The position numbers and the translations under genes were made by a program. From NCBI GenBank assembly GCA_047601445.1, contig JASGJH010000001.1, positions 7,040,001 through 7,104,000 of the forward strand: a DNA stretch of 64,000 bases, read 5' to 3'. Positions 1 to 64,000 of this stretch are shown here, piece after piece. Position 1 is the stretch's first letter. Each line of letters starts with the position of its first letter. The notes under the pieces are model-generated. The model was not told the origin of the DNA, ran no database searches, and saw only the letters and a program-made list of their open reading frames with translations. The DNA is from Myxococcales bacterium (lineage in GTDB: Bacteria; Myxococcota_A; Polyangia; Polyangiales; DASUME01).

Positions 1-2
1 TC

Positions 3-1001
3 GACGAGTCCAGCGTGGTGGAATGTCTACGCAAGCGCCAGGCGCCGTTCCTCGAGGGACTCATCAACAACCTGGCCAACGGAAAGGGCGCCAAGGGCGC
101 CAAGGGCAACTTCAACGGCAGCCGTATCGCCTGTGGCGTGACCTGCTCGGCGGACTCGGACGTGCGCTCGCTGGGAAACACCGACTCGGTGGAGCGCGAG
201 CGGGTCAACGTGAACATGGACCAGGACAACGGCGAGCTGCGCGACACGCTCTTGCATGAGCTGTTGCATTCGGCCGGCTACGACGGCCCACCGGGACACA
301 ACGACGCCGACGGCAATCAGGACGACGCCATTTATGCCTGCTCGCGCTGGTGCACCGGTCGCTCGCTCAAGTCCACGGGCGCCGACGGCGAGTCCCACTA
401 CGACATGGAGGGCATGCTCGACATGGACGACTGCTTCAAGTGCTCCGGCACCAAGGCCACACGTGAGGAGTGCTGCTTCGACAAGGTCACCTGCAGCAAC
501 GGCTGCTGCGACCACGCGTGCGAGGCGGACGGCACCTGCAAGCGCGACCCATGCAACCCCGCGCTCAACGACGGCGACTTCTCGCTCTGCCGCCTGAAGG
601 GCTCGAGCGACTTCGAGGTGACCGACGGAAGTGGTAGCTGCGCGACCAGCGTACGCTGGGTCTACGACAGCGTGAGCGGTAACAAGGTCACCTTGGTGCC
701 TACGGGCACTACCGACTGCACGCTGATGACCGTGGGTTGCAGCGTGACGCCCCTGAGCGCAAACGTGCTCCCCGTAGACGGCCAGCTGGTGCTCGACTAC
801 GGCACCTCCACCTATACGGGCGCGGGCCTCACGTCCTGGAACATCACGATCAGCTGCCCGGAATCACCGAGTTACGTGTCACCGTTCAAGTCGGGCTGGT
901 TTGCCGCGCAGAACCCGCTGAGCTTCGTCTCCGGACAGCCCCTCAAGAGCAAGCTCATCTTGGAGGACGGCTCGGTCGAGTGGACCTTCGAGCCCAATTG
1001 A
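3..1001 (+). CDS. 5'-truncated Cys-rich secreted protein with zincin-like HExxH motif
   Basis: Frame is open from the window edge; LLHELLHSAG motif followed by many Cys residues. Confidence 0.65.
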   Translation, partial: DESSVVECLRKRQAPFLEGLINNLANGKGAKGAKGNFNGSRIACGVTCSADSDVRSLGNTDSVERERVNVNMDQDNGELRDTLLHELLHSAGYDGPPGHNDADGNQDDAIYACSRWCTGRSLKSTGADGESHYDMEGMLDMDDCFKCSGTKATREECCFDKVTCSNGCCDHACEADGTCKRDPCNPALNDGDFSLCRLKGSSDFEVTDGSGSCATSVRWVYDSVSGNKVTLVPTGTTDCTLMTVGCSVTPLSANVLPVDGQLVLDYGTSTYTGAGLTSWNITISCPESPSYVSPFKSGWFAAQNPLSFVSGQPLKSKLILEDGSVEWTFEPN

Positions 1002-1010
1002 GGATGAGGC

Positions 1011-2198
1011 TCAGAGGTGTTGCAAGCTGCGCAACGCGATGCCGATGAGCCCCGCCACGAAGATCACCAGCGGCTCCGGCGCCTTCTTCAGCTTGAGCAG
1101 CACTCCAAGCGTGACCAGCGCGAGCGCGGCCGTGGGTAGATCCACGATGGCGCGCTTGCCTAGCACGAAGGCGGCGCCCGCGATGGCGCCCGCCGCAGCC
1201 GCCGTGACGCCCTGAACGAAGGTCGCCACGTGCGCGTTCTTGCCGTACTTCTGGTAGTGCGGCGCCGGGATGACCACGAACAGGTAACACGGCAGGAACA
1301 CGCCGATGGACGCCATGATGGCACCCAGTGGGCCCGCGGTGAGGTATCCGATGAACGCGACCGTGATCACCACGGGACCCGGCGTGATCATGGCGACCGC
1401 GACAGCGTCGAGAAACTGGCGCTCGGTCAGCCACTGGAAGTCGTTCACCACGCCCCCGTGCAGGAACGGCACGATGGCCAGGCCACTGCCGAACACGAAC
1501 GCGCCCGCCTCGGCGAAGTACCAGGCGATGCGCCACAGCTCGGATGCGTCGGCTGAACCGTGAACCCCGGCGGTGAGCCACGGCAGGCTGGGCGCGAACA
1601 TCAGCGCAGGGGACGCGGGCGTGCCACGAAATGAACGGACCGCCATCACCACCAGGCCCGAACCGAGGAAGAGCGAGAGGATCTCGGACTCAGTCCACGC
1701 CGTCACCAGTCCGCTCAGGCCGAACACGCCCCACAGCAGCTTGTCTTTGCCGAGCGTGAGCTTGGTGAGCTTGTGCGCGCTGCGACCGATGATGGCGATC
1801 ACCGCGGCGCCGATGCCGTAGAATGCGCCTTCCATCCAGGGCAGCCCGCCGAAGCGCAAGTAGAGCCACGAGAGGGCCAGCACCATCAGGAAGGAGGGCA
1901 GGATGAAGGCCGCCGAAATCAGGGTCGCTCCCAGCACGCCGCCGCGCACCCAGCCCAGGTAGATGGCGAGCTGTGCGGCGAGCGGCCCCGGGGCGAGCTG
2001 GGCGAGCGCGAGTCCATCGAGGTACTCCTGCTTGGTGATCCAGCGTCGATCCTCCACCAGATCCTTCTGCATGTAGCCGGCCAGCGCGATGGGACCGCCG
2101 AAGCCGAAGCTGCCGAGGCGCAGGAAATAGCGGACCAGGTCGCCGGTGGTGCACGGCTCCGCAACCGTTGCTGATACAGGTGTATCTTGAGTAGACAT
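1011..2198 (-). CDS. chrA: chromate efflux transporter (CHR family)
   Basis: Two CHR repeats: FGFGGP..., LAQLAPGP, FVFGSG, AMITPGP; hydrophobic. Confidence 0.95.
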   Translation of the reverse strand: MSTQDTPVSATVAEPCTTGDLVRYFLRLGSFGFGGPIALAGYMQKDLVEDRRWITKQEYLDGLALAQLAPGPLAAQLAIYLGWVRGGVLGATLISAAFILPSFLMVLALSWLYLRFGGLPWMEGAFYGIGAAVIAIIGRSAHKLTKLTLGKDKLLWGVFGLSGLVTAWTESEILSLFLGSGLVVMAVRSFRGTPASPALMFAPSLPWLTAGVHGSADASELWRIAWYFAEAGAFVFGSGLAIVPFLHGGVVNDFQWLTERQFLDAVAVAMITPGPVVITVAFIGYLTAGPLGAIMASIGVFLPCYLFVVIPAPHYQKYGKNAHVATFVQGVTAAAAGAIAGAAFVLGKRAIVDLPTAALALVTLGVLLKLKKAPEPLVIFVAGLIGIALRSLQHL

Positions 2199-2217
2199 AC
2201 GCTTGTGACATGTCTAC
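2191..2217. promoter_or_regulatory. perfect inverted repeat GTAGACAT-N11-ATGTCTAC between divergent chrA and chrB; candidate ChrB operator
   Basis: 8-bp arms at 2191-2198 and 2210-2217; second palindrome GATACA-GG-TGTATC at 2173-2186. Confidence 0.6.
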
Positions 2218-3292
2218 GCTCCTGGCGCCTGGAGCACAAGTGACCGAGACCGACGCCCCTCATCATGCCGGCCTCGAGGCCGGCCACGCAGGCCCGCGCT
2301 GGCTGCTGCTGATCCATCAGATTCCGGCCGATCCCGCCTATCTGCGCGTGAAGGTGGGGCGCAGGCTCGCGCGCGTGGGTGCCTTGCAACTCAAGGGCAG
2401 TGTCTATGTGCTGCCCAACCTCGAGAACTGCCGGGAGGACTTCTCCTGGATTCGGCGCGAAGTCGTCGATGGTGGCGGCGAGGCTGCGGTGCTGGGAGCG
2501 AGCTTGCTGGAGGGGCTGACCAGTGCGGATCTAGAACGCATGTTTCGTGAGGCGCGCGCGGCGGACTACAAGGCGTGCGCCGAGCGCGTCGCGACCGCGC
2601 AGGCGCGCGCGCGCGCGTCGAAGGGACCGGGTGAGGGGCGTGAGCTCTCCCTGGAGCTGACACGCATCGAGGAACAGCTGGCCGAGCTCGAGCGGATCGA
2701 CTTCTTCTCCGCGGGCGACGTCGATGGACTGCGTACCCGGATCGCCCAGATCAAGGCCGCCCTCGGCCGCGCTCCGGCCCCCGTGGAGCAGACGGCCTCG
2801 ACCTACCAGGTTGCGCAGTTCCAGCGCCGAACTTGGGTGACGCGCGTGGGCGTGAAGGTCGATCGCGTCGCCTGTGCCTGGTTGATCCAGCGCTTCATCG
2901 ATCAGGAGGCCAAGTTCAAGTTCGTGGATCCCGCGAGCTATCGCCACGGCAAGCGCGAGCTGCGCTTCGACATGCCCGAGGCCGAGTTCACGCACGAAGG
3001 GGATCTGTGCAGCTTCGAGGTGATCTGTCGGCGCTTCGGCCTGAGGTCGCCGGGCCTCGTGCGCATCGGAGAGATCGTGCATGACCTCGACGTGAAGGAC
3101 GGGCGCTACGGCCACCCGGAGACCGAAGGGCTCAGGGCCATCATTCAAGGACTGGTCAACGAGCAAGCAGACGATGAGGCACGGGTGAGCACCGCCGCGG
3201 CGCTCTTCGATGCGCTCTACAGCTCTGCAGAGCGCGGAGCGGGCTCGCAATCGGCTTCCAGGAAGCGCAAGCACAGGGCGGGCGCTCGCTAA
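2210..3292 (+). CDS. chrB: chromate resistance regulator ChrB
   Basis: WLLLIHQIP..LRVKV N-terminal domain; WVTR..KVDRVACAWLIQRFID and FTHEGDLCSFE C-terminal domain; true start may be GTG 2240. Confidence 0.9.
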   Translation: MSTLLAPGAQVTETDAPHHAGLEAGHAGPRWLLLIHQIPADPAYLRVKVGRRLARVGALQLKGSVYVLPNLENCREDFSWIRREVVDGGGEAAVLGASLLEGLTSADLERMFREARAADYKACAERVATAQARARASKGPGEGRELSLELTRIEEQLAELERIDFFSAGDVDGLRTRIAQIKAALGRAPAPVEQTASTYQVAQFQRRTWVTRVGVKVDRVACAWLIQRFIDQEAKFKFVDPASYRHGKRELRFDMPEAEFTHEGDLCSFEVICRRFGLRSPGLVRIGEIVHDLDVKDGRYGHPETEGLRAIIQGLVNEQADDEARVSTAAALFDALYSSAERGAGSQSASRKRKHRAGAR

Positions 3293-3411
3293 TCGCCCGC
3301 TTCCGCAAGGAGACGAGGACATCTTCAGCTCATGGCTTGATCGAGGCAGCCTGGATGGGAAGGTAGGCGGGATCGTCCATACTGCGCGCGCTTCGCGCGA
3401 GGAGGGTTCCC

Positions 3412-3684
3412 ATGACCAAGGCTCACTGGCTGCTGGCGTTCGGCCTCACATCCATCGTCGCCGTGCCTGCACTGGCGGCGTCGACCCAAGTGGAGGCGTG
3501 CAAGGCGGAGTTCAAGAATGCGGGCTGCGCGCCGACCAACGAGGCCGAGGCCTACACGTGCATCGAGGGCATCGAGAAAGAAGGACAGAAAGACGAGGGG
3601 CTCTCCCATGCCTGCTACGAGGCCCACGAGCGCTACGAGAAGAAGATGCACAAGCAGGAGCACCACGAGCACGAGGACAAGTAG
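3412..3684 (+). CDS. small secreted Cys-containing protein with His-rich tail
   Basis: GGAGG RBS, signal peptide, 4 Cys, C-terminus HKQEHHEHEDK. Confidence 0.75.
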   Translation: MTKAHWLLAFGLTSIVAVPALAASTQVEACKAEFKNAGCAPTNEAEAYTCIEGIEKEGQKDEGLSHACYEAHERYEKKMHKQEHHEHEDK

Positions 3685-3734
3685 CGCGCTGACCCGCGCT
3701 TCCCTGCGGCCGCACGAGGCCCGTGCCGGCTCAC

Positions 3735-5918
3735 TCAGGCTGCCACGGACGGCAACGCCACGGTGAAGCATGCGCCGTGACCCAGGCCCTCGCTCTGCGC
3801 CGTGATGCTGCCACCGTGGAGTTCCACCAAGTGCTTCACGAGCGCGAGCCCGAGGCCCAGGCCATGTGAGCGCTCGCCGCTGCGCTGGCCTTGCTGAAAG
3901 CGCTCGAACACATGCGGGAGGAAGGCCGGGTCGATGCCGAGACCGTTGTCCCGGATCTCGACCCAGACCTTGTCTGCGTAGCGCAGGCCAATCTCCACGC
4001 GGCCCCGTTCGGGCGTGAACTTGATGGCGTTGTTGAGGAGGTTCCAGAAGATCTGCTGTAGGCGTCGAGCATCTCCCGAGACGCGAGCGGAAAGCTCGGC
4101 GGGTGCGAACGAGAGTTCGATGGACTTGGCATCGGCGCTGGGCCGCACGGTGTCGAGGGCGGAGTGCAGCACGGACTCGAGCTCGAGTGGCTGACGATCG
4201 AGCTCGAGCTTGCCACTCAGCACGCGCGACATGTCCAGCAAGTCCTCCACCAGCTGGGCCTGGGTTTGTGCGTTGCGCTCGATGACCCTGGTGGCGCGCT
4301 CGACGAGGGACCGCTCCATGCCTCGCTCGCGCAGCAGGGCCGACCAGCCGAGGATCGCACTCAGGGGCGTGCGCAGCTCGTGCGACACCAGCGCTACGAA
4401 CTCGTCCTTGTTGCGACTCTCGTCCTCCGCCGCGAGCTGGCTGCGCTTCTGGTTCTCGATGTCCGTGGTGGTACCGAACCAGCGGCTCACGCTGCCGTGC
4501 TCGTCGAAGCGCGGCTGGGCGCGCGTCAGGTGCCAGCGATACTCGCCGCTCCGCGCGCGCAGGCGATGTTGGATCTCGAAGGGGGTCTCGTGCTCGCGTG
4601 ACTCGCGGAAGCAGGCTTCGAACCGATCGCGGTCGTCCGGATGGATGCAGGAGTAGAAGGCGAGGGCGCGCGCGTCTCCCGCAGGCAATCCGCTGTACTC
4701 GTTCCAGCGCGGATTGAAGTACTGAAAGCGCAGGTCCGCGTCGGCGACCCAGACGATCTGCGGAGCCATGTCGGCCAGGGCGTGGAAGTGGTCCTCACTG
4801 CGCCGCAGGGCCTCCTCGGCCGCCACTTGCGCGCTGACGTCCTGAACGATGGTCACGGTGCGCTGTGGGTGCCCGCGCTCGTCGCGGATGAGCGCTGACG
4901 ACACCTGCGCCAACACGCTGCTGCCGTCTTTGCGTACGTAGCGCTTGCGAGCCTGGTAGCTGGGGAGTTCTCCGCTCTTCACGCGCTCGAAGCGGGTCCG
5001 GTCGGCGCTGCGATCCTCGGGGTGGGTGACTTCCACGAAGGTTCTTTCGAGGAGCTCCTGCTCCGCGTAGCCGAGCATCCTGCAGAAGACCGGGTTGGCC
5101 CGCAGGAAGCGTCCGCTCCCGGCGTCCACCTGCGCCATGCCCACGATGGCGGCCTCGAAGATGAGGCGGAACTGCTGCTCGCTTTGCTGCAGCTCGGCGG
5201 TGCGCTCCGTCACCTTGCTCTCCAGCTCGGCTCGGCTCTGCGAGAGTTCCTGCCGTGTTCGGGTGAGACCCGCGATGGTACGCTCCACACGCTCCACGGC
5301 GGGCTTGAACACGAGCAGCGCCTCCAACGCCAGCACCAGCAGCGTGAAGCTCGTCAGGAGCAGCTCGACCCTGCGCAGCGCGTGCACCTTCTGCTCGGCC
5401 TCCCACTGGTATCGGGTCACCACGCGGTCCATGGCCACCAGAAAGAGATCCTCCGCGGTCAAGATGGTGATGATGGGTGGGCGCAGGTCGCCATGTCCAG
5501 CCTGCGCGCGGCGCGCGGCGAGCAGCTGCTCCGCGGCGCGATCCATCTCGTGGAAGTGGCGGTCCGCGTCGGCGAACAACTGCGCCACGGCGGGGGTGTT
5601 GCGCCCCGGTAGGCCGCGCACCAAATCTCCTCGCTGCAGGCCAGCGTGCGCGCTCCGCCAGGCCAGAAGGGTTTGCTCGAACTCGCCCAGCGGTGCCTCG
5701 GCCGTTGGCTGCGCACCCATTTCGAGCGCGGTCTTGCTCAGGCGCTGGCTCAACATGCGCTGGCGTCCCGCCACATTGACCACGCGTGCATCGCTCTCGT
5801 GTCGCACCAAGGCGCTCTGGATCAGCGCCTGGCTAGTCAGCGACAACAGCGCGACCAAGCCCAGCGCGAACACGTAGCGCCGCGTCAACGCATGGGCTCC
5901 GGAGGCTTCTTGGGACAT
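3735..5918 (-). CDS. sensor histidine kinase with NarX/PilJ-type periplasmic domain, 2 PAS, HisKA, HATPase
   Basis: NVAGRQRMLSQR P-box-like motif, SHELRTPL, NLLNNAIKF, GLGLGL; start taken at MSQEA. Confidence 0.9.
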   Translation of the reverse strand: MSQEASGAHALTRRYVFALGLVALLSLTSQALIQSALVRHESDARVVNVAGRQRMLSQRLSKTALEMGAQPTAEAPLGEFEQTLLAWRSAHAGLQRGDLVRGLPGRNTPAVAQLFADADRHFHEMDRAAEQLLAARRAQAGHGDLRPPIITILTAEDLFLVAMDRVVTRYQWEAEQKVHALRRVELLLTSFTLLVLALEALLVFKPAVERVERTIAGLTRTRQELSQSRAELESKVTERTAELQQSEQQFRLIFEAAIVGMAQVDAGSGRFLRANPVFCRMLGYAEQELLERTFVEVTHPEDRSADRTRFERVKSGELPSYQARKRYVRKDGSSVLAQVSSALIRDERGHPQRTVTIVQDVSAQVAAEEALRRSEDHFHALADMAPQIVWVADADLRFQYFNPRWNEYSGLPAGDARALAFYSCIHPDDRDRFEACFRESREHETPFEIQHRLRARSGEYRWHLTRAQPRFDEHGSVSRWFGTTTDIENQKRSQLAAEDESRNKDEFVALVSHELRTPLSAILGWSALLRERGMERSLVERATRVIERNAQTQAQLVEDLLDMSRVLSGKLELDRQPLELESVLHSALDTVRPSADAKSIELSFAPAELSARVSGDARRLQQIFWNLLNNAIKFTPERGRVEIGLRYADKVWVEIRDNGLGIDPAFLPHVFERFQQGQRSGERSHGLGLGLALVKHLVELHGGSITAQSEGLGHGACFTVALPSVAA

Positions 5919-6078
5919 CGCGCTAGCCCCTAGCTTTCGCCGAATGCGAACGTTCTGCATCGAGCCCAATCGCGCACGCGAACGCCCACTCTGGTGCATT
6001 GCCCGACTCGGCTAGCTCGGTACCCTTTAGCAGCAGTGCGCGGAGCCTCCAGGCTTCGCAGCCGAAGGCCAGGTATCT

Positions 6079-7935
6079 GTGATCCGAGCGGTCGTTGCGG
6101 TTTCCGTGCTCACGGGGCTCACCCTGCACGCCGGCATCGTCCATCTCTTGCTCTACGCGCAATCTCGCGGAAACCGCGACAGGGCGGACCTGTACTTTGC
6201 GTACACCGCGCTGCTGGTCGCCGGCTACAACCTGTGCTGCGCAGGGCTCTATCTGAGCACCAGCGTGGCGCAAGGCGTGCCCTGGTTTCGTGGTCAGGTG
6301 TTCTTCGTGTCGGGCGTCGCGGTCGCGTTCATGTACTTCTTGCGCGAATACTCCAAGGTATCCGTACCGCCCTGGTTTCGCAGGTTGGCCTGGCTGCTGC
6401 CCGTCATCGGCGTCACGGCCCTAGTCGAGCGTCATGGGCTGGTGACCACCGCGGAGGAGTCCATCAAGCGCGTGCCAGTGCCGCTCTTTGGCGAGGTGGT
6501 GTACTACGAGCCCGCCACGGGACCGCTCTACGACGCCTGGGTCGTCGGCTTGATCGTGCTCACGGCGAACTCGCTGCGCATGGCCTTTCGCGTGCGTAGC
6601 CACGGGGACCCCAAGCGCGCTCGCTTCATCCTGCCCGCGGTGCTGGTGTTCTCCTTCGGCGCGCTGCACGATGCTCTCGCGGGGAGCGGTGTGTTCCGCT
6701 CGGCCTATCTGCTCGAGTACTCCTGGACCAGCATTATCCTGCTGGCCGGCCATTCGCTCTCGCGCGAGCTGAACAGCGCGGCCGAGGCCAAACAGGCCCT
6801 GGCCGATAGCCGGGTGCGCCTGGCGCACGCGGAGCGCCTGGAGTCGGTGGGCAAGCTGGCGGGAGGTCTGGCCCACGACTTGAACAACATGTTGACCCCC
6901 GTGATCGGCTACGCGCAGCTTGCGTGCTTTCTGGCCTCACCTGGCTCCAAGCTGCAGTCCATCTTGGATAACCTGCTCTCGGCGGCCCACCGCGCCGCGG
7001 CGCTCACGCGGCAGCTATTGGCATTCGCGCGCAAGCAAGTGCTCGAGGTACAACCCATCAATCTCGCCGAGAGCGTGCAACAACTGCAACCCTTGCTGCG
7101 GCAGATGCTCCCGGAGAGCGTGCATCTCTCCATTCACGCCACCCCCGGAGTTCCCAACGTGGAGGCCGATCCCGGGCAACTCGAGCGCGTCTGGATGAAC
7201 CTGGTGGCCAATGCGCGGGATGCCATGCCGGCCGGCGGCGAGCTGTGCTTCGACGTGGAGCCGTGTGAGTCGAGCGGCGTGCAGGGTGTGGCCGTGGCCA
7301 TCTCGGACACCGGCTTCGGCATGACCGACGTGGTGCTCGAGCATATCTTCGAGCCCTTCTTTTCCACCAAGCCACGCGGCAAGGGCACGGGGCTCGGCTT
7401 GTCCACCGTGCACGGCATCGTGGAGCAGCTCGGAGGCCATATCAGCGTCGACAGTCGGCTCGGTAAGGGCACTACCTTTCGGCTCTTCTTCCCCAAGACC
7501 GACAAGGCACCACGCCAGCAGAAGGCGCCCTCGAACGCGCCCCCGCGCATGACGCGCACGGTCCGGGTCTTGGTGGTCGATGACGATCGCGCGGTGCTGG
7601 ACATGGTGGTGGAGCTCATCGAACACTTCGGCCTGAACGTCGTCACCGCGGGCTCGCTGGACGAGCTCAACCGCGTGCTCGCGCGCGAAGTCGAGCCCAT
7701 CGATGTGCTGTTGACGGATGTGGTACTGCCCGACACGGACGGCTATCACGTGCAGCACGTGGTGAATGCGTGCCACCCCACGGTGCCCTGCATCTTCATG
7801 ACCGGACATGCGGACGAAGTGCTCGCCCCGCGAGGCCTCCTGCGCAATCACATGGAGGTGCTGCACAAGCCGTTCTCCGCGCAGGAGCTGCTGGAGAAAT
7901 TGAAAGTGGCCATCGGTGAGTTGCGCTCCAACTAG
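6079..7935 (+). CDS. membrane-bound hybrid histidine kinase with receiver domain
   Basis: About 7 TM segments, AHDLNNML, NLVANARDAM, GKGTGLGL, VLVVDDD...LLTDVVLP. Confidence 0.92.
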   Translation: MIRAVVAVSVLTGLTLHAGIVHLLLYAQSRGNRDRADLYFAYTALLVAGYNLCCAGLYLSTSVAQGVPWFRGQVFFVSGVAVAFMYFLREYSKVSVPPWFRRLAWLLPVIGVTALVERHGLVTTAEESIKRVPVPLFGEVVYYEPATGPLYDAWVVGLIVLTANSLRMAFRVRSHGDPKRARFILPAVLVFSFGALHDALAGSGVFRSAYLLEYSWTSIILLAGHSLSRELNSAAEAKQALADSRVRLAHAERLESVGKLAGGLAHDLNNMLTPVIGYAQLACFLASPGSKLQSILDNLLSAAHRAAALTRQLLAFARKQVLEVQPINLAESVQQLQPLLRQMLPESVHLSIHATPGVPNVEADPGQLERVWMNLVANARDAMPAGGELCFDVEPCESSGVQGVAVAISDTGFGMTDVVLEHIFEPFFSTKPRGKGTGLGLSTVHGIVEQLGGHISVDSRLGKGTTFRLFFPKTDKAPRQQKAPSNAPPRMTRTVRVLVVDDDRAVLDMVVELIEHFGLNVVTAGSLDELNRVLAREVEPIDVLLTDVVLPDTDGYHVQHVVNACHPTVPCIFMTGHADEVLAPRGLLRNHMEVLHKPFSAQELLEKLKVAIGELRSN

Positions 7936-8219
7936 CGGTCCTGGCAGTCGGCAAGGCAGACCTCGTACGTCAACGCGGACAAGTGAGCACCCGTTCTGAT
8001 CGTGTCCGTGAGCGTGGCCCTGGCCGTTGGCGCCCCGGTGATGGTGGCCGCGCTCGTGTTCGGGAACCAAATCGTGAAGGTGATCGATGCCGCCCGACGC
8101 TCACTCGTCTACGGGCGTTGATCACGGCCCCGGCATCGTTCTAGCTCACGCGCGCGGCCACCATCACGGGCGCGCCAACGGCCACGCGCACGGCCACGCA
8201 ATGACCACGGCATCGCGAC

Positions 8220-8804
8220 TCATTGCGCGAGCGTAGGACAAGACGCCTTCAGCGCGGCCTGCAGCGAACACCAGCAGGTGCAGCTGCCGGGGCCGTAGCA
8301 GGGGTCGAGTCCGGTGTTGGCCGGGCAGGGTAGGCACTCGGGACGCTCGCCCAGGGCCGCAAGGTCCTGCTGGTCGTGGTAGCTGCAGGATGCGCAGGTG
8401 GGGCATGCGCCATCGCAGCCCACGGGCGCGCTGCTCGAGCGCACGTTGTACCAGTCGACGTTCGCTGCGGACGCGCTCAAGTAGGAGGGCTTGCCCGCGA
8501 CGTCATCGCGGCAGACAGCGCAGCCCGGATCGAGCGGCCCACGACAGCCTTGCAACGAAGGGGCCTTCCCCGCGCTCGAGGCGTCGGGCCCACCCGCGTC
8601 CGAGATCAGACCTGCGTCCGCGAGAGGTTCCTCGAGCGGCGGCTCGGAGGCACCGTCCTGGACCGAGATGGCTGCGTCGAGGTAGCCGGCGTCGTCGTGG
8701 GAGAGCGGAGAGTCGTCGCGGGCCTGGCCGGACGTTGCGTCTTCGGCGGAGCACGCGCACAGCCCGACCATGAACGCCAGTGACAGGAGCAGCGGGCCAG
8801 GCAT
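8220..8804 (-). CDS. Cys-rich lipoprotein
   Basis: Lipobox LCAC, DAG acidic linker, Cys-rich C-terminal domain; start taken at MPGPLL. Confidence 0.7.
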   Translation of the reverse strand: MPGPLLLSLAFMVGLCACSAEDATSGQARDDSPLSHDDAGYLDAAISVQDGASEPPLEEPLADAGLISDAGGPDASSAGKAPSLQGCRGPLDPGCAVCRDDVAGKPSYLSASAANVDWYNVRSSSAPVGCDGACPTCASCSYHDQQDLAALGERPECLPCPANTGLDPCYGPGSCTCWCSLQAALKASCPTLAQ

Positions 8805-9287
8805 GTCTGTCCCATACACCCATCGTCTGCCCGAAAGGAAGCTTGCCGGGAGCTCTTCACCCGGGCTCGGTGTGCGTGAACTCGCGGCGATCCTGGTGAT
8901 CCCGAGACCCTTGACCGCGAAGCGGTAGCGCCCGCGACCGCCGCTCGGGCCGTGGCGCGGCTCACTGCGCGTGTCCAAAAACACCCCGAATTGACGTCTC
9001 GCCAGGGCCCGCAGGGAGTCTTGCGGCGCTGCGCGTGCGACATCTCTCCGGCTCGTACAAAAATCTCGCCCAGGCGTTCTTCAGCGTCGGCCAGCGCGCA
9101 TCTCGCGCTTCGAACTGCCAAAACGAACTAGTGTGCGTGCGCTCGCCCTCGCCGAGTTGCGTCAGTCGTCGCGATGCGGACATCCATGCGAGAGGTGCGA
9201 CCCTTCCCGCTTCGTGCACACGCTGCCACGGCGTGATGTAAACAAATCTTCGGTTAGCGCGGTTAATCCGCTTAGACTTGCTGCGCC

Positions 9288-11105
9288 GTGCTGGTGTTTG
9301 CGGAGTTCGTCCTCGATCCGAAGTTGTTTCAACTGCGTCTGCGGGGGGAGGTCGTCGCCCTCGAGCCCAAAGTGTTCGATGTGCTGCACTACCTGGTCAG
9401 CCACGCCGATCGAGTGGTGACGCGCCCGGAGCTGATGGCGGCCTTGTGGCCGAACGAGGTGGTCACCGAGGCCGTGCTGCACACCAACGTGAACCTGCTG
9501 CGCAAGGCGCTGGGACAGAAACGCGGTGACCGCTCGCCCATCGAGACGGTTCATGGACGTGGCTATCGGTTTGCCCTAAGCGTGAGCGTCCAGCCCGAGC
9601 GCGCGACTTCGTCCACGGGGTTGCGCTCCATCGCGCCGCTGCTGTCGAGGTCTGCGCCGCCGTCGCGCGAGGGCTCGCAGGAGGAGCTTCAGCTGGCCGA
9701 GCTCGATGCCACGTTCGTGGGACGCACCGCGCAGGTCGAGCGTTTGCTCGCGAGTTTGCGCGCTGCGCGTCGTGGGCAAGGTCAGATCTGCCTGCTGATC
9801 GGGGAAGCCGGCATCGGCAAGACACGTCTGGCTGCTCAGGCTGCGGCGATGGCGCGCGTCCTCGAGGCTGACGTATGGAGCGGTGTGTGCGCCGAGGGCA
9901 TGGGCACGCCCACGTTGTGGATCTGGCAGCAGGTCCTGCGCTGGGTCCTTCATGCCGAGGGACCCGAGGCGGTACGCCAGTGGTTGGGGCCGAGTCGGGG
10001 CGAGGTGGGCACATGGCTGCCGGAACTCGCCGAAGCAGAGGACCGGAGGGAGAGCGTGCGCGGTCAGGAGCAGGCCACCTTCCGCATGCTCGATGCGGTG
10101 CGCAACGTGTTGAGCCAGGCGAGTGCGAAGCGCATGCGCGTGCTGGTGCTGGAGGACATGCACCGCGCGGATCGGGCTTCCTGGAACCTGTTGCGCTTGC
10201 TCGCGCCTCAGCTCGAGCAGTGGTCGGTGCTCGTGATCGCCACCGTACGTGGGCGAGACGACATCACCATGTTCGAGCCGGTGCAAAAGCACATCGGGGA
10301 GCTCGCGCGCATCCCGTGCTGCCAGGCGCTCTACCTGCGCGGCTTCAATGCCGCCGAGAGTAGGGAGTTCCTGGCGCGTGCATCGGGGCAGCCCGTGGGT
10401 GAAGCGGAAGCCGCCCTCTTGCACGCCAAGTCGGAGGGCAACCCACTCTTTCTGCGCGAGCTGTGGGACAGCCTGGGCGACGCGCCGCTGGACCTCATGG
10501 CGCTGGCGAACGCGCCCGGATTCGAGCCCCCCGACGTCGTGCGGCACCTACTGCGAAGGCGCGTGACTCGGCTCGGCGAAGCCGTGCACCGCGTGCTCGA
10601 GGCAGCGGCGGTGTATCCCCATGCCTGGGAGGTGCGTGCGCTCTCTCAGGTCGCGGGCGTACCGCGAGAGCAGGTGCTGAGTGCCGTGGATGCCGCGATG
10701 CAACAGCGCCTGGTAACCCCGCTGCCCGGCGTGGAGACCTATCGGTTCACGCACGATCTCGTCCGCGATACCCTGCGCGCCGATCTCACCACTCAGGCCA
10801 AGAAGCGCTTTCACTTGCTGGCGGCCGCGGCCTGCGAGGAGGACCTACAGTGGCGTGGTCGGGACGGAGTGCGCGAGCTCTCGCATCACCTGTATCAGGC
10901 GCTGCCAGAGGGCAGCGGTGAGCACGCTGCGCGCTGGCTGTTGCGCGCCGGAAAGCTCGCCGAGCAAGCGGACGATCTCCAGGAGGCCACCCAGCTCTAC
11001 GGCATGGCGCGCGACGCGGTGCGCTGTGCCGGGCAACTCGACGGGGCGCTCCAGCGGGAGTTGGAGCAGGCCCTCGAGCGCACCGCTGCCGAGCCTGTGG
11101 GGTAG
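9288..11105 (+). CDS. winged-helix (OmpR/CadC-type) plus AAA ATPase transcriptional regulator
   Basis: IETVHGRGYRF wHTH; FVGR; Walker A GEAGIGKT; LVLEDMH; GNPLFLRE. Confidence 0.88.
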   Translation: MLVFAEFVLDPKLFQLRLRGEVVALEPKVFDVLHYLVSHADRVVTRPELMAALWPNEVVTEAVLHTNVNLLRKALGQKRGDRSPIETVHGRGYRFALSVSVQPERATSSTGLRSIAPLLSRSAPPSREGSQEELQLAELDATFVGRTAQVERLLASLRAARRGQGQICLLIGEAGIGKTRLAAQAAAMARVLEADVWSGVCAEGMGTPTLWIWQQVLRWVLHAEGPEAVRQWLGPSRGEVGTWLPELAEAEDRRESVRGQEQATFRMLDAVRNVLSQASAKRMRVLVLEDMHRADRASWNLLRLLAPQLEQWSVLVIATVRGRDDITMFEPVQKHIGELARIPCCQALYLRGFNAAESREFLARASGQPVGEAEAALLHAKSEGNPLFLRELWDSLGDAPLDLMALANAPGFEPPDVVRHLLRRRVTRLGEAVHRVLEAAAVYPHAWEVRALSQVAGVPREQVLSAVDAAMQQRLVTPLPGVETYRFTHDLVRDTLRADLTTQAKKRFHLLAAAACEEDLQWRGRDGVRELSHHLYQALPEGSGEHAARWLLRAGKLAEQADDLQEATQLYGMARDAVRCAGQLDGALQRELEQALERTAAEPVG

Positions 11106-11177
11106 ACTGAGGGTAGGCCTTCCTGAAGTTCGCAAGCCATTGGGCGCGGGGATCGTGGCGCAGTTCGTCGGCAACAT

Positions 11178-11385
11178 GCTCGTTGACTTCGACGCGGTCG
11201 GAGACGTGGACATTGACCGCGACGGCGGCGGTGTGCGTGGCCGCGCTCGCATCAGGCGCTACAGGTGAGTCATATCGGCACATGAACTTCAGCGATTGCC
11301 TGGAAAGTCAGAGTCTTCCGCTCACGCACGCCGTTGCCGATGGCGGTCAATGTCCAGGTCGCCGACCAAGCCGAGGTCAACGAGC
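11178..11385. repeat. long imperfect inverted repeat (about 62-bp arms), hexamer-periodic hairpin family copy A
   Basis: Arm 11178-11239 is roughly the reverse complement of 11323-11385; shares GCTCACGCA/CGGTGTGCGTG motifs with 49621-49780 and 58087-58262. Confidence 0.75.
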
Positions 11386-11459
11386 GGGTTCCACCGAACC
11401 TCGCGCCCTGAACCCCCTCTCGTGCGGTGATGCCGAGAGGGAGCCCACTGCGCCATGCG

Positions 11460-14156
11460 TCACGGCAAGGTACCGCACTGCACGGCACCCTCGCGGAGTG
11501 AGTGGCCGTCCGTGTCGGAGTCGTCGGCCCAGAAGAAGGGCTTGGTCCCCGCCTGACACTCGGCTTCGCTGGCGATGGCGATGCCTTCGTTGGCCAGGTT
11601 GGTCATCCCCGCGGGCCTCTCGTAGGCCGCGCGCAGCGTGAACTTACCGTAGTCAGGGGAGCTCGCCCCTTCTTCCACCCGCAGGATGGTGGCACGGTTG
11701 CCGCAAGCGTCGTCGCAGTAGGACCAGAGTTGGCCCACTTCACGATCGAAGCTCAAGTCGATGCTCATGGGTTGGCCGCTCGCCATGCTAGCCACACGTT
11801 GGAAGGATCCGCTCACGTGGTCGAGCACGTAGGCGTAGAGGGTGCCCACACTCTCGAGGCCCACCAGGAACACGCCGCCCGCGTGATCAGGGTAGAACGC
11901 CGGATCGTAGGCTGCGCCGCGGCTCTCGTCGCGGAAGCCGTGCGCCACGAGGTACGCGTCTGGCACCCACGCGATGGCCTCCGCGCCTGTGTTGGCGCCC
12001 GAAGGCGGCAGGTCCGCGGTGAGATTCCATTCGTGGGTGGCCGTGAGGATGGTCGCGCTTCCCTCGGTGTCGAACCGCAGGACGCTGATGCGGCTCACGT
12101 CCTTGTTGTCGTTGTCACGCTCGGTCACCACGTAGACTGCGGAGGAAGCCCAGTCTGCTCGCGTCATGCCTTCGGCATCCGGTGAGCCTGCGCCGTTCGG
12201 GTAGACGAGGGTCTTTCCGCCGCCCCAGCCGTCGCTCGGATCGGGACTCCAGCCGGCGCCATCGGACTGCAGTTTCCACAGGACGGAGGGGCCATTCTGC
12301 ACACCCCACAGCGCGCCGGATTGGTTGCCGTTGGCTGGTTCGTAGGAGAGGCCGCTCAGGTTACTCGCGAAGGTCGTGTCGGGGTCCACCACCGCCGTGC
12401 TGCCGGCACCGGCCCAGGGCGAAAATGCGGGGCCCACAGCGCAGTCGTTGGCGCTGCCCTTGGTTGCGCTGGCGGTCGAGCCGAAGCTCCCCGTGCCATC
12501 CGGACAACGCCCGTAGGTGATCGCGGCGTGGCTGGTCCAGGCATAGGTATCGACGAGCCCGCCGCTCGGCGTGAACACGCGCGCCGCATCGGCCGAGCCG
12601 AGACCGAAGCCGAGCTGCGCTTCGTCCACCACCAGGAACGCGCCAGGTTGCAGCACCGCGCCGCTGTTGAGGGCGTAGGTATGGGTGTCGTCATTGTCCC
12701 TGACGATCCAGCCCGAGAGATCGACGGCCCGTTGTCCGGGGTTGTACAGCTCGATCCAGTCGCCGGGCGAGCCGTTGTTGGACTCCACCTCGTTGACGAC
12801 CACCCTGCAATCTGCAGCCGCGGCGGTGCAGGGCGGAGGCGGCGTGCAGTCGTTGGGACCCGACTTGGTGGAGCTCGTGGCGTTGCGGAAGTCCCCTGCA
12901 CCATTCGGGCAGCGCGCGTACGTAACGCCTGCGTGGGCCGTCCAACTATAGCTGTCGACCTCGTCACCCGTGGCATCGTACAGGCGTGCCGAGTCGGCAC
13001 CGCCCAGGCCGAAACCGAGCGCGCTTTCGTCTACGCTGAGGTAGGCATCGGGAGCGAGCACGCTGCCTTGGGGGAGCGCGTAGGCGTGGCTGTCGTCGTT
13101 GTCCTTGAGCACCCAGCCCGAGACGTCGACGGGTCGATCCCCGGCGTTATAGAGCTCGATCCAATCGCCAGGCACCCCGCCGCTGGATTCGACCTCGTTG
13201 ATGAGCACCTGTGCCTCCGAACCGCAGGTCAAGGTGTTGCCTGGCGCGCAGACGCCCGCACCACAGACATCGCCCGCGCTGCACGGGTCACCGTCGTCGC
13301 AGGCGTCGCCGTCGTCCAAGGTCTGGTAAAGGCAGCGCGCATCCTCGTCGCACAGATCGAGGGTGCAGCCATTGCCGTCGTCGCAGAGCGTCGCGTTGCA
13401 GCGACGTACCTCGAGCTCCAGAACCGGAGGCTGGGCGGCTTCCCGCGACTGGAACACGCCGCCGTAGTCGCCGAGCAAGCTGCTGAGCAAGAGCCAGCCT
13501 TCGTTCGCGACCTCACCTGTGAGCATGCGCTGCACGTCGCGGGTGACGTCGAGCTCCACGCTGCCGCGGTCTCCGCGCATCAGAAATGCCAACGCGCTGG
13601 GAAACGGCGTCCAGGGGTTCGGCGGTGAAAAGCCCATCGACCAGGCGGTCTCGCCGCTGCAGTCGGGAGCGCGATTGGATGCGTCGCCGTCCACGGCGCA
13701 GCTGAAGGTGGCCCCGAGCTCCGTCCAGGTCTGCGTCATGCGGTAGACCCCGAGCAGCGAGAAGAACGGCTGGCCCGAGGCAGGCGGCGTGAGGCGCAGC
13801 TTGGCCGACAGGACTTGATCACTCTCGCCCACCGCGGCCTTCAGGGCCGCGTTATCGAAGGCGACCAGCGCGCGCCCGTGGTCGAGCAGCGGACTCGTGC
13901 CCTCGTTCCGATCGGGGGCTCGCTGGTTTATCGACGTGTCCCGGGTCGCGACGAGGTCCACCAATTCGGGTGCTGGCACGCTCGCCAGGGCGGCTGCCGT
14001 ATCGGGGAGGCTGACCACCTCGTCGGATGGGGCTTCTGGATCGGCCGCGCACGCACTCAGCGCTGCGCCCAAGGAGAGCAAGGAGACTCGCACCGTTCGC
14101 ACCGTGTTACTGCGCATGGTTCCCATCGTTTCGTTGGAGGGTGGTGTTCGAGGCAC
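11460..14156 (-). CDS. lipoprotein with DNRLRE-like domain, Cys-rich repeats, two lamin-tail domains and a C-terminal propeller-like domain
   Basis: LSAC lipobox; CDDGNGCT/CDDGDPCS repeats; INEVES..DWIELYN..VDxSGW twice. Confidence 0.8.
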   Translation of the reverse strand: MPRTPPSNETMGTMRSNTVRTVRVSLLSLGAALSACAADPEAPSDEVVSLPDTAAALASVPAPELVDLVATRDTSINQRAPDRNEGTSPLLDHGRALVAFDNAALKAAVGESDQVLSAKLRLTPPASGQPFFSLLGVYRMTQTWTELGATFSCAVDGDASNRAPDCSGETAWSMGFSPPNPWTPFPSALAFLMRGDRGSVELDVTRDVQRMLTGEVANEGWLLLSSLLGDYGGVFQSREAAQPPVLELEVRRCNATLCDDGNGCTLDLCDEDARCLYQTLDDGDACDDGDPCSAGDVCGAGVCAPGNTLTCGSEAQVLINEVESSGGVPGDWIELYNAGDRPVDVSGWVLKDNDDSHAYALPQGSVLAPDAYLSVDESALGFGLGGADSARLYDATGDEVDSYSWTAHAGVTYARCPNGAGDFRNATSSTKSGPNDCTPPPPCTAAAADCRVVVNEVESNNGSPGDWIELYNPGQRAVDLSGWIVRDNDDTHTYALNSGAVLQPGAFLVVDEAQLGFGLGSADAARVFTPSGGLVDTYAWTSHAAITYGRCPDGTGSFGSTASATKGSANDCAVGPAFSPWAGAGSTAVVDPDTTFASNLSGLSYEPANGNQSGALWGVQNGPSVLWKLQSDGAGWSPDPSDGWGGGKTLVYPNGAGSPDAEGMTRADWASSAVYVVTERDNDNKDVSRISVLRFDTEGSATILTATHEWNLTADLPPSGANTGAEAIAWVPDAYLVAHGFRDESRGAAYDPAFYPDHAGGVFLVGLESVGTLYAYVLDHVSGSFQRVASMASGQPMSIDLSFDREVGQLWSYCDDACGNRATILRVEEGASSPDYGKFTLRAAYERPAGMTNLANEGIAIASEAECQAGTKPFFWADDSDTDGHSLREGAVQCGTLP

Positions 14157-14195
14157 GGGAGCGTGGCGCGCACGGCCTGTGCCGCGCGCACCCCC

Positions 14196-15344
14196 TTACC
14201 GGGAGAAGCTGGTGAAGTTCAGAGGGGAGAGGGCGTTCTCGCTCGTCGTGTAGTAGCCAGTGGGTCCGAACGCGACGGACTCTCCCTTGTCTTCCACGGC
14301 GAGCTCCGCGTCGCAGGGCGTCACCGTGTCGAGCGTGTCGGCCACCGACATGCCCGGCGGGCGTGTCCAGTGCGTGGCCGAGTGCAAGCTGCGCACGATG
14401 ATGCGGGAGCCGTCCGCGGACATGTCGGCCGCGGTGATGGCCAAGTCGATGCCGATGCCGCCGTAGACCGTGGTGACCAACTCCAGCGTTCGCAGCGTGG
14501 CGGGCTTGTGGGGCGCGCTCAAGCGATACACCGTGTTGGGTCTGCTGAAGCCGTCCTTGGTGATGACGTAGATATCCTGGTTGGTGTCAACCATCACCGC
14601 CTCGGCGTTGAAGCGACCCGAGGGATACTGCATCGGGAAGTTCTCCACGCCGGTCAGCGGTGCGTTCACGAAGCTCTGGTCCTTGTCGACCACGGGTTCG
14701 GGCGCGCGGTACACGGTGACGCTGTTGCGTGTGCCCGAGTTGTCTCCGATGTCGCCGATGTAGAGGTAGGACTCGCCGGCCATGGGCCCCGGGCCCACCG
14801 CGACGTCTTCGATGTCGACGCCGCCGCCCGTAAAGCTGTAGGTCCCGATCAGGTCTCCGTGTGCGTTGATGGCGTTGACCACGGAGCCGTTGCCGCTGTC
14901 CTCGATTACCCAGAACACGCCGCTGTTCTTCCGGCTTACGGCCATGCCGGACACCTCGGCCAGCGAAGGCGCCGTCAGGTTGCAGATTTTCACCGGGGCC
15001 GCGAAGCCACACTTGGTGAGGTTCGTGGGGTGCTTGGGAATGGGCAGGCTGGGGCCTGCGTCGGCCGCGCTCGCATCGGGAGTCTCGGCATCTTTGGCGG
15101 TGCCGCCGTCGTCATCCTCCGGCCCATCGCCAGCATCGAGCATCGAGTCGGCGTCGTCGTCGCCGGGCTGATCCATGGCGCCATCGGGAGCGGTGACATG
15201 GTCGCCATCTCCCGCGTCGCGCGCGCCACCGAGGTGTCCATCGGCCTCGTGCAACGGAGGTTCGAAGGTCGTGCACGCCGCGACGAGAAACGGCGCGAGG
15301 GTCCGCGTCCAGCGCGACGGATCAGCGCAGCGAAGAGACGACAT
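14196..15344 (-). CDS. lipoprotein with acidic linker and beta-propeller-like domain
   Basis: VAAC lipobox; EVSG, EDSGN, DIEDV, YIGDIGDN, NAEA and GES motifs. Confidence 0.75.
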   Translation of the reverse strand: MSSLRCADPSRWTRTLAPFLVAACTTFEPPLHEADGHLGGARDAGDGDHVTAPDGAMDQPGDDDADSMLDAGDGPEDDDGGTAKDAETPDASAADAGPSLPIPKHPTNLTKCGFAAPVKICNLTAPSLAEVSGMAVSRKNSGVFWVIEDSGNGSVVNAINAHGDLIGTYSFTGGGVDIEDVAVGPGPMAGESYLYIGDIGDNSGTRNSVTVYRAPEPVVDKDQSFVNAPLTGVENFPMQYPSGRFNAEAVMVDTNQDIYVITKDGFSRPNTVYRLSAPHKPATLRTLELVTTVYGGIGIDLAITAADMSADGSRIIVRSLHSATHWTRPPGMSVADTLDTVTPCDAELAVEDKGESVAFGPTGYYTTSENALSPLNFTSFSR

Positions 15345-16119
15345 TGGACTCACCGGCCGTGGGGTTGGTGGGGCACAGAGCGTTCGAACCGTCCGGGATG
15401 CGACCGAGGGCCTCGCCGCCGTAGACACCGTTGTAAGTCACTGCGCAGATCACCTCGAGCTTGTCGTTGAGCAAGTAGATGCGCTCTCCGCCCGCCGAGA
15501 CGCCCCACTCGGCGTGCAGACACGGCGAGGGCGTGCCCGGGATGCAGTTCTGGTACAACAGGCCCGGGTTGGGCTCGGCCTCGGGCGGCAGGTTCGCCCA
15601 CAGATAGAGGAAGCGCTTCGGGTCGAGCACCGTGCCAGCAGGGATCACCGCACCTTCGGCCACGGCCGGCGCACCCGCGCTGTCGTCGGCGATCACGTAG
15701 CCCGAGATGTTCACGGGACTGTCGCCGCGGTTGTAGATCTCGACGAAGTCTTCACCTGATCCGTCGATCTCGTTGATCACGATGTCGGAGTTGGCGCACT
15801 CGTCCATCAAATCGATCATGAGCTGGCAGCTCTTTTCGCCTGCGTCGGGCGCCGGAGTGCTGGCGTCCGTGCCGGCGTCAGGGCTCGACGAAGAAGCGGC
15901 ATCCGATGAGGACGCGTCGGAGGCCGCGTCTTCGCCGGCGTCGCTCTTGACGAGTGGTGGGTTGCCCGCGTCGTCTCCCTGCTGGTGCGAGCCGGAGTCC
16001 GAAGCCTGCAGTGGGCCCTCGCTCTGGATGGGCTCTTCGAACACCGAACACCCGAGGGTGCCGGCACCGAAGACGGTCAACAGGAACAGGCGGGATGGAA
16101 GGGGACGCGACGAGCGCAC
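15322..16119 (-). CDS. lamin-tail-domain lipoprotein
   Basis: LGC lipobox; IVINEI..DFVEIYN..VNISGY..GRIPDG..PTAG. Confidence 0.8.
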   Translation of the reverse strand: MRSSRPLPSRLFLLTVFGAGTLGCSVFEEPIQSEGPLQASDSGSHQQGDDAGNPPLVKSDAGEDAASDASSSDAASSSSPDAGTDASTPAPDAGEKSCQLMIDLMDECANSDIVINEIDGSGEDFVEIYNRGDSPVNISGYVIADDSAGAPAVAEGAVIPAGTVLDPKRFLYLWANLPPEAEPNPGLLYQNCIPGTPSPCLHAEWGVSAGGERIYLLNDKLEVICAVTYNGVYGGEALGRIPDGSNALCPTNPTAGESNVVSSLR

Positions 16120-16120
16120 G

Positions 16121-17761
16121 TTATTCTCCGAGCAAATAGGGATTTTTGTCGAGGGCAGGCTGAGCGCGCGGACTCGGTCGCGGCGCGCTCTCTGGCGCGA
16201 CCACGGGCGCCTGAGCCGCAGCTGGTGGTTCGGGCGCAGGGGTGGCGATCACAGGAGACGCCTTGCGTGGTCTCGGAGGCAGTGCTCTGGGCGAGCGCCG
16301 TGCGGTGCCTGGTTCATCGTCGACGCTCGAGGCGTGCGCGATAGGTTCGGGCGGCGAGGTGCGAGCCTCGTGGCGCCCGCCATCGACGCTTGAAGGCGAC
16401 GTCAGCGGATGCGGTGCGTCGGCCTCGCTCGCTTGGTGTTCGGTGACCACCACGGCGGGCTGCCCGAAGCTCGAGCCAGACGCGCCCTGGGCCATGGCCT
16501 GAGGTGCCGGCTCGCGGGACGTCACCGCGAGCAATGCACCCGCGGCGAGCGCCGTTGCGACCAGCGCGGCCTGCAGGACGGTGCGCGACTCCTTGGCGAA
16601 GGCGACCACCCCGGAGGAGCGTCCGGCAAACCAGCTATTTTCCGTGGTGATCCGTGGGCTCGAGGTGCTGCCGGTGTTGCCGGACTCACCGTGGAACCAC
16701 AGCTTGGGCAGGGACGAGGAGGGTGAGGTTCCGATCAAGCTGCGCTCGGCCTCGGTGACGGTGAGGTCGTCGCTCTTGGGGATATCGAGCAACCTACGGC
16801 GCCGCGCGGCGAGTTCTCCACCGCAGGTGGCCTTGACCCAGGTTGCCACGTCGCCTGGCGAGCCCAACAGTCCCTCGCGCAACGCCACGTCGCGCAGTGC
16901 GTCCGCGAAGGCCTCTGCCGACGCCCAGCGCTCGGCAGGGTCGCGCTGCAACGAGCGCATGATCACCTCGTCCAGCGCCGCCGGTGGCTTGAGGCCCACG
17001 CTGCTCGGGAGCGGGATCTCCGCTCCCAGCAGCGCGTGAACGGTGGCGGCGTCGTTCTCGCCGCGGAACGGGTGCACCCCGGTGAGCGCTGCGTAGAGGG
17101 TCACGCCTGCAGCCCACACATCGACACGCGCATCGACCTGGTCGGGCCCCCGCAGTTGTTCGGGTGACATGAACGCGAGCTTGCCCTTGTGGATGCCCAC
17201 GTCGGTGTCGGTAAAGCGCTGGCGCGCCTTGGCGATGCCGAAGTCGGTCACCCGGCACGCGCCGTCCAGCCCGAGCAGCAGATTGTGGGGCGAGATATCG
17301 CGGTGTACCACGTGCAAGACCTCGTCGTTCACGCCACGCAACGTGTGCACCGCGTGCAGGCCGCGCAGCGCGTCCAGCATGATGGAGACGATGGCCTTTA
17401 CGGGACGCTCGAGCGGACTCGCCTTGATCAGCTGTTGCAGCGAGCAGCCCTCGACGTAGTCCATTACCAGGTAGTACCCGTCGGCGAAGGTGCCGATGTC
17501 CATCACGGGTACGACGTTGGGGTGGTGCAATCGGGAGGCGATGTGGGCCTCGTCGAGCAGCATCATGACCGCGTTATGGTCGTCGTTGAGCTGCTGGTGC
17601 ATGACCTTGATCGCGAAGTAGCGCTCGAAGCCAGCCTGGCCCGTGCGGCGCGCCAGGTAGACCCGCCCCATGCCGCCACGCGCCAGCTCCGCCAGGATGC
17701 GATAGTCGCCGAGCAGGCGTTCCCTCTTCGTTCCCAAGTCGTCTTGACGTCGCTTCGACAT
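16121..17761 (-). CDS. Ser/Thr protein kinase with TM segment and Pro-rich tail
   Basis: RBS ACAGGAG before ATG 17761; GGMGRVY, AIK, HRDISPHN, DFG; C-terminal NPY. Confidence 0.92.
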   Translation of the reverse strand: MSKRRQDDLGTKRERLLGDYRILAELARGGMGRVYLARRTGQAGFERYFAIKVMHQQLNDDHNAVMMLLDEAHIASRLHHPNVVPVMDIGTFADGYYLVMDYVEGCSLQQLIKASPLERPVKAIVSIMLDALRGLHAVHTLRGVNDEVLHVVHRDISPHNLLLGLDGACRVTDFGIAKARQRFTDTDVGIHKGKLAFMSPEQLRGPDQVDARVDVWAAGVTLYAALTGVHPFRGENDAATVHALLGAEIPLPSSVGLKPPAALDEVIMRSLQRDPAERWASAEAFADALRDVALREGLLGSPGDVATWVKATCGGELAARRRRLLDIPKSDDLTVTEAERSLIGTSPSSSLPKLWFHGESGNTGSTSSPRITTENSWFAGRSSGVVAFAKESRTVLQAALVATALAAGALLAVTSREPAPQAMAQGASGSSFGQPAVVVTEHQASEADAPHPLTSPSSVDGGRHEARTSPPEPIAHASSVDDEPGTARRSPRALPPRPRKASPVIATPAPEPPAAAQAPVVAPESAPRPSPRAQPALDKNPYLLGE

Positions 17762-17778
17762 CGTGTGAACTCCTGTGA

Positions 17779-18790
17779 TTAGAACGAGCGAGACCAACCG
17801 AGCAGCGCCCCGCGCTGCACGGGTCCCAGCGAGAATCGCTCTCTTGGGAGGTGCGTGGCTGCGGTCGTCTTGCTGCTTGCGGCGACCGTAATCGGTGAAG
17901 AACGCGAGCGTGGCAGTGGCGACCGCGAGGCCTGCCGTGACCCCGATCAGGGCATCGGTGCGCTTCTCCAGCGAGCGTCCGTTCTCGTAGTCCGCAGCCG
18001 CGGTGGGCGACTTGCGGTCGTAGTCCGCATGGGCGCTCTTCACGTCCAGACCTGACCACACAGTGAGCCCTGCAGCAGCCATCGTGAGCACGGCGGCCGA
18101 ACCCAGGTACCAGGCAGACAGCCGCTTGCGCTCGGGCACGCTCTGGGCGGGCGCGGTCTGTTCCGTCGACGTCGCGTCGGCGACCGCGCTTGGAGCCTCG
18201 AACGAGACCTCGGCCGTGACACCCGCCGCCAATGGCAAGTACTGCGCCGGCGCGTTGCCACCCTCGAAGGTCGCAGAAACATCGCGCGTCCCTGGTCGCG
18301 CGAACAGGATATGCTCCGATGACTGTCGTGACGCCGTCATGCGGCCGTCGATCAGCACGCGACAGTTCTGGCTGCAGCGCACGTGAAGCCGCGCGAGCTC
18401 GCCCTCGTTGGTCCGAAGGATCTCCTCGGCGAGGGTGCGCGAGTTCGGGTCGCCCGGCGCTCGCTCGAGCAGAGCCGCCGCGTGCGTGGCGGCCGTCGCA
18501 TTCATGCCGCCTTTTTGCGCGCTGCGCGCGGCACCGCGCAGCGCCTCGGTGGCCGGCGCAAGCTCGTCCGCCAGGGCGTAAAAGCTGGCCGCTTCCTGGA
18601 AGTCCCCACGTAGCTCGGCTTGTTGAGCCTTGCCGAAGGCCTCGGCGGCGCGGGCCACGTCGCGGGTCTGCGCCACGGCGCGCGCGCCGAGCGCACAATA
18701 GGCGAGGGCACACGAGAGCGCCAGGGTTCTTAGCCAGAGGTGGCCAGGGCCGAGTCGGCGATGCGAGGTCATCGAGAAGTCCTTTTGCAT
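17779..18790 (-). pseudogene. TPR/PEGA-type exported protein, frameshifted near 17840 (real mutation or assembly error)
   Basis: Signal peptide, helical TPR-like region, hydrophobic C-region; shifted frame gives the family-typical end FSLGPVQRGALLGWSRSF* with stop at 17779-17781. Confidence 0.7.
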
Positions 18791-18814
18791 GGGTCCATCG
18801 TGCGAACGCGGTCT

Positions 18815-19705
18815 TCAAGGGCAGGGATCGTTCTCGCCCTTCGGAGTGCCGTAGTTGGTGCGATCACCGTCGACCGTGGTCACCGTGCCGTAGCTCTTGG
18901 TGGAGAAGCACCAGTTGGCGCCGTCGTCGTTCTGGGTGCCATCGAGGGCGCTCGGTGAGAGCTGCAGCGTGTGGCCTTCGGAGGCATCGGGCTTTTCGAG
19001 GAAGCTCAACGCGCTGTAGTCGACCTTGTCGATGATGGTGCCCTTGCAGGCGATCACTGGAGAGTCACCGGAGCCCGACAGGCCAGACTTCGTGCCGTAC
19101 ACGACGTCGCTCACGAAGCCCTGCACCTCAGCCGTGAAGTCGACGCTGCTGAGCGCCAGGTAGGCGTGCGGTGCGATCGTGATGTCGGCGAATGCGTAGT
19201 CGGCGTCACCCACCTTGTCGGAGAAGGTGCAGTCCTTGAGCTGGTAGCTCACCGTGGCGCTAGGGTTGTAGATCTCGACCCACTCGCCGTCGTCGTCTTC
19301 GCCGGTGGCGGTGAACGGCGCCGCCATGAACTCCGTGATGATGATCTGCCCTGCTGCAGAGAGCGGCATGGTGCTCGGTACGGCTGCGTCCGTGCCGCCA
19401 TCGTCGCTCGCCGCATCTTGGTGCGCGCTCGCGTCGCGCTCGTGGCCCGAGTCGTGCTCATGGCCTGCGTCGAGGTCGTGGCCCGCGTCGAGCTCGTCGT
19501 CGACTCCGGCGTCGTCCCCGCTTGGATCGGGGTCGTCGTCCTGGTCGTGGTCTCCCGTCGACGCGTCGTGACCGGGATGGGACGACCCGGAATCGTCCTT
19601 GGGACTGTTGTCGAGGAGCGTTCCCTGGTGGTCTCCGTCGCCGCAGGCCGAGACGAACGCCGTCGCGCCTGTGATCAAGAACACCATGGTAAGACGTTGC
19701 GACAT
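18815..19705 (-). CDS. lamin-tail-domain lipoprotein with Asp/His-rich linker
   Basis: VSAC lipobox; IIITEFMAAP..GEWVEIYN; GTPKGEN. Confidence 0.8.
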   Translation of the reverse strand: MSQRLTMVFLITGATAFVSACGDGDHQGTLLDNSPKDDSGSSHPGHDASTGDHDQDDDPDPSGDDAGVDDELDAGHDLDAGHEHDSGHERDASAHQDAASDDGGTDAAVPSTMPLSAAGQIIITEFMAAPFTATGEDDDGEWVEIYNPSATVSYQLKDCTFSDKVGDADYAFADITIAPHAYLALSSVDFTAEVQGFVSDVVYGTKSGLSGSGDSPVIACKGTIIDKVDYSALSFLEKPDASEGHTLQLSPSALDGTQNDDGANWCFSTKSYGTVTTVDGDRTNYGTPKGENDPCP

Positions 19706-19991
19706 GCTTCATTCCCCTTTCGAACCGGAGCCGATCCCCGCGCTGTCGAAGGAGATTGTCGCCAAAGCCGGACAGGCTTAGCTCTGAGCCTTTTCTGATC
19801 CTTTTCTAAGGATCTCCCAAGGACCGTTGGCAATGTGCGCGCGGTGTGTATGCGCGCGTCGGTGCAGCTCGACCGGCGCCACACCGAATCGGAGAGCCAG
19901 AGTCTCAGGGGAGACGCCACGGTCAAGCGCGACGCACAAGGGGTGGAAGGCCGTGCTGGCGGAGTGGCCATCGATCAAGCTATGCCTCGCG

Positions 19992-20327
19992 ATGATCCCT
20001 CAGCTGATCAAGAAGACTGGCCAGGCCTGGAAAGTGAAGCTCGGCTTCGCGGCGTTGATCGGCGGTGATCTGGTGAGGCGCTACGGGAGCGGGCATCGTG
20101 GGCAGTTCCACCTGGTTCCCTTGGGACTGCTGCTCGGCCTCACGGGGTTGGTGTACGCCTGGCTCGCCGTGCGCGGCCACGCCTGCGGCGCTCGCTGGAT
20201 TTGGATGGCGATGAGCGAGCAGCCACTCAGAACCTGGGGAAAGTGGCTCTTCGACCTACAGGCGTGTCCACGCTGCGGCGTTGAACCTGCCATGCGCACG
20301 GGTAGCGGCTCCCGAGCCACACCTTGA
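19992..20327 (+). CDS. small membrane protein with C-terminal CPRCG
   Basis: Two hydrophobic segments; start inferred at MIPQL. Confidence 0.45.
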   Translation: MIPQLIKKTGQAWKVKLGFAALIGGDLVRRYGSGHRGQFHLVPLGLLLGLTGLVYAWLAVRGHACGARWIWMAMSEQPLRTWGKWLFDLQACPRCGVEPAMRTGSGSRATP

Positions 20328-20353
20328 GGTAGCTCCGCGCGTTCGCCCTCCAG

Positions 20354-20770
20354 CTATCCGCGCGCCACGCCCTCGGCGAGCTCGGCGTTGGTGAGCGCCT
20401 GGCCGTTGATTCCCCACGTTCCATCCACCGCGTGGACCACGCTGCACCAGATGTGCTCCTTGGGCTGGCGTCCACCCGATGCCTCATGCACGATCTGCGT
20501 GGCCTCTTCGATGTAGCCGCGCTGAATGGCGCGATCCGTGAAAGCGATGCCAGGCACCTTCCACTCGACGAAGACCACGGGGGTCTCCTCCAGACCCGAG
20601 AACGTGTCGCGTTTGGGCAGCACGTGGATCGAGCCGACCACGTTGGGGGTCATCACGCGGTTGCCGCTCAGCCCGTGCCACCTGAGCATGGCCTCGCACA
20701 ACCGAGTGAACGTCGCCTTCTCCGTTCCCGCAGGGAGAACGCCTTCTGTGACCGTGAGAGTGAGTGGCAT
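20354..20770 (-). CDS. 4-oxalocrotonate tautomerase-like protein
   Basis: N-terminal M-P (catalytic Pro1), GAGGAGG RBS, C-terminal DGTWGING. Confidence 0.8.
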   Translation of the reverse strand: MPLTLTVTEGVLPAGTEKATFTRLCEAMLRWHGLSGNRVMTPNVVGSIHVLPKRDTFSGLEETPVVFVEWKVPGIAFTDRAIQRGYIEEATQIVHEASGGRQPKEHIWCSVVHAVDGTWGINGQALTNAELAEGVARG

Positions 20771-20837
20771 GTTGGACCTCCTCTTGGCGTAAGGGTGCAC
20801 GGGGACCGGGCCATTGTGGCCCGTCCCGAATCGTCGT

Positions 20838-20906
20838 ATAACGATCGTTATCCACGATCTACATAACGACCGCTATCGTCGCAAGGAAAAACATAGCGAT
20901 CGTTAT
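20838..20906. promoter_or_regulatory. three TetR-type operators, consensus ATAACGATCGTTAT
   Basis: 20838-20851 perfect palindrome; 20863-20876 ATAACGACCGCTAT; 20893-20906 ATAGCGATCGTTAT. Confidence 0.8.
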
Positions 20907-20922
20907 TTGTGCGGGAAGTCCG

Positions 20923-21525
20923 ATGAGAGAGAGCAAAAAAAGCGAGCAAACCCGGGCGCTGATTCTGGCGGGCGCGGGCCGCACCTTTCGCAGCCATGGG
21001 TACGGCGGGGCCGGGGTCGACGGCCTGGCCAAGGCGGCGGGACTCACGTCGGGAGCCTTCTACGCCTACTTCAAGTCCAAGGCCGAGGCCTTTCGAGAGG
21101 CGGTCCGTGTGGGCATGCACGACCTCGAGCAGGCCATTCGTACGCTGCGTGCCGAGCAAGGTGAGCGCTGGGTGGAGTCCTTCGTGCGCTTTTACTTGGG
21201 CGAGCGACGGACCTGCGCGCTGACCGAGAGCTGCGCGCTCCAGAGCCTCACGCCCGAGGTGGCTCGCGCCGATCCCGAGACACGGGAGGCCTTCGAGGCC
21301 GCGCTCCGTGCCGTCATCGACGCCACCGCCGGGGGCATGGACGGGGCAACTCCGAAGCAGCGTCGCAGTCAGGCCATCGTCATGTTGGCGGCTCTCTCGG
21401 GCGGAGTTTCCCTGGCGCGTGCGGTGAACGACTCGACGCTTTCCAAAGAGATCGCGGACACCATCCAGAGCTCCCTGCTGGGTGCCCACGAAGCCAAGTC
21501 TGGGTCCAAACGCTCCAAGCGCTGA
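20923..21525 (+). CDS. TetR/AcrR family regulator
   Basis: GVDGLAKAAGLTSGAFYAYFKSK helix-turn-helix. Confidence 0.93.
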   Translation: MRESKKSEQTRALILAGAGRTFRSHGYGGAGVDGLAKAAGLTSGAFYAYFKSKAEAFREAVRVGMHDLEQAIRTLRAEQGERWVESFVRFYLGERRTCALTESCALQSLTPEVARADPETREAFEAALRAVIDATAGGMDGATPKQRRSQAIVMLAALSGGVSLARAVNDSTLSKEIADTIQSSLLGAHEAKSGSKRSKR

Positions 21526-21539
21526 GACGGAACGAGAAA

Positions 21540-21561
21540 GGGAGGGCCCGCCGGCCCTCCC
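21540..21561. terminator. GC-rich hairpin downstream of tetR
   Basis: GGGAGGGCC-CGCC-GGCCCTCCC; weak U-tract on + strand. Confidence 0.5.
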
Positions 21562-21584
21562 ACTTCGAACTTATGCCAGAGGTG

Positions 21585-21603
21585 GGGACTTGCCACAAGC
21601 CCC
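21585..21603. promoter_or_regulatory. palindrome resembling the rifamycin-associated element (RAE)
   Basis: GGGACTTGCCACAAGCCCC directly upstream of a Rox-like gene; matches the RAE consensus as I recall it. Confidence 0.6.
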
Positions 21604-21660
21604 ATATGGCGCCGTACAGTGCCCGGTCGCACAAGTTGTGACAGCAGCAAAGGGAGCAGG

Positions 21661-23154
21661 ATGCACCACGAATCCGGACGCAGCGTGATCGCGAAAGAGC
21701 ATGCGGTGGTGATCGTCGGAGGGGGGCCAACGGGCCTGATGTTGGCGGGCGAATTGGCCTTGGCTCACATCGACGTCGCCATCGTCGAGCGCCGGGCCAG
21801 TCAGGAGCTCGAAGGTTCGCGCGCAGGTGGCCTGCACGCTCGCTCCATCGAGGTGCTCGAGCAACGGGGCATCGCCGAGCGCTTCGTGTCCCAGGGACAG
21901 ACGACCCCGCTCGCGTTCGTCTCGCAGATCCCCCTCGACATCAGTGACTTGCCGACACGCCACCGCTACGTGCTCGCGCTTTGGCAGAACCGCATCGAGC
22001 AAGTCTTGGCCGACTGGGTCGCGGAGCTTGCGGTGCCGATCTACCGGGCCCAGGAGGTGAGCGGTTTCACGCAGCACGACCAAGGCGTCGAGGTGGAACT
22101 CGCGGGCGGCGGCTCGCTACACGCCGAGTATCTCGTGGGGTGTGACGGAGGTCGCAGCTCGATCCGCAAGCGAGCCGGCATCGACTTTCCGGGTTGGGAT
22201 GCGTCGACCAGCTACTTGATCGGCGAGGTCGAGCTGGCCGAGGAGCCAGCTTGGGGCGTCCGCCACGATGACAAGGGGACCTATGCGATCGGCAAGCTCG
22301 ATGACGGCAAGCGTGCGCGCGTGGTGTTGAGGGAGCCGCAGGTCCGCCAAGGCGACCAGCCCAACCTGCGCGACCTCAGCGAGGGACTCATCGCCCTCTA
22401 CGGAACGGACTACGGGCTTCAGCGCGCGACCTGGATTTCAAGGTTCACCGATGCGGCTCGGCAGGCAGCCTCGTACCGGAAAGGAAGGGTGCTCCTGGCC
22501 GGCGACGCAGCGCACGTGCATTCGCCCATGGGCGGACAGGGGCTCAACACAGGCGTCCAGGACGCCGTGAACCTGGGCTGGAAGCTCGCCCAGGTAGTCA
22601 AGGGAACATCGCCCGAGAGCCTACTCGACAGCTATCACGCAGAGCGACACCCGGTCGGAGCCCGCGTGCTTCGCACCACGATGGCGCTCACCGCGCTCAG
22701 CCGCGGGGACGCACGCACGGACGCGCTGCGCGACAGCATGGGCGAGCTGCTGAAGATGGACGAGCCGCGCAAGCGATATGCCGCGATGATCTCGGGCCTG
22801 GACGTTCACTACGATCTCGGCGCGGGACATCCGCTCGTGGGCCGCCGCATGCCCGACCTCGATCTGAGCACCGACACCGGTTCGCAGCGCGTGTTCTCGC
22901 TGCTGCACGCGGCTCGACCCGTGTGCCTCGACCTCGGCGAACCCAGCGCCCTGGACATCGCGCCATGGACGGACCGGGTTCGGCACGTGGAGGCTCGGTA
23001 CGAGGGCCCTTGGGAGCTTCCGGTCTTCGGGGGGGTGCCTGCACCGAAGGCTGTTCTGATTCGACCCGATGGACACGTGGCGTGGGTAGGCGAAGGCACG
23101 GACGCGGGTCTACGTGATGCCCTCACCATGTGGTTCGGAGCGCCGGCTGCGTAG
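21661..23154 (+). CDS. FAD-dependent monooxygenase, rifampin monooxygenase (Rox)-like
   Basis: GGGPTGL, GCDGGRS, LAGDAAHVHSPMGGQGLNTGVQDA, YDLGAGHPLVGRRMPDL, LIRPDGHVAW. Confidence 0.85.
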   Translation: MHHESGRSVIAKEHAVVIVGGGPTGLMLAGELALAHIDVAIVERRASQELEGSRAGGLHARSIEVLEQRGIAERFVSQGQTTPLAFVSQIPLDISDLPTRHRYVLALWQNRIEQVLADWVAELAVPIYRAQEVSGFTQHDQGVEVELAGGGSLHAEYLVGCDGGRSSIRKRAGIDFPGWDASTSYLIGEVELAEEPAWGVRHDDKGTYAIGKLDDGKRARVVLREPQVRQGDQPNLRDLSEGLIALYGTDYGLQRATWISRFTDAARQAASYRKGRVLLAGDAAHVHSPMGGQGLNTGVQDAVNLGWKLAQVVKGTSPESLLDSYHAERHPVGARVLRTTMALTALSRGDARTDALRDSMGELLKMDEPRKRYAAMISGLDVHYDLGAGHPLVGRRMPDLDLSTDTGSQRVFSLLHAARPVCLDLGEPSALDIAPWTDRVRHVEARYEGPWELPVFGGVPAPKAVLIRPDGHVAWVGEGTDAGLRDALTMWFGAPAA

Positions 23155-23211
23155 CGCACCCGTGGCGCTCAAACCCGTGCAATGGCCCACCCGCCCCTCG
23201 GTCAAGCCTCG

Positions 23212-24948
23212 TCAGGGCACGTGAACGATCACGTCGCTGAAGTAGCGGGACGACGAGGAGGCGTCTTTGCAGCCCGTGCCGCTGATGAGGTGGTCACCCT
23301 GGTCGAACAGAACCTGGACGTCGTGGGTGTTGGGGTAGAGCACGATGGCTTCGGGGGCCGAGTCGCTGGGCGCCGTCAAGTCCTGCACGGGCACGGGCAA
23401 CTCCGTGGCCACGCCGCTCCACTTGAAGAGGCGGAAGGCGCCACCTTCGTCCACGATGCCGCCGAGGATCAACAGGGCGTTGTGCACCGGCGACCAGGTC
23501 ATCGCGCGCACACCCAAGCCCTCGAGATCCAGCAAGGTGGCTTCGCCGAAGCTGGGCGTGGCGCCGCCCAACACAGCGTCCGCGTTCAGCAGCGAGACCA
23601 TGATGGCGTCCGCGCCGGAGTGTGGGTTGCGGAAGCCGATCACGAGCTGGTTCGGGCGCTGCGCCGTGGGGAGCCAGGCCAGGCCTTCGATGTTGGTGCC
23701 GTTGACCTTGGGAGCGAGCGAGGCCACGGTGGCCTTGCTCAGCTGGGAGCTGTTGTTGAGCAGCGAGATGATGGTGGCGTCGGGCGTAACCCAGTTGGCC
23801 GACACGAGCATGTTGTCGAGCAAGGTGCTGGTGTAGCCGGCCGAGGTGATGGTGAGGCTCGGCGCGGCGCCCGAGATGTTGAGGCCGAAGAAGCGGTAGC
23901 GCGGGCGCTCGAGGTTGCCGTTCTTGTCGCGGCCGTGGGAGGTGATGCCGTACATGCGCGAGCCCACCAGGGCGGCGTCCTCGAGGTCAGCCTCGTCGCT
24001 GCTCGACAGACCGAGCATGCTGCTGATCTCCTTGGTCTGCACGGGCGTGGCGTTGGCGCCGCGCTTGTAGATCCGCAGCGTCTGGTTCTCGTCGTTGCCG
24101 TCGAGGAAGTAGGTCGCGTCGAGACCCACCGCGAGCGAGCCGTCGCAGGTGCCCTTGTAGTTACCCGGCGTGGGATCGAGGGTGACCTCGCCGCCACCGC
24201 CGCCACCGCTCGTGGTGTCGTAGCTGACGGTGAGCTTGGGCCGCTGAGACTTGGTGCCGTACTCACTCGAGCGGAACTCGAGGCGGTTGGTGGAGCTCGG
24301 GCCCACCAGGAAGAAGCCGTGGTTGGCGCTCGGGTTCGCGACCCAGTTCTGCACGACCGCGATGCCCGCGGCGTTCAGCGTGATGGTGTAGGTGCCCGTC
24401 GAACCGGCGGAGAAGCTGCCGAGTGCGGTCGTGCCGCGGTCGAGGCTGCCCGCGCCGCCAGCGACCTGCCAGTTGGACCCGGTCGCGTACACGTTCCAGC
24501 TCGCCTTGCTCTCGTCCCAGGTCTGCTTGGCCTCGTAGAGCGTGAAGGTGTCGGAGCTCTTGTCCGAGACCACCAGCGTGATGCTCGCGGACTGAACGGT
24601 AGCGGTGGTCGGAATGCTGGCGCTCACGTCCCAGAGAAGCAGGGCATTCTTGGCGTCGTCGCCGTCCACTGAGAGGGCCGTGTCCGTGCCGTTGGTGGTG
24701 GTGGGCGCGCTCGCTTCGAGCATGGTGTCGCGGGTGCCCGTGTAGCTCGTGCTCGGCAGCTGTCCGTCCTGGAAGCTCACCGAACTCACGAGTGCATCGC
24801 TGCTCCCCTGCACGTCCATCGGCTCGCTTTCCTGCGCCTCGGACGGCGTGCCTTCGTCGGACTCTTCGACCTCCCCGCAGGCCGGCATCGACAACAGTCC
24901 CCAGGCCAGGATCAGGCGCGCGATCTCACTCGAACGTACTTGCTTCAT
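23212..24948 (-). CDS. lipoprotein with DNRLRE-like domain and DUF3616-like propeller
   Basis: PAC lipobox; DTML..SVDGD..LLLWD; EADLED, ITSHGR, NIEGL, IGFRNP. Confidence 0.75.
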   Translation of the reverse strand: MKQVRSSEIARLILAWGLLSMPACGEVEESDEGTPSEAQESEPMDVQGSSDALVSSVSFQDGQLPSTSYTGTRDTMLEASAPTTTNGTDTALSVDGDDAKNALLLWDVSASIPTTATVQSASITLVVSDKSSDTFTLYEAKQTWDESKASWNVYATGSNWQVAGGAGSLDRGTTALGSFSAGSTGTYTITLNAAGIAVVQNWVANPSANHGFFLVGPSSTNRLEFRSSEYGTKSQRPKLTVSYDTTSGGGGGGEVTLDPTPGNYKGTCDGSLAVGLDATYFLDGNDENQTLRIYKRGANATPVQTKEISSMLGLSSSDEADLEDAALVGSRMYGITSHGRDKNGNLERPRYRFFGLNISGAAPSLTITSAGYTSTLLDNMLVSANWVTPDATIISLLNNSSQLSKATVASLAPKVNGTNIEGLAWLPTAQRPNQLVIGFRNPHSGADAIMVSLLNADAVLGGATPSFGEATLLDLEGLGVRAMTWSPVHNALLILGGIVDEGGAFRLFKWSGVATELPVPVQDLTAPSDSAPEAIVLYPNTHDVQVLFDQGDHLISGTGCKDASSSSRYFSDVIVHVP

Positions 24949-25259
24949 GGATGTGGTTCCCCCTGCTCGGTCGCCAACGCGGCGCCCACGAGCGTCGGCA
25001 GAGGGTGCCCGGCGAATATCGCGGTCCGGTCACGATTGCGTGAGGTGTGCGGCTCAGAATGATCGCGTTCGCGTGGCGCCGAGACGGCAAAAACTGGGGT
25101 CGACCTCGAAATCTTCAGGTCCACGAGTGCGGGCACGCGTACGACCCGGATCGAAGAGAATACTTAAGTTTTAACTTGAACGATGGTGCCGAGCGATCCA
25201 ATACTTTAGCCTCGCCTAAACAAATGAGGGGCCCTGAGCGCCCCCGGAAAGGACCGCCC

Positions 25260-25700
25260 ATGTCTGCCTTCAGCCAAGCCTCACTCCCCTCGCCCCGGCC
25301 CCTCGCGGCCCGCCTGCTCTACTGGGTGCCCACCTGCATGATCGTCATGGTGATGTTCAGTGGCGGCCTGATGGATGCCCTGCAGACCCCGCAAGCCATG
25401 GAGGTCTTCCGGCTGCTGGGTTATCCGGCCTATTTCGCCGTGCTGCTCGGCGTGGCCAAGGTTCTGGGCTCGCTGGCGCTGGTGGCCCCGGTGCCGCCCA
25501 CCGTGCGCGAGTGGGCCTACGCCGGGCTCACGTTCGACGTCTTGAGCGCCATCGTGTCTTGTCTGGCGGTGGGCAAATCGGCGGCAGAGCTGGGGTTTCC
25601 CTTCCTCGCCCTGGCCCTGCTCCTCACCAGCTACCTGACGTGGCGCCGGCGTAGCTTTCACGCCGCTTTCGCTCGTTCAAATACTTTAGTCATGGCTTGA
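25260..25700 (+). CDS. DoxX-like membrane protein
   Basis: LGYPAYF..LGVAKVLG..REWAYAG. Confidence 0.85.
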   Translation: MSAFSQASLPSPRPLAARLLYWVPTCMIVMVMFSGGLMDALQTPQAMEVFRLLGYPAYFAVLLGVAKVLGSLALVAPVPPTVREWAYAGLTFDVLSAIVSCLAVGKSAAELGFPFLALALLLTSYLTWRRRSFHAAFARSNTLVMA

Positions 25701-25716
25701 CCAAGTGCAGGCCGTC

Positions 25717-26094
25717 ATGCAGCCTGAAGTCATGAGGCAGACCGTCGTCGACCAAGTGTTCACCGCCCTGGGCGACCCCACCCGTCGCGCCATCGTGGAG
25801 CGGCTCGTTCAGGGCCCCACCTCGGTGAGCGACCTGGCCAAGCCGTTCGGCATCAGCTTGGCCGCTGTGATGCAGCACCTGCAGGTCCTCGAGCAGAGCG
25901 GGCTCGCACGTAGCCAGAAGATCGGGCGTGTGCGCACCTGCTCCATCGAGACGGCAGGCCTGCGGCTCGCCGAGCAGTGGCTCGAGCAACGCCGCAGCCT
26001 GTGGGAGCGCCGCTTCGACCGCCTGGAGGCTTTGCTCGACGAAGAAGACGACGAGCCCCCGAGTTCCCCCACCAGCAAGAGGAAAAAGTCATGA
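25717..26094 (+). CDS. ArsR/SmtB family regulator
   Basis: VFTALGDPTRRAIV..QHLQVLE..KIGRVR; start uncertain (25705/25717/25732). Confidence 0.9.
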   Translation: MQPEVMRQTVVDQVFTALGDPTRRAIVERLVQGPTSVSDLAKPFGISLAAVMQHLQVLEQSGLARSQKIGRVRTCSIETAGLRLAEQWLEQRRSLWERRFDRLEALLDEEDDEPPSSPTSKRKKS

Positions 26095-26555
26095 GCGAAA
26101 ATTCCGTGGTGCATGGCACCTTCACGATCGAACGTACCTACAAGCACACCCCCGCCAAGGTGTTCGCGGCTTTTCACGATCCCAGGAAGAAGCGGCGTTG
26201 GTTCGCCGAGGGCGAGGGCTGGGAGGTGGAGGAGTTCAAGGTGGACTTCCGCGTGAACGGTTTCGAGACGAGCCGCTTCCGCTTCAAGGGCGGCCCCGAG
26301 ATGACCAACCACACGCTGTTCACGGACATCGTGCCCGATCGCCGCATCATCGTTTGCTACACCATGGCCGTGGCGGGCAAGCGCATCTCGAGCTCGCTCG
26401 GGACCACGCAGTTCATCCCCGTGGGATCGGGGACGAAGGTGATTTACACCGAGCAGGTCGTGTTCCTCGACGGCGCGGACGCGACCAAGGATCGCGAGGC
26501 GGGCAGTCGTGAGCTGTTCGAGGCGCTCGAGCGCGAGCTCAACCGCGAGGATTGA
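26091..26555 (+). CDS. SRPBCC/AHSA1-like ligand-binding protein
   Basis: HGTFTIERTY..VFAAF..KRRWF; ATGA overlap with arsR. Confidence 0.88.
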   Translation: MSENSVVHGTFTIERTYKHTPAKVFAAFHDPRKKRRWFAEGEGWEVEEFKVDFRVNGFETSRFRFKGGPEMTNHTLFTDIVPDRRIIVCYTMAVAGKRISSSLGTTQFIPVGSGTKVIYTEQVVFLDGADATKDREAGSRELFEALERELNRED

Positions 26556-26558
26556 GCG

Positions 26559-27104
26559 CTACGCGAAGCGATGCAACACCGTGTAGCGCGTGCTGCGAGT
26601 CTCGCCGCTCGGCAAGGCGGCCGTGATTTCGAATACGGTGTTCGGGGGGAAGGAGGCGTAGTGCTTCTGGCAAGCCACCAACACCTCGCCTCGCGCGCGG
26701 TCGAACGGCGCATCGTGGACCTCGGTCAGCAGGTTGCCGCTCGCCTCGTCGTGGACGCTGAAGTCGACCTTGACGACGTCGGAGAGCTCGAGCCCCTGCA
26801 GTCGGTGGAGGAGGATGTCCACGTGGCGCGGGAACGTAACCTCGCGTCGCTCGCCCGGCGACATCGGGTTGTCCTCGATGCAGAGACCGCGCGCGTGCAG
26901 GGTGTCGAGCAGCGCGGGTGCGAGCACCGGAGGCAACAACTCGCGTAGTGATTGCGCGAGCTGGGCCACGCGGGCCGAGTGCTCGCTGCAGCGAACGCAG
27001 GCCATCAAATGCTCGTCCACGCGCTCGGTCTCGGCTTCGGAGAGGTCAGCGCTCCAGTAAGCAACCAAGGTCTCCCAGGCGAGTGGGGTACTACACGGAC
27101 TCAT
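26559..27104 (-). CDS. zinc-finger anti-sigma factor-like protein
   Basis: HLMACVRC (HxxxCxxC); coupled to the ECF sigma gene. Confidence 0.75.
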   Translation of the reverse strand: MSPCSTPLAWETLVAYWSADLSEAETERVDEHLMACVRCSEHSARVAQLAQSLRELLPPVLAPALLDTLHARGLCIEDNPMSPGERREVTFPRHVDILLHRLQGLELSDVVKVDFSVHDEASGNLLTEVHDAPFDRARGEVLVACQKHYASFPPNTVFEITAALPSGETRSTRYTVLHRFA

Positions 27105-27751
27105 GCGTTCTCCCGGGGAGCGCGCGACGGCGGACCGAAGGCCGTGCCGCCATCCAGGCACTGACGCAGGGCATGGAGCGCTCGATGGCGAAGCACGCGC
27201 ACATTGCCGGCGCTGAGGGTCAGCGTGGTCGCGATCTCCTCGGCGGAGCGTTCTTCCTGAAAGGACAGCATCACCACCTGACGTGCGCGAAGCTCGAGGG
27301 CCGCGAGGCAGCGCATCAGGGCGGCGGTGTCCAACATGGCGAACGGCTTCACGACCAACTCCTCGGGTAGGTTCCCACCAGCGAAGCCCGCGTGCCCACG
27401 GGCGTAGCCGGCGTCATCGTCGCTCAGGAGGCCGGGTTGCTCGCGCTGGGCGCGGGCGCGCATGCGCTGCGCGGTGAGGCGACAGGTGCCGAGCACGAAG
27501 CGCTCGAGCTTGTCGTGTTGCTCGATGCTGCCGCGGCGGGCGGCTTCCAGCACGCGCAGGAGCACGAGCTGCACCAGGTCCTCTGCCAGGCCGCGCTCGC
27601 GCAGGTGCTTGAGGCCATAGAGCCGAATCCGCGTCGCATAGCGCGCACAGAGCTCGGCCTCGGCCGCGCGCGCGGCGGCAGCGTGTCCCGTGTCCCGCGC
27701 GCCGATGTGGCGCACGAGCTCCTCGTCTGCCAAGGCCTCCGAGCCCATCAC
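27101..27751 (-). CDS. ECF-type RNA polymerase sigma factor
   Basis: AEDLVQ region 2; EEIA..LSAGNVRVLRHRAL region 4. Confidence 0.88.
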   Translation of the reverse strand: MMGSEALADEELVRHIGARDTGHAAAARAAEAELCARYATRIRLYGLKHLRERGLAEDLVQLVLLRVLEAARRGSIEQHDKLERFVLGTCRLTAQRMRARAQREQPGLLSDDDAGYARGHAGFAGGNLPEELVVKPFAMLDTAALMRCLAALELRARQVVMLSFQEERSAEEIATTLTLSAGNVRVLRHRALHALRQCLDGGTAFGPPSRAPRENA

Positions 27752-27797
27752 CTCGCAACGCTAGCACGCTTGCCCTCGTCAGCCTTCACGGGAGCGT

Positions 27798-28535
27798 TCA
27801 GACCCTGAGGGCCCCGGCCAACTCCCGCAGCAGCCGCTGGCCATTGCCGCGGTAGCTGCTGCCGTGCATCAGGGCCAGCGTCGTGGGGTTGGTGGTCGCG
27901 AGCTTCTCGAGGAGCGACTGGGTGTGGCTTCCGAGGACCACGGAGTCAGGCATGGCGCGCCGCATGGCCTCGGCCGGGGCCAGCACGTCCGCCTCGGTGA
28001 GCGCGGGCAGCTCGGCGCCCGCGTGGGTGAACAGGTCGCCGCACAGGAGCGTGCGCTCCGTGGTCTCGAACAGGTAGCCACACTCCCAGTTGTGGGGAAG
28101 GTGCGGCGCGTCGAGCCAGCGCACCTTGCGGCGTCCGAGCGAGAGTTCGGCGCCGTCGGCGAGCCCGAGTGCGGGACGGTCGGCCAGGTCGTTGACCGAC
28201 ACCATGGCGGCGATTTGACTGCAGACGGCTTCGGCGCGGGGCGCGGCACGCAGCCAGTCGTTGAGCGAGCCGCACTCGTCGGCCTCCACGTGGGAGAAGC
28301 CCACGTAGCGCAGCTTCTCCACGTCACCGAGCACATGCACCACCGCCTCGCGGACCAGTGGGAACATGCGGCGCGGGCCGGTGTGGAAGAGGAGGGGGGC
28401 GTCGTCGACCAGCAGGAACTGGTTGAACGTAAAGCCCCCGGGCATGACCGAGGGCGGCACCGGGGTGCTGATCCGGTAGAGATCGGGCGCGATTTCTTGA
28501 ACGTTGGTGCCTGTGTTCGGGTTCGTGATGGTCAT
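27798..28535 (-). CDS. metallo-beta-lactamase-fold (FprA/ODP-like) protein
   Basis: SHVEADECG, PHLPHNWE, CGDLF, MHG. Confidence 0.85.
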   Translation of the reverse strand: MTITNPNTGTNVQEIAPDLYRISTPVPPSVMPGGFTFNQFLLVDDAPLLFHTGPRRMFPLVREAVVHVLGDVEKLRYVGFSHVEADECGSLNDWLRAAPRAEAVCSQIAAMVSVNDLADRPALGLADGAELSLGRRKVRWLDAPHLPHNWECGYLFETTERTLLCGDLFTHAGAELPALTEADVLAPAEAMRRAMPDSVVLGSHTQSLLEKLATTNPTTLALMHGSSYRGNGQRLLRELAGALRV

Positions 28536-28781
28536 GCGGTGGCTCTCCTCATCAGAGTCGTGCAGGGACCGAGCCGGTTGTTACAGCGCCTGGTCTCTTT
28601 TTCCCAGGACGAGGATCTTGCCGTGACGGCAAGCACCGGGTCGCTCCCAGCGGGGCACTTGTCCCGCGCGCACCCACGTGTGGCCACGGCGCCCGAGACC
28701 CAGCTGAACTAGCGAATTTGCGCTGCAAAAAGGGCTGATTGGGGCTGAACCTGCTCGCGGAGGTCCCGGTACGAACGGCCC

Positions 28782-30062
28782 ATGTCGTATTTCCGTACTC
28801 AAAATTCCCTCAGTCTTTGTCTCGCTTTCGCGCTCGTCGGAGCGTGTGCGACAAACGATTCAGGTGCGCCGAGTGAAGGTTCCTCCGACAACGGCGACGG
28901 ACAAGACCACCTGATCGATCCCGCGACGGGCGACGATGACTCCGATGCTTCGGACGACCCCGAGAGCTCCGGTGACGGCGACGCGCCGACCGATGAAGGC
29001 AGCAACGCGGACGCCGGCACGGATGTCGGCACCGCGCCCCGTGACGGCGGGACCAAGCCGCCCACCGGTGGCAGCACAACTACGCCCAAGCCCGACGCTG
29101 GGACGGGCACGACCGTGGCCGACACCATGTACGTGAAGGGCCGTCTGCTCTACACACCCTGCGGCGAAAAGATCGTGCTGCGCGGTGTGAACCATCCGAC
29201 GCTGTACATCGATCGCGCCGGCGCTGCGCTGCCCGAGATCGCCAAGACCAAGGCCAACGCCGTGCGTCTTTTCTGGTACGCGAACAACGGCGTATCGATC
29301 ACCGAGGCCGAAGGGGCCATCAAGAAGGCTATCGAGAACGGCATGGTGCCAATCCTCGAGATGCACGACGCCACCGGGCCCAGCTCGTGGGGCCAGCTCA
29401 GCTCCATCGTGTCCTACTGGACCAGCTCCGAGGCCGTGGCGCTGATCAAGAAGTACCAGCACCGCATGATCGTCAACATTGCCAATGAGGCGGGGCCCGA
29501 GGGCGGCCAGAACTACGACGACTTCGAGTCCAAGTACAAGGACGCCATCACCAAGATCCGCAACGCGGGCATCAAGGTGCCGCTGATGATCGACGGCAGC
29601 GGCTGGGGTCGCGACTCCGAGGTGCTGCTTCAGAAGGGCCCGAGCCTCGTGTCCCACGATCCGCAGCACAACATCCTGCTCTCCTGGCACTCGTACGACT
29701 CGATCAGCCGTCAGCAGATCGCGGCGGTGTACGATCGCGCCGTGAAGGCCGACCTGCCGCTGTTGGTGGGTGAGTTCGCGAACAAGTCGCCCAACGGCGG
29801 CTGCGGTCCCGTCATCGACTATCTCGGGATCATCGGCGAGGCCCAGACCCGTGACATTGGCTGGCTGGCCTGGTCGTGGGGCGACAACAACCCCGGCAGC
29901 GTGTGGAACACCGACTGCAACGAGTTCGACATGACCAGCACCTTCTCCTTCGACACTCTCCAGAGCTGGGGCAAGGAAGTGGCCGTGACCGATGCCAACA
30001 GCCTGACCAACAAGTCCGTGCGTCCGGCCTCGTTCGCCAAGACCACCGCGACCTGCAACTGA
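28782..30062 (+). CDS. GH5 glycoside hydrolase lipoprotein (beta-mannanase-like)
   Basis: GAC lipobox; LRGVNH, EMHDATG, NIANE (acid/base), VGEF (nucleophile), WLAWSW. Confidence 0.88.
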   Translation: MSYFRTQNSLSLCLAFALVGACATNDSGAPSEGSSDNGDGQDHLIDPATGDDDSDASDDPESSGDGDAPTDEGSNADAGTDVGTAPRDGGTKPPTGGSTTTPKPDAGTGTTVADTMYVKGRLLYTPCGEKIVLRGVNHPTLYIDRAGAALPEIAKTKANAVRLFWYANNGVSITEAEGAIKKAIENGMVPILEMHDATGPSSWGQLSSIVSYWTSSEAVALIKKYQHRMIVNIANEAGPEGGQNYDDFESKYKDAITKIRNAGIKVPLMIDGSGWGRDSEVLLQKGPSLVSHDPQHNILLSWHSYDSISRQQIAAVYDRAVKADLPLLVGEFANKSPNGGCGPVIDYLGIIGEAQTRDIGWLAWSWGDNNPGSVWNTDCNEFDMTSTFSFDTLQSWGKEVAVTDANSLTNKSVRPASFAKTTATCN

Positions 30063-30083
30063 GCAACTGAGAAAGGCACGTTG

Positions 30084-30121
30084 AACGCGCGGGGGCTGAG
30101 TGCTCCCGCGCGTTTTCTTTT
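30084..30121 (+). terminator. intrinsic terminator
   Basis: AACGCGCGGGGGC-loop-GCTCCCGCGCGTT followed by TTCTTTT. Confidence 0.8.
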
Positions 30122-30157
30122 CCGTCGAGGTGATGGCGCCGCGTGGTGGGGTGGCGC

Positions 30158-33100
30158 TCAGGTGCTGGTGGCGTGCGCTGCGGGTGCTGAGTTGGGGAGC
30201 TCGTTCGTGAGTCCTAACCACTCGTGCGCCCAGCGCAGGACCTTGGCGTTGTAAGGGACGACCTCGAGGAAGCTGGCGCGTAGTTTGGGGTCATCGATGC
30301 GGCCCGCGCGATGGAGCACGAGCGCGTGAGCTTCGCGCAGCTTTTGCTCGGCGACTTGCGGTTCCTCGGCCGCGAAGAAGCACTCCGCTTGCACGAGGAG
30401 AAAGAGAATGGCGTACGCAGGAAAGGGAATGGCTAGAAGGAAGACCTCCAGCGCTTCCGCGTCCTTTCGCGCGGCATGGACTTGCCTGTTGGCTAGTTTG
30501 ATCTCCGCGGCCATCGCCAGAGTGTAAGCTTTGGCGGGGGGTGACACCGCCATCGCCGCCGCTTCGTCGCATAGAGCGAGCGCTCGCGTCTGGTCGCCCA
30601 TCTTCGAGTAGAGCATCGCGAGGTCCGAGGTGGTCCAGGCGTTGTTCTCCAGCATGTCAGCCTCGCGGAAAGCGGTGACGGCGTGAACGAGCAGCCGCTC
30701 GGCTCGCGCATAGTCGAGACCTTGCAGAGCGACGTAGCCTTGCTTTTCAAGGAAGAATTTGTGCTCCGCTGGGTTGCTCTCGGGATGCTGCATGGCTTGT
30801 TGAGCCCAGGATTCGACCGCAGCGTAGTCACCTATCTGCCTCGCCGCCTCTGCCAAATAGCAAAGGGAGGAAACCTCCTCGTGCGCGGCGCCAGCCCGCT
30901 GAGCCCAGGTGAGAGCAGTCTTGGTGTGGGCTATCGTCTGGGCGACGTCGCCGTGGGCGTCTGCAACGAAGGCTTGCAGCGTAACCAATGCATGCTGCGT
31001 GCGCGGTGAGTATTCCGGCTTCGGAGCTCCTACTGCCGCGGTGAGGCGCAGCGCTAGTTCAACTTGGAGGTCAATGAACGAGTTGTAGGCTACGAGGCCA
31101 AGCGCGATGAGCTGCTCGGCATCAGCTTCGCGGTGGCATGCCTCGGCTAGCATTTCCTCCGCGATGACTTCGGTGGTGCCGCGGTCTCCGTCACGCATTG
31201 CCTTGATAGCCATGACCTGACTCGCGCGCCACCAGCCGGGTGCGCCCGTCGGCAGCCCTTGATGCGCCAGCCGCGCCCAACTGGCCGATAGCTCGTGGCG
31301 GTCGCGCCAGGAGAGAGCCTCGGCCACCATCGAGCACAGTTCGAAGAAGCGCGAACCTTGTGCGCCGCAGGTTTTCGCGCTTTCTCCGAGCCTGATCACT
31401 TCGTCGACCGCATGGGCCTCGAAGGCTCGCATGGCTGCGGCCACGTAGGCTTCCGCAGCGCGTCGCAGCTCTCCGCCGAGTTCGTAGTGTTGGGCGAGCA
31501 GCGCGGACTCGGTGTCGCCGCGCGACGCCAGCCAATGGGCAGCGAGTCGATGGGCCAGGGTGCGCTCGGAATCGACGAGCAAGGCATAGGCGGCATCGCG
31601 AACGAGAGCGTGGCGAAACACGAAGCTCCGCACGTCCCCGCTGCCGCGCTCGAAGAGCAGCTCCTTGTCGACCAATACGGCCAGCCAGCCCTCGAGATCC
31701 AGCCGCCGAGCTTCGGTGCCTAGCAGGGATTCGAGCCCTGAAAAGCGGAACTCCTGCCCGAACACGCTGGCGATGCGCAGCACGAGCTTGGCATCCTCGC
31801 CGAGCGCGTCGAGGCGAGCCTGAATCGTGCCGAGGACCGTGTCCGGCAGTTCCTGCGAGCGACTGCCCGAGGAATCGCTGCGGATCAGCTCCTCGAGGAA
31901 GAAGGGATTGCCATCGGCGCGCTCGATCAGCCAGCGGCGGCGCTCGGTGTCGAGTTGGGTGGGTAACGCCAAGATCAGTTTCTCGCATGCCTTGGCTCCC
32001 AGGCGCGACAGGTGAAGCTCGGTCAGGTTGCGCTCGACCCACAGCTTCGGAAAGCGCTCGCGTACTTCGGGACGTGCAAGCGCGAAGACCATCACGGCCC
32101 GATTCTCCAGGGTGCGCAGACAGTGCTCGAGCAGTCCCACGCTCGCCAGGTCGGCCCAGTGCAGGTCGTCGATGACGAGGACCAAGGGCTGGGTTCGAGC
32201 CAGGGCGCCGAGCCACTCGAGCCAGCTCGCGCGCACACGGTCCGCCATGGTCTGCGGGTCTTCGCGTGCCTCCCTGAGTTCCTGCCCGACGTCGACCGCT
32301 CCGTTGAGGCTGAGCACCTCGGCCAGGAAGGTCGTCACGCTTGCAGCGCGCGTCGCAGGTACCACGCGTGCAATGCCCGCACTCAGCTTCTGGCGTTTGC
32401 GCTCCGGAGCGTCGCCGGAAGCCATTCCCATCCAGTCCCGCAGCGTTGGAATCAGGGCAGAGAAGGGCGACCCGCTGCGCAGTGAATCACCGGCGCCCAA
32501 CAGCACGACGCACTCGCCGTTGGCGTCCGCTTGCCGAAGTCGCTGCAGGAACTCGAAGCGCAGCCGTGATTTGCCCGCGCCAGCCGGCGCCGTGACCAGC
32601 ACCGCGCGCGCCATGCTTTCCTCGCGGCACTCCCCCAACAGGAGGTCGAGCTGCTGAAGCTCGCGTTCGCGCCCCACGAACGGGGTCACGCTTCCGAGCA
32701 GGGTACGCGGGGTCTCGCCCCCCACGCGCTCGCGCTCGAGCACCCTGCGGCCCTGCGGTCCTCTGAGATCGAAGCGCACCTCGAGCAGGCTCGCCATGGC
32801 ATCGTCCAGTCGGATCAAGCCCTCTGGCGTCTGCTCCAGCAAGTGAGCGCCCGCCTCGAGGAGCGAGCCCATCAGAACACCCTCGAGCTGAGCTTTGCCC
32901 ATGCACACCGCAATGGGCGAGTCCGGCAGCAGCTCGCGCAGGCTCAGCGCACACTGGGCCGCGGCGTGGGCTTGTTCGTTGGGCGTCGTCTGCCGTTCGA
33001 GCAGGAGAATCAGCGCACCACTGAGCAAGCATTCGCAGCGGGCGCCGAAGCGGTGCCGAAGACCGTTCAAGATCTCCCTGACCCTGCGCTCGGAGCCGTC

Positions 33101-34060
33101 CTCCGAAGGACCGACGAAGACCGCGCTGATCACGCGTTGCTGCGCCCGTGGGCGAAGCGACGGGGCGACGCCGGTGGAGACCGCGATCTCCTGGGTTGCG
33201 ATGTTGAGAGCGATATCGCCGCTCGACGTGTACGCGAACTGGCTGGCCGATTCGATGGCCTGGAACGTGGTGCTCAACTCCGCGAAGGTCGGTCTGCGAG
33301 AGGACTCCTTCTCCAGCATGCGCAGGACCACGTTCTCGAGTGCGGGCGATACGTCCGGCCGCAGTGCATTGAGCGAAGGCGGAGCCTCGAAGCAGATCTT
33401 GCCGAGCGTGGCCAGGGCGGTATCGGCCTCGAAGGGTGGCATGCCGCAGAGGCATTCGAACAACACGCTGCCCAGGGAAAAGACGTCGGACCTGTCGTCG
33501 AGCTTGCGTGCGCCGCGGGCCTGCTCGGGCGACATGTAGAGCGGCGTTCCGAGCAAGACCCCGGTGCGGGAGAGCGGCGATTCCACTTCGGCGATGCGTC
33601 GGGCCAGGCCAAAGTCGAGCAGCTTGACGTCCTCCACGCGCCCACGTGGCAAGAAGAGGTTGGCGGGCTTGATGTCGCGATGTACGAGCCCGCGCTCGGC
33701 GATCGCTTGCAGGCCGGATACGACCCGGGCCGCCAGCTTCGCGACGTCGGCTAGTGTGAGCCAGCCGGTGCGCAGTCGGGTCAAGAGGGTGTGACCCTCC
33801 AACCACTCCATGACCAGGAACGCCTTGTCCGACTCCGCGCGCCCGTGCGCGATGTAACGAACGAGGTTCGGATGGCGAACCTCCGCCAGGAGCGCGGCCT
33901 CCCGCTCGAAGCGACCGACCTCGACAGTGCCCTCTTGGTGCAGGAGCTTGATGGCGACCTCGCGGCCGTGTGCGTGGTCGAGGGCTCGGTAGACCGTGCC
34001 GAAGCCGCCTGAACCTATCGCCTCGATTAGCTCGAACCGCTCCGCGACCAGGGCGCCCAT
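30158..34060 (-). CDS. Ser/Thr kinase - degenerate cyclase-like - AAA ATPase - TPR protein
   Basis: GSGGFGTVY, HRDIKPAN, DFG; FVGRERE, APAGAGKS, IDDLHWAD, GNPFFLEE. Confidence 0.9.
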   Translation of the reverse strand: MGALVAERFELIEAIGSGGFGTVYRALDHAHGREVAIKLLHQEGTVEVGRFEREAALLAEVRHPNLVRYIAHGRAESDKAFLVMEWLEGHTLLTRLRTGWLTLADVAKLAARVVSGLQAIAERGLVHRDIKPANLFLPRGRVEDVKLLDFGLARRIAEVESPLSRTGVLLGTPLYMSPEQARGARKLDDRSDVFSLGSVLFECLCGMPPFEADTALATLGKICFEAPPSLNALRPDVSPALENVVLRMLEKESSRRPTFAELSTTFQAIESASQFAYTSSGDIALNIATQEIAVSTGVAPSLRPRAQQRVISAVFVGPSEDGSERRVREILNGLRHRFGARCECLLSGALILLLERQTTPNEQAHAAAQCALSLRELLPDSPIAVCMGKAQLEGVLMGSLLEAGAHLLEQTPEGLIRLDDAMASLLEVRFDLRGPQGRRVLERERVGGETPRTLLGSVTPFVGRERELQQLDLLLGECREESMARAVLVTAPAGAGKSRLRFEFLQRLRQADANGECVVLLGAGDSLRSGSPFSALIPTLRDWMGMASGDAPERKRQKLSAGIARVVPATRAASVTTFLAEVLSLNGAVDVGQELREAREDPQTMADRVRASWLEWLGALARTQPLVLVIDDLHWADLASVGLLEHCLRTLENRAVMVFALARPEVRERFPKLWVERNLTELHLSRLGAKACEKLILALPTQLDTERRRWLIERADGNPFFLEELIRSDSSGSRSQELPDTVLGTIQARLDALGEDAKLVLRIASVFGQEFRFSGLESLLGTEARRLDLEGWLAVLVDKELLFERGSGDVRSFVFRHALVRDAAYALLVDSERTLAHRLAAHWLASRGDTESALLAQHYELGGELRRAAEAYVAAAMRAFEAHAVDEVIRLGESAKTCGAQGSRFFELCSMVAEALSWRDRHELSASWARLAHQGLPTGAPGWWRASQVMAIKAMRDGDRGTTEVIAEEMLAEACHREADAEQLIALGLVAYNSFIDLQVELALRLTAAVGAPKPEYSPRTQHALVTLQAFVADAHGDVAQTIAHTKTALTWAQRAGAAHEEVSSLCYLAEAARQIGDYAAVESWAQQAMQHPESNPAEHKFFLEKQGYVALQGLDYARAERLLVHAVTAFREADMLENNAWTTSDLAMLYSKMGDQTRALALCDEAAAMAVSPPAKAYTLAMAAEIKLANRQVHAARKDAEALEVFLLAIPFPAYAILFLLVQAECFFAAEEPQVAEQKLREAHALVLHRAGRIDDPKLRASFLEVVPYNAKVLRWAHEWLGLTNELPNSAPAAHATST

Positions 34061-34172
34061 TGAGGCCTGTCATCATAGTCGTAGCGGGTCCCCGCAACCT
34101 AGCTTTACTGGGGCCTTCTAGAGTGGACTACGTTTGCCCACACCTGCCGCTGGCCGAGCTATGCTGCCCGGA

Positions 34173-34868
34173 ATGAGGACAGGCTTTCCCTCATGGTTCT
34201 TGCTGTCGATCTGCCTCGGCGCCTGCGCCAAGCCGGCCCGTGTTCAGACCCCCGCGCTGCCACCGGTCGTGGCGAGTCGCGGCTCTGCTCCGCCCGTGCT
34301 GGAGCTCTACACGGCCGAGGCGGCGCTGGACGACGCGCTGTCGGAAAGTCTGGAGTACGTGGGCACGGGCCAGTGGCATGGAACCGAGCGCACCCCGGCC
34401 TGCGTGTTTCGCAACGCTCGCGTATTCGTGGTGAACGTGTACTGCACGCCGCAGGACGCCCAGGCCGTGCAGTTCGAGGTCTTCTCGCCGCTGCGTGGCT
34501 TCGCGCGAATTTACGCCGAGTCGAAGGGGCTCGTGAGCGGACAGGCACGCGCGAGCTATTTCACGTTCATGGTCGAGAACGAGCCGGCTCCCAGGGCGGG
34601 GTCTGTGCTCGGTCCATTGCGCCTGGCGATGTCGTTTGCAGAGCTACGGGCCTACGACGAGCGGCGTTATTCGGCTTTCTTGCCGGCCTGCTACGTGGGC
34701 ACCAAGTTCGATCAGGGACAGCTGGGTTGTCTGGGAGCATTGAAGGCCCGGGCTCCGGAGTGGGCGGAGCGCAACCGAGCCTTCGTTCAGAGCGCGAATG
34801 GCGCCTGGTATTCGCTGGTCCGCACCATGCGCTCGCTCGCTGTGCGCTACGGGGCTGAACCTAGGTAG
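34173..34868 (+). CDS. hypothetical lipoprotein
   Basis: LGAC lipobox; plausible codon usage. Confidence 0.6.
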   Translation: MRTGFPSWFLLSICLGACAKPARVQTPALPPVVASRGSAPPVLELYTAEAALDDALSESLEYVGTGQWHGTERTPACVFRNARVFVVNVYCTPQDAQAVQFEVFSPLRGFARIYAESKGLVSGQARASYFTFMVENEPAPRAGSVLGPLRLAMSFAELRAYDERRYSAFLPACYVGTKFDQGQLGCLGALKARAPEWAERNRAFVQSANGAWYSLVRTMRSLAVRYGAEPR

Positions 34869-35107
34869 CTCCGCCGCCGCGTCCGACACTGCATTCGGTG
34901 CAACGAGGCAAGTTGCGACGGCGGCGCAATCCTCGAAATTACCGAAGGCTCGGCTCTCGAACACGGCCAGTCTCGCGACTACGCCGCCGTCACGGAAGGA
35001 ATTTGCCTGCGTTTCTCGAGTATTGCGAGAGGGTTCTTCGAACGCGCGCCGAACGTTCGGCGCCAGTTACGACGAACGCTCAAAGTAATTCCTCTGGACG
35101 CTCAAGG

Positions 35108-35347
35108 TCATCGACTGCGAATGCTGGGGCGAACCAACGCAGGGGTTCGCGCACACGCCTCACAGAAGCGCCGCCGAAAAGGAGCCCACGGCACCTCCAC
35201 CTCGCGGTACGACGAGCTACCGCAACCGCCACATACATCCTGGTGACCGGCCATCAGAACCACTGCGTACGTGTGGCAAGCCAACGCGGGGTCATAGCGG
35301 GCAAGTTCGAGTAGCCATTCGAAGGAGTTAGGGATCAGCTTGGCCAT
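35108..35347 (-). CDS. small putative Zn-ribbon protein
   Basis: GGAGAG RBS; CGGC...CEAC pairs. Confidence 0.35.
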   Translation of the reverse strand: MAKLIPNSFEWLLELARYDPALACHTYAVVLMAGHQDVCGGCGSSSYREVEVPWAPFRRRFCEACARTPALVRPSIRSR

Positions 35348-35724
35348 GAACTCTCTCCACGCTACGCCGATGCTCGTTGAAATGTCCATGGGACGTCCAC
35401 CGCGATGCTGCGCGGAAGCGCTGCGTTGTTGTCTCGGGTGGTGAACGACAAGCTAGAACGCAGACATCAACCGGTGGCTTGCCGACCGGGGAGACTTGGG
35501 TAGCCCGGCCGAACGTCGCGGGCGCGTGAGACGCCGACCCCCAGCGAGCGAGACACTCCCCGCCAGATGCGTGACACCTGCGAGACAACTGACGTGAAAA
35601 CGCGAAAAAAGCCCATGTTTTGAACGAGTCCATCAGGCCGGCATACGCCTTGCTGTGTCCTTGCCATCCCGGCAGCATCCGTTGCTGCGATACGTTCAAG
35701 TCCAACGCCGGGGCCCCCTTCTCG

Positions 35725-36738
35725 ATGTCGTCTGTGCAGGTCTCGCCGTTGCTTCTCCGCTGTCTGCATGCCTGCCTTGTCGGCAGGGGGAATGCGTCCG
35801 CTCAGTTCTTGGCAGAAGTGCGCCCGCGACCCCCTCTCGCTTCGCGCGGTCTTTATCAGCCCATGGATTCTGTGGAGGTCGTGCGCGCCATACGGCTCGC
35901 GTACGCGCTCGCTCAGGACCCCGCACTGGCGCTTCAAGGCGGCCGCGACCTACCTGCCCATGTCCTCGGTCTTCCCGGCTTGCTCGTGGCGGAGGCGCCC
36001 ACCTTTCGAGCTGCCCTCACCCTGCTCGAGCGCTACTGGCCTCTGCTTTGCTCGCAGGGCCGCTGCGCCCTCGTCACCGAGGGCGATCACGCGCACTTCG
36101 TTCTCGATCTGGCCTCGGTCTCCACCAACGTTCGACGGTTCGCGTGTGAGTTTGCGTTCGCATTCTTGTTACAGGTGGGGCGCAGCTTCGTCGGCCGAAC
36201 GGCCTCCCCGAATCACGTGAGCTTTCCCGATCCGGCGCCCGACTACGTCGCGCAGGTCGCAGCGTGCTTCGAGTGCGACATGCACTTCGACCGGGCCCGG
36301 GCAGAGTTCGTCTTTCCCATGGAGTGGCTCGACGTTGCCCGCGCCTTCGCTGACGAGTCGTTGGTCGAGATACTGACGGAAGAGGCCGAAGCCCTACTTT
36401 CCCGCGTTCGGCACGTCAGTCCCATGCGCTCGCGCGTGTACGGCTTGCTCATGGCAGACCCGTCCCTCACGGAAGGTGATGCCAACGCCCTTGCCAAGAA
36501 GCTTGGGATCTCCACCAGCAGGATGCGACGCGCGCTCCAAGCCGAAGGCGAGACATTGATTGCCATCGCTGATGAGGCGCGCATCGATCGGGCTCGATCT
36601 CTCCTCGCCAGAAGCGAGTTGACGATCAAAGCGATCTCCGACCAACTCGGATACTCCCAGCCCAGCGCCTTCCACCGCGCGTTCAAGCGCAAAACGGGGA
36701 TGAGCCCGCTGCAGTTTCGTCGGCAAGACGCGTCGTAG
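35725..36738 (+). CDS. AraC family regulator
   Basis: C-terminal ISDQLGYSQPSAFHRAFKRKTGMSP; start uncertain. Confidence 0.88.
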   Translation: MSSVQVSPLLLRCLHACLVGRGNASAQFLAEVRPRPPLASRGLYQPMDSVEVVRAIRLAYALAQDPALALQGGRDLPAHVLGLPGLLVAEAPTFRAALTLLERYWPLLCSQGRCALVTEGDHAHFVLDLASVSTNVRRFACEFAFAFLLQVGRSFVGRTASPNHVSFPDPAPDYVAQVAACFECDMHFDRARAEFVFPMEWLDVARAFADESLVEILTEEAEALLSRVRHVSPMRSRVYGLLMADPSLTEGDANALAKKLGISTSRMRRALQAEGETLIAIADEARIDRARSLLARSELTIKAISDQLGYSQPSAFHRAFKRKTGMSPLQFRRQDAS

Positions 36739-36990
36739 TCGAGTGCGCTGCCTTGGAAGACAGCGACGGCAGCGCGATGCTCGAACGCATTCCGACGTTC
36801 TTCTTCTCGCGCGCGACACCGGGGTTCGTCGAACGAATCCGGATCACGTCGTGCCCGTTGCGGAGCGATGTTGCCTCGTGCGCAACGGGCGTTGCCTCGC
36901 CCGTAACAGTTCGAGCAGAGCGCACGACCGATGCGCTCCAAAGTAATTACTTCGATGGCCCAAGGTAAACGCCGAGGCGAGACCGCCCCG

Positions 36991-37006
36991 TGGCACGTGT
37001 CGTGCT
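36991..37006 (+). promoter_or_regulatory. sigma54 (-24/-12) promoter
   Basis: TGGCACGTGTCGTGCT, GG-N10-GC, about 20 nt upstream of the riboswitch. Confidence 0.75.
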
Positions 37007-37027
37007 TATAAATACTCCGAGAAATAA

Positions 37028-37110
37028 CTCTCGAAATGGCAAACCCCGGGTGACCGGGAGACGCAAAGCCACGGGCTCGCGAGAGCGAGTTGGTCGGGCT
37101 ACCGAAGGAG
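37028..37110 (+). ncRNA. cyclic di-GMP-I (GEMM) riboswitch
   Basis: CGAAATGGCAAAC-CCCGG-GTGA-CCGGG-AGACGCAAAGCC...GCTCGC-GAGA-GCGAGT...GGGCTACCGAA: GNRA-capped P2, GACGCAAAGC junction and TACCG 3' motif. Confidence 0.88.
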
Positions 37111-37118
37111 CAAAGCAA

Positions 37119-38093
37119 ATGAAGATGATGATTCCAGCTGTGATGGCCCTTGCGTTGGTGGGATGCGCGGCCGAGATCGCCGACGACGGTTCCGAGCTGG
37201 CCGAACAGGACATCGTGGGAGGCAACGGGCTTCCGAAGGGCAACGGGCTTCCGAAGGGCAACGGGCTTCCGAAGGGCAACGGGCTTCCGAAGGGCAACGG
37301 GCTTCCGAAGGGCAACGGCCTCGTCGAGGGCGCTGGCCTGAGCGGCGGCAACCCGGTCTCCCTCAAGAATGCCAACGGCACGCCCAACGCGCAGGGTTTC
37401 TTGAACGCGGGCAACGGCTTGCTCGGCTACGACAACAACCAGGGCACAGAATACGGCAACATGACGGCGCAGTACCTCGTCGAATGTGCACTGCCCACCG
37501 GCCACTGCGTTGACGTGGTGGACTACGCAGGCGTGCGGGCCACCTACTGCGGCAGCTTCAACCTGGCGCCTGAGTGGGAGTTCGGCGTGTGTGACACGGC
37601 CTGCCAGGAGCGAGTCAGTGCGTGTCTGCTCGCGCGTACCAACGCCAAGGGCGAGCACGTGACCCTCGAGTTCAGCGGTAAGTTCAAGAACTCTCAGGGC
37701 GTCAACCCGCTCGGCGCCCACGACGGCTCGCTCGGCTACACCAAGCAGGAGGCCACCTTCTACGGCAACCTGTTTACGGATCCACCTCAGGCCTACTTCT
37801 GCACCGGGAAGTCGCTGGATACCTGGGGCGCCCCGGAGTGGGGCTGGTTTGGCAAGGGCGCGCTGGGAACCCGCCTGTGCGGCGGTACTTTTGGCCTCTT
37901 GCCCTTCGTTTTCGCTTCCGGCGACGACTGCGAGCAGACGTACCACTACACTGGCGACTGCAACCGCGACTACAGCGTCTACCCCTTGTATAGGCAGGAC
38001 AAGTGCACGTGGGACGGCGCAGGGCAGACGGCCGTGAGCTGCATGGCTCAGGGCCAGACCTGGAACAATCCCATCACCACCTTCCTCAAGTGA
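37119..38093 (+). CDS. Cys-rich lipoprotein with N-terminal GNGLPK repeats
   Basis: AAGGAG RBS; LVGC lipobox; YLVECAL, LAPEW, CQERVSACLLARTN, QEATFYGNLF. Confidence 0.85.
   Translation: MKMMIPAVMALALVGCAAEIADDGSELAEQDIVGGNGLPKGNGLPKGNGLPKGNGLPKGNGLPKGNGLVEGAGLSGGNPVSLKNANGTPNAQGFLNAGNGLLGYDNNQGTEYGNMTAQYLVECALPTGHCVDVVDYAGVRATYCGSFNLAPEWEFGVCDTACQERVSACLLARTNAKGEHVTLEFSGKFKNSQGVNPLGAHDGSLGYTKQEATFYGNLFTDPPQAYFCTGKSLDTWGAPEWGWFGKGALGTRLCGGTFGLLPFVFASGDDCEQTYHYTGDCNRDYSVYPLYRQDKCTWDGAGQTAVSCMAQGQTWNNPITTFLK
37221..37322 (+). repeat. perfect 18-bp tandem repeat GGCAACGGGCTTCCGAAG x5 plus a partial unit
   Basis: Read directly; encodes (GNGLPK)5 GNGL. Confidence 0.97.
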
Positions 38094-38420
38094 TGCGCGA
38101 GCAAGGCGCGGTCCTCGAGCGTCACAGCAGTCGGCCAAGCCTTGGCTGGCAACCAAGCCTAGGTTAGGCCGGCCCGCTCCAACGCGCGCTGTGATTTCTC
38201 GGGGGCCAGCAACGCCCAGGCACTTGCCTGCAAAGTCGAAGTCGCGATGCGCTTCGAGCAGCACCGCCGACGGCGGTAGCAGCTCGCGGCCCGCGGTGAA
38301 CACCTAGGCCTGTGATGTCGCCGCGGGCCGAGTTGCCGAACGTCGGACGATCGGGCTCTTGCAGAATCCTCTGAGCTCGTGAGAGCTTTCGCCAGGCTTA
38401 TTCACTAGGAGTCGGCTCCA

Positions 38421-39479
38421 ATGGGATTGCGACGCTCATTCACTCTGCTCGGTACGATGTTCCTCTTGAGTTCAGCTGGCTGTGGAGATGAGTCTGAAAG
38501 CGGGCCTCTCGATATCGGCCCGGACAGCAGCGTTGGCGACGGCGATGCCACAGGTGATGGTGATGGCGATGCCACTGGTGATGGTGATGGCGACACCACC
38601 GGCAATGGTGATGGCGATGGCGACGCCCCAGGTGATGGTGATGGCGACACCACCGGCAATGGTGACGGTGATGGTGATGGCGATGCCACTGGTGATGGCG
38701 ATGCATCCGGGTCCGTCTTTCCAGACGTGAAGGACTTTGCTGCCAAGGGCTCATTTTCCGTGACCACGGGGCCCAACCCGGCAGGTTGCACCATCTATCG
38801 TCCCAGCACGCTCGGCGAGATGGGTCGCAGGCACCCGGTGATCCTTTGGGGCAACGGTACCGGAACCACTCCGGTCGTCTACGATGGAGTGCTGAGGCAC
38901 TGGGCCAGCCATGGCTTCATCGCCGCGGCGGCCAACACCAGCAACGCGGGCACGGGCAAAGAGATGCTGGCCTGCCTCGACTACCTCACTCAGCAGAACG
39001 GAGCTGCCGGTAACCCGTACGCGGGCAAGGTCGATCTGGACCGTGTCGGGAGTTCGGGCCACTCGCAAGGAGGAGGAGGAGCGATCATGGCGGGCGCCGA
39101 TTCACGGGTCGACGTGAGCGCGCCCCTTCAGCCGTACATCAGCTTCATTCCCGGTGGAGGAGCGTTCAACAAGAGCTCCCTCGTCAATCAGACCGGCCCA
39201 ATGTTCCTCATGTCCGGCTCGGCTGACACCATCGCGGTACCCGCACAGCAGCAGCAGCCAGTGTTCGACGCCGTCACGGTTCCCATTTTCTGGGGCACGC
39301 TCGAGGGAGCGACTCACACCGGCACCGCGGTCGGCAACATCAACGGCTATCGCGGTCCCGCCACCGCGTGGTTTCGGCTGCATCTGATGAACGACCAGAC
39401 CGCACGCAGCACGTTCTACGGCTCGTCATGCGGGCTCTGCTCGGATCCGAAGTGGACGGTGAAGAAGAAGAACTTCTGA
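38421..39479 (+). CDS. alpha/beta-hydrolase lipoprotein (cutinase/polyesterase-like) with GD-repeat linker
   Basis: AGC lipobox; ILWGNGTG, GHSQGGGG, SGSADTI, GATH; terminal CGLC. Confidence 0.85.
   Translation: MGLRRSFTLLGTMFLLSSAGCGDESESGPLDIGPDSSVGDGDATGDGDGDATGDGDGDTTGNGDGDGDAPGDGDGDTTGNGDGDGDGDATGDGDASGSVFPDVKDFAAKGSFSVTTGPNPAGCTIYRPSTLGEMGRRHPVILWGNGTGTTPVVYDGVLRHWASHGFIAAAANTSNAGTGKEMLACLDYLTQQNGAAGNPYAGKVDLDRVGSSGHSQGGGGAIMAGADSRVDVSAPLQPYISFIPGGGAFNKSSLVNQTGPMFLMSGSADTIAVPAQQQQPVFDAVTVPIFWGTLEGATHTGTAVGNINGYRGPATAWFRLHLMNDQTARSTFYGSSCGLCSDPKWTVKKKNF
38535..38705 (+). repeat. GGTGAT-type low-complexity repeat encoding a (GD)n/T linker
   Basis: Read directly. Confidence 0.85.
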
Positions 39480-39499
39480 GAGCGAGAGGATGCGCGGGA

Positions 39500-40939
39500 C
39501 TACCCTTTCTCCCGCATCTCCAACGGGTCGACCTGGAGCTGCTCGCACCAGCGGTAGATCTGTCGGCGATCCTTGAAGAAGTAAATTGCCACCTGGGCCA
39601 CGTTCCCCTTGTAGTGCCGCAGTACGCTCCGGAGCTGCTCGGCGGAAGGCTTGAGTCGCCGCGCTACACCCAGCACCCCCACGTCCCGGTCGAGCGCGGG
39701 TGCCGTGGCCAACTCGCCTGTGTCGTCCTGCTCGGGTGCTCGCGCTCTGATTAGGTCCGAGCGCGACCTTAGAGAGGCCGGAAGATGGCGGCACTCGAGT
39801 CGGCTGTCCGAGCTCGCGCTCGATGCCATGGTCGCCATGACCTGTTCGAGCTCACGAACGTTGAAGGGCCAGTCGTGGGTCAGCAGTACCTCCGCGACGT
39901 CGGGGCTGAACTCTAGCCTTGCCCGCGCGCGGGAATCGGCACGCGACCCGTGACCCGGTGATGACATGAGGAAACGCCTGGCCAGCTCGAGGATGTCTTC
40001 CTTGCGCTTGCGGAGAGGCGGAACCTCGATCACCGCCGCCCTCAGGCGCCCGTAGAGGTCGCCGCGAAACGCGCCCCGTGCCGCGCCGGCCTCGATGTCT
40101 ACATGGGTGGCAGCGATCACCCGGGCGTCTACCGAGTGGAACCTTCGACTCCCGACGCGCCGCACTTCACCCGTCGCGAGCACGCGGAGAAGGCTTACCT
40201 GGAGAGGCATGGGCATGTCGCCAATCTCATCCAGGAAGATGGTGCCGCCGTCGGCCTCGTCGAACAGGCCGCTGCGCTCTTGCAACGCCCCTGTGAATGC
40301 CCCCGCGTCGTGCCCGAACAGCTCACTTTCGATCAGGTTCGCTGGCAGCGCCCCACAGTTCACCGGGACCATGGCCCCCTTTCGACCACTTACGCGATGG
40401 AGCGCCCGCGCGACCAGCTCCTTCCCAACCCCCGTCTCGCCAAGGATGAGAACTGGGTGGTCGGCTGGAGCGAATTGCTCGATTTTGCGAAGAACGGCGA
40501 GTAGGCGAGGGCTCTGGCCCGTCAGCTCAGTCAGGCTCAGCCGGCCGCCCCCCATCAGGGCTGCGCGAGTCTCCTCGTCCAATGCCTGCAGTACGAAGAG
40601 ATGCGACCCGATGCGAATGACATCGCCATCGACGAGCTCGGCAGATTCGGTGAGCTGACCGTTGACCGCAACGCCATTCTTGCTCGCGAGATCGCGAATG
40701 CGGATGCCGAGCTCGCTAGCCTCGATGCAGGCGTGACTCCGTGAGGCCTTTGGATCGTGGAGAACCAGGGCATTGCCGTGCTCGACCTTGCGACCAATTA
40801 CAAGGGGCAACTGGTCCAACAACTGAACCTGGCCGACGCTGGTCGGTTCAGGTCCGTAGACCAACACGAGTCGAAACAGGTGAGGTGGCCGGCGTGTGGA
40901 CTCTCGATCCGGGCCCTCCGTGTCTACGCTGGAAGTCAT
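39500..40939 (-). CDS. FHA-domain sigma54-dependent enhancer-binding protein
   Basis: IGR..SRSH..SKNG FHA; GETGVGKE, ESELFGH, GAFTGA, FLDEIG, WPFNVREL; HTH. Confidence 0.93.
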   Translation of the reverse strand: MTSSVDTEGPDRESTRRPPHLFRLVLVYGPEPTSVGQVQLLDQLPLVIGRKVEHGNALVLHDPKASRSHACIEASELGIRIRDLASKNGVAVNGQLTESAELVDGDVIRIGSHLFVLQALDEETRAALMGGGRLSLTELTGQSPRLLAVLRKIEQFAPADHPVLILGETGVGKELVARALHRVSGRKGAMVPVNCGALPANLIESELFGHDAGAFTGALQERSGLFDEADGGTIFLDEIGDMPMPLQVSLLRVLATGEVRRVGSRRFHSVDARVIAATHVDIEAGAARGAFRGDLYGRLRAAVIEVPPLRKRKEDILELARRFLMSSPGHGSRADSRARARLEFSPDVAEVLLTHDWPFNVRELEQVMATMASSASSDSRLECRHLPASLRSRSDLIRARAPEQDDTGELATAPALDRDVGVLGVARRLKPSAEQLRSVLRHYKGNVAQVAIYFFKDRRQIYRWCEQLQVDPLEMREKG

Positions 40940-41084
40940 TCACCACCTGCAAAGCGAGCAGTGAACCATATCACGCAAGCACGTTGCCCACCGGATGTCT
41001 ACAACCGCGGCGTACCCTAACCGATGCGTCAGCGTTGTCATTTGGTCGCGGAACACACCGATCCGGAGCGAGCTTTGACAACGT

Positions 41085-44000
41085 TTGGTGCTGCGCTGGT
41101 ACGATTCCTCCTCGGCACCCCCGATGAGTAGAACGAGCCGCAGTCATCCAGGAAGACGAAGAGGCGGGGGCGAGCGGGGATCGTCGGGCGAACCGGTGCA
41201 GCACGCTGCGGGAGCGCTGATCGACGGACGCTATCGCGTCGAGGGCCGTCTCGGAGCTGGCGGAATGGGCGTGGTCTACGCCGTTGGCGACGAAGGAACA
41301 GGCCAACGGGTCGCTCTCAAGCAGCTCAGTTCGGGGGCAGGAAGAGAGGCGCAGGAGCTCTTCGAGCAGGAGTATCGCGTCCTCGCGGGGCTGAGGCATG
41401 CCCGCATCGTGCGGGCCTATGACTTTGGCGTCGACCGAGGCGCGCCCTATTACACGATGACGCTGCTCAGCGGAGGCGACCTGAGTGCCGCGCCGCCCAT
41501 GCCGTGGCGACAAGTATGCGCGACACTCCGTGACGTGGCATCGGTCCTCGGCGTGCTGCACGCGCGCCGAATGGTCCATCGAGATATCAGCCCGAGGAAT
41601 CTATGGCGGACACTGGATGGCCGCATCCAGCTGCTGGATTTCGGCGCGATGGCCGATTTCGGTGTTCAGTCGACACGGATTGGCACAGCTCCCTTCATGC
41701 CGCCCGAGGCCGTGAAGAGCGAGGCTCTGGATGGGCGCTCGGACTTGTATGCGCTCGGCGCGCTCGGATACTGGCTCCTCACGACCACCCACGCTTATCG
41801 CGCACGGCGCATGGATGAACTGCCGGGGTTGTGGCTGCGCCCTCCCGCATCTCCATCGGACCTCGTCTCGATGATTGAAGGAGCAGATCGCAGCATCCCC
41901 AAGGAGCTCGACGACTTGTTGCTCGCCATGCTGGCCCTCGACGCCGATGCGCGGCCCGCGAATACCACGGAGGTCATTGACCGCCTCAACTACCTCGCAG
42001 ACCTCGTGCCCGAAGCTGAGGCCGAGGTTCTCCATGGTTACTTGGAAAGCAAGGCCTTCGTGGGGCGGCGCCGCGAGCTGAGCGTTCTGGATCGACAGTT
42101 CCGCCGAGCGGCGCAGGCGGGTCCCACGGCCTCCTTGGTGAGCGGGCCCGCGGGCAGTGGACGCAGTCGCTTGCTCGAGGAAGCGGCGATGGCCGCACGC
42201 GTCGAAGGTGCAGCGACTGTTGCGGTGGGACGCACGGCCGGACAAGAGCCATATGCCGGCGCGACCGCATTGGGCCTCGAACTGTTGCGTGCGATGCCGC
42301 GCCAAGCGCGGGAAGCCGCCGCCCCGATCATGACGGTGCTGTCGAGCGTCTCGGGACAGCTTGGCCAGGCGTTGCAAGGCGGTGCGATTGCAACCGCCCC
42401 CGCCGGCCCCTACGACCGCGGTGAGAAGCAGGCGGCACTGCAAAGCTGGATCGCGAGTCTGTCCCGCCAACGTACCTTGGTCATTCTCGTCGATGACGTC
42501 GACTTCCTCGACGAAGAGTCGCAGGCGCTGTTTGTCGCGCTGACGACGCTCGAGGCTGGGCACCGGCTTGCGCTGGTGGTATCGAGTTGCGCGGACTCGG
42601 TGCTCGCAGCGCGGTCGCCTGTGCACCACCTACAGAGCGCTTCCCGCACCCTTCCTCTCGCTCCGCTCAGCCCGGAGGAGACATTCGAGCTCTTGCGTTC
42701 CACGTTCAACGACGTCCCTTATCTGGAGAGGCTCGCCGCGCAGCTGCACGGCGCTTCACACGGCAACCCCCGACATTGCTTGATGCTCGCGGATCAGCTC
42801 GTGCATTTGAAGGTCATCGTCTATGCAGACGGTGCATTCCAGCTGCCGCGAGAGTTTCCGGAGATCGCGCTTCCCGAGGGCATTCACGACAGCATTCTCG
42901 GGACCATCGACCGTTTGTCGACATCGGCACGGCAGCTGGCTCGCCTGCTGTCGGTGCCCGATCACGGAACACTGACGCTTGCCATGATCATGGCCGCATC
43001 GGGACGAGATGTCGGTCAAGCGAACGCAAGCCTGGAGGAACTGATCAGGCGTCGCGTACTGCACGGCTCGGTCGCGGGCTACGGATTCGTGCACGCGGCC
43101 TCGCGCGAGAAGCTCTGCGGGGAGCTGTCGGATCTGGAGCGCAAACGGGTCCACCAGGCCATCGCTCAGCACCTGGAAGCCCAGGCGGGCGTCAGCGCTC
43201 TCGGAAAGCTGAGGGCGGGCGTCCACTGGCTGCACGCAGGAGACCTGACCCGCGCTGAACCTCTCATCTTCGAAGCGGGCCTGGCACACACGCAGGGCAT
43301 CCACGGCGAGGAGCTGCGCGTTGCGGCACCGATGTTCGCCGAGTGCGACCGTCTGTTCCGGGCGCTGGGCCGCGATGATCATGCGCTGTACTTGCCGCTC
43401 GGGGCGCTCGCGCTCGCCAGCTACTTCGCAGACCAACGATACTCTCAGGAGTACGGCGCGCGCGCCATCGCCGTGCTGAGCGACGGGATCGGGCTGACGC
43501 TGGCGGGCCGCCTCGAACGTTGGCTCGGAGCGAGGCTCGCGCTCATCGTCTCTTTGGTCGTTGCAGGGTTGCGCCTGCGTCGGCGGGACTACGCCCCCGA
43601 TCTCAAGCGTCTGATCTACGTGATGGTGGCCGCTGCCACCGCGATGGCCGGGCACGCAGGGGTGTGCGTCGATCCCGAAGCCGTGCGGCGCCACACAGCG
43701 GGGCTGCGCAAGCTGGGCACGCTCCGGAGCGCCGACGTGGCTCGTCTGTTGGCGGAGTTCAACGAGGCCATCGCGCTCAATGCGGAAGGCAAGAGCCACG
43801 CGGCTCAGACTCTGCTCAGCAAGGTGATCGCGGATCTGGAGACGCCGGACGCGCTGCCCACCATGGCAGCCGACGCACGCCGAAACTTCCTGGCCGGTGC
43901 GCTCGGTATCCATGCGGCGCACGACCTCGGATTGATCAGCGACAGATGTCTCTTCACTGCGGACAAGATGGAGAAATACGGCGGTGTCCATGCCGTCTGG

Positions 44001-45233
44001 GCGAGCCAGGTTCGTGCGATCTACTACGACAGCATCGGCCAGGCCGATCGTGCTGCGCACTTTCGTAGGGAGGTGGAGCTCGGGATCATCAGGCTCGGAA
44101 GTGCGTGGCAAGTCGATACGTGGCGCGCGCCGGTGCAGGTCCTCTCCTTCCCGGAAGACCCCTCCGCCTTCAGGCGGATGGCCGAGGAGATGGAGCGGCT
44201 CAGCGGTACGGCCCCCAGCTACGAGGCGTACGCGCGCTGGAACCGCGCAGCCTATCTGGTGTTGCGTGGGCGCTACGAAGACGCGCTCGCGCTGTATCGA
44301 GGAGAACAGGAGCCTAGGAACATCGTGGCGTCCATCCAGGCGTGCGGCTGGTTCGCCGCAGCCATGAATGGAGTCGGGGCTCATGAGCGTGCCCAGGCGT
44401 CCTGCGTGGCCGCGCTCGCGCGCATCGAGCCTGAAGATCGACACAGACCGGCTCATTCGATCCGACTGGAAGTGGAGTTGGCAGTCGCCGAGGCCGGGCT
44501 CGGACAGCACGAACGCGCTCATGAACGTGTCGACGCCCTGTTCGCGCGGCACGTGCCGCACACGGGACCCGTCGTGCGCGGTTACCTTCACAGCGGGCGC
44601 GCTCGCGTCTTCTTGTTGGCCGGCGACGTCGCGGGCTACGAGCAGGCGGTCGCCGCGGCCGCGCTGGCCTATGCGCCACTCAACGTCCCGTTCCTGCATG
44701 AACGCATCGCGGTGATGCGACGTATCGTGTCCGAACGCTCGGAAGGCGTCCCGCCGCACGAGGTCTCGCTGCACGACTCTCACCTGCTCACCCGCGTGCA
44801 GTTGCGCCTAGCCAGCGTGTCGACTGCTGACGACCGCGCGCGACACGATGCGGCATTGCTTGCCATGCTCGAGGTCGCGGGCACTGAGATCGGCTTCATC
44901 GTGCGCACGACGGGCGAGTGCGTGGCCCCCCGCGGTGTGACGCTGACACCAGAGGTCGTTTGCTGGGCCGAGGCACATCTCGCGGGTTCGTTTCGAGACG
45001 AAGCCACCGAGGTTCAGGAGACCACAGTCCCTTCCGAATCCGCTCGGCAAGCGGACACGCTCACCTGTGCCGGGGTCGCCTATCGTACTCACATCCTGCA
45101 GACCCGTGTCGGAGAGCTGCTCGGGGCACTCGTACTTGGCTCTGTCGCGGTCGTTCCTGCTCCCTTGCCGCGAAAGATCCTGGCCATGCTTGCGGAGTAT
45201 CTCGTGCCCGAACGACGTAGCGGTGCCGTGTAG
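41085..45233 (+). CDS. Ser/Thr kinase - AAA-like - helical-repeat protein
   Basis: GAGGMGVVY, VALK, HRDISPRN, DFG; FVGRRRE; GPAGSGRS; start uncertain. Confidence 0.88.
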   Translation: MVLRWYDSSSAPPMSRTSRSHPGRRRGGGERGSSGEPVQHAAGALIDGRYRVEGRLGAGGMGVVYAVGDEGTGQRVALKQLSSGAGREAQELFEQEYRVLAGLRHARIVRAYDFGVDRGAPYYTMTLLSGGDLSAAPPMPWRQVCATLRDVASVLGVLHARRMVHRDISPRNLWRTLDGRIQLLDFGAMADFGVQSTRIGTAPFMPPEAVKSEALDGRSDLYALGALGYWLLTTTHAYRARRMDELPGLWLRPPASPSDLVSMIEGADRSIPKELDDLLLAMLALDADARPANTTEVIDRLNYLADLVPEAEAEVLHGYLESKAFVGRRRELSVLDRQFRRAAQAGPTASLVSGPAGSGRSRLLEEAAMAARVEGAATVAVGRTAGQEPYAGATALGLELLRAMPRQAREAAAPIMTVLSSVSGQLGQALQGGAIATAPAGPYDRGEKQAALQSWIASLSRQRTLVILVDDVDFLDEESQALFVALTTLEAGHRLALVVSSCADSVLAARSPVHHLQSASRTLPLAPLSPEETFELLRSTFNDVPYLERLAAQLHGASHGNPRHCLMLADQLVHLKVIVYADGAFQLPREFPEIALPEGIHDSILGTIDRLSTSARQLARLLSVPDHGTLTLAMIMAASGRDVGQANASLEELIRRRVLHGSVAGYGFVHAASREKLCGELSDLERKRVHQAIAQHLEAQAGVSALGKLRAGVHWLHAGDLTRAEPLIFEAGLAHTQGIHGEELRVAAPMFAECDRLFRALGRDDHALYLPLGALALASYFADQRYSQEYGARAIAVLSDGIGLTLAGRLERWLGARLALIVSLVVAGLRLRRRDYAPDLKRLIYVMVAAATAMAGHAGVCVDPEAVRRHTAGLRKLGTLRSADVARLLAEFNEAIALNAEGKSHAAQTLLSKVIADLETPDALPTMAADARRNFLAGALGIHAAHDLGLISDRCLFTADKMEKYGGVHAVWASQVRAIYYDSIGQADRAAHFRREVELGIIRLGSAWQVDTWRAPVQVLSFPEDPSAFRRMAEEMERLSGTAPSYEAYARWNRAAYLVLRGRYEDALALYRGEQEPRNIVASIQACGWFAAAMNGVGAHERAQASCVAALARIEPEDRHRPAHSIRLEVELAVAEAGLGQHERAHERVDALFARHVPHTGPVVRGYLHSGRARVFLLAGDVAGYEQAVAAAALAYAPLNVPFLHERIAVMRRIVSERSEGVPPHEVSLHDSHLLTRVQLRLASVSTADDRARHDAALLAMLEVAGTEIGFIVRTTGECVAPRGVTLTPEVVCWAEAHLAGSFRDEATEVQETTVPSESARQADTLTCAGVAYRTHILQTRVGELLGALVLGSVAVVPAPLPRKILAMLAEYLVPERRSGAV

Positions 45234-45249
45234 CTCACGTTCGAGGGCG

Positions 45250-46026
45250 TTACTGACTCGGAGGCTCGGCTCGCAATCCGCGAATGAAGGTCACGAGCTC
45301 GGCGAGCTGTGCCGGCGAGAGGTCCGGGTGCGGCGGCATGCTGGGGCTGAGGTTGCGTGCGAGTCCGCCTTCGCGGATGGCTTGCGTGATGTCCGCGTCG
45401 GACACCGAGCTCTGCCACTGGGCATCGCTCAGGTTGCGCGGACGTGGATCCATCGCGGTGGCCGCCAAGCCGTCGCCGCGGCCCGAGGCGCCGTGGCAGC
45501 TCGCGCAGCGCCTGCTGAAGAGATCGAGCTCGGCTCGGGGGGCCGGGCTGGCTTCGAAGACGCTGGTACGCGCCAACGGACGAGCCTGCTTGAGACCGGG
45601 CCAGGGGATACCCACCAGAGCGAACAGTAGGAACGCGGCGCTGCCCTTGAGAATCACGCCGTGGCGCTCGGTGGGCTGCTCCTTACGGCGCGCGCGCACC
45701 TGCGCGATGTGCACGCAGGCGACTGCGATGAACATGGCGGTGATGTGCTCCACCGCGAAGAAGCGCAGGGGCGCGCTGCGCATCGCGACGCCCATATCCG
45801 CAAAAGCGCCGCGCACGATGGGGCTCAGCCACACGTAAAGGAGGAAGCCCAAGGTGAACTGAGCGTCGACCAGACCCACGAACAGGCGCCCACGTCGCTC
45901 ATCCTGAACGTTCCACTCGCGCTTTTGGCTCCGCGCACGCGCCGAGGCGACGAGGCTCCACAACGCTGCCAACAGGACGACCCAGCGCAGCCAGGAATGA
46001 ATGAATAGGACCACGGGGTACAGCAT
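45250..46026 (-). CDS. 4-TM membrane protein fused to a c-type cytochrome
   Basis: HSWLRW..EH..H TM domain; CASCHG heme motif; MPP distal Met. Confidence 0.82.
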   Translation of the reverse strand: MLYPVVLFIHSWLRWVVLLAALWSLVASARARSQKREWNVQDERRGRLFVGLVDAQFTLGFLLYVWLSPIVRGAFADMGVAMRSAPLRFFAVEHITAMFIAVACVHIAQVRARRKEQPTERHGVILKGSAAFLLFALVGIPWPGLKQARPLARTSVFEASPAPRAELDLFSRRCASCHGASGRGDGLAATAMDPRPRNLSDAQWQSSVSDADITQAIREGGLARNLSPSMPPHPDLSPAQLAELVTFIRGLRAEPPSQ

Positions 46027-46180
46027 GGCGAGTGCCAGTGTAGCCGCCGTCGGCCGAGCGCCCAGAGCCCGCGCCGAAGCGAAGTCTGGCACCCCCCGGC
46101 GTGCGCCGAGACGCGGGCAACAGGCGATGGACCGGCCGAACCCCTGGTGCGCCCGAGGAGCCCAGCGTAATTCATGGGCC

Positions 46181-47401
46181 ATGAAGCCATCGTCTGGTCT
46201 CGTGGTGGGTCGTCGTGCGAGTCTCGTCCTCGCTCTCTCTTTGCTCTGCGGGGGTACGCTGCGCGCTCAGGCCGCCCCGCCCGCTTCGGGCCAGCTCGAA
46301 GAGCGAGTGCGCACCCTGGTGGAGCAAAAGTTCGCGCCCAGTATCGCCAGCGGGGCGCCCTCGGAAGACAGGGCGCCCGGCGGCATCGTCGCGGTGTACG
46401 TGCAGGGCAAACGCCTGTTCTTTCCCTACGGTCGCATCGACGAGGCCGGCACGCCGCCCAGCCCCAACACGGTGTTCGGCCTGGCGTCCGTGACCAAGGT
46501 GCTCACCACGGCGATCTTCGGTCAGTCGCCCGAGTTGTTCGACGCCAAGGTGCGGGACCACGCGCCCGAGGTGTTCCAGCTCGAGGGGCCGCTTGCGGAC
46601 ATTACCTTCGGTCAGCTCGCCACCTACACCGCGGGCATCAGCCCGTCCGACCCGGACACGTGCAAGCGGGGCTGTGATCAGGCGGAGTTCGTGGAGTTCA
46701 TCAACTCACGTAAGCCCGCGCGACTGCCCGCCGAGGTGGACTACTCCAACAGCAGCATCGGCTTCCTCGGCCAGGTGTTGGTGGCCAAGAGCGGCGCCAA
46801 GAACTACGACACGCCGCAGGCCTTTCAGCGCTGGTATGAGGCCAATCTCTTCAAGCCGCTCAAGATGAACGCCACGGGTGTCGCGCCTGGCAAGAGTGAT
46901 CGCAAGCACCCGCTCTCCGCGGCCTTCGACTACGATCCCCGTAGCAAGTCCTACCGCGTCGTGGACTACGGTGGCTGGTGTCCGTGGGGCACAGCCGGGC
47001 GCGTGTTCTCTACGGCCGACGACATGCTCAACTTCGCGTCGGCAGCCGCCGGTGCGAGTAGTGTCTCCGGCAAGCCGGTTCCCAAGAAGGTGCGCGATGG
47101 ATTGCAGCGCGCCCTGGCGCCGCGCACTCCGATGCCCAAGGAGAACGGGAGCGAGCAGGGGTATGCCTGGATCGTCAAGCCGGAGGACGCCAAGAACCAC
47201 TCGCGCATGCGCACCAAGAACGGTGGCCTTGCGGGCATCAGCTCGGCGGTGCTCGTGAACCCCGACCTGCAGATCGCGGTGGTGGTGCTGACCAACATGG
47301 TGAAGGTGCACTCGGTGGAGGCCGGCAAGGCGATCATGAACGGACTCGAGAACATGGTGGCCGAGCAGCCCTCCGAGAGCGGTCCGCGCGCACGTCACTG
47401 A
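46181..47401 (+). CDS. secreted serine hydrolase, beta-lactamase class C-like
   Basis: SVTK, YSN and KNG motifs; signal peptide. Confidence 0.85.
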   Translation: MKPSSGLVVGRRASLVLALSLLCGGTLRAQAAPPASGQLEERVRTLVEQKFAPSIASGAPSEDRAPGGIVAVYVQGKRLFFPYGRIDEAGTPPSPNTVFGLASVTKVLTTAIFGQSPELFDAKVRDHAPEVFQLEGPLADITFGQLATYTAGISPSDPDTCKRGCDQAEFVEFINSRKPARLPAEVDYSNSSIGFLGQVLVAKSGAKNYDTPQAFQRWYEANLFKPLKMNATGVAPGKSDRKHPLSAAFDYDPRSKSYRVVDYGGWCPWGTAGRVFSTADDMLNFASAAAGASSVSGKPVPKKVRDGLQRALAPRTPMPKENGSEQGYAWIVKPEDAKNHSRMRTKNGGLAGISSAVLVNPDLQIAVVVLTNMVKVHSVEAGKAIMNGLENMVAEQPSESGPRARH

Positions 47402-47590
47402 TCTACCTGGCAGTGGCGAAGCGACACATGCGGCATGGCCGCGCGCCACACGCCATCGTTTTCATGGACGAAGTCGTTCCGCGCAGGGCGCGCTGACCTC
47501 CCCGCGAGCGCACGCAGTTTCCACGCCGAGCCTCGTGCTCCAGGCTCGATCCGTCCATGTCGAGCGCGCGGATCTGCGCGCGGGCACGAA

Positions 47591-47606
47591 TGGTGCGCTG
47601 CTTGCA
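47591..47606 (+). promoter_or_regulatory. sigma54 promoter candidate
   Basis: TGGTGCGCTGCTTGCA, GG-N10-GC, 33 nt before the ATG. Confidence 0.6.
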
Positions 47607-47638
47607 CTCCCGCGTGGGTAGCGAGAGGGGCGAAAACC

Positions 47639-49561
47639 ATGAGCGATTCCAAGCACGAGGTGGCCCAGGCACGCGCAGCGGCCGAGTCGGCGCGCGAGAA
47701 GAAATGGGCCGGCGCGAGCTTCTTGCGCGAGCTCTTCATGGGCAGGTTCGAGCCCGATCTGCTGTTCGCTCCAGATGATCCGAGCGAGCCGCCGCCGCGT
47801 CCCGAGTTCCTGGACTTCTACGGGAAGCTCGAGGACTTCCTGATGGATACGGTGGATCCGGTGGAGATCGACGAGAGCGGAGAGTATCCACGCGAGGTGC
47901 TCGACGGACTGGCCGAACTCGGCGCGTTCGGTATGAAGATCTCGCGGGAGTACGGCGGCCTCGGACTCACCCACCGCGAATACGTGCGGGTGATGCAGAT
48001 GGTGGGCAGCCGTGACTCCAACATCACGGCCTTGCTCTCGGCCCATCAGGCCATCGGCGTGCCGCACCCGGTGCAGATGTTCGGCAGCGAGGACTTGAAG
48101 CGCAAGTACCTGCCACGCTGCGCGCGTGGTGCCATCTCGGCCTTCGCGCTCACCGAGGCGAGCGTGGGCTCCGATCCGAGCAAGCTCGCCACGCTGGCAC
48201 GCCCGAGCGCGGACGGGTCGCATTTCGTGCTCGATGGCCAAAAGCTGTGGTGCACCAATGGTACCTTGGCCGAGGTCATCGTGGTGCTCGCGCGTAACCC
48301 CGAGACCAACCGTATCAGCTGCTTCGTGGTGGAGATGGACTGGGAGGGCGTGCAAGTGGAGCACCGCTGCCACTTCATGGGCCTGCGCGCGCTGGGCAAC
48401 GGCGTGGTCAGCTTCGACGGCGTGCGCGTGCCGCGCGAGAATTTGGTAGGCGAGGAGGGCTCGGGGCTGCGCGTTGCGCTCGCGACGTTGAACACGGGGC
48501 GCTTGACGCTGCCGGCGGCCACGGCCGGCGGCGTGAAGGTGGCGCTCGAGATGTGTCGCAAGTGGGCCAACGCGCGCATCCAGTGGGGACAGCCCATCGT
48601 GAAGCACGAGGCCATCGCCCACGGGCTCACCGAGCTGGCTGCCACCAGCTACGCGATGGACGCCGTGGCCGAGGTGGTCGGGGCGCTCGCCGATCGCAAG
48701 GACCGCGACATCCGACTCGAGGCGGCGGCGGCCAAGGAATGGAACACGGTGCGCGCCTGGGACATGTACGATCGCGCGTTGCAGATCCGCGGTGGACGCG
48801 GCTACGAGACGGAGCGCTCCCTGGCGGCGCGCGGAGAGCCCGCACTGGGCATCGAGCGCATGCTGCGCGACGCGCGCATCAACCGCATCTTCGAGGGCTC
48901 GAGCGAGATCATGCACCTGTTCATCGCTCGCGAAGCGGTGGACAAGCACCTCGAGGTTACGCACAAGCTGCTCGATGCGAAGGTGAGCTTGGGCAACAAG
49001 CTACTGTCGCTGCCGGCGGTCGGGATCTTCTATCTGCTGTGGTATCCGCGCCTCTGGCTCGGCTTTACGTGGGCCAAGTATCACCAGTACGGCGCTCTCG
49101 GCACGCACCTGCGGTTCGCCGACCGGGCGAGCCGACGTCTGGCCCGCAACGTCTTCCACGGCATGCTGCGCTACGGCCCGGGTCTCGAACGCAAGCAGGG
49201 CTTCTTGTTCCGTGCGGTGGACGCAGCGCTCGAGCTATTCGCGCTCACGGCGGCCGTGATGCGTGCCCAGCGCCGGGAGGCGATCCAGCGCGGTGACCTC
49301 CAGGTGCTCGAGCACGTCGCCTTCCGGGCGCGCGAGCGCTTCGAAGAGGCGTTGCACCGCATGTGGCACAACGAAGACGCGGCGAGCTACGCCTTCGCAC
49401 AGCAACTCGGCAAGGGCCGTTTCGACTGGCTGGAGCATGGAGTGATCAACATTCCCTACGAGCAGGACGAGCTCAGGCCTGCGAGCATGGAGCAGATTTT
49501 GACCTCTCGCGGACACCGCGCGGAAGCCGCCGAGCAACCCGCCAAGCTCCAGCGTCACTGA
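47639..49561 (+). CDS. acyl-CoA dehydrogenase (long, ACAD9/VLCAD-like)
   Basis: AFALTEASVGSD, GQKLWCTNG, QIRGGRGY, RIFEGSSEI. Confidence 0.92.
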   Translation: MSDSKHEVAQARAAAESAREKKWAGASFLRELFMGRFEPDLLFAPDDPSEPPPRPEFLDFYGKLEDFLMDTVDPVEIDESGEYPREVLDGLAELGAFGMKISREYGGLGLTHREYVRVMQMVGSRDSNITALLSAHQAIGVPHPVQMFGSEDLKRKYLPRCARGAISAFALTEASVGSDPSKLATLARPSADGSHFVLDGQKLWCTNGTLAEVIVVLARNPETNRISCFVVEMDWEGVQVEHRCHFMGLRALGNGVVSFDGVRVPRENLVGEEGSGLRVALATLNTGRLTLPAATAGGVKVALEMCRKWANARIQWGQPIVKHEAIAHGLTELAATSYAMDAVAEVVGALADRKDRDIRLEAAAAKEWNTVRAWDMYDRALQIRGGRGYETERSLAARGEPALGIERMLRDARINRIFEGSSEIMHLFIAREAVDKHLEVTHKLLDAKVSLGNKLLSLPAVGIFYLLWYPRLWLGFTWAKYHQYGALGTHLRFADRASRRLARNVFHGMLRYGPGLERKQGFLFRAVDAALELFALTAAVMRAQRREAIQRGDLQVLEHVAFRARERFEEALHRMWHNEDAASYAFAQQLGKGRFDWLEHGVINIPYEQDELRPASMEQILTSRGHRAEAAEQPAKLQRH

Positions 49562-49620
49562 GACGGAGTGCGTGCTGGAAGAAGGTTCTCGACTCGATGT
49601 CGGGACCGGAGATGCGTTCA

Positions 49621-49780
49621 GCTCACGCACACCCGTCGCCGTTCAGGTCAAAGTCCAGTCGCCGACCAGGTCAAACGCGATGGCAGGCTGGTCCTCAGCG
49701 TCGCCCACGGGTGCCGATCGCGAGCGTGGTGGTGGTCTTGGACGACGACTTTGACCTGAACCGCGACGGTGTGCGCGAGC
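49621..49780. repeat. hairpin repeat family copy B
   Basis: GCTCACGCACACCCGTCGCCGTTCAGGTCAAAGTC ... GACTTTGACCTGAACCGCGACGGTGTGCGCGAGC. Confidence 0.85.
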
Positions 49781-49815
49781 GGCCCTCGGCGTCGTTCGTC
49801 TTTTCACGGCTCGCG

Positions 49816-50319
49816 TTACTCGAACGCGAAGTCCAGTACGTCGCCGATGCGGATGGGGCCGCCCTCGAGGACACGCGCGGTGATGCCGCCGTGTCCTCGC
49901 GTGGCGTTGTAGCCGCCTGTCCCAAGGACTTCTTCCATACGCGAGCAGGGATCGCAGGTGCCCGTCCCCTCGAGCAGTGCGCCGCCCAGGCGAAAGCGAC
50001 GAGCGCGCAGCGAGAGCACGCTGAAGCCTTCGATGACCAGGTTGCGCCGCAGCAGCAGTGGGTCGACCGTGCTGCGTCCACACAGTGCGGCGATGGTGGG
50101 CAGATGCTCCGCCTGAATCAAGGTTACCTGGCGTTTGCCCCCGCTGCGCTCGGCAGCGCGGTCACCCACGAGGCCTCGCTGCGTGAGGAGCTCGGCGCTC
50201 TCGACGACGTGCATGGACCCACGGTGTGACTCGCGCAGACCGATCCAGCGCAGGCGGCCAGGCTGGGCACGCTGCAGCATCAACTGTTGAACCAGGGGAC
50301 TGTCTTCGGAGTACGCCAT
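49816..50319 (-). CDS. MOSC domain protein
   Basis: GLVGDR, RQVTLIQAEH, LRRNLV, CDPCSRM, RGHGGITARV. Confidence 0.9.
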   Translation of the reverse strand: MAYSEDSPLVQQLMLQRAQPGRLRWIGLRESHRGSMHVVESAELLTQRGLVGDRAAERSGGKRQVTLIQAEHLPTIAALCGRSTVDPLLLRRNLVIEGFSVLSLRARRFRLGGALLEGTGTCDPCSRMEEVLGTGGYNATRGHGGITARVLEGGPIRIGDVLDFAFE

Positions 50320-50390
50320 GTCTCGTGCGGCTTTGCATGGAGCGCGGGCTCCCCCGCATGTCTACGCCAGGCTCGACGTCGGCTCCAGCG

Positions 50391-50942
50391 CTATTCCTGC
50401 GGCATCCAGGATACCGTGAGTACGAAGCTCATCGACGCAATCTCCACGCTGCCCGTGGTCTCGTCCGAATCGGGCAGCGCTGGGTCAGCGCAGTGTAGGC
50501 TCCCCTCCAGGCGGTAGACCTTGGAACCGAGCTCGCCCGGCCCCACGTATTCGTGCTTGGTCACCTTGGCCTCGCATTCCTCGGCGACCCACTGTTGGCG
50601 CTCTGGCGCGGCGAACCCAAACACTGCCCATTGCGAGCCGGTCTCGCCCTCTGCGATGCCAGGTAGCTGGAGCTCGGCGGCGCTGATATCGTCCCGATCA
50701 GCGAAGTAGAAGCTGGCGTCGATGCCGAGGCCCGAGCTGTTCTCCACCAAGCAGCCTGGGCCCGAGGACGGGCCGAGGTTCAAGGCGACGGCGCCCCGTG
50801 TGCGTAGCGCGAGGCCACAGGTGGTGTCCGCCGAAAACATCACGGAGCCACCTGAGTCGGCGTCGCCGTCATCGCCGCAGCCCAGGGAGCACAGCGTGAG
50901 TGTGGACAGGAGAGCAGCGCACAACCGGGAGCTGGTTCGCAT
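50391..50942 (-). CDS. hypothetical lipoprotein
   Basis: SLGC lipobox followed by GDDGD. Confidence 0.65.
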   Translation of the reverse strand: MRTSSRLCAALLSTLTLCSLGCGDDGDADSGGSVMFSADTTCGLALRTRGAVALNLGPSSGPGCLVENSSGLGIDASFYFADRDDISAAELQLPGIAEGETGSQWAVFGFAAPERQQWVAEECEAKVTKHEYVGPGELGSKVYRLEGSLHCADPALPDSDETTGSVEIASMSFVLTVSWMPQE

Positions 50943-50972
50943 GACGCCGATGGTACACCAGGTCCGACGCGC

Positions 50973-51842
50973 TCAGCTTTGCCCTTCACCCAGATCCAGC
51001 GCGAGCTGGCGTCCCGCCATTCGGGCCGCGGCCTCTTCCGCCTTGGGCCACGGCGGTAATGGCGGCAACCCTAGTGCTTCACGCACCGGCCCAAAGGAGC
51101 GGCGATGGATGGCGCAGGCGCCGAGCTTGGCCAGCGCCCGCGTGTGCTCTGCGACGGGATAGCCCTTGTGCTTCGCGAAGCCGTAACCGGGGTAGGTGGT
51201 GTCGAGCTCGCCCATGAGCGCATCGCGCGCGGTCTTGGCCAGGATGGAGGCCGCGGCGATGGACAAGCTCTTTTGGTCGCCCTTCACGATGGCCTGCTGC
51301 GGGATGTCGAGGTGCTTGAGCTTGCGCGCGTCGAGCAGCAGATGCTGCGGGATGACACCGAGCTGCTCCACGGCGCGTTGCATGGCCAACAGTCCTGCCC
51401 AGTAGATGTTCATGCGGTCGATCTCCTCGACCTCCGCGAAGCCCACGGCCCACGCCACGCTCTCCTGCTTGATGATCACCGCCAGGCGATCGCGCGTGGC
51501 GGCGTCGAGCTTCTTGGAATCATCGATCTCGCGCAATCGCGCCCCCGGCGCGAAGATCACCGCTGCGGCGGCCACCGGACCTGCGAGTGGGCTCATGCCG
51601 GCTTCGTCGATGCCTGCGACGTGGATCACCCCCTGCTCCCACAGCTCGCTCTCGTAGCGCAGGATGTGCCGCACCCGCTGTCCCTCGGATCGGTGCTCGC
51701 GCCGCCGGCGTTCCACAGCGCGCAGGATGGCCTGGGCTCCCGGGCGCGGATCCGCGCGTAGAGCGGCTTCGATGGCGGATTCGAGCGGGCGGCCGTCGAT
51801 GATGTAGCGCTTACGTAGCTCGCTGAGGACGAGACGGGTCAC
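50973..51842 (-). CDS. rnhB: ribonuclease HII
   Basis: [47 protein letters not shown]. Confidence 0.93.
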
Positions 51843-52238
51843 GCCGGGAGCTTACAACTCTCGGGGGCGCCATGCCGCTCGGGCAGCAGAGCCTGCAGGG
51901 GGCGGCCGCAAGTTTTCTGGGCGACCTGGGAGCGCCCAGGGGGGACTACGACCCTCTGAAGGAGACGGGCACCGAAGGAACGCGGTGCCGACTCAGTGCC
52001 AGTTCTGCTGGCGGCACCAGCACGAGGCTTGTTCGAGGCGCAGTTTGGCTGCTTTCGAAGGGGCGCGGCAGTGGCGCGCCTCTGGCGTCTTAAGTTGATC
52101 GAGAGAGGAAGCAAGCCGCAGATCTCGGTCGGGTCTCGCGTCTCGAACCGGGCGTTGCCTTTCAGCGCGCGTTGAACACGCGATCATCGCGCGATCTCGC
52201 CGGCGCAGCGCAGCGCGGTGACGCTGCGGAGTCGTTCG

Positions 52239-53132
52239 ATGGGAGCTTTTGCAAAATACGAGCCGCTCGATCCGCGAGCACGGGTTCGCGCCCTGCGCCC
52301 CGTCAAGGCCCTGACCGCGCCCAAGGATCCCATGGTGTTGCTGCACCCGTTCGCCCTCTGCACGGAGGTCTGGAGACAGATTCTTCCGGCCCTCGAGGAG
52401 CACCACGAGGTATTCCCGCTCAAGCTGCCGGGGCATATGGGAGGCTGCCCGTACCCGCGGGATTTGGAGCACAGCATCGAGCACTTGACCGATCTCGTGG
52501 AGGCGCAGTTGAACGAGAAACACCTGGCCAGAGCGCATCTCGTGGGGAGCTCGCTCGGAGGCTGGCTCGCGCTCGAGTTGGCGCGGAGGGGGCGCGCCTT
52601 GTCGGTCGTCGCCTTCGCGCCCGGCGGCGGTTGGCGCTTCGGCAGCGCGGAGCACCGCCGCCTGGTGAGAAAGTTCAGGCTGGTGCAGCGGCTGGTTCGG
52701 CTCGCGGGGCCGCGCGCCGCCTTGCTTGGCTCGAGTAGTCTCGTGCGTCGTCTGTTTCTCAACGACGCGGTGGTTCAGCCCACGCTGCTCTCGCCGCTCG
52801 AAGCGGCGCTCTTCATCGAGGCGGCCTGGCGCTGCACGGCCTTCTCCGCCGTGTGCGCGGCGCTACCCACGCAAGCGTTGACCGAGCCCTTCACGCCGAC
52901 ATGCCCGGTGCGCATCGTCTGGGGCGACAAGGACCGGCTCCTTCCGCTGCATGGCTATTCGGAGCACTGGCGGAACGCACTGCCCGAGGCGGAGTGGGTG
53001 GTGCTGCACGGAGTGGGTCACCTGCCCATGTACGACGATCCCACCACCGTCGTGAACGTCATCCTCAGCTTGACCAGGGCCGAACTCGAAACGAGTCGGG
53101 CGCGTGCGAGAAGGCACCGCGGCGCGTGCTAG
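52239..53132 (+). CDS. alpha/beta fold hydrolase
   Basis: VGSSLGG, WGDKDRLL, GVGHLP. Confidence 0.88.
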   Translation: MGAFAKYEPLDPRARVRALRPVKALTAPKDPMVLLHPFALCTEVWRQILPALEEHHEVFPLKLPGHMGGCPYPRDLEHSIEHLTDLVEAQLNEKHLARAHLVGSSLGGWLALELARRGRALSVVAFAPGGGWRFGSAEHRRLVRKFRLVQRLVRLAGPRAALLGSSSLVRRLFLNDAVVQPTLLSPLEAALFIEAAWRCTAFSAVCAALPTQALTEPFTPTCPVRIVWGDKDRLLPLHGYSEHWRNALPEAEWVVLHGVGHLPMYDDPTTVVNVILSLTRAELETSRARARRHRGAC

Positions 53133-53896
53133 CCGAGTAGCGCGGCCATCGCCCGGCGCGTGAGCGCGCGCGGCAACCACTGGGCGGCTTGCACCATCAC
53201 CTTGTTGGACAAACCCGGTACACAAATCACAGCGCGCTGGTCCCAGGCTCGCAGCGCCGCCTTGGCCACCGCCTCGGGGCTCATCAGCGGGGTCTTCTCC
53301 ATCACTGCCTGCATGCCGGCGACTTCGCCGAACTCGCTCGCGGTGGCACCCGGGCACACTGCCAGGGTATGCACGCCCGTGCCGCGTAGCTCTTCTGATA
53401 GAGCTTCGGTGAAAGACAGCAGGAACGCCTTGGTTCCACCGTAGACCGCGAGCTTGGGCGTGGGATAGAAGCCGCCTGTGGAGGTGACCACCAACACTCC
53501 GCCCGCCTTGTTGGCGATCATGGCGGGCAGCAGGCGATGGGTGAGCTCCACGCTGACCAGGGCATTGAGCCGGACTTGCTTGGCGATCAGCTCGGCCGGT
53601 GTGTCCACGAAACGCGCGAACGCGCCGAGCCCCGCATTGTTGACGAGCAGCTCTGCGCCGCCGAGCGCCTCCACGCGCTGGGTGATGCGATCGACTGCAC
53701 CATCGCTCACCAGATCCTCGACGCACGGAATCACGGCTCCCTGCGTTTCCTGCTGGAGCGCTTCGAGGCGCTCTGCGCGTCGCGCCACGGCGAGCACGCG
53801 ATAGGCGCGCGCCGCAAGTTCCCTTGTCAGCGCCGCGCCGATGCCGGCCGACGCTCCGGTGACCACTGCGAGAGGTCGTTCGAGTCGATTTTGCAT
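53129..53896 (-). CDS. short-chain dehydrogenase/reductase
   Basis: TGASAGIG, NNAG, YGGTK. Confidence 0.93.
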   Translation of the reverse strand: MQNRLERPLAVVTGASAGIGAALTRELAARAYRVLAVARRAERLEALQQETQGAVIPCVEDLVSDGAVDRITQRVEALGGAELLVNNAGLGAFARFVDTPAELIAKQVRLNALVSVELTHRLLPAMIANKAGGVLVVTSTGGFYPTPKLAVYGGTKAFLLSFTEALSEELRGTGVHTLAVCPGATASEFGEVAGMQAVMEKTPLMSPEAVAKAALRAWDQRAVICVPGLSNKVMVQAAQWLPRALTRRAMAALLG

Positions 53897-54078
53897 GCTC
53901 CCCCGGTTCGCAAAATGAATCCGCAGTCTGTAAACGGTCCGTTCTGAGAGTTCAAGGCCGACGTTGCTCGAGCTCTGGGGCTGCAGCGGTCGCAGCAAAG
54001 GGCGCTCGACCCTCGGCCGCTAGAGCAAGCACTGGCGTGCGCGCGACGGTGCGGGACTTTCGCGTGCTAGCGTCGAGA

Positions 54079-54681
54079 GTGAGCTCGCCGAATCCACCCG
54101 CAGCGCCGTCGACTGGGACCAGCTTGCTCGAGCAGCTCCGCGAGACGACGCGGGGCCAGCATGAGGCGCTCGATCAATCGGTGGTTCCGCCGGGTGAAGC
54201 TCTCACACGCGAGCGCTACGCGGCGCTCTTGCTGGGCAGCTTCGCGGTGTTGCGGGTGCTGGAGGAGCGTCTCGAGCGCTGGTTCCATGCGTTCTCCGCG
54301 CCTTCGCGCAAGCAATGTCTCGAGTTGGATCTGAGCGACCTGGACGTAGCAGTCGCGGTGCCCACGGTGCTCGTGCCAGAGGTGGGCAGTTTGGCGGCGG
54401 CCTTCGGTTGCGCCTACGTGGTGGAGGGCTCGGCCCTCGGCGGGCTCGTGATGGCCCGGAGCCTGCGCAGTGCTTTCGGGCCCGAGCTGCGCGCGCTGCG
54501 CTACTTGACACTGCGAGCCGAAGACACGGGCAAGCACTTCCGGAGCTTTTGTCGCGAGCTCGACGCGTGGGGAACCGGAGCCACACCCGCGGAGCGCGAC
54601 CAGGCCTGTACCGCAGCGAGCGCGACCTTCGACGCCTACGCCGCCGGGATCGAGGCAGCCCGCACGCAGCTCAGGGGGTAA
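54079..54681 (+). CDS. biliverdin-producing heme oxygenase (BphO/HemO-like)
   Basis: LRETTRGQHEALD; GCAYVVEGSALGG. Confidence 0.85.
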   Translation: MSSPNPPAAPSTGTSLLEQLRETTRGQHEALDQSVVPPGEALTRERYAALLLGSFAVLRVLEERLERWFHAFSAPSRKQCLELDLSDLDVAVAVPTVLVPEVGSLAAAFGCAYVVEGSALGGLVMARSLRSAFGPELRALRYLTLRAEDTGKHFRSFCRELDAWGTGATPAERDQACTAASATFDAYAAGIEAARTQLRG

Positions 54682-54682
54682 G

Positions 54683-54809
54683 GGAGGGCGGGGATGGCGC
54701 GTGCCCTCTTTCGGGAGAAGGGGAGAGCACTCGTGAGCGGAGCGAACCTCGCGGTGGGGTGGGCCCCTGCGCGGCTCTGCCGCGGAGGGCGGGGATGGCG
54801 CGTGCCCTC
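54683..54809. repeat. 26-bp exact direct repeat, each copy a hairpin (REP-like)
   Basis: GGAGGGCGGGGATGGCGCGTGCCCTC at 54683-54708 and 54784-54809. Confidence 0.85.
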
Positions 54810-54817
54810 CCCGAGAA

Positions 54818-55243
54818 TTAGTGCGCCATCTCGAGGCCGCGCTTGATGCCGTCGAGTCCCTGCGCGATGAAGTCCACCACGCGGTCCACGCCCTCCGCAT
54901 CGGTGCCGTTGGTCACGTCGAAGTGCACGGTCCACGTGAGGAGGCTCGTGTGATCGGAGAGCTCATCGACGTGTAGTTCACCGGTGTAGTTCGTGACTGG
55001 CAAGCCCGAGCGTTGGAGTGTGTAGCGGTACGTGTGATGTTCCGGATCCATTTCGTCGAGCCGCTCCACCTGACGCATGCCGTCGCGTGTCTCGTAGTGA
55101 CGGAGCGCGCCGGGTTCGTTCCCGAGACTCTCGCCCCGCGCGAGCAGTGGATGCCAGGCCGCGATGTCCCCGAAGTGGCCGACTTTGCGCCAGAGCTCGT
55201 GGATATCGATCGGGATGTGCGTGCTCACGCTCACATTGTTCAT
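54818..55243 (-). CDS. SRPBCC/polyketide cyclase-like (MxaD-like) protein
   Basis: LWRKVGHFGDIAAWHP..ERL..YRY..LPVTNY; AAGGGGAG RBS. Confidence 0.85.
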   Translation of the reverse strand: MNNVSVSTHIPIDIHELWRKVGHFGDIAAWHPLLARGESLGNEPGALRHYETRDGMRQVERLDEMDPEHHTYRYTLQRSGLPVTNYTGELHVDELSDHTSLLTWTVHFDVTNGTDAEGVDRVVDFIAQGLDGIKRGLEMAH

Positions 55244-55390
55244 TGGCCATCTCCCCTTCGGCGAGAGAGGTGAACACGGAGGCAGGTACGGCCAATCCCG
55301 TGAGCAGGGATACTGGCAGGGCGCTTAAGCGCACGGAGGGCGCTGTCGGCCGAGGCTCCGAGAGGGAGGGGAGAGCGTGCTTCAATGTTT

Positions 55391-55472
55391 GAGTCGTACG
55401 CGTGCCCGTGCCCGTACCGCGATCCTCCTACGACGGAGAGGGCGTTTACGGGCACGGGTACGCGTACGACTC
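55391..55472. repeat. 26-bp-arm hairpin with hexamer periodicity
   Basis: GAGTCGTACGCGTGCCCGTGCCCGTA / TACGGGCACGGGTACGCGTACGACTC, one mismatch. Confidence 0.85.
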
Positions 55473-55510
55473 ACAAGAAGTTGGGCCGCGAGAGGCCCTC
55501 CCGCTGATGC

Positions 55511-56995
55511 TCAGCCGCCGACGGAGATTTGCTTCATCGCGGTCATGTAGCCGCGCAGGACCGCGCCAATCTTCTCCACCGGGTGATTCTCGATGGCCTG
55601 GTTGATCTGCAGCAGCTTGCGGTTGTCCACCTGCTGGCTGCCAGCCGCGAAGGCCTTGCCGATCACGTCGGTCTTCTGCTTGGCCATGAAGTCCTTGAGC
55701 AGCGGGACCGCGGCGTGGCTGAACAGGTAGCAGCCGTACTCGGCCGTGTCGCTGATGACCTTGTTCATCTCGTAGAGCTTCTTGCGCGAGATGAGGTTGG
55801 CGATGAGGGGCGTCTCGTGTAGCGACTCGTAGTAGGCAGACTCGGGCTTCATGCCGACTTCCACCATGCACTCGAAGGCGAGCTCGACGCCTGCCTTGAC
55901 CATGGCCACCATCAACACGCCGTGGTCGAAGTACTCCTGCTCGGAGATCTTCGCGGAGCCCGCGGGCGTGCGCTCAAAGGAGGTGTCGTTGGTGGCGGCG
56001 CGCCAGCCGAGCAGGTTCTTATCGCCGGCGTCCCAGTCCTTCATCATGGTCTCGCTGAAGAAACCCGTGATGATGTCGTCCTGGTGCTTCTTGAACAGCG
56101 GGCGCATCAGGGTGCGCAGCTCTTCGGAGAGCTCGAAGGCCTTGACCTTGGCCGGGTTGCTGAGGCGATCCATCATCAGCGTGATGCCGCCCTGCTTGAG
56201 CGCCTCGGTGATGGTCTCCCAGCCGAACTGCACGAGCTTGCTCGCGTAGCCGGCGTCGATGCCCTCGGCCACCATCTTGTCGAAGCACAGCAGCGAGCCC
56301 GTCTGCAGCATGCCGCACAGGATGGTCTGCTCGCCCATCAGGTCGCTCTTGACCTCCGCCACGAAGCTCGACTCGAGCACCCCTGCGCGGTCGCCACCGG
56401 TGGCCGCCGCGTAGGCCTTGGCGATCTCGAGACCGTCGCCGTTGGGGTCGTTCTCCTTGTGCACCGCGATCAGCGTGGGCACGCCGAAGCCGCGCTTGTA
56501 CTCCTCGCGCACCTCGGTGCCGGGACACTTGGGGGCCACCATCACCACGGTGAGATCCTTGCGGATGGCCTGGCCTTCTTCGACGACGTTGAAGCCGTGG
56601 CTGTAGCCGAGCGTGGCGCCCTTCTTCATCAGCGGCATGACCTTGGACACCACGTCGGCGTGCTGCTTGTCGGGCGCCAGGTTGCACACCAGGTCGGCGC
56701 TCGGGATGAGCTCTTCGTAGGTGCCGACCTTGAAGCCGTTGCTGGTGGCGTTGTTGTAGCTGGCACGCTTCTGCTCGATAGCGTCGGCGCGCAGCGCGTA
56801 GCTCACGTCGAGGCCGGAGTCGCGCATGTTGAGACCCTGGTTCAGGCCCTGGGCGCCGCAGCCCACGATCACGACCTTCTTGCCACGAAGCTTCTCCACG
56901 CCGTTGAACTCGTTGCGCTCCATGAAGCGGCACTTGCCGAGCTGGTCCAGCTTGCCGGCCATGGTGAGGGTGTTGAAGTAGTTCTGACGCGACAT
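55511..56995 (-). CDS. ilvC: ketol-acid reductoisomerase, long (class II) form
   Basis: [45 protein letters not shown]; about 494 aa. Confidence 0.97.
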
Positions 56996-57100
56996 GTCGA
57001 TCTCTCCGGGTAGGGCAGCCCGAGTGGGGCGGCCGTCAGACTGTATAGACCGCGCCGGGGCCGGATCAACATTGCGCTTGCGCCTATTTTGGGTACCCTC

Positions 57101-57119
57101 AATTGCGTTTTTCGCAATT
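57101..57119. promoter_or_regulatory. LysR/IlvY operator
   Basis: AATTGCG-TTTTT-CGCAATT palindrome containing T-N11-A, abutting the ilvY ATG. Confidence 0.75.
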
Positions 57120-58019
57120 ATGACCAACACCCTGCAAGACGAGCTCACCGCCTTCCTGCACGTGGCGGAGAGCTTACATTTCGCCCGCAGCGCGAAGGCC
57201 CTGCACATGAGCCCGTCGGCGCTCACGCGGGCCATCCAGCGGCTCGAGAGCGAGCTCGGGCACCAGCTGTTCGAGCGTCAGAAACGCAGCGTACGGCTCA
57301 CCCGGGCCGGCGAAATCTTTCGGGACCATGCCCGCGCCCAGAAGGCTGCCCAGGCACGTCTGCTGGAGGCGCTGGCGGCCGAAAAGCAGGCTCCCACCGG
57401 GGAGTTGCGCATCGCGTGCACGGTGACCGCCAGCTACTCGCTTCTGCCCAAGCTGCTGGCACGCTGCCGCGCACGCTACCCCGGCATTCATCTGCAACTG
57501 AGCACCTCGGATGCCGCCCGCTGCTTGCAGCGTCTCGAGAACGAGGAGGTCGACGTGGCCGTGGTGCCCGAGCCCGACCGTCCCGCAAGTGAGCTCCGCT
57601 TCGTGCGCCTGGCCGAGACCGAGCTCACCTTCATCGCTCCCAGCGTCGACCGAGAGCTCTCGCGACGCGCGCGTCTCGGCGGAGCGCAATGGAACGGGCT
57701 GCCCGTGATTCTGCCGCGCCGCGGCCTCGAGCGGGACCGCTTCGACCTGTGGCTCGAGCAACAGTCGGCGCGACCCGAGGTGTACGCGGAGGTCGAGGGC
57801 AACGAGGCCATCCTCTCCATGGTTGCCCTCGGCTGCGGTGTGGGCATCGTGCCGGAGCTGGTGCTGCGCGATAGCCCCTTGCGAGGGCGCGTCGAGCGCG
57901 TGAGCGTGGCGCGGCCACCACGTGGATTTCACGTGTCCCTGTGCGCCAAGGACAAGACGCTCACGCGTCGCACGGCCGCGGCGTTGTGGGAGTTGGCCCC
58001 AGCCAGCGCACAGCTTTGA
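57120..58019 (+). CDS. ilvY: LysR-type regulator IlvY
   Basis: [42 protein letters not shown]; divergent from ilvC. Confidence 0.9.
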
Positions 58020-58086
58020 GGTAGAGGTTCGGCTTCGACGGTCGCGAAAGAAAGAGCGCCAAAAAAGAAAAAGCGTCAAAGGTCGA

Positions 58087-58262
58087 CGCTCACGCATGCC
58101 GTCGCCGTTCAGGTCAATGTTGACGTCGTCGACCAAGTCAACCTCGACGCCGAGGTTCGACTCCGCCGGACTGCAGTCTAGCGCTTGCGCTTCAGTGATG
58201 ATGAGCGTGGTGGTGGACTTGGACGACGACTTTGACACGAACGGCGACGGTGTGCGTGAGCG
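58087..58262. repeat. hairpin repeat family copy C
   Basis: CGCTCACGCATGCCGTCGCCGTTCAGGTCAA ... TTTGACACGAACGGCGACGGTGTGCGTGAGCG. Confidence 0.85.
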
Positions 58263-58342
58263 ATCCCGGGTTGACGCTCCGCTCACGCGGTCGCGGGCCC
58301 GCGCCCTTGCCATCACCTTCCACGCCGTCACAATGCGCAGCG

Positions 58343-59701
58343 ATGTCGTCGCAGTCGCTGTTTTCGCAATCCATGTCGCTCGAGCTCGGAGTGCCACCGC
58401 TTGGGTTGTCCTTGATCACGGGACCCAATGGCTCCGGCAAGTCGAGCGCCGCGCGCGCACTGGTGGAGCGCGTGCCAGGCGCGGAGTTGTTGTCCGCGGA
58501 GTCGCAGCAGGCTTTCTACGAAGATCAGCTGGCCCGCGACGAGTCGAACTTCAACCAGGGGGTGGACACCAGCACCACGCTCGCGCAGCTCGTGGGCGAC
58601 GCCGCGCGTGAACATCCACTGGTGGCAGCCTTCCGGCTCGCGCCGCTGTGGGAACGTGGGTACCGCCTTCTCTCTACGGGGGAGGGCCGCAAGGTGCTGC
58701 TCTTGCGCGCCGTGCTGCGCAGTCCTGCGCTGCTCGTGCTCGACGAACCCTTCGACGGACTCGATGCCGCCGCGCGCGCCGAACTCGCCGATGCCATCGA
58801 GCAGGTGGCCGAGCGCGTGCCGGTGCTGGTGGTGGGGGCCATGCGCGCCGACCAGCTGCCCTTCACGGACGCCGCCGTGCGCGAGGTCAACGTGATCGAG
58901 CAGGGCCAACTCGCCTTTCGTGGCAGCCTCGAAGCTTTTCGCGCACGGGTTCACGTAGCGCCGCGCAAGCACCTGCCACCGCCAGTGCAGCTCGGCACCT
59001 ACTTCGAGCCGTGGCCCGCCGACGTTCCGCTGATCGTGCTGCGGCAGGGCAGAGTGCAATACGGCGAGCACGTGGTGTTCGAGGGGCTGGACTTCCGTTT
59101 GAACAGGGGCGAGCACACCTTGATCGAGGGCCCCAATGGCTCGGGCAAGTCCACGCTGCTCGAGATGTTCACGGGCGACCATCCGCAGGCCTACGCCAAT
59201 GACCTCACGCTGTTCGGCCGACGACGCGGCAGTGGCGAGACGGTCTGGGAGATCAAGCAGAAGGTAGGTGTGGTGTCGGGGCAGCTGCACCGCAACTACC
59301 GCGTGGGCGGCAGCGTCGAAGACGCCCTGGTGAGCGGCATCTTCGACAGCATTGGTGTGTACCGGGAGCCTGAGCCGAGCCATCGCGCACGCGCGCTGGC
59401 CTGGCTCGCGTGGGTCGGCCTGGGCATCGCTCCCGACGCGGCGTTTCGCGAGCTCTCGTTCGGGCTCCAACGGCTGGTGTTGATCGCGCGAGCGGCCATC
59501 AAGGTGCCGCCGCTCGTGGTGCTCGACGAGCCCACGTCCGGGCTCGACCCGGAGAATCGCGAGCGCGTGCTCGAGCTGGTGGAGTCCCTGTGCACGCAGG
59601 AGCTGAGCACTGTGCTGATGGTGACGCACCGCGACGACGAGCGAGAGTTCTGGGAACGCCGCATCCGGGGTCGCAAGATCTCGCTCGCTTCCCGCGCCTG
59701 A
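58343..59701 (+). CDS. modF: ModF-like dual ABC ATPase
   Basis: Two GPNGSGKS; LSTGEGRK; TGDHPQAYAN..FGRRRGSGETVWEIK. Confidence 0.85.
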   Translation: MSSQSLFSQSMSLELGVPPLGLSLITGPNGSGKSSAARALVERVPGAELLSAESQQAFYEDQLARDESNFNQGVDTSTTLAQLVGDAAREHPLVAAFRLAPLWERGYRLLSTGEGRKVLLLRAVLRSPALLVLDEPFDGLDAAARAELADAIEQVAERVPVLVVGAMRADQLPFTDAAVREVNVIEQGQLAFRGSLEAFRARVHVAPRKHLPPPVQLGTYFEPWPADVPLIVLRQGRVQYGEHVVFEGLDFRLNRGEHTLIEGPNGSGKSTLLEMFTGDHPQAYANDLTLFGRRRGSGETVWEIKQKVGVVSGQLHRNYRVGGSVEDALVSGIFDSIGVYREPEPSHRARALAWLAWVGLGIAPDAAFRELSFGLQRLVLIARAAIKVPPLVVLDEPTSGLDPENRERVLELVESLCTQELSTVLMVTHRDDEREFWERRIRGRKISLASRA

Positions 59702-59779
59702 CCTCCCGCGGGCACCTCGACTCGAGAATCACGCGACGAGGCCCCGGCAGGCGACCTCCGCCCGCTGGTCGTCCCGAGC

Positions 59780-59808
59780 TTGACAATCCATAAGCAGTTG
59801 CTTATATG
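59780..59808 (+). promoter_or_regulatory. sigma70 promoter with overlapping ArsR-type operator
   Basis: TTGACA at 59780-59785; palindrome ATAAGCA-GT-TGCTTAT at 59790-59805. Confidence 0.75.
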
Positions 59809-59814
59809 TCGATC

Positions 59815-60144
59815 ATGCAGAGCGCGCTGGCCGCCGAAGACAAGATTTTCCAGGCCCTGGCCGATCCCAGTCGCAGGGCGATCTTCGAGTCGCTCACGCG
59901 CGGCGAAGCGGCGGTGAAGGACCTCACGGCCCGCTTCGACATCTCGCAACCGGCCGTCTCGCAGCACCTCGCCACGTTGAAGGACGCGGGCTTGGTGAAC
60001 GGTCGGCGCGAAGGACGCTGTGTCTACTACCGGGTGGAGCCTCGTGGAATGAAACCGCTCATCGACTGGATCACGCACTACCGCGCGTTCTGGACCGAAC
60101 GCGTCGACCGCCTTGAACAACTGCTGGAGAAGATGGACAAATGA
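59815..60144 (+). CDS. ArsR family regulator
   Basis: IFQALADPSRRAI..ISQPAVSQHL..REGR. Confidence 0.92.
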   Translation: MQSALAAEDKIFQALADPSRRAIFESLTRGEAAVKDLTARFDISQPAVSQHLATLKDAGLVNGRREGRCVYYRVEPRGMKPLIDWITHYRAFWTERVDRLEQLLEKMDK

Positions 60145-60581
60145 CCTTCACCGAGAAGACCCCTTCGGGGCAAAGCGAATCCCTTTCGTTCGAGTTCGAC
60201 CTCAAGCATGCGCCGAGCAAGGTGTGGCGCGCGCTCACCGATCCGGAGTTGCTCACCGAGTGGCTCCTGCCCGTGATCGATTTCAAGCTGGAAGCCGGGG
60301 CGGCGTTCATGTTCAAGACGCAGCCGCAACCCGGTTGGGACGGCACGGTCAACTGCCAATTCAAGGAGATCGAGTCGCAGCGCAAGCTGAGCTGGTCCTG
60401 GGTCGTCGGCGACATCGACACGGTCGTCACATTCACGCTCACGCCCACTCCGTCGGGCACCCGGCTCTCGCTGGTGCAGTCGGGCTTCAAGCCGCACCAG
60501 AAGCAGAACTTCGGCGGTGCACGCTACGGCTGGAACATGATGGGCGAGAAGTTGCTCAACGTGCTCGCGAAGATTTCCTGA
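60141..60581 (+). CDS. SRPBCC/AHSA1-like protein
   Basis: KVWRALTDPELLTEWL..GTRLSL..GW. Confidence 0.9.
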   Translation: MTFTEKTPSGQSESLSFEFDLKHAPSKVWRALTDPELLTEWLLPVIDFKLEAGAAFMFKTQPQPGWDGTVNCQFKEIESQRKLSWSWVVGDIDTVVTFTLTPTPSGTRLSLVQSGFKPHQKQNFGGARYGWNMMGEKLLNVLAKIS

Positions 60582-60593
60582 GAGGAGGACCCT

Positions 60594-60827
60594 GTGAAAC
60601 TCACCAACTTCGTTCGTCAGAGCCATCGCTGGTTGTCCATTGCGTTCACGCTGGCCAGCATCGCCAACATCGTCGCCATGGTGGTGCAGGGACCCAACCA
60701 GGGGCCGTCCGCCCAGTGGCTCGGCTTCGTGGCGCTGCTCCCACTCGTGCTGCTACTCCTGAGCGGCCTCTACCTGTTCGTGTTGCCCTACACGGTCAAG
60801 CGCCGCGAACTGCAACCGGCGGAGTAG
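60594..60827 (+). CDS. small 2-TM membrane protein
   Basis: GAGGAGG RBS; RQSHRWLSIAFT..SGLYLFVLPY. Confidence 0.8.
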   Translation: MKLTNFVRQSHRWLSIAFTLASIANIVAMVVQGPNQGPSAQWLGFVALLPLVLLLLSGLYLFVLPYTVKRRELQPAE

Positions 60828-60837
60828 GGGACGATTC

Positions 60838-63099
60838 GTGAGCTCTCCGTTCGGCAACATCGAGGTGCGCGGCGCGCGCGAGAACAACCTCAAGAACATC
60901 TCGCTCGATATCCCGCGCCGCAAGCTCACGGTCTTCACCGGCGTCTCGGGGAGCGGCAAGAGCTCACTGGTGTTCGATACCATCGCGGCGGAGTCACAGC
61001 GGCTCATCAACGAGACGTTCTCGACCTTCGTGCAGAACTTCCTGCCACGCTATGGTCAGCCGGACGCGGACGCGCTGCACAACCTGTCCACTGCCATCAT
61101 CGTCGACCAGCAACCTTTGGGCGGCAATCCGCGCTCTACACTCGGCACCGCCACCGACGTGTTCACCATGTTCCGCGTGCTGTTCGCGCGCGCGGGCTCG
61201 CCCAAGGTGCCCCATGCGCTCGCGCTGTCCTTCAACGATCCGCGCGGCATGTGTCCCGAGTGTGAGGGCCTCGCCCGCATGTCGAAGGTCGACGTCGACG
61301 CCCTGGTGGACAAGGACAAGTCGCTCGCCGAAGGCGCCATTGGCTTTCCCACCTTCAACGTCGACGGGTACTACTGGTCCATCTTCGCCAACTCCGGCTT
61401 CTTCGATGTGAAGAAAAAGTTGCGCGACTACACCCAGGCCGAGTGGGACAAGTTTCTCTACTTCGACGACCCCAAGGTCAAGGTCAAGTCGATCGGCAAC
61501 ATGAAGAGTCCCTACGAGGGGCTCGTGGTCAAGTTCAAGCGCGTCTACCTGGGCAAGGACGCGGAGAAGATGCCTGCTGCGCTGCGTGATGTGTTCGAGC
61601 GCATCGTCACGCGCTGCCCCTGCGAGGCCTGCGGGGGCACGCGCCTCAGCGAGCTTGCGCGCGGGTGCAAGGTCGGTGAGTACAGCATCGCGGATGTGTC
61701 TGCGCTGCCGATCGTGGAGTTGCTCGCCTGGACGCGAAAACTCGAGCTTCCGGCGGTGGCTCCGCTGGTGGCCCGCATCGTCGAACGGCTCGAGCACCTG
61801 GTCGCCATCGGCCTCGGTTACCTGACCTTGAGCCGCGCCACGGCCAGCCTCTCCGGCGGCGAATCGCAGCGCGTGAAGATGGTGCGCCACCTGGGTGCCG
61901 CGCTCACCGAGATGGTCTACATCTTCGACGAGCCGACGATCGGGCTCCACCCCCATGACATCGAGCGCCTGAAGGGCGTGCTCTGCATGCTGCGCGACAA
62001 GGGCAACACGGTGCTGGTGGTCGAGCACAAGCCCGAGGTGATGGCCATCGCCGACCACATCGTCGACATGGGCCCGGGCGCCGGCAAGGCGGGCGGGAAC
62101 GTGGTCTTCCAGGGGCCGTTCGAGGCGCTGAAAGCGTCCGGTACCAAGACCGGGGATCACCTTGCGCTGCGCGCCGCGCTGAAGACCGACTATCGCCGAG
62201 CGAAGGGGCACCTCCTGATCGAGAACGCCACGCTCAACAACCTGCGCAACGTGAACGTGAAGGTTCCCCGTGGGGTTTTGACCGCGGTCACCGGCGTGGC
62301 GGGCAGCGGCAAGAGCTCGCTGATCCACGGCTGCCTGGTTCCGCGCTACCCGGACGCCGTGGTGGTCGATCAGGCGCTCACGCCCGGCTCACGGCGCAGC
62401 AATTTGGCCACCTACTCGGGCATGGCGGACGCGATTCGCAAGGCCTTCGCGAACGCGAACAAGGTGCAGCCCGCGCTGTTCAGTTCCAACTCCAAGGGCG
62501 CCTGTCCCGCGTGCGAGGGGCTCGGTGTCACGTACACCGATCTGCAGCACATGGACCCGGTGGCCACGCGCTGCGAGGCCTGCGAAGGGCGCTGCTTCAC
62601 CGACGAGGTCCTGGCGCTCACCCTGCGGGGGAAGAACATCAACGACGTGCTCGGCTTCTCGGTGCGCGAAGCGCTCGAGTATTTCGTCGAGAAGCCCGTG
62701 CTGGCCACGCTGCGCACGCTTTCGGACGTGGGGCTCGGGTATCTGGCGCTGGGGCAGCGCTTGAACACCCTATCGGGTGGGGAGCGACAGCGGCTCAAGC
62801 TCGCCGAGGAGCTCGGCAAGCCGTCGGAGATCGTGGTGCTCGACGAGCCCACGACCGGACTTCACATGGCCGACGTGGCGGGCCTGATCGGGCTGCTCGA
62901 TCGCATGGTCGACAACGGCTCCACCGTGATCGTGATCGAGCACAACCTGGACGTGGTGGCGCGTGCGGACTGGGTGCTCGACGTGGGGCCGGGCGCTGGC
63001 AACGAAGGCGGGAGCATCGTCTTCGAGGGGGTGCCTTCCGAGCTGGTGAAGCAGGCGGCCTCGGTCACGGGCCAGCACCTCTCGCGACGGATGCCATGA
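60838..63099 (+). CDS. UvrA-like class II (DrrC/UvrA2-type) ABC ATPase
   Basis: [25 protein letters not shown], second GVAGSGKSS, CxxC pairs; 753 aa, shorter than canonical UvrA. Confidence 0.9.
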
Positions 63100-63247
63100 G
63101 AAACGCCCCCGGGCAGTTCATCCCCGTCATGGGGTGAGCCCGATTACACTCTGATGGGCTGCTTCCTCCGAGCTCGCTCGCTGAAAATCGCGTCTTCCCT
63201 GACTTTCCAAAGCTCGATCGAGCCCGGAAACCGCCTATCCTCCCGCC

Positions 63248-63970
63248 ATGGCAGAGATCCAGATTCGCCCCTATCGCCCTGAAGACCGTCCCGCCATCCG
63301 GGCCATCTGCTTCGACACGGGCTTGCAGGGAGAGAGCATCGCGTCGCAATACGCGGATCGCGAGAGCTTCGCCGACATGTTCACCGCGCACTTCACCGAC
63401 AACGAGCCGGAGCTCGTGGTGGTGGCCGAACTCGAGGGCCGCGTGATCGGGTACATGTGCGCTGCGCTGGACGTCTCGAAGGCCCGCTCCCCCGAGAGCT
63501 ACGCGCTCAAGCAGGTTTTCACGCGCGGGGTGTGTTTTCGGCCTGGCACCGCGGGCTTCTATTGGCGATCGGCCTTCGACGTGATCGGGGGCGCCTTCAG
63601 CAGCAAGAGCAAACCCAAGCTCGACTACAAACGCTTCCCGTCCACCAACCACATCAACCTGCTGGCCGAAGCGCGCGGGGGTGGCACGGCCTTCGATCTC
63701 TTCTTCACCGCGGTGGATGGCCTCAAGGAGCGTGGCTCGCCCGGCATGCACGCCGAGGCGCTGGCTTCGAACAAGGCCGTCGCGGAGTTCATCACGCGCA
63801 AGCTCGGCGGTGAGAAGTTCGGTGATCCCTATCTCTTGCCCGGACTGCGGGACAAGGACGGGGGTCGCATCGAAGCGCAGATGTTCGTGCTCGATCTGGC
63901 CAACTACAAGGTCGGCGACTGGAAGCGAATCAAGGCGGAGCGCGCTGCCAAGGCGCGCGCGGCCCGCTGA
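63248..63970 (+). CDS. GNAT family acetyltransferase
   Basis: IRPYRPEDR..IC..TG; VIGY; HINLLAEARGGG. Confidence 0.8.
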   Translation: MAEIQIRPYRPEDRPAIRAICFDTGLQGESIASQYADRESFADMFTAHFTDNEPELVVVAELEGRVIGYMCAALDVSKARSPESYALKQVFTRGVCFRPGTAGFYWRSAFDVIGGAFSSKSKPKLDYKRFPSTNHINLLAEARGGGTAFDLFFTAVDGLKERGSPGMHAEALASNKAVAEFITRKLGGEKFGDPYLLPGLRDKDGGRIEAQMFVLDLANYKVGDWKRIKAERAAKARAAR

Positions 63971-64000
63971 GCGCCGGCGCCGCTGGGGACGCGCGACCTG

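Follow-up and report, generated by a model that had tools for sequence, protein, structure and literature searches.

Locus organization

The window, by which we mean the whole 64,000-nucleotide stretch analyzed here, comes from a 9.5-Mb genome with 66% GC (G000) and contains a gene for a Cys-rich lipoprotein of an uncharacterized myxobacterial family, preceded in order by a pair of palindromes, a sigma54-type promoter box and a c-di-GMP-I (GEMM-I) aptamer whose closing stem, P1, contains the Shine-Dalgarno (SD) sequence. Genes for an AraC protein, an FHA-EBP and a kinase lie nearby, and the positions of all of these features are collected in Table 1. A longer reading frame of 367 aa, which opens in the same frame at a GTG at 36990, spans both the promoter and the riboswitch and was rejected as the real start. 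Judged from the sequence, the gene probably stands behind three stacked controls, namely a predicted activator site, a predicted sigma54 promoter and a predicted c-di-GMP RNA switch.

Table 1. Features of the lipoprotein locus and its surroundings (positions in the window).
Feature	Position	Strand	Basis or comment
AraC gene	35620-36738
Candidate activator (EBP) site 1, palindrome TGTWGC-N7-GCWACA, 1 mismatch	36869-36887	.	conserved before family genes
Candidate activator site 2, 2 mismatches, 21 bp past site 1	36890-36908	.
AT-rich perfect 12-bp palindrome between activator sites and promoter	36941-36952	.	possible DNA-bending site
Sigma54-type -24/-12 box, GG at 36992-3, GC at 37004-5	36991-37007	+	sequence and positional conservation
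5′ leader hairpin CGAGA/UCUCG, rival partner of P1 5′ strand (predicted ligand-free state)	37018-37033	+
c-di-GMP-I (GEMM-I) aptamer	37028-37110	+	Rfam match, 57.9 bits
P1 5′ strand CUCUCG	37028-37033	+
P1 3′ strand CGAAGGAG	37103-37110	+
Shine-Dalgarno AAGGAG, inside P1 3′ strand, 8 nt 5′ of ATG	37105-37110	+	duplex with own 16S 3′ end
Lipoprotein gene P0001, 324 aa, ATG at 37119	37119-38093	+	uncharacterized myxobacterial family
Signal peptide, lipobox LVG-C16	37119-37166	+	by inspection
5.4 letter-perfect 18-bp repeats (GNGLPK)	37221-37318	+	local form of the family NGLxxx hexapeptide
Cys-rich folded core	37446-38090	+	invariant Y119, C123, G145, C169, G216, N217, R252, C296
FHA-EBP gene	39500-40939
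Kinase gene	41085-45233

The leader contains a GEMM-I aptamer

A complete GEMM-I aptamer with contact positions of the c-di-GMP type had been proposed in the initial annotation, and both proposals are borne out. The Rfam covariance model RF01051 matched positions 37028-37106 of the plus strand with a score of 57.9 bits (gathering cut-off 35; E 1e-08), over the full length of the model (1-87), and this was the sole Rfam match within the 64-kb window. The equivalents of the ligand-contacting residues are G20 (G at 37038), A47 (A at 37065) and C92 (C at 37102), and the P2 loop is a GNRA tetraloop (GUGA). When 22 copies were aligned, the core stems were found to covary, with 95% of cells paired and two-sided changes in 11 of 18 pairs; this level was reached in none of 500 shuffles, and slid controls scored far lower. 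Assignment to the c-di-GMP-I-GGC variant (RF03167) was rejected, since the window aptamer scores best on RF01051 and keeps A47 where the variant has a G. Relatives that score best on RF03167 likewise keep an A at this position. We regard the window aptamer as a genuine GEMM-I RNA of the c-di-GMP type.

Some relatives deviate from this pattern. The aptamer at positions 1044-1119 of locus L046 has a U at position 92 and lacks the top G of P1, and is possibly degenerate or of altered specificity; U92 likewise occurs in L167 and L175. At positions 521-583 of L070, a truncated aptamer with its own box is fused to unrelated sequence 5′ of an intact copy, and is a deletion remnant or a misassembly.

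Distribution of the riboswitch

The genome itself has three GEMM-I matches. The second copy precedes a 73%-identical paralog of the lipoprotein gene, with the same box, the same spacing and the same order of box, aptamer, SD and gene, and the third precedes an unrelated small lipoprotein. Among five further genomes of the genus, six of nine GEMM-I matches precede genes of the family, one of these six being truncated at 27 codons, so that its assignment rests on layout only. The same order of elements recurs in genomes G002, G003 and G006. When 68 of 78 family loci were scanned (ten had too little upstream DNA), an aptamer was present directly before the matched gene in 17, and five further aptamers preceded neighboring paralogs. 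We also searched 150 genomes sampled evenly across the class, of which 21 gave 33 RF01051 matches. Leaving out G000, 18 of 30 matches precede family genes, 15 by coordinates and three at loci cut by contig ends; among the 15, one scores 34.5 bits, just under the cut-off, and one lies on an apparent duplicate contig, while L179 was assigned to the family by its N-terminus only. All 18 come from one taxonomic family (f31), so that these kin are not independent. The other 12 aptamers lie before exported-looking ORFs (8) or where no ORF was called (4). Homologous genes thus also carry the riboswitch, whereas the idea that the protein family as a whole is doubly gated is not supported, as the riboswitch is present at only 17 of the 68 scanned loci. 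The riboswitch marks a minority of the gene family, yet in the class sample its main target is this very family.

Other associations of the aptamer were also seen. In three genomes of the genus, GEMM-I precedes a different lipoprotein family of 150 aa (L003, positions 1501-1588 of the minus strand, L035 and L038); these loci have a spacer of 43-47 nt, and no sigma54 box was seen at them. The non-family copies of the class sample (L165-L167, L169-L175, L177 and L178) also have the SD within P1, without the palindrome, and judged by eye mostly precede exported-looking proteins such as protease-like lipoproteins and barrel-like proteins.

The lipoprotein and its family

The protein had been described as a Cys-rich lipoprotein with GNGLPK repeats, and inspection agrees with this, with 13 Cys residues alongside the lipobox and the repeat array. 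The lipobox C16 is kept in at least 90% of 40 aligned family members. GNGLPK does not serve as a mark of the family, for which the repeating unit is NGLxxx. Its members share an architecture of a signal peptide with Cys, an (NGLxxx)n stretch, a conserved Cys-rich core and an optional tail. A search of representatives returned 1244 at E≤0.001, and 36 of the 151 class-sample genomes have family members; the related loci belong nearly all to Polyangia, Myxococcales or proteobacterial MAGs, plus Polyangium fumosum. A ricin-B lectin is fused to 4 of 40 members of A1 and to 10 of 31 of A2, and SUEL, CBM6 and CBM5/12 tails were each seen once among the examined members; the window protein itself has no lectin domain. 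Its GNGLPK array is letter-perfect, the copies in the paralog differ at synonymous sites, and the array is a recent expansion or homogenization whose length is probably unstable. In the same genome, a third family gene (G000:C1:1735804-1736397) is shortened and has a partial core, with no NGL repeats, riboswitch or box.

The core matched no Pfam or NCBIfam family, and its only sequence relative in the PDB was one weak low-complexity match. AlphaFold models the core with confidence (pLDDT mostly 85-97) and the repeats poorly (pLDDT<50). Two core models were compared with the PDB and BFVD with no clear fold match, which does not by itself make this a new fold: the best VIA matches had Z 3.0 (rmsd 4.3, 97 aligned) and Z 2.9 (rmsd 4.5, 93 aligned), and Foldseek gave no match with E below 0.3. 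Proteins with the ADYC domain (PF20032) resemble the family in being Cys-rich, secreted and of Myxococcota, and are the top neighbor of the core (0.92) by the Atlas language model. Homology to this domain was rejected, as the core has no ADYC motif and no Pfam match at E 10, hhalign gave a probability of 0.3% and local profile tests were not significant; PF20032 was also absent from 61 relatives, including G000. The ADYC-domain genes (L121-L150) are another large uncharacterized family, with up to 13 copies per genome and occurrence in 52 of 151 class genomes. GLTT-repeat proteins (PF01744) similarly have short GL-containing repeats behind a signal peptide, and this model matches 1 of 40 family members (E 2e-4) and 23% of one Atlas cluster; however, it has no match in the window protein and does not cover the conserved core.

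The product would be an exported, lipid-anchored, disulfide-rich envelope protein in which a flexible stalk of NGL repeats carries a folded core. Judging from the domain company of its relatives, its most likely business would be with glycans of the cell surface, as a binding or an acting protein. As to its role, we put an adhesin or matrix scaffold first, at roughly a little under an even chance, consider a glycan-acting enzyme possible, and give all other functions together a somewhat smaller share.

Predicted ribosome-binding site sequestration and the probable direction of the switch

The proposed pairing of CUCUCG with a P1 3′ strand that includes the SD can form in the window RNA, where AAGGAG occupies the end of that strand. 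We propose that, without ligand, the P1 5′ strand is engaged in the 5′ leader hairpin while the SD is accessible, and that bound c-di-GMP would stabilize P1, so that CUC pairs with the GAG of the SD and translation initiation drops. If the RNA regulates the gene at all, an OFF switch of this kind seems quite likely. Closing of P1 on ligand binding is established for the GEMM-I class. A coupling of ligand to P1 has been described in simulations (PMC6274999).

When the core of the window RNA was held folded, the SD opened at a cost of 0.32 kcal/mol in the free state and the 5′ hairpin formed; with a ligand-mimicking bonus of 8 kcal/mol on the top P1 pair, the CUCUCG:CGA..GAG pairing formed and the cost rose to 2.19 kcal/mol. 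The 5′ hairpin of the window was distinguished from leader shuffles (p 0.01), although at least 6 of 24 copies lack it; P1 of the window was no stronger than random 12-mers (p 0.47). Anchored pairing of P1 with the SD was then compared across 28 independent aptamers from 19 genomes, and cognate strands scored -7.99 versus -6.81 for permuted ones (19/20000). The same test gave 515/20000 for the family only and, with one aptamer per genome, a median p of 0.002 over the 19 genomes. At least 3 SD nucleotides are paired in 27 of the 28 aptamers; tested one by one, only 6 of the 28 give p<0.1. Compensatory changes between the strands are seen in the sets CUCUCG/CGAAGGAG, CCUUGUG/CUCAAGG and UUCCUUG/CAACGGGGG. 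An initial set of 24 aptamers, from which L046 was dropped as it has no top G, gave 534/20000 and a one-per-genome p of 0.064, and an unanchored duplex test was not significant (2843/20000). Covariation of P1 is expected of any GEMM-I aptamer; these data therefore show that P1 includes the SD, and not that translation is altered. The suggestion of a translational OFF switch is thus favored by the geometry and by the P1/SD covariation, whereas the family-wide folding tests were no better than shuffles: the bonus changed SD opening by 0.80 kcal/mol, as against 0.67 kcal/mol in shuffled leaders, so that the controls were not beaten, and the cost rose by more than 0.5 kcal/mol in 15 of 24 copies and fell in 3 of 24.

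Two other modes of action have to be weighed against the OFF switch. In the first, the RNA would be a translational ON switch, in which a free-state hairpin (37098-37111) covers the SD until the ligand takes C92/C93 and frees it; only the top two or three P1 pairs would form, the 5′ hairpin would stay shut and the 3′ end of P3 would fold back. This hairpin (-3.7 kcal/mol) does appear in the unconstrained MFE structure of the window RNA, several distant copies keep a 5′ hairpin of -10 to -15 kcal/mol despite the ligand bonus, and the three copies noted above open the SD more easily with it. However, at merely -3.7 kcal/mol the hairpin must open the base of P3, the free SD of the window is open when the core is held, and compensatory changes hold the pairing of the 5′ strand with the SD across 19 genomes; we consider an ON switch rather unlikely. 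The second possibility, that the aptamer acts mainly through RNA stability or processing, or yields a stable leader RNA, with the SD overlap being secondary, would fit the weak thermodynamic switching family-wide. It also has precedents in Vc2, which is reported to control an upstream sRNA by stability (10.1101/617340), and, for a leader RNA, in the merRNA described in Bdellovibrio (PMC3627812). But nearly all copies have the start codon 12-20 nt after C93 and the SD within P1, and a spacer for another expression platform is absent, which makes this mode unlikely as well.

The probable ligand

Residues G20 and C92 are described as contacts of the c-di-GMP type (10.1101/617340, PMC7288161), and c-di-GMP is the likely ligand of the window aptamer because the genome has no Hypr-type cyclase. 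Hypr GGDEF enzymes are reported to have a Ser in place of an Asp nine residues after a conserved Asn (PMC6456294). In G000, where 24 GGDEF matches were inspected, the Ser-type signature was found 0 times, as compared with 18 matches to the Asp-type pattern. An A20, the mark of the alternative ligand, is absent from this genome, where the window aptamer and both other copies have G20.

The wider set of relatives is more mixed, and on this rests the alternative that the effective ligand is 3′,3′-cGAMP, or both dinucleotides, and not c-di-GMP alone. Of 41 family-linked aptamers, 28 have G at position 20, 6 have A and 7 have C, so that 13 of the 41 depart from G, and the residue varies within single genomes: the four paralogs of G108 (L153, L159, L164 and L176) have A, A, G and C, and those of G185 (L154, L155, L163 and L168) have C, C, C and A. 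All 12 non-family aptamers have a G. Ser-type, Hypr-like GGDEF domains were confirmed in 9 of 9 tested genomes of f31, as well as in three of the five that were reached through loci, and G20 aptamers can be promiscuous. Against this alternative, the window aptamer combines G20 with C92, and the Ser-type signature occurs in none of six genomes of its genus: the window's own genome and four of the five others lack it, and the single pattern match in the fifth is not a GGDEF. We therefore consider cGAMP sensing at this locus improbable. A fine correlation between position 20 and Hypr enzymes was rejected, as Ser-type GGDEFs also occur where only G20 copies were seen; no Ser-type match was found in the genomes of L048 (A20) and L044 (C20), whose completeness is not given. 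The link of A20 and C20 to Hypr enzymes holds at the level of the clade only.

The promoter and the upstream palindromes

The promoter box, TGGCAC-GTGTC-GTGCTT, has the GG-N10-GC form of the -24/-12 sigma54 consensus, and its predicted start lies near 37017. The genome has rpoN (one PF04552 match, E 2e-63). The sigma54 promoter of the initial annotation holds in that the box is there and is conserved in position, but in the window the box alone is at chance level (6 matches with 1 mismatch versus 5.4 expected), as is the palindrome alone (4 versus 4.95); support for both therefore rests on their conservation. A strict form of the box, expected in 0.9% of cases per 40 nt, was present at 22 of the 25 riboswitch loci, which helped to shape the pattern, and lies there 38-78 nt 5′ of position 20. 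Out of sample, it was found before 22 of 49 family genes that lack the riboswitch and in none of 49 control windows; for new family loci the count was 11 of 16, versus 1 of 12 for non-family riboswitch loci.

The tandem palindrome (36869 and 36890) had been missed earlier. TGTWGC-N7-GCWACA recurs 5′ of the box, often doubled at a spacing of 21 bp, and with up to 2 mismatches it is present in 24 of 24 riboswitch loci, a circular count from which L043 was left out as too short. It was found before 29 of 49 riboswitch-less family genes versus 1 of 49 controls, and in 14 of 16 new family loci versus 0 of 12 non-family riboswitch loci. With a matrix built without the window's own genome, the window promoter ranked first (34.9) and that of the paralog second (30.7) among 4235 boxes, the next-best box scoring 20.0. 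The tandem palindrome is probably the site of an activator (EBP), for which it is our candidate. Since the box and the palindrome are wider-spread than the riboswitch, we assign both to the gene family and regard the riboswitch as an add-on.

Three further occurrences of the palindrome were seen. The third-ranked promoter by the matrix (G000:C1:4205976) lies before a gene for an 808-aa lipoprotein, a possible further member of the regulon. At G000:C1:515866, a near-perfect copy lies 5′ of a divergent subtilase-like gene adjoining the paralog, and a sigma54 box was not found there. A lone copy with 1 mismatch at 1018-1036 of the window, at the 3′ end of the gene at 1011-2198, is probably due to chance.

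The AraC, FHA-EBP and kinase genes noted earlier are indeed present beside the lipoprotein gene, but none of them recurs in nine homologue regions of 9-20 kb, and AraC and EBP gave 0 matches in 100 short loci. The kinase was rejected as a part of the system, a kinase being present in 25-30% of 20-kb bins drawn at random from the genome, and 73 flanking ORFs spread over many unrelated families. By this comparison the three neighbors are incidental. A gene for a PETase-like alpha/beta hydrolase with a GDGD low-complexity linker lies downstream of the lipoprotein gene (38421-39479), and a homologue of it adjoins one other family locus. That the palindromes and box bind a sigma54-independent regulator or repressor, or that the neighboring AraC or FHA-EBP regulates the window copy, is very improbable: the genome has about 49 EBP-like and 18 AraC-like matches and the FHA-EBP gene lies 1.4 kb downstream of the lipoprotein gene, but the sites stand 71-135 nt before a GG-N10-GC box and are often spaced by 21 bp, an arrangement typical of EBPs, and no EBP or AraC gene was found in the nine homologue regions, the surroundings of the genome's own paralog or the 100 short loci.

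A proposed model and its implications

These observations provide the basis for a model in which the locus is a single-gene unit with AND-NOT logic. A sigma54 activator encoded elsewhere would bind the tandem TGTWGC-N7-GCWACA sites and open the promoter, with transcription starting near 37017. The leader that follows is a c-di-GMP-I aptamer with the SD as its P1 3′ strand, and production of the protein would require both an active activator and a low level of c-di-GMP. Taken whole, with activator, sigma54, a translational OFF riboswitch and a glycan-linked envelope lipoprotein, this is our best explanation, and we hold it to be probable, if by no great distance.

The feature stands up, is conserved and has more layers than first noted. 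Its elements are individually all of known kinds, and the novelty lies in how they are combined, in the activator motif and target family, and in the natural series of G, A and C at position 20. No match of TGTWGC-N7-GCWACA to a described EBP appeared among the best 20 of 52 results of our literature search, and our literature searches gave no paper on the gene family, on a myxobacterial leader combining sigma54 with GEMM-I, or on the palindrome; the hit tables of the original GEMM and GEMM-Ib papers may nonetheless include a case from myxobacteria. A larger reading, which we put forward tentatively and consider doubtful, is that of an undescribed class-wide regulon, in which one EBP with sigma54 would serve a multigene surface lipoprotein family of new fold, and a minimal GEMM-I riboswitch, with the ribosome site as its P1, would sort the paralogs by second messenger. 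If so, the balance of c-di-GMP and cGAMP could decide which paralog a cell shows on its surface, and there would be natural C20 aptamers of distinct specificity.

c-di-GMP steers surface behavior in myxobacteria, and to our knowledge its known effectors there are proteins. The locus offers a concrete predicted RNA effector together with its apparent main target family in the sampled uncultured relatives (18 of 30 matches). Its 130-nt leader is a compact predicted gate for transcription AND NOT ligand, the palindrome is a handle with which to find a new EBP, and the G, A and C variants at position 20, in one sequence background, form a test set for cyclic-dinucleotide selectivity. The protein core adds a large family with no described function or fold match.

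Comparison with known systems

In myxobacterial sigma54 promoters driven by EBPs, a -24/-12 box is preceded at about 100 bp by tandem sites, a layout shared by the window locus, which differs in having a riboswitch layered on top. The GEMM-Ib cGAMP riboswitches of Geobacter, which occur with the Hypr GGDEF enzyme GacA, share the fold and the deltaproteobacterial lineage, and are likewise described before surface and lipoprotein genes (PMC6456294); relatives of the window locus also have A20 copies and Ser-type GGDEFs. As described, however, they are ON switches at the transcript level, with a terminator reported for pgcA, whereas the window aptamer has G20, its genome no Hypr signature, and the switch is predicted to be OFF at the SD. 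Vc2, before tfoY in Vibrio cholerae (RF01051), has the same aptamer with G20 and C92 as its ligand contacts and is, like the predicted switch of the window, of the OFF type, with translation as its presumed point of action (10.1101/617340). In Vc2, the RBS is reported to be hidden by an anti-RBS downstream of the aptamer. In the window, by contrast, the SD itself makes up the P1 3′ strand and a separate expression platform is absent; the leader begins at a sigma54-type promoter, about 10 nt before the aptamer.
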